Source of the DNA: an uncultured Methanomassiliicoccales archaeon | Lineage (GTDB): Archaea > Thermoplasmatota > Thermoplasmata > RBG-16-68-12 > JAJISG01 | Direction of reading: 5' to 3' | Length of the DNA stretch: 24,000 bases | NCBI GenBank assembly: GCA_964347345.1 | Contig: CAYFYB010000005.1 | Location: 29,547-53,546 of the forward strand | Shown here: piece after piece, positions 1 through 24,000 of the stretch | Layout of the letters: each line of letters starts with the position of its first letter | Numbering within the stretch: position 1 is the first letter of the stretch | Position numbers and translations under genes: made by a program | Notes under the pieces: model-generated | What the model saw: the letters and a program-made list of their open reading frames with translations, nothing else | Databases searched by the model: none | Told to the model about the DNA's origin: nothing

Positions 1-1
1 T

Positions 2-157
2 GTAGCGGCCGTTTCCCTGGACGGGTCTGAGAACGCCGCCCTCTTGGCCATTGAGATCCTGGCCCTCTCGGTCCCTGAGCTCGGGGAGAAGCTGCGGAGC
101 TATCGGGAGAAGGTGGCGGAGGGAGTAGCCCGGGACTCCCGGGAGGTAGGGGGCTAG
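2..157 (+). CDS. purE: N5-carboxyaminoimidazole ribonucleotide mutase (PurE), C-terminal fragment; 5' part lies outside the window
   Basis: Frame-2 translation VAAVSLDGSENAALLAIEILALSVPELGEKLRSYREKVAEGVARDSREVGG* resembles the conserved PurE C-terminus (..G..NAALLA..IL.. followed by an L..YRE helix). Stop TAG 155-157 abuts the ATG of the next purine gene at 158. Not in the ORF track because it is open at the window edge. Confidence 0.6.
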   Translation, partial: VAAVSLDGSENAALLAIEILALSVPELGEKLRSYREKVAEGVARDSREVGG

Positions 158-1102
158 ATGTTCTCACCCGAGGAGTTCATTCCTGAGGCAGTGGAGCATT
201 TGAGGGAGGCCGTCAGTGGAAAGGCCGTCATAGCCGTCTCGGGAGGTGTGGACAGCACGACGGCCGCAGTTCTGGCTGCCAGGGCCTTGGGGAAGGACCT
301 GCTGGCGGTCTACGTCGACACGGGACTGATGAGGATGGGGGAGAGGGAGGACGTGGAGAGAATCCTCGGCACCCTGGGCGTGAACTACACGGTGGTAGAA
401 GCCTCGGATCACTTCTTCAAGGCCCTAGGGGGCATTGACGATCCTGAGGAGAAGAGGAAGGTCATAGGGAACACCTTCATCAGACTCTTCGAAGTGGAGG
501 CCAAGGGGATTGGGGCTGAGTACCTGATCCAGGGCACGATAGCCCCTGACTGGATCGAGAGCGGAGGACAGCTCAGGGACAGGATAAAGACCCATCACAA
601 CGTGGCTGGCCTTCCCTCCGGGATGACCCTCCGGGTGGTGGAGCCCCTGCGAGACCTCTACAAGGACGAGGTGAGGAAGGTGGCAAGGGCTCTAGGAATC
701 CAGGTCTCTGAGAGGCAGCCCTTCCCGGGGCCCGGGCTTGCGGTGAGGGTCTTGGGCGAGGTCACGCCTGAGAAGGTGGACATTATCAGGAGGGCTTGCG
801 CTATCGTAGAGGAGGAACTTGAGAGGGCCTGCGAGAAGGGTGCTATGACAAGGCCCTGGCAGTACTTCGCCGTCCTCCTGCCCCTGAGAACGGTAGGGGT
901 GGAGGGAGACGTGAGGGTTTATGGACATACCGTAGCCATCAGGTCCGTGGAGTCGGTGGACGGTATGACCGCCTCCTATTCGGAGATACCCCACGATGTT
1001 CTGGGTAGAATCTCCACCAGAATAACCAACGAGATAAAGGCCGTAAACCGGGTGGTCTACGACATCACTAACAAACCTCCGGGGACCATCGAGTGGGAGT
1101 AG
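158..1102 (+). CDS. guaAB: GMP synthase [glutamine-hydrolysing] subunit B (ATP pyrophosphatase subunit)
   Basis: 314-aa ORF with the PP-loop motif [12 protein letters not shown] near the N-terminus and a GMP-synthase C-terminal domain ending PPGTIEWE. Size and lack of an amidotransferase domain fit the archaeal split GuaA. Confidence 0.92.
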
Positions 1103-1148
1103 GCTCGTACCCTAAGGTATTTCTATCGAAGAGCCCTTCGACGGAGAA

Positions 1149-1715
1149 ATGGAGGTCTACGTAGTCGATAACGGTGGCCAGTGGACCCACAGGGAGTGGC
1201 GTGTCCTTCGCGATCTGGGAGTTAACTCGAAGATTGTTCCCAATGATACACCTGTGAACGAGCTTGAGGTGGACGGGCTCGTCCTCTCGGGCGGGGCGCC
1301 CCGCGTCGGCATCGACCCTTCCAAGATGGGGCGGAACGGTGAATACCTGGATGAGGCGGGTTGCCCCATCCTGGGCATCTGCGCCGGCCATCAGTTCATG
1401 GCCCTTCATTTCGGCGGTGAGGCCAAGCCCGCCAAAGTCCCTGAGTTCGGGAAAACTGAGGTGGTCATAGAGGACCCCGGAGACCTCTTCGTCGGCCTTC
1501 CAAACAGGATCGTCGTCTGGGAGTCCCACAATGACGAGGTCACCATACCGCCGAAGGGTTTCAAGAAGTTGGCAAGCTCGGAGAACTGTGCGGTTCAGGC
1601 CATGCAGCACGTCGACAGGGCCCTCTACGGCGTGCAATTTCACCCCGAGGTGGAGCATACCCAGCACGGCTATGATATCTTCAAGAACTTCCTGAAGGTT
1701 GTCGAGGAGCGATGA
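1149..1715 (+). CDS. guaAA: GMP synthase [glutamine-hydrolysing] subunit A (class I glutamine amidotransferase)
   Basis: 188-aa ORF with nucleophile-elbow GICAGHQ and catalytic His/Glu in QFHPEVEH. Lies immediately downstream of subunit B. Confidence 0.9.
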   Translation: MEVYVVDNGGQWTHREWRVLRDLGVNSKIVPNDTPVNELEVDGLVLSGGAPRVGIDPSKMGRNGEYLDEAGCPILGICAGHQFMALHFGGEAKPAKVPEFGKTEVVIEDPGDLFVGLPNRIVVWESHNDEVTIPPKGFKKLASSENCAVQAMQHVDRALYGVQFHPEVEHTQHGYDIFKNFLKVVEER

Positions 1716-1748
1716 ACTCCTCGGTTGAAGTTAGGGGGAACTAGGGGT

Positions 1749-1961
1749 ATGGTTTCGGAAGAAAGAGCGCGAATCCTCATGGAAGCCATCAAGGACCTCC
1801 ACAAGAACGAGACCTTCGAGAGGGCCCTGGGCCGCACCCTGCGCCGTCACGGCCAGGAATATGAGGAGTATCTTCAGCTAGTGGGGGACCTCAGGGAGAA
1901 GGCAAGGCGGGAAGGCGTTGACATTTTAGAGGCGGCGCGGAGGGAGGCGTCAGCGGTCTAG
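1749..1961 (+). CDS. small hypothetical helical protein (70 aa)
   Basis: ATG at 1749 preceded by a G-rich stretch (gggggaactagggGT). Product MVSEERARILMEAIKDLHKNETFERALG... is charged and helical. No family recognised. The 3' end overlaps the convergent dehydrogenase gene by 12 nt. Confidence 0.4.
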   Translation: MVSEERARILMEAIKDLHKNETFERALGRTLRRHGQEYEEYLQLVGDLREKARREGVDILEAARREASAV

Positions 1962-2897
1962 GACCTCTCGATTGATCAGGGACTCCGGCACCTGACTGGA
2001 AAGGGCCTTGACGACCTGTTCCACGGCCATAAGCCCCGTCCTCCTCTGAGCCTCCCGGGTGGATGCACCGAGGTGGGGGGTCAGCACTACGTTGTCGAGC
2101 CCGAGGAGGGGACTCCCCAAAGGTGGCTCCTTTTCGTAGACATCCAGTCCCGCTCCCGCTAGCAGTCCTTCCGTGAGAGCTCTTGCCAGGGCTTCCTCGT
2201 CCACGATGGGGCCCCGGGCGCAGTTGATCAGGTAGGCAGTTCTCTTCATCTTCTGTAGCTGAGGATAGGATATCATGTGGCGGGTCTCCTCCGTGAGGGC
2301 CGCGTGGATGCTCACGAAATCGCTCACCCGAAGCACCTCCTCCAGGGTCGTTAGCCGTATGTTCTTTTCAGACGCCGCCTCCTTTGGCAGATAGGGATCA
2401 AAGGCCACTACTGACATTCCCAGGGTCTGACAGAAGATTGCCACCTGACTGCCAATCCTCCCAGAACCCACCAGGCCCAGGACCTTGCCGCAGAGCTCCG
2501 ATCCCTTGAGCCGGCTCTTCTCCCATCGACCCTCCTTAAGGCTCGCGTTGGCCTCAGGGATTCTTCGGGCGAGACAGAGCATGAGAGCCAGGGTCAGTTC
2601 CGCCACCGACTGAGTGCTACCGGCGGGGGCATTAACCACCATGATTCCCCTCTCGGTGGCCACCTCGACGTCAATATTGTCCACGCCAACGCCCGCCCGC
2701 GCAACCACCTTCATCTTCGTAGCCCTCTCCAGGACCTCTCGGGTCACCTTCGTCCTAGACCTGACGATTAAGGCTTCGTAGCCTGAGACCACCTTCAGGA
2801 GCTCCTCCGGGGATACCTCCTCAGCCGTCACCTCGAAGTGTTTCCTCAAGGCGTTGAGGGCCTCGTCATCCAGCTTGTCTGCCACCATCACCTTCAT
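1950..2897 (-). CDS. D-3-phosphoglycerate dehydrogenase-like D-isomer-specific 2-hydroxyacid dehydrogenase (short form, no ACT domain)
   Basis: 315 aa. The N-terminal half aligns by eye with SerA ([43 protein letters not shown]). NAD-binding [13 protein letters not shown] and catalytic-region TPHLGAST are present. Length shows the regulatory ACT domain is absent. Confidence 0.85.
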
Positions 2898-2909
2898 CCG
2901 AAAACCTCC

Positions 2910-3329
2910 TCATGAGAGTAGGAACAGGAAGAGAAGAGCCACCGTGAGGACAACAGCGAGGGCGAGCATGGCGGTGGTTATCTTAACATCGGAGCCGAAA
3001 ACCACCGGGATGGGACCCAGCAAGAGAAAGCCACCGAACCGTCGCTTCCTTACCTTCGGCTCCAATTGCTCCGTGGATCGGGGCGTCCTCTCCAGACCTT
3101 CGAGGGCAGCCCCTAGCCTCCCCGAGAAGAATCCCGCTAGGGACAAGAAAGCAACGAAGGCGGACACGAAGATCAGAAGCGCTCCGAGGAGCGATACAGG
3201 ACCGCTGAGGACGAATACCGGGAATACAACAACGAGGTACACTTCGCCCTGCCCCATCCTGATGCCCTGATACAGGAGGGCGGCCCCGACTATGAACATC
3301 AGGATGGAGAGGAGGGACGACCCTCTCAT
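2910..3329 (-). CDS. DUF131/TIGR00304-type small integral membrane protein
   Basis: 139 aa with about 4 hydrophobic helices. The C-terminal segment FGGFLLLGPIPVVFGSD matches my recollection of the (G)PIP(I/V)VFGS signature of the archaeal DUF131 family. Sits between carB and the dehydrogenase on the same strand. Confidence 0.6.
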   Translation of the reverse strand: MRGSSLLSILMFIVGAALLYQGIRMGQGEVYLVVVFPVFVLSGPVSLLGALLIFVSAFVAFLSLAGFFSGRLGAALEGLERTPRSTEQLEPKVRKRRFGGFLLLGPIPVVFGSDVKITTAMLALAVVLTVALLFLFLLS

Positions 3330-3355
3330 CGATGCGAGTAGCGGAGGGGACTCCT

Positions 3356-6300
3356 TTAACCTTTTCCTGGGACAGGAGCGTATTCGGAGATTGGTTTGAC
3401 GGATAGGTTCCCGCTCTTCGCCCTCTCTATGGCTTCCACCGCAGCCCTGGCCGCCTCTAGGGTCGTGATGAAGGGGATGTTCAGATCCACTGCGAGCCGT
3501 CTCATCATAAAGCCATCCCTCCTGGCTCCGGAGGTCTCCGTAGGCGTGTTAATTATCAGGTGAATGGCTCCGCCTCGCATCAGGCTGATGGCGTCAGGCT
3601 GCATAGCCTCGCTGATCCTGTACACGGTCTCCACGGGGATCCCCGCCTCCCGGAGGGTGGAAGCTGTCCCCTTGGTGGCGAATATCCGCAGTCCCAGGGC
3701 TGCGAAGCGGGAGGCTATCTCGACGACGTGGGGCTGATCCTCGTCCCTCACGGTAATGTAAACCGATCCGTTCAAGGGTAGGCTGCTGCCCCCGGCAATC
3801 AGGGCCTTGTAGTAGGCCTTTCCGAGATTGGAATCGAGGCCTATCACCTCCCCTGTTGACTTCATCTCCGGCCCCAGAATGCTGTCCACGCCCGGCAACT
3901 TCTGAAAGGGGAAGACAGGGACCTTGACTGCCACATGTTTTACCTTCGCTTCGCCCACATAACCTAGGTCCCTGAGCTTGTGGCCCAACATGACCTTCGT
4001 GGCCACCTTGGCGAGGGGTACTCCGATGGCCTTCGAAACGTAGGGCACCGTCCTGCTGGCCCTGGGATTGGCTTCGAGGACGTACACTGTCCCATCCTTG
4101 ACGGCCAGCTGCAGGTTGATGAGGCCTACCACCCTCAGACCTTTGCATATCTTCTCGGTAATGCTCCTTATCTCCGCCAGGATCTCGGTCGACATGGTCT
4201 GAGGAGGGAGGACGCAGGCCGCGTCCCCGGAATGGACCCCTGCCTCCTCGATATGCTCCTGTATCCCGCCTATGAATACGTCCTCCCCGTCACACAGCGC
4301 GTCCACGTCCACCTCCACCGCATGGGTGAGAAACTTGTCCACCAAGATGGGGTGGTCCCTGGAAACCTCTACTGCCCTCCTCATTAGCCTCTCCAACTCC
4401 CCTTCGCTGTGGACCACCTCCATCCCTCTCCCGCCCAGGACGTAGGAGGGTCTGACCAAGACGGGATATCCGATGCTGGAGGCGATCTCCCTCACATCCT
4501 CGAAGGAGTAGCCGGTAGCGAAAGGAGGCTGTTCGATGCCTAGCTCCTTGAGGAGGCTGGAGAAGCGGGCCCGATCCTCGGCCTTGTCTATGGAATCGGG
4601 AGATGTGCCCAGGATACGCGTGGGGATTCCCCTTCCCTCAATGGCCTCTTGGAGGGGAACGGCCAGGTTGACGGACGTCTGACCCCCGAACTGCAGGATG
4701 ACCCCTTCCGGCTGCTCCAGCTCGATGACGTTGAGGACATCCTCGAGGGTCAGGGGGTCGAAGTAGAGGCGGTCCGAGACGTCGAAGTCCGTGGAGACCG
4801 TCTCGGGATTGCTGTTGATGATGATGGCCACGCATCCCTCCTCACGGAGGGCCATGACGCCATGGACGCAGCAGCCGTCGAACTCAATGCCTTGGGATAT
4901 GCGAATTGGGCCAGAGCCGACGATGAGTACCTTGCGACCTGAAGCCGGCGACAACTCGTTGGCATCCCCGTGGGTGGAGTAGTAGTAGGGAGTGGTGGCC
5001 TCGAACTCGCCCGCGCAGGTGTCCACGACCTTGAAGCAGGCCCTTTTCCTGAGCCTCTCCACCTCCTCCCGACTCGAGCCCGCGAGGAGCGCGATGTAAT
5101 CATCGGGAAGACCGGAGGCCTTGGCCCGCTGCACGTTGGTGGAGGTGAGGCCCTCTCTACGGAGGGAGGTCTCCAGCGCCACCAGCCTCCTTATCCTCTC
5201 CAGGAAGAAGGGATCCCAAAGGGTCAGGGCTGCCACCCTTTCCACCGGGTATTCCCTCCGGAAGGCCTCAGCTATGGCGAAGATCCTCATGTCCGTGGGC
5301 CGCTGCAGTTCCTCCACGAGGGCCGATTCTTCCAGCTCCTCAGGCTCCAGCCCCACCTTTCCCACCTCCAGGGACCGTATGGCCTTCATGAGGGACTCCT
5401 CGAAGGTCCTGCCGATGGCCATGACCTCTCCCGTGGACTTCATCTGGGTGCCGAGTCTCTTGTCGACCATGGGGAACTTGTCGAAGGGCCAACGGGGGAT
5501 CTTGGTTACCACATAGTCCAGGGAAGGCTCGAAGGAGGCCAGGGTTTTCTGGGTGACCTGGTTCGGTATCTCGTCGAGCCTTAGACCCACAGCAATCTTG
5601 GCCGCGATGCGAGCTATTGGATAACCGGTGGCCTTGGATGCCAGGGCTGAGGATCGGGAGACGCGGGGGTTGACCTCGATGACCCTGTACTCGTAGGTCT
5701 CAGGGTGGACGGCAAACTGGATGTTGCATCCGCCCTCGATGCCCAGGGCCCTGATTATCTTGAGAGCGGCGCTCCGAAGGATCTGGTGGTCCCTGTCCCT
5801 GAGGGTCTGGGCCGGGGCCACGACGATGCTCTCCCCCGTATGGAGACCCATGGGGTCCAGGTTCTCCATGGAGCAGACAGTGATGCAGTTGTCCGCCCCG
5901 TCCCGCATCACCTCGTACTCGTACTCCTTCCAGCCCAGGACACATTCTTCCACCAGAACCTGGTGGATCCTGGAATAGGCTAGGCCTATGGAGACGACTC
6001 TCTCAAGATCCTCCTGGCTGGAGATGATGCCGCTACCCGTACCACCGAGGGTGTAGGCGGCCCTCACGATGACGGGCAGGCCGCCTAGCTCATGGACCGC
6101 TCGTCTGGCCTCTTCCAGACTGCTGCATGAAAAGCTCCTCGGAATGGGCTCTCCTATCTTTCTCATAAGAGAGGCGAAGGAGTTGCGATTCTCGGAGGCC
6201 TCGATGGCCGCCAGCCTTGTCCCCAGTATTTCCACGCCGTAGCGCTCCAACACGCCTCTCTCCGCCAGCTCGGAGCAGAGGTTCAGGGCTGTCTGGCCTC

Positions 6301-6609
6301 CCATGCCTGAAAGGACGCCCTGAGGCCTTTCCCGCTGGATAATCTTCTCCAGGAAGGATGGCTCCAGAGGCTCCAGGTATACGGCATCCGCCATGTCTGG
6401 GTCCGTCATGATGGTGGCAGGGTTGGAGTTGACGAGGACGACCTTGATGCCCTCCTCTCGCAGTGCCCTGCAGGCCTGGCTCCCGGAGTAGTCGAATTGC
6501 CGTTCCCTCAGTATCCTGAGGAAATTTCGGCCGCCTGTCCGATCACCACCGGCCCGGAGCCTATGACCAGGACCTTCTCTAAGTCCGCCCTCCTAGGCGA
6601 CGGCCTCAC
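3356..6609 (-). CDS. carB: carbamoyl-phosphate synthase large subunit, interrupted by a 29-nt element. Coding parts are 6609..6526 (28 codons) and 6496..3356, joining to 1074 codons.
   Basis: The 1017-aa ORF (3356-6409) is unmistakably CarB, with two ATP-grasp halves and the MGS-like C-terminus, but starts at [15 protein letters not shown] and so lacks the conserved N-terminus. The missing part is present upstream. GTG at 6609 overlaps the carA stop (GTGA) and encodes [28 protein letters not shown]. After a 29-nt insert, [33 protein letters not shown] continues in the main frame. Read straight through, the 5' piece ends at TGA 6508-6510. Confidence 0.9.
6497..6525 (-). other. 29-nt intervening element inside carB with bulge-helix-bulge geometry (candidate archaeal mRNA intron)
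   Basis: mRNA sense: GCG[GCCG](AA^A)[UUUCCUCAG]GAUA[CUGAGGGAA][CGGC](AA^U)UCGAC. It has a 4-bp helix GCCG/CGGC, 3-nt bulges on opposite strands, and a 9-bp inner stem (one G.U) with a GAUA loop. Removing the 29 nt restores GCC GAA UUC GAC (A-E-F-D) in frame. Confidence 0.55.
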
Positions 6610-7703
6610 CTCCTGTTGGCCTCAGCGTGGCTTTCCACCTCCCTCACAAACTCTCTGAAGATGTATTTGCTGTCATGGGGACCTGGGCTCGCCTCTGGAT
6701 GATACTGCACGGATAGCACTGGGAGTGCCTCATGCCGGAAGCCCTCCACGGTCCTGTCGTTGAGGTTGAGGTGGGTCACCCGCAATTCCTCCCCCAGGCT
6801 TTCCTGCGATATGGCGAAGCCGTGATTCTGAGAGGTGATGTAGACCCTGTCCTTGTCAATGTCGTGGACCGGCTGATTGCCCCCTCGATGGCCAAATTTC
6901 AGCTTGTAGGTCTTGGCCCCAAAGGCCAGTCCGAGGAGCTGGTGACCCAGACATATGCCGAGGATTGGGAAGTCCTCCGCCAGTCGCTTGAGGGTTGGCA
7001 CGACGGAGGAGAGCATCTCCGGGTGGGCGGGGTCTCCAGGACCGTTGGAAACCAAGACTCCGTGGGGCTCCCACGCGGATATCTCATCCGCCGAGGTGGT
7101 GTAAGGAACCTGAAGGACCTCCCCATAGTCCAGCAGGTTGGAGAGGATGCTTCCCTTGACACCGCAGTCCACCAGGACAAACCTCAAGGGCCCTCTCCCC
7201 GGATGGCGGATGGGACGGGAGCATGTGACCCTCTCCACCAGGTTGTAGGCGTCAGGAAAGGGACGGGACCTCACCTCCTCCAGGAGTTCGTCCGCATCGG
7301 CCCCCTCGGTGGAGAGAGCCGCCCTAACGGTGCCGTGGACCCTTGTCTTGATCGTCAGCTCTCGGGTGTCGAGACCCTCAATCCCAGGGATGTCCTCCCT
7401 CGCGAGAAAATCATCCAGACTCATGTCCGAACTCGGGTGGGAGGGACCCCTCCAGAGCTCCTTGATAACGAAACCTTCCACCTGAATCTGGCGGGATTCC
7501 AAGGTGTCGAGATCGACGCCATAGTTTCCAATGAGAGGGTAGGTCATCATTAGGATCTGGCCGCAGTAGGAAGGGTCCGTCAGGGCCTCACAGTAGCCCG
7601 TCATGTTGGTGTTGAAGACCAGCTCGCCGAAAACTGTGGCCTTGGCCCCAAAGGAAGGCCCTCTAGCCATCTTCCCGTCCTCGAGGACTAGGACGCCTTC
7701 CAT
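6606..7703 (-). CDS. carA: carbamoyl-phosphate synthase small subunit (glutamine amidotransferase)
   Basis: 365 aa. CPSase small-chain N-domain ([18 protein letters not shown]...[17 protein letters not shown]), then a GATase domain with GICLGHQ and [12 protein letters not shown]. Stop codon overlaps the carB GTG start. Confidence 0.93.
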
Positions 7704-7788
7704 CCAAAGACCTTGAGGGTATACAAAGGCCGACTTATTAGGCTTTTGACCGTGTCAGAGTTTCCATCGATTGTCTGCCCCTTCGGTA

Positions 7789-8265
7789 CTATTCTCGTCG
7801 CCGGGTCAGGGCCTCGTATTCCTCCACCTTCTTTGTCATTCTTTCCCAGTGGCTGCCCTGCCAGTAGTACTTCCCGCAGCCCGGACACCTCCAGAACTCC
7901 TCCTGGCGGGCATAGACCCCCGCTGGGACCTTGCCCTGTGCTTCCGCCTTGGACACTCTGGCGAGGACATCGTTACACACGGGGCATCGACTCATGGGGT
8001 CTTCGATGGTGAGGCTCATCTCCTGCAGGACCTGCCCCATCTGCTCGTCAAGGAGGTCGCTGGAGATGTACACCGTCTTGATGCCCTTCCTGTTGCCAAG
8101 GTCCTTGTCCCTGGTCAGCAGAACCCTCCCCTCCTGGCTCGCGAGAGACACAAGGTCATCGTCCCCAAGGGGCCCTGGATAGGAGGCGTCGAAGCCGAGT
8201 ATGCGAAGCCATCGGGCCAGGGTTCCCAGCATGTGGTCACAGAGGAACTTGGGAATACTCCCCAT
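7789..8265 (-). CDS. Mut7-C RNase domain (DUF82) protein with C-terminal zinc ribbon
   Basis: Product MGSIPKFLCDHMLGTLARWLRILGFDASY...LLTRDKDL...CPVCNDVL...RCPGCGKYYWQGSHWERM matches the Mut7-C/DUF82 pattern: PIN-like N-domain plus CxxC...CxxC...YWxGSHW. I chose ATG 8265, 1 nt after the stop of the upstream gene, over the track's 8313 start, which would overlap that gene. Confidence 0.8.
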   Translation of the reverse strand: MGSIPKFLCDHMLGTLARWLRILGFDASYPGPLGDDDLVSLASQEGRVLLTRDKDLGNRKGIKTVYISSDLLDEQMGQVLQEMSLTIEDPMSRCPVCNDVLARVSKAEAQGKVPAGVYARQEEFWRCPGCGKYYWQGSHWERMTKKVEEYEALTRRRE

Positions 8266-8266
8266 T

Positions 8267-8920
8267 TCAGTCCTCCCTGGACTCAGGATGAAAGGTGAGC
8301 AGAATCCCTCCACCGAGGATTGTGACCTCCCGCAGCCTCATCCTCAGCAGGTCCTCGACGTCAGTCGCGGTGGCCCCTGAGAAGAGACTGGGCGCTTCCA
8401 CATCGCCCAGTACCACAGGAGCGATGTAGACGTGGAGGAGGTCCACAAGTCCTCCTCTGAGGAAGGACCAGGCCACCGTCCCACCTCCCTCCACGAGGAG
8501 CTTTTGGACACCTCTCTGCTCCAGGGCCCTCAGGAGACCCGGGAGATTCACCCTCCCCTTGCCACAGCGCAGGACCTCCGCTCTTGGGAATTCGCGGGTG
8601 CAGTCCTCGGAGGTCACCACTAGGGTCTCCGCTCTGCCGTCTAGGATCGAGGAGTTCTCCGGAAGGCGACCGTTGGAGTCGAGGACCACCCGGAGAGGGT
8701 TTCTGGCTCCAGGGACGAGTTCCTCCTTGACCGTCAGCTTTGGATCGTCGGCCAAGACCGTTTCCACGCCCACCATGACGGCATGGCACTCGCTCCTTAA
8801 CTGGTGGACCCGGGCGAAGTCCTCTTCGGAGGAGAGCTTCAGGGGCTTCTTGCCTCGAAGGGCGATCTTGCCGTCCAAGGACGAGGCCATGTTGAGTATG
8901 ACGTAGGGTCTGCCCTTCAC
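8267..8920 (-). CDS. 2,5-diamino-6-(ribosylamino)-4(3H)-pyrimidinone 5'-phosphate reductase (archaeal RibD C-terminal-domain type, riboflavin/F420 pathway)
   Basis: 217 aa with a GTG start. RPYVILNMASSLDGKIA...FARVHQLRSECHAVMVGVETVLADDPKLTVK...LLVEGGGTVAWSFL is the typical RibD_C/DHFR-like reductase pattern of the archaeal enzyme. Confidence 0.85.
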   Translation of the reverse strand: MKGRPYVILNMASSLDGKIALRGKKPLKLSSEEDFARVHQLRSECHAVMVGVETVLADDPKLTVKEELVPGARNPLRVVLDSNGRLPENSSILDGRAETLVVTSEDCTREFPRAEVLRCGKGRVNLPGLLRALEQRGVQKLLVEGGGTVAWSFLRGGLVDLLHVYIAPVVLGDVEAPSLFSGATATDVEDLLRMRLREVTILGGGILLTFHPESRED

Positions 8921-8974
8921 GAGATGGCATAAGGAGTGGGAAGATTAAGCCTTGGTGGGGCCATCCCGTGATAG

Positions 8975-8981
8975 TTTAATA
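8975..8981 (+). promoter_or_regulatory. TATA-like box (TTTAATA) for the PAC2-family gene; spacing implies a leaderless or near-leaderless mRNA
   Basis: TTTAATA ends 24 nt before ATG 9006. It lies in the 85-nt divergent intergenic region. Confidence 0.35.
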
Positions 8982-9005
8982 CGTGGGGCATCGATAACCC
9001 GAGGG

Positions 9006-9758
9006 ATGGAGAGGGCTGAGATTCACCTCCTCAAGGAGGTCGACCTTCAAGGTTCGACCCTCATCGACGGCTTTCCCAGCGTGGGCCTCGTCAGCTCCAT
9101 CGTAGCCAACTACTTGGTGGAGATCCTTGAACTTGAACAGATTGGGATCATGGACTCCCCCCGCTTCCCCACCGTAGCCCTGGTGAAGGATGGTATCCCC
9201 CTCAATCCGGTCCGCGTCTACGCGGGAGGCCGAGAAGGCCGCAAGATCGCCATCTTCATCTCGGAGTTTCAGCCTCCCATGGACCTGATCAAGGGCATCG
9301 GAGAGACCGTGCTGGACTGGGCCCTGGAGAAGGGGTGCACCCTCCTCATCTGCCCAGAGGGGCTCATCGTGGAGAGGGAAGAGGGGGTGGAAGTTCAATT
9401 CCAGGTATATGGGATAGGTAGCACGCCCAAGGCCCACGGGATGCTAGTGGAGCATGGGGTGCCCATCTTCGAGGAGGGCGTAATCACGGGCGTCGCCGGG
9501 GTGCTGCTGAACGAGGGGAGGAAGAGGGGGTTCGACGTCGTGGGGTTGCTCTCGGAGGCCCATCCCGACTATCCCGACGCAAGGGCCGCCGCTAGGGTCA
9601 TCGAGACGGTGGACAGGCTCCTTCTGAAGATGAATCTGGATACTGGACCCCTGTACCAAGAGGCGGAGAGGATTGAGGAGCAGCTCAAGAGCATACACCG
9701 GAGGACGGAGGTAATCCGGAGGCCTGAGGGGCCTACAAGGCCCTCGATGTACGGGTAG
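9006..9758 (+). CDS. PAC2 (proteasome assembly chaperone 2)-family protein / COG1938-type archaeal protein
   Basis: 250 aa from ATG 9006. LIDGFPSVGLVSSIVANYLVE...GIMDS..FP... is the N-terminal signature I associate with the PAC2/DUF75 family. The track start at 8952 adds 18 non-conserved-looking residues. Confidence 0.65.
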   Translation: MERAEIHLLKEVDLQGSTLIDGFPSVGLVSSIVANYLVEILELEQIGIMDSPRFPTVALVKDGIPLNPVRVYAGGREGRKIAIFISEFQPPMDLIKGIGETVLDWALEKGCTLLICPEGLIVEREEGVEVQFQVYGIGSTPKAHGMLVEHGVPIFEEGVITGVAGVLLNEGRKRGFDVVGLLSEAHPDYPDARAAARVIETVDRLLLKMNLDTGPLYQEAERIEEQLKSIHRRTEVIRRPEGPTRPSMYG

Positions 9759-10782
9759 GGTGAACCTCGATTCTCGTGAGTCCGTTCAAGGGCCCTAGCC
9801 GGAAGTCCACTCCCGTGAACTTGGTCAACAACCAGATGAGAGTCGAGGCGTGAGCAGTGACCTCCCTCACCAGGAAGGAGGAGGAACCCTGGGCCAGGGC
9901 CATGTAGGGGAGAAGCTGGTCCGCGGCGTGGACATCCATGGTGGCGCCGGCCTTCAGGTCCGCCATCAGCGCCTCCGCCGCTTTTTGACCAATGTCTTCA
10001 GCCCTCACGCCCTTCTCTGCCAGGCCTGAGGACCCTAGCAGGGCGTTCTCCGTCTCCCCCCAGAGGACAATTGCTCCACCTGGGCCCACGGCCTGGGACT
10101 GGTCGTAGACGACCTCCTCGATCTTTGCCTCCTCTAAGCTCATGAGCGACTTCAAGGCGGCCGTTTTCATCCTGTGGGCGATGTGCGCGGGAAGATTGGA
10201 GACGTGGGCTCTCCCGCCAATCTGCCGGACCTTCCCAGGCGTGAGGAGACTCAGAGGTCTGAGGGAGGCAGCGGGCTCGACCCTCACCTCGACTAGGCCG
10301 CCGCCTCGCGGATAGTATCCCCTCCTTTCGACACGCAACTCGGAGTGCACACCCATCCTCGCGAGGTGGGGTAGGAAGACGCGGGCAAAGTAATCGGCGG
10401 GGGGTGACCACTTGACGTCCGTTCCTCCCTTGATCCTCAGCTCCGTCGGGGCCTTGGCGAACGCAGCGGCTAGGAGGCAGGCCTGGAGGACCAGGGTCAC
10501 GCTCCCAGCAGTCCCCACATCGAGAGAGGCGCTCCCTCCCTTGAGGATTCCAGGTCGGAAGACGACCTCACGGGAGGAGGGAGCAAGGCCCTCCGTCTCC
10601 CCATCGCATAGGGAAGCCACCGCCCTGGCGGCGGTAATGTGCTGGCTTGAGAGACCGGGTTTCGGCCTACCTGCCCTAATGTTGACAATTCTGGCAGCCT
10701 CTCCGGTGAGGGCTGACATGGCCAAAGCCGTCCGGAAAAGCTGACCGCCACCCTCTCCATGGGAGCCATCCACCTCAATCAC
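9733..10782 (-). CDS. rtcA: RNA 3'-terminal phosphate cyclase
   Basis: IEVDGSHGEGGGQLFRTALAMSALTGEAARIVNIRAGRPKPGLSSQHI is the RtcA N-terminal signature. A GTG at 10782 is preceded by AGGAGG 7 nt upstream and gives about 349 aa, the normal size. The track's ATG at 10893 adds 37 low-complexity residues. The 3' end overlaps the convergent PAC2 gene by 26 nt. Confidence 0.88.
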   Translation of the reverse strand: MIEVDGSHGEGGGQLFRTALAMSALTGEAARIVNIRAGRPKPGLSSQHITAARAVASLCDGETEGLAPSSREVVFRPGILKGGSASLDVGTAGSVTLVLQACLLAAAFAKAPTELRIKGGTDVKWSPPADYFARVFLPHLARMGVHSELRVERRGYYPRGGGLVEVRVEPAASLRPLSLLTPGKVRQIGGRAHVSNLPAHIAHRMKTAALKSLMSLEEAKIEEVVYDQSQAVGPGGAIVLWGETENALLGSSGLAEKGVRAEDIGQKAAEALMADLKAGATMDVHAADQLLPYMALAQGSSSFLVREVTAHASTLIWLLTKFTGVDFRLGPLNGLTRIEVHPTRTSRAL

Positions 10783-10969
10783 CCAACGGCCTCCTGCCCC
10801 TCTCGAAGCCTTGCACCCATCGTTTTCCGGATTGACTCCCAGCCCTTGAAGGCCACGGTCGGCATGAGGGAAACGAGTACTATGGGGATTCACTCATCCA
10901 GGGCCAGAGGGAGAGCCCTGATAGGTGTCTACACGGTCTCTCGGGCCCGAGGCGCGCCAGCCGTCGCCC

Positions 10970-11977
10970 CTAACGTGTCTCATCCAGCCCATCCCCCTTG
11001 GAGGAAGCATCCCCTGCCTCGGGGGTCCCGCTGGCAGCCTTGGAGGTCGCGATGGCCGTGGCTTCCTCCCACCGCGTCTTGAGAACGGACGCCAGAATGG
11101 ATATCAAGAGCGCCGCGCCCACAACGGCCAGGGCGATGACCACCGGTATCTTGTAGAACTCACTGATGAGCATCTTTACCCCGACGAAGAGGAGGATCGC
11201 TGCCAGGCCGAAGTGGAGGTACCTAAACATCCGGACGACGCCGGCGATGGCGAAGTAGAGGGCTCGCAGGCCCAGGATGGCGAAGACGTTGGACGTGTAG
11301 ATGATGAAGGGATCCAAGGTGATGGCCAGAATGGCCGGAATGGAGTCCACGGCGAAGACCACGTCCGTGGTCTCCACCACTACCAAGACCACCAACAGGG
11401 GCGTGGCGTAGGTGGAGCCCGACCGCCGAACGAAGAACTTGCCGCCAACGTAGTCCTTGCTGATTGGCAGCAAACGGCGGAGCATCTTCAAGACCGGGTT
11501 CCTCTCGGGGTGGATCTCCTTCCCCTTCTCTAGGGCGATCCTCACGCTGGTTATGATGAGGATGGCCCCGAAGATGTAGATGACGAAGTGGAAGCGCTCG
11601 ATGAGGGTCACGCCCGCGGCGATGAAGGCCAGGCGCATGACCAGGGCCCCCAAGATGCCGAAGAAGAGGACCCGGTGCTCATACTCCCTGGGAACCTTGA
11701 AGTAGGTGAAGATCAGGAGGAAGACAAAGATGTTGTCCACGCTCAGGGACTTCTCTATGAGGTATCCCGTCAGGAACTCCAGGGCTGGCTGCGGGCCCAG
11801 CCAGAAGTAGAGGATGACGTTGAAGACCATGGCCAGGCCGATCCAGAAGATGGTCCAGAGGATGGCCTCCCGGGTCTTGATCACGTGGGCCTTCCTGTGG
11901 AACACGCCCAGGTCCAAGGCCAGCATAGCCAGGACGAAGATCCCAAAACCGATCCATGGAAGAAGGCCAACCACCAT
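10970..11977 (-). CDS. TerC/Alx-family integral membrane protein (putative divalent-cation, Mn2+-type, exporter)
   Basis: 335 aa, polytopic. LALDLGVFHRKAHVIKTREAILWTIFWIGLAM...EKSLSVDNIFVF...VDSIPAI matches TerC-family conserved segments. GGGAGGA lies 6 nt upstream of the ATG. Confidence 0.85.
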   Translation of the reverse strand: MVVGLLPWIGFGIFVLAMLALDLGVFHRKAHVIKTREAILWTIFWIGLAMVFNVILYFWLGPQPALEFLTGYLIEKSLSVDNIFVFLLIFTYFKVPREYEHRVLFFGILGALVMRLAFIAAGVTLIERFHFVIYIFGAILIITSVRIALEKGKEIHPERNPVLKMLRRLLPISKDYVGGKFFVRRSGSTYATPLLVVLVVVETTDVVFAVDSIPAILAITLDPFIIYTSNVFAILGLRALYFAIAGVVRMFRYLHFGLAAILLFVGVKMLISEFYKIPVVIALAVVGAALLISILASVLKTRWEEATAIATSKAASGTPEAGDASSKGDGLDETR

Positions 11978-12283
11978 TCCGGGTCCTCCCTAGACTACCG
12001 ACGGCTCACCCTCGGGCCGTCCAGCGGGGAAGCCCCGAGGTCGGTAGGACCTGGCAGACAATCACCTCGACAAAATAGCCTGGCGTCGTATATATGCCTG
12101 TGCATAGGACCTTCCCATAGGATTGCCGCCTTCCCGTCCGACGGCGGGATAGCCGGTTTCGACGGCGGCCACACCTCCTTTCCTGTCAGGTTGCACCAGT
12201 CTTTCCCCCTCGTGTGCGAATGCTGCTGTGACAGGGCTTCGCCTTGCAAGGGGATGGCTCAGGGTTTCAAATCGCGCTCAGGC
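11978..12283 (-). promoter_or_regulatory. 306-nt highly self-complementary non-coding region between the ADH stop and the TerC start; candidate structured leader or ncRNA, with an internal TATATAT box at 12089-12095
   Basis: On the minus-strand sense: helices CCUGUCA/UGACAGG, GCGAA/UUCGC, GCCGCC/GGCGGC and UAUGC-ACAG-GCAUA. A roughly 70-nt imperfect hairpin (12051..11982) has basal pairing GGUC/GACC that covers part of the GGGAGGACC Shine-Dalgarno region. The only ORF here (84 aa, W/C/H/P-rich) looks non-coding. Confidence 0.35.
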
Positions 12284-13297
12284 CTAAGGCTCCAAGACCG
12301 CCCTACCCAATATCCTACCTTCCTGCAAATCCTGTAGGACATCAGCTGCCCGCTCTAGGGGTTCCCTCCTGCTAACTACGGGCTTAAGCTTGCCCTCCCG
12401 AGACAGTTTGACGACGGATGCAAGATCACTCATTGTAGCGGAGAGGGACCCCTCTAAGGTGAGCTCTCTGGTGAGCAGCTGATGGGGATCCAAGAGGAAG
12501 GGGCGTTTCCCAACCCCGAAGACGATGGCTCTACCGCCCCTGGCCAGGAGGTCTACGTAACTCCCGCCCGTCTCCTCCGAGACGACGAAGTCGATCAACA
12601 GGTCCACCCCTTCTCCTCCGGTAAGCTCTGAGACCCTTGCCACCACACCCTCGGCAGCGTTGATGGTGGCCGATGCACCAACCCGCTTGGCCACCGCCAG
12701 CTTCTCTTCGGAGACATCCACGGCCAGCACCTCGGCTCCAGCGGCCTTTGCGATCTGCACTGCTGCGAGTCCGACGCCCCCGGTACCATAGATCAGAACC
12801 CTCTCCGTCGGTCTGACAGCACCTCGGACCACCACGGCATGGAAGGCCGTGGCTCCGCTACAGGGAAGGGTCGCCACCTCTCCAAGGTCATGATCACCGG
12901 GAAGCCTAATGACACGGTGGGCGGGCACCTGGACAAGTTGTGCGTAGCCACCGTCACAGCTCAACCCCATGGCCCTTCCGTGGGGGCACAGGTTCTCCCT
13001 GCCAGACATGCAGTAACGACATGTCCCGCAAGGGACCTCGAAGTGGACCACGACGGGATCCCCCTCTGTCAGGCCCACCACGCCGGGACCGACTTCGTGG
13101 ATCTGACCCGCCATCTCGTGTCCGAGGACAATGTCACCAATTCTCCCGGCTCTAACATCTTCCAGCACGTGGAGGTCAGTGTGGCAGACACCAGCTGCTT
13201 GGATGCGAACGACTACTTCGTCGCTGGACGCTCGCGGGTCTTCCCGCTCCACCAGCCGCGGCCACTCCCATTGCCTTGAGGCTAGGGCGACCTTCAT
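12284..13297 (-). CDS. zinc-dependent alcohol dehydrogenase (medium-chain dehydrogenase/reductase family)
   Basis: 337 aa. Catalytic-zinc motifs GVCHTDLH and GHEMAGQIHEVG, structural-zinc cluster CGTCRYCMSGRENLC, Rossmann motif YGTGGVGLAAVQIA. Confidence 0.9.
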   Translation of the reverse strand: MKVALASRQWEWPRLVEREDPRASSDEVVVRIQAAGVCHTDLHVLEDVRAGRIGDIVLGHEMAGQIHEVGPGVVGLTEGDPVVVHFEVPCGTCRYCMSGRENLCPHGRAMGLSCDGGYAQLVQVPAHRVIRLPGDHDLGEVATLPCSGATAFHAVVVRGAVRPTERVLIYGTGGVGLAAVQIAKAAGAEVLAVDVSEEKLAVAKRVGASATINAAEGVVARVSELTGGEGVDLLIDFVVSEETGGSYVDLLARGGRAIVFGVGKRPFLLDPHQLLTRELTLEGSLSATMSDLASVVKLSREGKLKPVVSRREPLERAADVLQDLQEGRILGRAVLEP

Positions 13298-13300
13298 ACT

Positions 13301-13501
13301 TCAATCACCCCTCTCACCTCGCACGAAATCCAGATGCAGCTTGAGGAAGAGGATGGAGAAGGCCAGCATGATCCCTCCCGACCCCGCAATTGCAGGGAAA
13401 GGGGCCGGGTTGTCGGGGCTGAAGGAGGCTGCGACTAGCAGGATGCCGGTGATTGCCGTCAGTGCTGAGGCCAGAAGCTGCCAAGTAGGTGTCCCGGGCA
13501 T
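13301..13501 (-). CDS. small two-helix membrane protein (66 aa), hypothetical
   Basis: AGGAG lies 5 nt upstream of the ATG. There are two hydrophobic segments (LLASALTAITGILLVAA and GGIMLAFSILFL). The stop is 3 nt from the ADH start, suggesting co-transcription. Confidence 0.5.
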   Translation of the reverse strand: MPGTPTWQLLASALTAITGILLVAASFSPDNPAPFPAIAGSGGIMLAFSILFLKLHLDFVRGERGD

Positions 13502-13749
13502 GTCGCTCCTTTGGGAGTGTGTTCGAACGATAAAGAGGTTGCCGACCTATGTGCTCGGACCGCTACAGAGGTTGTGCGATGAGGGAAGCCGGTCCGTGTG
13601 ATCTTCATCTCCATACACCCCTTAGCGCAGCCTGCTGAAAACCCTGTCCGTACGAGTATTTACTTCCCATGCAATAGAGACATATACCTGCGTATTCTAA
13701 GTGAGCCTTTGCTATACACAAGTAAACCTTGCCAAGGAAGGTAATCGGA

Positions 13750-15453
13750 ATGAGGGGGGCATTGCTTCTTAGTCTGGGCCTTTGCGTTGCGCTCGTCGCC
13801 TCTTTTGCGTCATCTGCTTTTCTGACATCCGCAACCGCAAAGGCTAGCGTCCTGCACGATGTCTATCATGATGGGGATTCGGAGAGTCAATGGGTCGAGA
13901 TGAGCCTCGATCCGGAATGTTATCCTTTCACCACTGCAAAGCTTCACACACACATCTCTTGGACCGACCATGTTGTATACCACCTAGCGAGCGACGCTCG
14001 TGGAGGCTACCACGTCAGCCTCCGATTCAACCATCACTACAGCCTCAAGGGCCAGATATGGTTGTACGATTCTGAGAGCGAGAAGTGGGTAGATGGAGGT
14101 CGCTCATCGTTGTCAATTTCCAGCAGAGAAAGTATCAAAGCCCATGTCGCGGAAGAGGAGCTGAAACAAGGTCTGTGGTACTGGACCGAGAGAAAGGCGG
14201 TTAGCGCAAGCTCCTTCAACCCATGTACGAAGGAATGGGAGGTAAGAGAGCATACTTTTGAGGTGCGCTATCTCCTCAAGTTCTCGAAGGGAGAAATCCA
14301 GTTCCTAAAGGTCCTGAAATCGCCCGTGCGTCTGACCGGTGTGGTCTATGATCGAGGCGTGGACACGGACGGTGATGGCACCTATGACTACCTGGAGATA
14401 GGGGTTGGGGTCAAGGTCGACGTCCCAGGATTCTACTACATTGTCATAAGTGATCTGCGAGATGGCGACTACAACTACATCCGCATCACAGGCACTCAAT
14501 GGCTATACCTCGATGCGGGGTCACACGTAGTGGACCTCACCTTGTATGGCCCCCGCATACGCGGATCTGGCATCGACCCCTCCCACATCGGGGGGATAAC
14601 GGCAAACTACTACGATCCTGTCTGGGGTGGGTCTGCATTTGATAGCCTGACCGATATCCCCCTCTCCAGGACGTATCTTCATACTGAGTTCGATGCACCA
14701 GGGGCACCGACCATCAGCATCATCTCGGACCGAGGCATCGACACTGATAACAACGGATTCTACAACTATCTGGAAATAGGCGTCGAGGTCCGGGTCGACG
14801 TGGATGGGGTCTACAGGGTCATGTTGGACGGGCTTACAGATGACGCAGGGAACCTCATATGGACTGTGTCAATAGCGGGAGATTACCTGAGGGAGGGGAC
14901 GAACGTTCTCTACCTGGTGATAGACGGTCAGACGATCTACTACTCAGGCATCGACCCGAGTCGCGTTGCATCCCTCACACTAACTGACCCGGATGGGGAG
15001 GAGATCAGCCTCAGAGATGTGCCTCTCTCAAGGACGTATCTCCACACAGAGTTCGAAGCGCCACCGCCTCCTCCGCCTCCCACGGCGGCCCTAACCGGCT
15101 TCACAACGGATCGCGGTGTTGACACGGATGGGAACGGGCTATACAACTATCTGGAAATAGGTGTCGAGGTCCGGGTCGACGAGGCTGGATACTACAATGT
15201 CATTCTCTACTGGCTGCTTGACGAAGTGGGGAACTGGATATGGGTGTGGGGCAGCGACTCCGCCTATCTCGACGTCGGAACACAGTTCATATACCTCAGG
15301 CTAGACGGGTCAACTATTCGCGCCGAGGGCCTCAATCCAGCGTATATTTGGTGGATAAGTTTGTACGATGAGAACTGGAACCCTCAGGGTTCTCTTGAGC
15401 ATATCCCGTTGTCGCAGACGTACCTCTACACCGACTTCGAGGAGCCGCCATAA
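13750..15453 (+). CDS. secreted or cell-surface protein of unknown family: signal peptide, His-rich N-domain, then three tandem ~126-aa modules with DxDxDG calcium-binding-like motifs
   Basis: ATG 13750 is preceded by aaGGAAGGtaatcgga. N-terminus MRGALLLSLGLCVALVASFASSAFLTSATAKA is signal-peptide-like. Modules start DRGVDTDGDGTYDYLEIGVGVKVD, DRGIDTDNNGFYNYLEIGVEVRVD and DRGVDTDGNGLYNYLEIGVEVRVD, and end (I/V)PLS(R/Q)TYL(H/Y)T(E/D)F(D/E). A Pro7 linker separates modules 2 and 3. Confidence 0.8.
   Translation: MRGALLLSLGLCVALVASFASSAFLTSATAKASVLHDVYHDGDSESQWVEMSLDPECYPFTTAKLHTHISWTDHVVYHLASDARGGYHVSLRFNHHYSLKGQIWLYDSESEKWVDGGRSSLSISSRESIKAHVAEEELKQGLWYWTERKAVSASSFNPCTKEWEVREHTFEVRYLLKFSKGEIQFLKVLKSPVRLTGVVYDRGVDTDGDGTYDYLEIGVGVKVDVPGFYYIVISDLRDGDYNYIRITGTQWLYLDAGSHVVDLTLYGPRIRGSGIDPSHIGGITANYYDPVWGGSAFDSLTDIPLSRTYLHTEFDAPGAPTISIISDRGIDTDNNGFYNYLEIGVEVRVDVDGVYRVMLDGLTDDAGNLIWTVSIAGDYLREGTNVLYLVIDGQTIYYSGIDPSRVASLTLTDPDGEEISLRDVPLSRTYLHTEFEAPPPPPPPTAALTGFTTDRGVDTDGNGLYNYLEIGVEVRVDEAGYYNVILYWLLDEVGNWIWVWGSDSAYLDVGTQFIYLRLDGSTIRAEGLNPAYIWWISLYDENWNPQGSLEHIPLSQTYLYTDFEEPP
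14335..15450 (+). repeat. three tandem coding repeats, period 378-381 nt, inside the secreted-protein gene
   Basis: Module DRG codons begin at 14350, 14728 and 15109. Copies 2 and 3 share a near-identical ~40-nt stretch: (c/a)tacaactatctggaaatagg(c/t)gtcgaggtccgggtcgacg at about 14761 and 15141. The module ends are also similar (ctctc(c/a)aggacgtatct...gagttcga). Confidence 0.85.
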
Positions 15454-15478
15454 GATCTCCTGATCCTCTCTGGAGTAA

Positions 15479-15550
15479 TGCGGCCGCCGGGATTCGAACC
15501 CGGGCTAGAGGCTTGGGAAGCCTCGGTCCTAACCGCTAGACTACGGCCGC
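15479..15550 (-). tRNA. tRNA-Gly (anticodon CCC)
   Basis: The reverse complement GCGGCCGUAGUCUAGCGGUUAGGACCGAGGCUUCCCAAGCCUCUAGCCCGGGUUCGAAUCCCGGCGGCCGCA folds as a cloverleaf. Acceptor GCGGCCG/CGGCCGC, D-stem GUCU/GGAC, anticodon stem GAGGC/GCCUC with loop UUCCCAA, T-arm CCGGG-UUCGAAU-CCCGG, discriminator A. No encoded CCA and no intron. Confidence 0.93.
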
Positions 15551-15574
15551 TCAGATTCCTAAGACTACATGGAC

Positions 15575-15582
15575 TATCTAAG
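15575..15582 (-). promoter_or_regulatory. TATA-like box (CTTAGATA) at -32..-25 of tRNA-Gly
   Basis: The position relative to the mature tRNA 5' end (15550) fits archaeal promoter spacing. The sequence match to the consensus is only moderate. Confidence 0.3.
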
Positions 15583-15687
15583 GCTTAAGGAGGAGACCTA
15601 AAAGGCTCTCAGAGAGATGATGCTGGGCCAAGAAGGTCACGCCTCCAACGGGACCCTACATGCGATGAAACTCACGCCTCACTCCGA

Positions 15688-15942
15688 CTACTTAATGGTC
15701 TCCAGTTGACTGATAATATTCCAGATCAGGGTCCTCCCATGCAGGGGTATGTTGGGGTCATTGGCCAACTCGTCCAGGATGAATATCGCGCTAGCCACAC
15801 GGACGTCCAGGGCGTCTCCCTCTTTCAGTAGCAACTCCTTAGCGTTTAGCGCACCACCCCTGATGTTTCTGGGAACGGAGGTGTCCTCTGCCAGCTGGCC
15901 GAGGACCTCCAAGACCTGTTTGAGCTTCTCCTCAATCTCCAT
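15688..15942 (-). CDS. UPF0147-family protein (conserved archaeal small helical protein)
   Basis: 84 aa. L..L..D.SVPRNIR..A......L......D....A.A...L.E...DPN(I/M)P.H.RT.IW..IS.LE matches my recollection of the UPF0147 signature. Confidence 0.75.
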   Translation of the reverse strand: MEIEEKLKQVLEVLGQLAEDTSVPRNIRGGALNAKELLLKEGDALDVRVASAIFILDELANDPNIPLHGRTLIWNIISQLETIK

Positions 15943-15982
15943 AGAGCACTCCCCTCATTCTCTAGAGTCATGAAGGCTGAGG

Positions 15983-16288
15983 TCACTTCCTTACTCCGCC
16001 CTCCTTGTACGTCGTGACGACCATTAAGGTTTTGGTGTCCTTTATGCCAGGTATCGGGGCCAGGGAACCCACGACGAAATCCTTGAGACCCCGGTAGTCC
16101 TTGAAGCGGGCCTTGGCGATGAGGTCGGTATCGCCGGTCACGAGGAACAGGTCTTCAATGGCATCGAACTTTGCAATCTCCGCAGCGATCTTGTCCGCCT
16201 CCTTGGTGTCCACCTTCAAGGTTATGATGGCGGCGACCTGCTCCGCCCCATAGTAGGAAGACATCACCTTCTCCATTTCTTGAGCCAT
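15983..16288 (-). CDS. stand-alone Lrp/AsnC-type ligand-binding (RAM) domain protein
   Basis: 101 aa from ATG 16288 (MAQEMEKVMSSYYG...). AAIITLKVDTKEADKIAAEIAKFDAIEDLFLVTGDTDLIAKARFKDYRGLKDFVV..L..IPGIKDTKTLMV is the beta-alpha-beta-beta-alpha-beta RAM pattern, with no HTH domain. The track's 190-aa version extends into the 3' end of the neighbouring gene with non-protein-like sequence. Confidence 0.7.
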   Translation of the reverse strand: MAQEMEKVMSSYYGAEQVAAIITLKVDTKEADKIAAEIAKFDAIEDLFLVTGDTDLIAKARFKDYRGLKDFVVGSLAPIPGIKDTKTLMVVTTYKEGGVRK

Positions 16289-16380
16289 GAAACCACGAAG
16301 ACTGATTTTTTCGGCAGTATTAACGTTTTCAGTTGAGATCCTTCTCCGCAGCTTACCCGCGGGGGACCTGAACAATCGCC

Positions 16381-17184
16381 TTACCCAGCAGCAGGCGGGA
16401 CAGCTTTCACGACTGCTCCACACTTCCGGCAGAAGCTGTCGTCTTCCCCGATCTGAACACCGCATTCCGGACACATCAGCTGACCCTGCAATCGAGCCCC
16501 GCACTTGCCACAGAAAGTGTCCTCGGGAGAGACTGGGAACCCACAACCAGGACATCCACCTTTCTCCTGCTCCAAGGGAGCTTCCTCTCCTTTCAAGAGT
16601 TTCTTGCAGGACACCGCAATGCTCACGGCCTCGCCGTATCTCTTCTCATCGAAGGCGGCCTTGGCCTCCTTCATGAGTTTCTTCACCTCCTTCGTCTCCG
16701 GAGAGGAGGCTTTCTTCTTCTTCAGAGAATCCTTCACCACGCTCATCAGAAACTTGGCCTGGAGGTAATTCTTGGGGAACTCCTTACCTTGGATAGGCCT
16801 AGACTCGGGGAGCTCAAGCTCCTCTTCAACGACGGCTGGCTCTGATGGCTCCTCATCCTGCCTCATCTGCTCCAGGAGTCCCCGAGCTTCGAGGGCAATC
16901 CGTTCCACTTCTCGGTGTCTGCCCTCGTAGTAGGCCTGGCGGGCCTCCTCAAGTAGTTCCGCGGCCCTGACGTTCTCGAACCCCTTAGCCTCCATTCCCC
17001 TAGATATGGCCTCGGTGGTGATGAGGGTATTGTAGGCCCTGTCAGGAATGAACTCCTCTCCCCTGGCCTCCTTACCTCTTTTGATTCTTGATCTGGCAAA
17101 TCCCAAAGCGGCCAGGAGGACGACGAGAGATACTATGGCGGTGATGAGGGGTACGAGGGTCGAGCCCAGGATATCCTCGGCCAT
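16381..17184 (-). CDS. membrane-anchored protein with helical repeat region and C-terminal double zinc ribbon
   Basis: 267 aa. N-terminal TM helix LVPLITAIVSLVVLLAALGFA. Two helical A/E/K-rich modules, each with an (E/K)A..A(Y/F)(Y/D)E(G/K)R(H/Y).E(V/A) core. C-terminus CPGC..x..CGKC and CPEC..x..CRKC. Confidence 0.65.
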   Translation of the reverse strand: MAEDILGSTLVPLITAIVSLVVLLAALGFARSRIKRGKEARGEEFIPDRAYNTLITTEAISRGMEAKGFENVRAAELLEEARQAYYEGRHREVERIALEARGLLEQMRQDEEPSEPAVVEEELELPESRPIQGKEFPKNYLQAKFLMSVVKDSLKKKKASSPETKEVKKLMKEAKAAFDEKRYGEAVSIAVSCKKLLKGEEAPLEQEKGGCPGCGFPVSPEDTFCGKCGARLQGQLMCPECGVQIGEDDSFCRKCGAVVKAVPPAAG

Positions 17185-17264
17185 CGCATCGCCATTCGAG
17201 GGTCTTCAAAAAAACGTATCGGCCTCAGAATCGGCAAGAAAAATGAGGGGACGAGCCAGGGACT

Positions 17265-17942
17265 CTATGGGTCCTCCGGGCCTGAGAGCCTCTCATATGC
17301 CGTTATGAGTTCACTCGCCACTGTCCATATCTTCAAAGGGGACCGCCAGAGGGAGAAGCGCTTCGGAGCTAGCTCCCTCACGGGGCTAAGGAAGTCTCCA
17401 TGAGGAAAGCCGCCGACGACGCAGCTGACGTTGGGGCCCGATTCCCTGAACACAGTCATCGGGTCCATTATGGGGGCGTCTTCAGCAAGGGCTACCACCG
17501 GGCCCTTGAAACGCTCAAGCAGGTCTGACAGGGAGACGCCTGACTCAAATCTCAGGAGGGGGCTCTCCTTCGAGGGTACCACGCCTTCCGCAAAGAGGGC
17601 CTCCATGAGGCCGAGGAAGCGGTTATAGTTCTTTGGCAGTCTTGTCTCGGGTGAAATCTGTATGACATCGTTGTTCCTAGTATGCACGATGGTCTCCAAC
17701 TCTCCTCGGAGGTTCAGGATGGAATCGAGGCAAATCAGCAGGAACACATGGACGATGTCGGGCCTTCCCCTCCGATCGCCGTCGGGGAGCCCGCGAAGGG
17801 CTGCATGGAGGAAACTGCTGTCCAAGAGGAGCTGGGTAGGTGGTTTCCCCCTTTTCCCGGCGTAACTCCTCACGGAAGCGTGTCCCGTTAGCTCCTGAGG
17901 AATGAGCTCCAACTCAGCGTCGACAAGGATGATCCTTAGCAA
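17265..17942 (-). CDS. nep1: ribosomal RNA small subunit pseudouridine-N1 methyltransferase Nep1 (EMG1 family, SPOUT fold)
   Basis: 225 aa with a TTG start. LRIILVDAELELIP...LLDSSFLHAAL...RGRPDIVHVFLL..LDS.LN...L...VHT.NN.VI.I.P..R.P.NY.RF.GLME.L matches the Nep1 pattern. Confidence 0.85.
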   Translation of the reverse strand: MLRIILVDAELELIPQELTGHASVRSYAGKRGKPPTQLLLDSSFLHAALRGLPDGDRRGRPDIVHVFLLICLDSILNLRGELETIVHTRNNDVIQISPETRLPKNYNRFLGLMEALFAEGVVPSKESPLLRFESGVSLSDLLERFKGPVVALAEDAPIMDPMTVFRESGPNVSCVVGGFPHGDFLSPVRELAPKRFSLWRSPLKIWTVASELITAYERLSGPEDP

Positions 17943-17951
17943 GGAGAACCC

Positions 17952-19016
17952 TCAGGTGAGGACTTCGAAGAGTCTGCCCTGCTTCTCTGCCAGTCGGATC
18001 TCCCTGGCTATCCTCCGGCCAGTGGACATTCCCGGCTCTAGGAGGTCGGAGTAGGGACTTCCCGAGATGTAGAGGTTCGTACCAGCAACAATCCTGCTGG
18101 AGACTTCAAAGACCTTGAAGTGGAGCTGGTCCGTCACGATGGTCTCCAGGCAGAAGGGGCCGATCATTCCGCCGAAGAGGTCCAGAGACTTCTCCACAAC
18201 GTGCTCCCCCATCTCCAGTACCTTTGGCAGCAGGGACTCTCTCAAGACGGTAGGGATATTCCCGGTGACGATGAAGGTCGGGTAGATGCCCAGCTTCTTC
18301 AGGGACTCCTGGGCCCCCAGCTTGTACATTTCATCGATATTGCTTTCGTCTCTCCTGTCGATGCCCAGGAGTTCCAAGGTCCCTTTGCTGAGCTTGTAAC
18401 CTTCGTTCCCTATGGGAGAGTAGAAGAAGTGTATGTAGTATCTGGTCCCGATGACGTACTCCTGGATGGTGTAGGGCTGGCTCTTATCCACCGACTGCAG
18501 GAACTCCTCGTAGTTCTTGGCGATGAAGGAGCCGCGGCCACCCTTGGCCCCGTGATACTTCACGAATACTGGCCGGTCGATGGCGTCCGGCCTCTCAATC
18601 TTTGCGGGCATGTCCACCCCTGCCGCGGCCAGCCAGACCCTCTGCTTCTCCCGGTCCGCCTCCCATTCAATGACCCGACGGTTGCCAAAGGTGGGTACCT
18701 CGAAGTCAAAGAAGGCCTGGGCACCCATGTACTCCACGAAAGAACCGTGGGGGACCGCGATGGCCTCCATCTCCACCAGCTCAGAGGCGTGGCGGGAGAG
18801 CTCCTTGTAGCTATCAACAGAGAGGAACGTATCGGGCCGGGCGTTGGGGAAGGCGTCGTAGAACCTCGGCTTCTCGCCGATGGCGATGCCGATGGTCTTG
18901 AAGCCCTCCTGCCTAGCACCGTGAAAGATCTGGAGAGAAGAGTGAGAGCAGACGGTGGCTATGGCGGGGTCTTCATAGCCCTCGAGGATCTCAGCGATCC
19001 TCTTTGGTGTTACCAT
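17952..19016 (-). CDS. purP: 5-formaminoimidazole-4-carboxamide-1-(beta)-D-ribofuranosyl 5'-monophosphate synthetase (archaeal FAICAR synthetase, ATP-grasp)
   Basis: 354 aa. IATVCSHSSLQIFHGARQEGFKTIGI, VPHGSFVEYMG and FVKYHGAKGGRGSFIA are characteristic PurP segments. Confidence 0.9.
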   Translation of the reverse strand: MVTPKRIAEILEGYEDPAIATVCSHSSLQIFHGARQEGFKTIGIAIGEKPRFYDAFPNARPDTFLSVDSYKELSRHASELVEMEAIAVPHGSFVEYMGAQAFFDFEVPTFGNRRVIEWEADREKQRVWLAAAGVDMPAKIERPDAIDRPVFVKYHGAKGGRGSFIAKNYEEFLQSVDKSQPYTIQEYVIGTRYYIHFFYSPIGNEGYKLSKGTLELLGIDRRDESNIDEMYKLGAQESLKKLGIYPTFIVTGNIPTVLRESLLPKVLEMGEHVVEKSLDLFGGMIGPFCLETIVTDQLHFKVFEVSSRIVAGTNLYISGSPYSDLLEPGMSTGRRIAREIRLAEKQGRLFEVLT

Positions 19017-19058
19017 TAGAGTACAATGATGAGAGCCAGCTTTAAAGGTTTTCCAGTC

Positions 19059-19304
19059 TTAGTCGCGAAGCTCAGCCTTGAGCTCCTCAATCTCTCTCTG
19101 CATCTCCAACAGCGCAGAGAGAATGGCGGTTTCCAACGGGTCCAGATGGGCACAAAAGCTGGCGGCGGATGAATGTTGGCGAACCTTCGTGACGATCTCA
19201 TCGAAGAGCCTTCTGTCCTTCTCCCGCAAGGCCCTCCTGTAGTCCATCCAGGAACCGACAATGGACTCCAGGTGCATCCGGTATGTGGGTACCGTCCTTC
19301 CCAT
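19059..19304 (-). CDS. hypothetical small protein (81 aa; could start at GTG 19367 for 102 aa)
   Basis: MGRTVPTYRMHLESIVGSWMDYRRALREKDRRLFDEIVTKVRQHSSAASFCAHLDPLETAILSALLEMQREIEELKAELRD is predicted helical and has coding-like composition. It follows panE on the same strand. No family recognised with certainty. Confidence 0.45.
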   Translation of the reverse strand: MGRTVPTYRMHLESIVGSWMDYRRALREKDRRLFDEIVTKVRQHSSAASFCAHLDPLETAILSALLEMQREIEELKAELRD

Positions 19305-19368
19305 GCTCGGGAGAGGCACTCTTCGCCTCTTAAATGAATGAGAGGGGGGTGGATGAAAGTGCCTCACA

Positions 19369-20328
19369 CTACCCAGGAGCCTCGACGATCCCCTTCACGA
19401 TTTTATAGGCCAGAGACAAGACCCGTGCTTCTACGCCGAGTCGATCCGCCTCCCGGACAACGTATCCCACCGTCTCCTCCAGCTCCGTCCTTCTACCTGC
19501 TTCCAGATCCTGGAGCATGGATATCTTCACCTTGGTCATTCCGGCCTTCTCCAAGGCGCGGCCTCTCTCCAGCACGCTCCTAACCGCCTCTTCATAGGGC
19601 AGCCGAAGCACGTCTTCCACGCGGAAGCTGGCCACATCCCTGAGCCGGTGGCCCAGGGCCCTGGCGACGACCTCAGCCTCCCGGCTCATGTTGACAAACA
19701 GCTCCGCCAGTGGTCTGGAAGCGCAAACCCGATGGTACTCCAGCCTGCTGAGGGCGGAGACCATGGAGGCTGCGCAGTACTGGCAGAGCTTAGACCACTC
19801 ATCATCCTCAATGCCCCCCGATGCCTCCGCTTTCAGTCCGCTTCTGTTGAATATGTCTACGGCTCGTAGGACGCGGTCACTCCCCTCACCGCCCAGCTCA
19901 CCGAAGACGGTAGCTCCGTTGTAGGTGTAGGCGACAACCCCAGGCCCCACCACGGACGCCCCTACCCCCGTCAGCCCCCCTATGACCTTTTCGCTACCGA
20001 ATCTTCGGGCCAAAACATCGTTCTTCATGACGCCATTCTGAAGGGAGGCAACCACATTCACATCGAAGCTGACTCCGTCCAGGGCAGCCTCGGAATCATA
20101 GGTCTTTGTGGTAAGGAGAAGAAGATCCGCGGCATCTACATCCTTCGGGTCCGCGGTGGCTTCTACCGCCACAGTGAAGGATTCCAGGCCCGTCACCTGA
20201 AGGCCCCTCTCCCGGATGCGCTCCACGTGAGCCTCTCTGCCAATGAGTACGACGTCCTGTTCCGACCTCGCCAGGAAGGCCCCTATGACTGACCCAAGGC
20301 TGCCTGCGCCGAGGATGACTACCCTCAT
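19369..20328 (-). CDS. panE: 2-dehydropantoate 2-reductase (ketopantoate reductase, ApbA/PanE family)
   Basis: 319 aa. N-terminal Rossmann motif MRVVILGAGSLGSVIGAFLA. Overall layout is an ApbA N-domain plus a helical C-domain (..K.S(M/T)LQD.E.GR.TE.....G.V...A...G...P). Confidence 0.8.
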   Translation of the reverse strand: MRVVILGAGSLGSVIGAFLARSEQDVVLIGREAHVERIRERGLQVTGLESFTVAVEATADPKDVDAADLLLLTTKTYDSEAALDGVSFDVNVVASLQNGVMKNDVLARRFGSEKVIGGLTGVGASVVGPGVVAYTYNGATVFGELGGEGSDRVLRAVDIFNRSGLKAEASGGIEDDEWSKLCQYCAASMVSALSRLEYHRVCASRPLAELFVNMSREAEVVARALGHRLRDVASFRVEDVLRLPYEEAVRSVLERGRALEKAGMTKVKISMLQDLEAGRRTELEETVGYVVREADRLGVEARVLSLAYKIVKGIVEAPG

Positions 20329-20418
20329 GGACTCAGGGAGAGGATTTCAATGGAGAAGAGATTTTCCCCGGCTCTCTTCGGGGCCTTTCGTGCCTTCCTT
20401 CAAGACGACAGGAGTGGA

Positions 20419-21186
20419 CTAGCAGAATACCGATATCTCAACCTGTCTCGTTCGCTCCCGGAATCCCGTGTCGATGGCTGGCAGTGGTTCCGATATCGCC
20501 ATCTGAGAGGAGTGAAGCCCGGTGACGTAGTCCTCCAGCACGGACTGGTTCGGGGGTACGGGCAGAAACGGTGTGCTCCTGCCCTCTGCGGGAATGGATA
20601 CGAGGAGGCCGCCCTTGATGTTCTGTATCCTCACCACCTTATCGGCCATCTGGTGGAGGAGGTTTCCAATGCCCCTCCTCCTGTACAGCTGGGAGAGGCC
20701 GTGATTGGTCACCAGACCTATGATCTCTTCCTCCCTCACCAGGTCTCTCACCCCTTTCAGTCCCCGTCGGAGGAGGTGGTAGGCCTCCTGGTACTCCACA
20801 TCCTCGTCCATGAAGAGGTCTGGCAAACAGGCTAGGACCAGGAGTCCGGGGCCCGCTCTCACCTCTTCCTCCAGGGATTCCAGCAGAAGGGAGGCCATCT
20901 GGTAGGCGGTGAAGGCCCGGGCAACCCTTATGCGGCCCAGCACCCTCTGCCTAGGCACTCCATGCCTCTTGGCGAGGGAGGCGATGGTATAGGGGTTGAT
21001 GGAGTTCCCGCCATCCACGTAGACCACCTCCCTGTCGAAGTCTAGGATGTGGCGGACGCACAGCAGAAAGGTCAGGTCGTGGACGAAGCTGCTGGCGCTG
21101 TTCAGGAAGGTGACCTTGGAGGGCTCGAATCCCCCCAGAAGGTTATCCAGTATCCCGTTGGAAGTGTAAAGCCTAGGGGGGCTCAT
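20419..21186 (-). CDS. RadB/RecA-superfamily-like protein with degenerate nucleotide-binding motifs
   Basis: 255 aa from ATG 21186 (GGAGG 11 nt upstream). TSNGILDNLLGGFEPSKVTFL aligns with RadA/RadB STG...LD.LLGGG...G.(I/L)T...G. The expected GxxGxGK(T/S) is replaced by NSASSFVH. A RadB-like VYVD, LLVL..LPDLF and GLVTNH core follows. Confidence 0.6.
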   Translation of the reverse strand: MSPPRLYTSNGILDNLLGGFEPSKVTFLNSASSFVHDLTFLLCVRHILDFDREVVYVDGGNSINPYTIASLAKRHGVPRQRVLGRIRVARAFTAYQMASLLLESLEEEVRAGPGLLVLACLPDLFMDEDVEYQEAYHLLRRGLKGVRDLVREEEIIGLVTNHGLSQLYRRRGIGNLLHQMADKVVRIQNIKGGLLVSIPAEGRSTPFLPVPPNQSVLEDYVTGLHSSQMAISEPLPAIDTGFRERTRQVEISVFC

Positions 21187-21332
21187 CCTAACTTGGCCTC
21201 CTGTTGTCAACCTCCCCGCGAAGCGGTAAGCGTGAAGGGCTTACCACCCCTCCATATAAAGGGGGACGGGGGGGAGGTGGCTAAAAGTGATCCCAGGAAG
21301 AGCCTTAAGACGCATCTGGCCATGTCAGGGAC

Positions 21333-21845
21333 ATGGCGCAACGCGTGCTGCCCTTCGAAGAAGTGGAAAGGCAGCTCCGGAAGAGAAGCTTCGGAATCCT
21401 GGGGACGGTCACACCGAAGGGAGCACCGCATGCCACCTGCGTGCTCTACGGCGTCTCCCCACCGGAGGAGAAACTGGCTCTCTATGTGGTCACGGAGAGG
21501 CACTACAGGAAGACGCGTAATGTCCTGGCGGACCCTCATGTCTGGTTTGTCGTGCCCGTCCCTCATGCCATCCTCCGGTTCGTGCCGCCATCCTGCATCC
21601 AGTTCCCGGGAGCGGCGGACGTTCGGAGCCTGGACGACCCCGTAGGTCGCGCTGCCTTCGGCCAGGATCGCATTCTGAGGATGTCCATCGAGCAGGCGGA
21701 GCGGGACGAGTACGATGCCGTCTTCCTCCGGGTACGTCCCGGAAAGAGAGTCTTCGGTTACGGTCTCGGAATCAGCTTGCTGGAGCTCCGGCGTGACGTT
21801 GGCAAGGGACCTTTCACTACGATCGTACCCGATGCCAGACGGTAG
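21333..21845 (+). CDS. pyridoxamine 5'-phosphate oxidase-family (FMN-binding split-barrel) protein
   Basis: 170 aa. L...SFGILGTV.P.G.PH...V.Y.......LY..T....RK.RN(V/I)..(D/N)P.V is the PNPOx-like pattern. The specific function cannot be called. Confidence 0.65.
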   Translation: MAQRVLPFEEVERQLRKRSFGILGTVTPKGAPHATCVLYGVSPPEEKLALYVVTERHYRKTRNVLADPHVWFVVPVPHAILRFVPPSCIQFPGAADVRSLDDPVGRAAFGQDRILRMSIEQAERDEYDAVFLRVRPGKRVFGYGLGISLLELRRDVGKGPFTTIVPDARR

Positions 21846-21874
21846 TGAAGCGCCCTAGTGCCCGGGGACGAAGG

Positions 21875-22483
21875 CTACCACGTTCGCGGCGGAGCGGCTG
21901 GCCGCTTCATAACCTTCCGAAGCTTCTCCTCATATTTCTTCACCACAAGCTCCTGCACGATGGAGCCAGCGATGGCGATGCCCGCAGCCGAGAGGAAGCT
22001 TAGCTGAAGGTCGTTTGTAAGCAGGAAGATACCGACCCCAGCGAGGACGCTTCCAACCAGAGCGGTGACGTAGCTCAGGAGCCTTTCCATGTAGTAGAAG
22101 GTCAGGGAGAAGATGACAAGCATCACGAGGATGCCAGCGATCAAGGCATCGTTTCGGCTCATCTGCTCCAACAGGCTCCTGTATGACACGTACAGGCCCA
22201 GGGCCCCGGCCATGCCCGCGAGGGCCACCTCAACTATCCACGTGAACAGCATGCTACCGATGATGGCGCCTACCAGGGCCAGGGCAAGGGCCACCAGACC
22301 CGGCATGAGGAGAGCGCCAAGATTGTATCCAACGGCGGCCCCGAGAATCATTCCCAGAAGGGTCATCAACCTCCCCCATATGGCCCTTCCAACGAAGCCC
22401 AGGCTTACCCCGATGGCCACGTATATGTAGGAGATGATGGCCAGGGCGAAGGAGGGAATGAGGAAGGGCATGATCTCGACCAA
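21875..22483 (-). CDS. polytopic membrane protein, hypothetical (about 6 TM helices, basic C-tail)
   Basis: 202 aa, almost entirely G/A/L/I/V-rich helices, ending in a charged tail KKYEEKLRKVMKRPAAPPRTW. No family recognised. Confidence 0.55.
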   Translation of the reverse strand: MVEIMPFLIPSFALAIISYIYVAIGVSLGFVGRAIWGRLMTLLGMILGAAVGYNLGALLMPGLVALALALVGAIIGSMLFTWIVEVALAGMAGALGLYVSYRSLLEQMSRNDALIAGILVMLVIFSLTFYYMERLLSYVTALVGSVLAGVGIFLLTNDLQLSFLSAAGIAIAGSIVQELVVKKYEEKLRKVMKRPAAPPRTW

Positions 22484-22559
22484 CGTTTGCCTCCGACCAA
22501 GGTGGAGGGGTGGGGTGCATTAACCTTTATCCCTTGGTTCTCAGGAAAAGTGTGAGATC

Positions 22560-24000
22560 CTAAAGCACCTCATCAGCCTTGGCCGCAATCTTGTCCAAGG
22601 TCTCGTGGGTCACCTTTCCCTTCAGGATGTGCTCCCTCACGTTCATGTCGTCGTACTGCATCACGTCGATGACCGTCGGTATCCTTATGGCGTCTCCGAG
22701 AACGGCCACACAGCGCGCGGGGATCGTGGAGATTATGCTCTCCCACATGCTCCTGTCGGGAACTCCAGCCAGAGCCGAGGTCACATCGCTGGGCTCCTTC
22801 AGGGACATGACAAGCCTGTTGGCCAGCTGGCTCCGCACCTCATCGTCAATCTTGGACGGCCTTTGGTCCACCAGGGCCAGGAGGAGGTTGAACTTCCTCG
22901 TCTCCCGGGCGAGCTTGCTGAAGATTGTGTAGGTGGCGATCCCTGGATCCAGGAACTTGTGGGCCTCCTCCAGGAATAGGACGAGCCTGGGAAGCTCCTC
23001 GTTCTTCTCGGTGTAAAGGTCGAAGAGGCGGCGCGCCAGGACGTTGGCCACGAATAGGTATACCATGTGATCTGTCCCGAAGTCCCCGAAGTCCAGGACG
23101 AGGGACTTCCCCTCCCGAATCAGGCCGACGATGGTGGAAAAGGCATCCTTCCCGGTGGGCCGGATGAAGGGGAGGCGCTGAAGACGGCCCATCCTTCTCT
23201 TGAGGGCATTGAGGACAGTGGGATGCACCTTGGTCTCGTCGTACTCCTCCGGCAAGGCCTCGCGGATAGCCGTCACCAGGTCCGTCACCCGGCGCCTATC
23301 CACCTCGTAGATGGCGTCGATCATGTTCTGGTTCAGGTCCTGGAGGGCTACGATGAGGTCCTCGGGCCTAATCTCCTCCGGGTCTACGAGGAACGGCCTG
23401 GCCTCCCTGTTCTTCGGGTCCAGGGAGAGAATCTCCACCCTCTCTGGGAAGAAGAACTTGAGACCCTCTGTCTTGTCCGTCCTGGAGTAGATGCCATACT
23501 CGCCATGCATATCAAAGACCAGGACGGACCCCGCCCTTTTTGCCAGGACGCCGCAGCATACCAGCTTGTTGAGGATGCTCTTCCCCATCCCCGTCCTGCC
23601 GAAGATGGCGAAGGGCTTCTCCGTCAGCTTCTCGAAGTCCACGTGCACGTAGAACTTGGAGACGCCACGGATGGTGCCCATAGGGGCCGACCTGTGGGTC
23701 TTCTGGTAGATGAGTTCTACGTCCTTCTCGACGGCATGTCGGGTCTCGGAGAAGTAGGGCGGTATCGTCTCGGGCTCCGAGAGACGGCCGGTCTCCTTAT
23801 CAATGAGCTGGATGGGCCTCAGCAGCGCTTTGGAGTAGAAGATCGGGCCTCCGTAGCCCTCCTGCATGTCCGCGGGCATGATGGAGTCCCGCAGACGGGA
23901 CCCTGCCAGCCTCTCGGCGATGTCGGATGCCTCGTTGACTATGTCGTGGACCATGCAGTAGAAGTCGTACCGGCGACCCTCCACGATGACCGGGTAGCCG
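22560..24000 (-). CDS. HerA/FtsK-superfamily ATPase (DUF87/COG0433-like), N-terminus outside the window
   Basis: The frame stays open to the window edge (...GYPVIVEGRRYDFYCMVHDIV). Walker A FGRTGMGKS, Walker B LVLFLEEAHKF, and the HerA-type LLALVDQRPS segment are present. Confidence 0.8.
   Translation of the reverse strand, partial: GYPVIVEGRRYDFYCMVHDIVNEASDIAERLAGSRLRDSIMPADMQEGYGGPIFYSKALLRPIQLIDKETGRLSEPETIPPYFSETRHAVEKDVELIYQKTHRSAPMGTIRGVSKFYVHVDFEKLTEKPFAIFGRTGMGKSILNKLVCCGVLAKRAGSVLVFDMHGEYGIYSRTDKTEGLKFFFPERVEILSLDPKNREARPFLVDPEEIRPEDLIVALQDLNQNMIDAIYEVDRRRVTDLVTAIREALPEEYDETKVHPTVLNALKRRMGRLQRLPFIRPTGKDAFSTIVGLIREGKSLVLDFGDFGTDHMVYLFVANVLARRLFDLYTEKNEELPRLVLFLEEAHKFLDPGIATYTIFSKLARETRKFNLLLALVDQRPSKIDDEVRSQLANRLVMSLKEPSDVTSALAGVPDRSMWESIISTIPARCVAVLGDAIRIPTVIDVMQYDDMNVREHILKGKVTHETLDKIAAKADEVL

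Follow-up and report, generated by a model that had tools for sequence, protein, structure and literature searches.

How can the essential gene carB give rise to a full-length protein when the invariant motif near the N-terminus of CarB is encoded in two different reading frames? The gene lies on the minus strand of a 24,000-nt stretch of archaeal DNA (hereafter, the window) and extends from a GTG start at 6609 to a stop at 3356; the stop codon of carA (TGA, 6608-6606) shares bases with the carB start (6609-6607) in the form GTGA. Read without interruption, the frame of the start codon continues past exon 1 as ISSGY and then meets a TGA at 6510-6508, inside a 29-nt insert, and the N-terminal motif of CarB picks up at 6496 in a different frame that is open to the stop at 3356. 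When positions 6497-6525 are removed, 3225 nt remain, i.e. 1074 codons and the stop, with no internal stop codon. A preliminary description of this DNA had given the same GTG start, the GTGA overlap, the ISSGY extension ending at a TGA, the restart at 6496 and the single 1074-codon carB obtained by deleting exactly these 29 nt; re-reading of the minus strand together with the list of open reading frames (ORFs) agrees with all of these. In the following we present the evidence that the 29 nt are, with a probability of about 85%, a spliced archaeal intron of the bulge-helix-bulge (BHB) type located within a coding sequence, a reading that is drawn from sequence comparison. The features of the locus are collected in Table 1; a caret marks an exon junction throughout.

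Table 1. Coordinates of the carB locus, its predicted RNA elements and the lengths of the inserts found at the same junction
Feature	Position in the window, or gene	Strand	Remarks
carA	6606..7703	minus	carbamoyl-phosphate synthase small subunit; from the ORF list; Pfam CPSase_sm_chain and GATase on the identical protein
carB exon 1	6526..6609	minus	28 codons from GTG; 3' end GCG GCC GAA
carB intron (candidate), 29 nt	6497..6525	minus	AUUUCCUCAGGAUACUGAGGGAACGGCAA; homologous inserts of 17-32 nt at the same junction
carB exon 2	3356..6496	minus	1046 codons and stop; begins UUC GAC UAC
Central helix H, 5' strand (exon GCCG)	6528..6531	minus	pairs with 6499-6502; pairing in 15/15 genes
Central helix H, 3' strand (intron CGGC)	6499..6502	minus	C6502-G6501-G6500-C6499 against G6531-C6530-C6529-G6528
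5' bulge AAA (A6527 A6526 A6525)	6525..6527	minus	predicted cut between 6526 and 6525
Intronic helix h', 9 bp including one G.U	6503..6524	minus	6524-6516 with 6511-6503
Loop of h', GAUA	6515-6512	minus	from the RNA fold
3' unpaired AAU (A6498 A6497 U6496)	6496..6498	minus	predicted cut between 6497 and 6496; relaxed side
RtcA cyclase gene	9733-10893		in the window
Insert of 17 nt	L083
Insert of 25 nt	L084
Insert of 29 nt	window, L090, L091, L102, L105, L106, L107
Insert of 31 nt	L085		identical insert in L097 and L099
Insert of 32 nt	L088, L089, L094, L098, L100		insert of L088 identical in L095 and L004; insert of L094 identical in L101

The split carB gene and its relatives

The protein predicted from the joined exons is that of an ordinary CarB. 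Its first 120 residues can be aligned without interruption to the N-termini of CarB proteins that have the preATP-grasp domain PF25596 (97% query coverage, identity up to about 80%), and the product of exon 2 shares ~70% amino-acid identity with the CarB of Thermoplasmatota MAGs. No exact entry was found in the protein collection for the 1017-aa ORF, for the 1046-aa product of exon 2 or for the spliced 1074-aa CarB. When the spliced N-terminus was searched against a collection of 5.8 billion proteins, nothing more than 81% identical was found across the junction, and no spliced or intron-less CarB came from the window's own clade. This absence above 81% identity is consistent with an intron that is fixed in the clade of genes carrying 29 nt.

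Similar interruptions are found in other carB genes. In contig MGVZ01000064 ('Euryarchaeota archaeon RBG_16_67_27', locus L004), whose CarB is 69.6% identical, the tblastn alignment changes frame at residue 28. The junction of this gene reads CAG GCA GCC GAA, then AUCGGUUGAGGACGUCCCUCUCCCGACGGCAG, then UUC GAC UAC, so that the same Glu^Phe site holds an insert of 32 nt; the sequence of the hairpin differs from that of the window, the GCCG/CGGC helix and the AAA bulge are shared, and the frame is open once the insert is removed. Metagenomes were then scanned with a pattern made of exon codons only, the insert being left free (CAGGCNGCNGAR N{15,45} TTYGAYTAYTCNGG). The scan returned 25 loci, 18 of which are carB N-termini with an insert and 7 unrelated chance matches. 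All 18 carB loci read VIGSGP[IV]VIGQAAE, followed by the insert and by FDYSG[ST]QAC. Together with the window, 14 of the scanned sequences make up a set of 15 distinct insert-bearing genes; their inserts differ in sequence and measure 17, 25, 29, 31 or 32 nt, and none of these lengths is a multiple of 3. The intron-less relatives L002, L003 and L005, which are no more distant than L004, have a contiguous junction, and that of L005 is exactly GCCGAATTCGAC (GCCGAA^TTCGAC), as predicted for the ligated exons. An alignment of carB from related genomes had been put forward as a check in the preliminary description, and its outcome is that the insert is present in 15 distinct genes, missing in close relatives such as these and covarying.

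These comparisons bear on the possibility that the 29 nt are not fixed in the genome and correspond to an assembly or sequencing artefact or to a DNA polymorphism in the population. The Logan contig L001, an independent assembly from run ERR2564002, ends exactly at GCCGAA, the 5' splice site, as would be expected if the assembly graph branched at that base. However, inserts homologous to that of the window recur in assemblies made independently by many projects (among them JGI Ga... contigs, JABAO... records and MGVZ01000064), the identical carA protein is carried by two contigs of 50-200 kb, the longest being of 137.5 kb, and an artefact would account neither for covariation nor for a helix strand that is complementary to the exon. 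We therefore regard this explanation as scarcely credible.

Structure, covariation and predicted cut sites

Folding of the RNA between 6550 and 6480 gave a minimum free energy of -27.1 kcal/mol (z = -2.84), and none of 200 shuffled sequences was equally stable. The fold agrees with the arrangement proposed earlier for this region, a 4-bp central helix with 3-nt bulges and a 9-bp inner helix, and the reservation made at that time about a weak outer helix also holds. Beside the 3' trinucleotide, the exon-side helix h consists of at most 1 bp (G.U or A-U); in the window, an alternative pairing of the outer helix (G-C/C-G) requires a 4-nt bulge, and the minimum-free-energy fold has on the 3' side a distant UCGGA/UUCGA pairing over a 6-nt loop. 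Such alternative exon-helix pairings (the 4-nt bulge or the distant UCGG/UCGA helix) are not conserved or unable to covary, and they differ between clades. Because the exonic helix h is not conserved, the predicted element is a relaxed HBh' motif and not a strict hBHBh' motif, with a canonical 5' site.

A scan of the window and of shuffled sequences for a 4-bp helix H with at least 9 inner base pairs yielded ~1.3 matches per shuffled 24 kb, so that the motif by itself proves nothing. At a specified position and for a specified length, the rate of chance occurrence is about 6e-7, or ~2e-6 if three registers are allowed; as the protein alignment fixes position and length independently, it is this value of ~2e-6 that applies to a coincidence. 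De novo BHB scans for further introns in coding sequences, performed on the window and on the loci of the clade, returned from hundreds to 1692 matches, a noise similar to that of shuffled sequences, and were discarded. A candidate gene fusion at 21209-21275 was likewise set aside, as it corresponds to a promoter-proximal hairpin in a 5' UTR and not to a split gene. At the Rfam gathering threshold, a tRNA is the sole match in the 24-kb window and the insert matches no family; a self-splicing group I or group II intron was rejected on this ground and because 29 nt are far too short for a ribozyme.

Base pairing was assessed across the 15 genes for 13 pairs in a MAFFT alignment that had not been fitted to any structure. 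In helix H, formed by the four exon bases preceding the last two and by intron positions -6 to -3, the four pairs are Watson-Crick in every gene. In L083, GCUG/CAGC replaces GCCG/CGGC: the Ala codon has changed synonymously, and the intron has the complementary substitution. Helix h' starts directly after the first intron base; its length is 9 bp in the window and ranges from 3 to 10 bp among the homologues. Five of its nine aligned pairs have changed on both sides, and 95% of the cells are paired. Over the 13 pairs, 96.6% of cells are paired, compared to 38-58% in controls with the partner shifted by 1-3 columns, and double-sided changes affect six pairs (24 cells). Neither the observed pairing nor the observed covariation score was reached in any of 500 shuffles. 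The 5' bulge is canonical in 15 genes out of 15, with the sequence AAA, AGA or AAU. In the same set the 3' trinucleotide is AAU, ACU, AGU, AUU or CAU; it has no conserved closing helix and is loop-like.

The positions of the predicted cuts can be read from the same alignment. In the window the register is ambiguous because the insert is flanked by an AA repeat. In five genes (L085, L090, L094, L100 and L107, with AC, AU or CA on the 3' side) it is unambiguous: GAA or GAG followed by UUC (Glu-Phe) results only if each bulge is cut after its second nucleotide, and a shift of the register by one base changes the invariant Glu into Asp. Applied to every insert-bearing gene, the two-cut rule gives GAR^UUC. 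The proposal that the rule of the tRNA-splicing endonuclease EndA, a cut after the second bulge nucleotide, restores the frame exactly is thus borne out, and the solution is unique in the unambiguous genes.

A reading of the hairpin in terms of translation has to be weighed against these data. Ribosomes bypass a 50-nt gap in gene 60 of phage T4, and in carB they might similarly hop over the 29 nt with the hairpin aiding take-off; a stable hairpin directly after the last codon of exon 1 and a stop codon within the gap would suit such a process. In contrast, the codons at the two ends of the gap are not matched (GAA or GAG at take-off versus CAA, CAG, CAC, CAU or CCA before UUC) and the length of the gap ranges from 17 to 32 nt. 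Moreover, the conserved pairing of CGGC with the exon GCCG, which covaries in L083, and the two 3-nt bulges are traits of a BHB substrate. Bypassing is for these reasons very improbable, and we retain splicing as the preferred reading.

Gene integrity, host and distribution

After in silico splicing, the ORFs continue for 1042-1056 further codons to a stop in all nine loci that are long enough, and those of the shorter loci are open to the end of the contig. Pairwise dN/dS values between intron-bearing genes are 0.07-0.18, with dS of 0.8-1.8. Such low ratios at nearly saturated dS indicate long purifying selection with the insert in place throughout. These values are difficult to reconcile with a dead or decaying carB, inactivated by insertion of the 29 nt through, for example, a small hairpin element or a replication slip. 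It is true that the insert shifts the frame, that a stop is met after 5 codons, and that the 1017-aa and 1074-aa products are both missing from the protein collection, so that neither had been called by the annotators of the source record. However, an insert at the same junction is found in 15 distinct genes that are otherwise free of lesions along more than 1040 codons, synonymous sites have come near saturation while dN/dS stayed at the values given above, and the structure of the insert has been kept by compensatory changes. That carB is a pseudogene is thus most unlikely, and the presence of a spliced intron would explain the frameshifted look of carB in these MAGs. Intron-bearing carB genes could be annotated as pseudogenes, and reconstructions of metabolism could then wrongly indicate an arginine/pyrimidine auxotrophy.

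The window belongs to a metagenome-assembled genome (MAG), and its proteins are found on contigs of up to 137.5 kb and in Logan assemblies. In a set of 185,579 species genomes, the closest CarB proteins are 70% identical and belong to MAGs titled Euryarchaeota or Methanobacteriota archaeon; the next closest are from Thermoplasmata, Methanomassiliicoccales and Methanomethylophilaceae. The window also carries a number of archaeal genes, including those for a split GMP synthase, the proteasome chaperone PAC2, NEP1, PurP, HerA and RtcA. CarB similarity and the titles of the records place the host most probably in the Thermoplasmatota and not among the crenarchaeotes.

In a neighbour-joining tree of CarB, the genes with 29 nt form one clade. 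The genes with 31 or 32 nt are found in a sister clade, inside which the intron-less L003 and L005, and adjoining L002, are nested. The gene with 17 nt (L083) is distant from these and lies beside the intron-less L017 and L030; L084, a short fragment with 25 nt, has its top similarity (80%) with the CarB of Methanothrix. This distribution would reflect either an old intron that was lost repeatedly or repeated insertion at one site. A broader proposal is that endonuclease-dependent splicing of mRNA is a normal step of gene expression across this whole uncultured Thermoplasmatota clade and beyond it, the latter part being based on the 17- and 25-nt inserts of two much more distant CarB lineages. 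We consider the proposal in this extended form doubtful. The Glu^Phe site, which is the centre of the palindrome CGAA^UUCG, may in that case be a recurrent hot spot of insertion or, alternatively, the site of an ancient intron. If splicing were clade-wide, the EndA of the lineage would have a broader specificity than is assumed for euryarchaeal enzymes, and the synthesis of CarB might depend on the tRNA-splicing activity, a regulatory coupling analogous to that of HAC1/XBP1.

Splicing machinery and comparison with known introns

We propose the following series of events for the excision of the 29 nt. In the carA-carB transcript, GCCG of exon 1 would pair with CGGC of the intron to form the 4-bp central helix, and the 9-bp intron hairpin would stack on it, leaving two 3-nt single-stranded stretches on opposite strands. 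EndA would then cut between 6526 and 6525 and between 6497 and 6496, and an RtcB-type ligase would join GCC GAA to UUC GAC. Ligation would generate the invariant GQAAEFDYSG motif and a CarB of 1074 aa, whereas the unspliced mRNA would give a peptide of 33 residues only. The predicted spliced junction is GGCGGCCGAA^TTCGACTACTCC; the k-mer diagnostic of the spliced junction would be GATCGGACAGGCGGCCGAA^TTCGACTACTCCGGGAGC and its unspliced counterpart GGCGGCCGAAATTTCCTCAGG.

In the 24-kb window, neither endA nor rtcB is present. A PDB search with the EndA of M. jannaschii recovered known structures, none of which can be tied to this MAG. A hint as to the enzyme of the lineage comes from another member of the clade (L090): its gene for tRNA-Gly(CCC) is interrupted at 37/38 by 13 nt that form almost no intronic helix, and the syntenic ortholog in the window is devoid of intron. 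The splicing machinery is therefore in use in the clade and tolerant of minimal motifs. The literature on EndA disagrees on which types of the enzyme cut relaxed motifs. Hirata, Kanai and co-workers reported that the alpha4 and alpha'2 enzymes, the latter being the type of Thermoplasmatales, accept strict BHB motifs only, and that specificity loops outweigh the type of subunit. Tocchini-Valentini et al. describe the cleavage of BHL-like motifs by homodimeric EndA and that of minimal BHB substrates by the Ferroplasma homodimer. The reported limitation of alpha4 and alpha'2 EndA to strict BHB motifs counts against splicing of carB.

The relaxed 3' site raises another possibility, namely that the element is a real EndA substrate but is poorly ligated or only partly processed, and that its main effect is to down-regulate or degrade the carB mRNA. 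With strict-type EndA, cleavage of HBh' motifs has been described as taking place mainly at the canonical bulge, which would favour such an outcome. Against it, exon 1 and the entire length of exon 2 are under strong purifying selection, which implies production of the full-length protein, and the two-cut rule restores the frame exactly in every length variant. We therefore hold this alternative to be improbable.

The closest parallel is the intron of cbf5 in Crenarchaeota (Watanabe 2002; Yoshinari 2006; Yokobori 2009, PMC2738675), which, like the candidate in carB, is a short BHB-type intron within a coding sequence. The cbf5 introns measure 16-44 bp and have an 'unconventional BHB'; the exon-intron borders that were expected coincided with a cut between residues two and three of the bulge, and partial cDNA sequences agreed with the predictions (Yokobori et al., PMC2738675). 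The introns of the two genes have in common a mostly relaxed BHB, the same predicted cut rule, a similar size (16-44 bp for cbf5, 17-32 nt for carB), a location in the codon context of an invariant motif and a patchy gain and loss among relatives. They differ in several respects: cbf5 encodes an RNA-modification enzyme and carB a metabolic enzyme; the hosts are Desulfurococcales/Sulfolobales for cbf5 and a Thermoplasmatota-related organism for carB; the cbf5 introns have been linked to the heterotetrameric crenarchaeal EndA, which is not expected in the carB host; and splicing of cbf5 was shown by cDNA whereas we infer that of carB. Membership of the cbf5 intron family, defined by the catalytic-Asp codon in Desulfurococcales/Sulfolobales, was rejected, as the host gene is carB and its relatives are from Thermoplasmata/Methanomassiliicoccales. 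The carB element is a candidate of the same mechanism class as cbf5, in a new gene and a new phylum.

According to the preliminary description, introns in archaeal mRNAs were documented for cbf5 in Crenarchaeota only. This stands for coding sequences but not for mRNAs as a whole, as HVO_1309 of Haloferax volcanii has a BHB intron in the 5' UTR of its mRNA that is cleaved in vitro (PMC7714728). Papers of 2020 and 2025 cite cbf5 alone for archaeal introns in coding sequences, the 2020 paper adding its own 5'-UTR example. No report of an intron or a BHB motif in carB or carbamoyl-phosphate synthase was found in the openly available literature covered by the search, and the term unreported is therefore provisional. 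For more than 20 years archaeal coding-sequence introns had thus rested on cbf5 and on one phylum; carB would be a second and independent case, in a central metabolic gene and in a lineage outside the TACK archaea, with splice sites that the comparative data define to the nucleotide. The action of EndA and RtcB on mRNAs appears to be wider than thought, and the carB case challenges, or at least tests, the link proposed between mRNA introns and a heteromeric EndA of relaxed specificity. The carB inserts moreover constitute a natural series of 17-32-nt putative substrates, with covariation, that is suited to biochemistry.

Three other systems can be compared to carB. HVO_1309 likewise has an EndA substrate within an mRNA in an organism of euryarchaeal grade; its intron lies in the leader and splits no reading frame, whereas the carB element splits a series of codons and, unlike that of HVO_1309, would have to be removed exactly for any protein to be made. 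The relaxed HBh' tRNA introns at non-canonical positions (Marck & Grosjean 2003) have the same geometry as carB, with a 4-bp H, a canonical bulge and h', and a weak or missing exonic helix. In carB there is no tRNA body, and H is built from the codons GCC GAA, ending after the first base of the second; because of this origin it is constrained by the protein sequence.

In HAC1/XBP1, IRE1 recognises twin stem-loops, an RtcB-type ligase acts in metazoa, and splicing is regulated by stress. As would be the case in carB, a short intron of a coding mRNA is removed with no spliceosome, a protein endonuclease making the cuts and an RNA ligase the join, and the reading frame is changed. The endonuclease and the RNA motif are different in the two systems, and the regulation by stress of HAC1/XBP1 contrasts with carB, for which no sign of regulation was found.

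Contig end and sequence at the carB junction

Ligation of the two predicted exons of carB would create a perfect 8-nt palindrome, CGAAUUCG, in the junction GCCGAA|UUCGAC, with the splice point at its centre. The same palindrome was found in L003 and L005, two relatives whose carB carries no intron. The site is also reached by an independent assembly of run ERR2564002. In the Logan contig ERR2564002_326605 (L001), carA is followed by the 28 initial codons of carB, and the last base of the contig, position 2561, corresponds to window position 6526, so that its terminal sequence, ...GCGGCCGAA, stops exactly at the predicted 5' splice site. Because a de Bruijn contig terminates at precisely this base, a branch in the assembly graph is suggested there; one possible source of such a branch would be a co-existing intron-less carB allele, in which the next base is T and not A.

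Mini-introns in distant carB genes and in a tRNA gene

Mini-introns at the identical Glu|Phe junction were found in two far more distant CarB genes, those of the metagenomic loci L083 and L084. They suggest that the intron is ancient or that the site has repeatedly received insertions, in either case beyond the Thermoplasmatota.

Coordinates of the features described in this part
Feature	Position	Strand	Details
Spliced carB junction	window 6492-6499 joined to 6526-6529
carB region with mini-intron, L083	1609-1651		17 nt; hairpin CUC-GCUA-GAG; central (H) helix GCUG/CAGC
carB region with mini-intron, L084	205-255		25 nt; 80% identity to a Methanothrix CarB in the N-terminus
tRNA-Gly(CCC), L090	1235-1319		85 nt with intron; L090 is a 29-nt-clade relative; syntenic with window tRNA-Gly(CCC)
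tRNA-Gly(CCC) ortholog	window 15479-15550	minus	72 nt, no intron
RNA 3'-terminal phosphate cyclase (RtcA) gene	window 9733-10893	minus	Pfam RTC and RTC_insert, E = 1e-81
574-aa ORF	window 13729-15453	plus	translated from TTG start
Rad51/KaiC-like ORF	window 20419-21210	minus	TTG start at 21210
TATA-like box TTTATATGG	window 21260-21252	minus	upstream of Rad51/KaiC-like ORF
Perfect 7-bp hairpin GGTAAGC...GCTTACC	window 21245-21225	minus	after TATA-like box

The tRNA-Gly(CCC) gene of L090, wrongly assigned as tRNA-Trp by ARAGORN, is interrupted at position 37/38 by a 13-nt intron (AGAUUGCGGGACA) in which the intronic helix is nearly missing, whereas the window ortholog is uninterrupted. This pair of genes shows that short BHB introns turn over, by gain or by loss, even among such close relatives.

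Other features of the window

The 574-aa ORF had no Pfam match at E <= 1e-5, and the protein collection contained no identical copy of its translation from the TTG start. The RtcA gene is located upstream of carA, at a distance of about 3 kb. The product of RtcA is the 2',3'-cyclic phosphate end that is joined by the RtcB ligase; the closeness of the RtcA gene to carA is probably a coincidence. A possible split gene flagged by the BHB scan at 21210-21260 was rejected, as the TATA-like box, the hairpin and a GGAGG, also after the box, directly precede the TTG start of the Rad51/KaiC-like ORF; this segment looks like a structured 5' leader.
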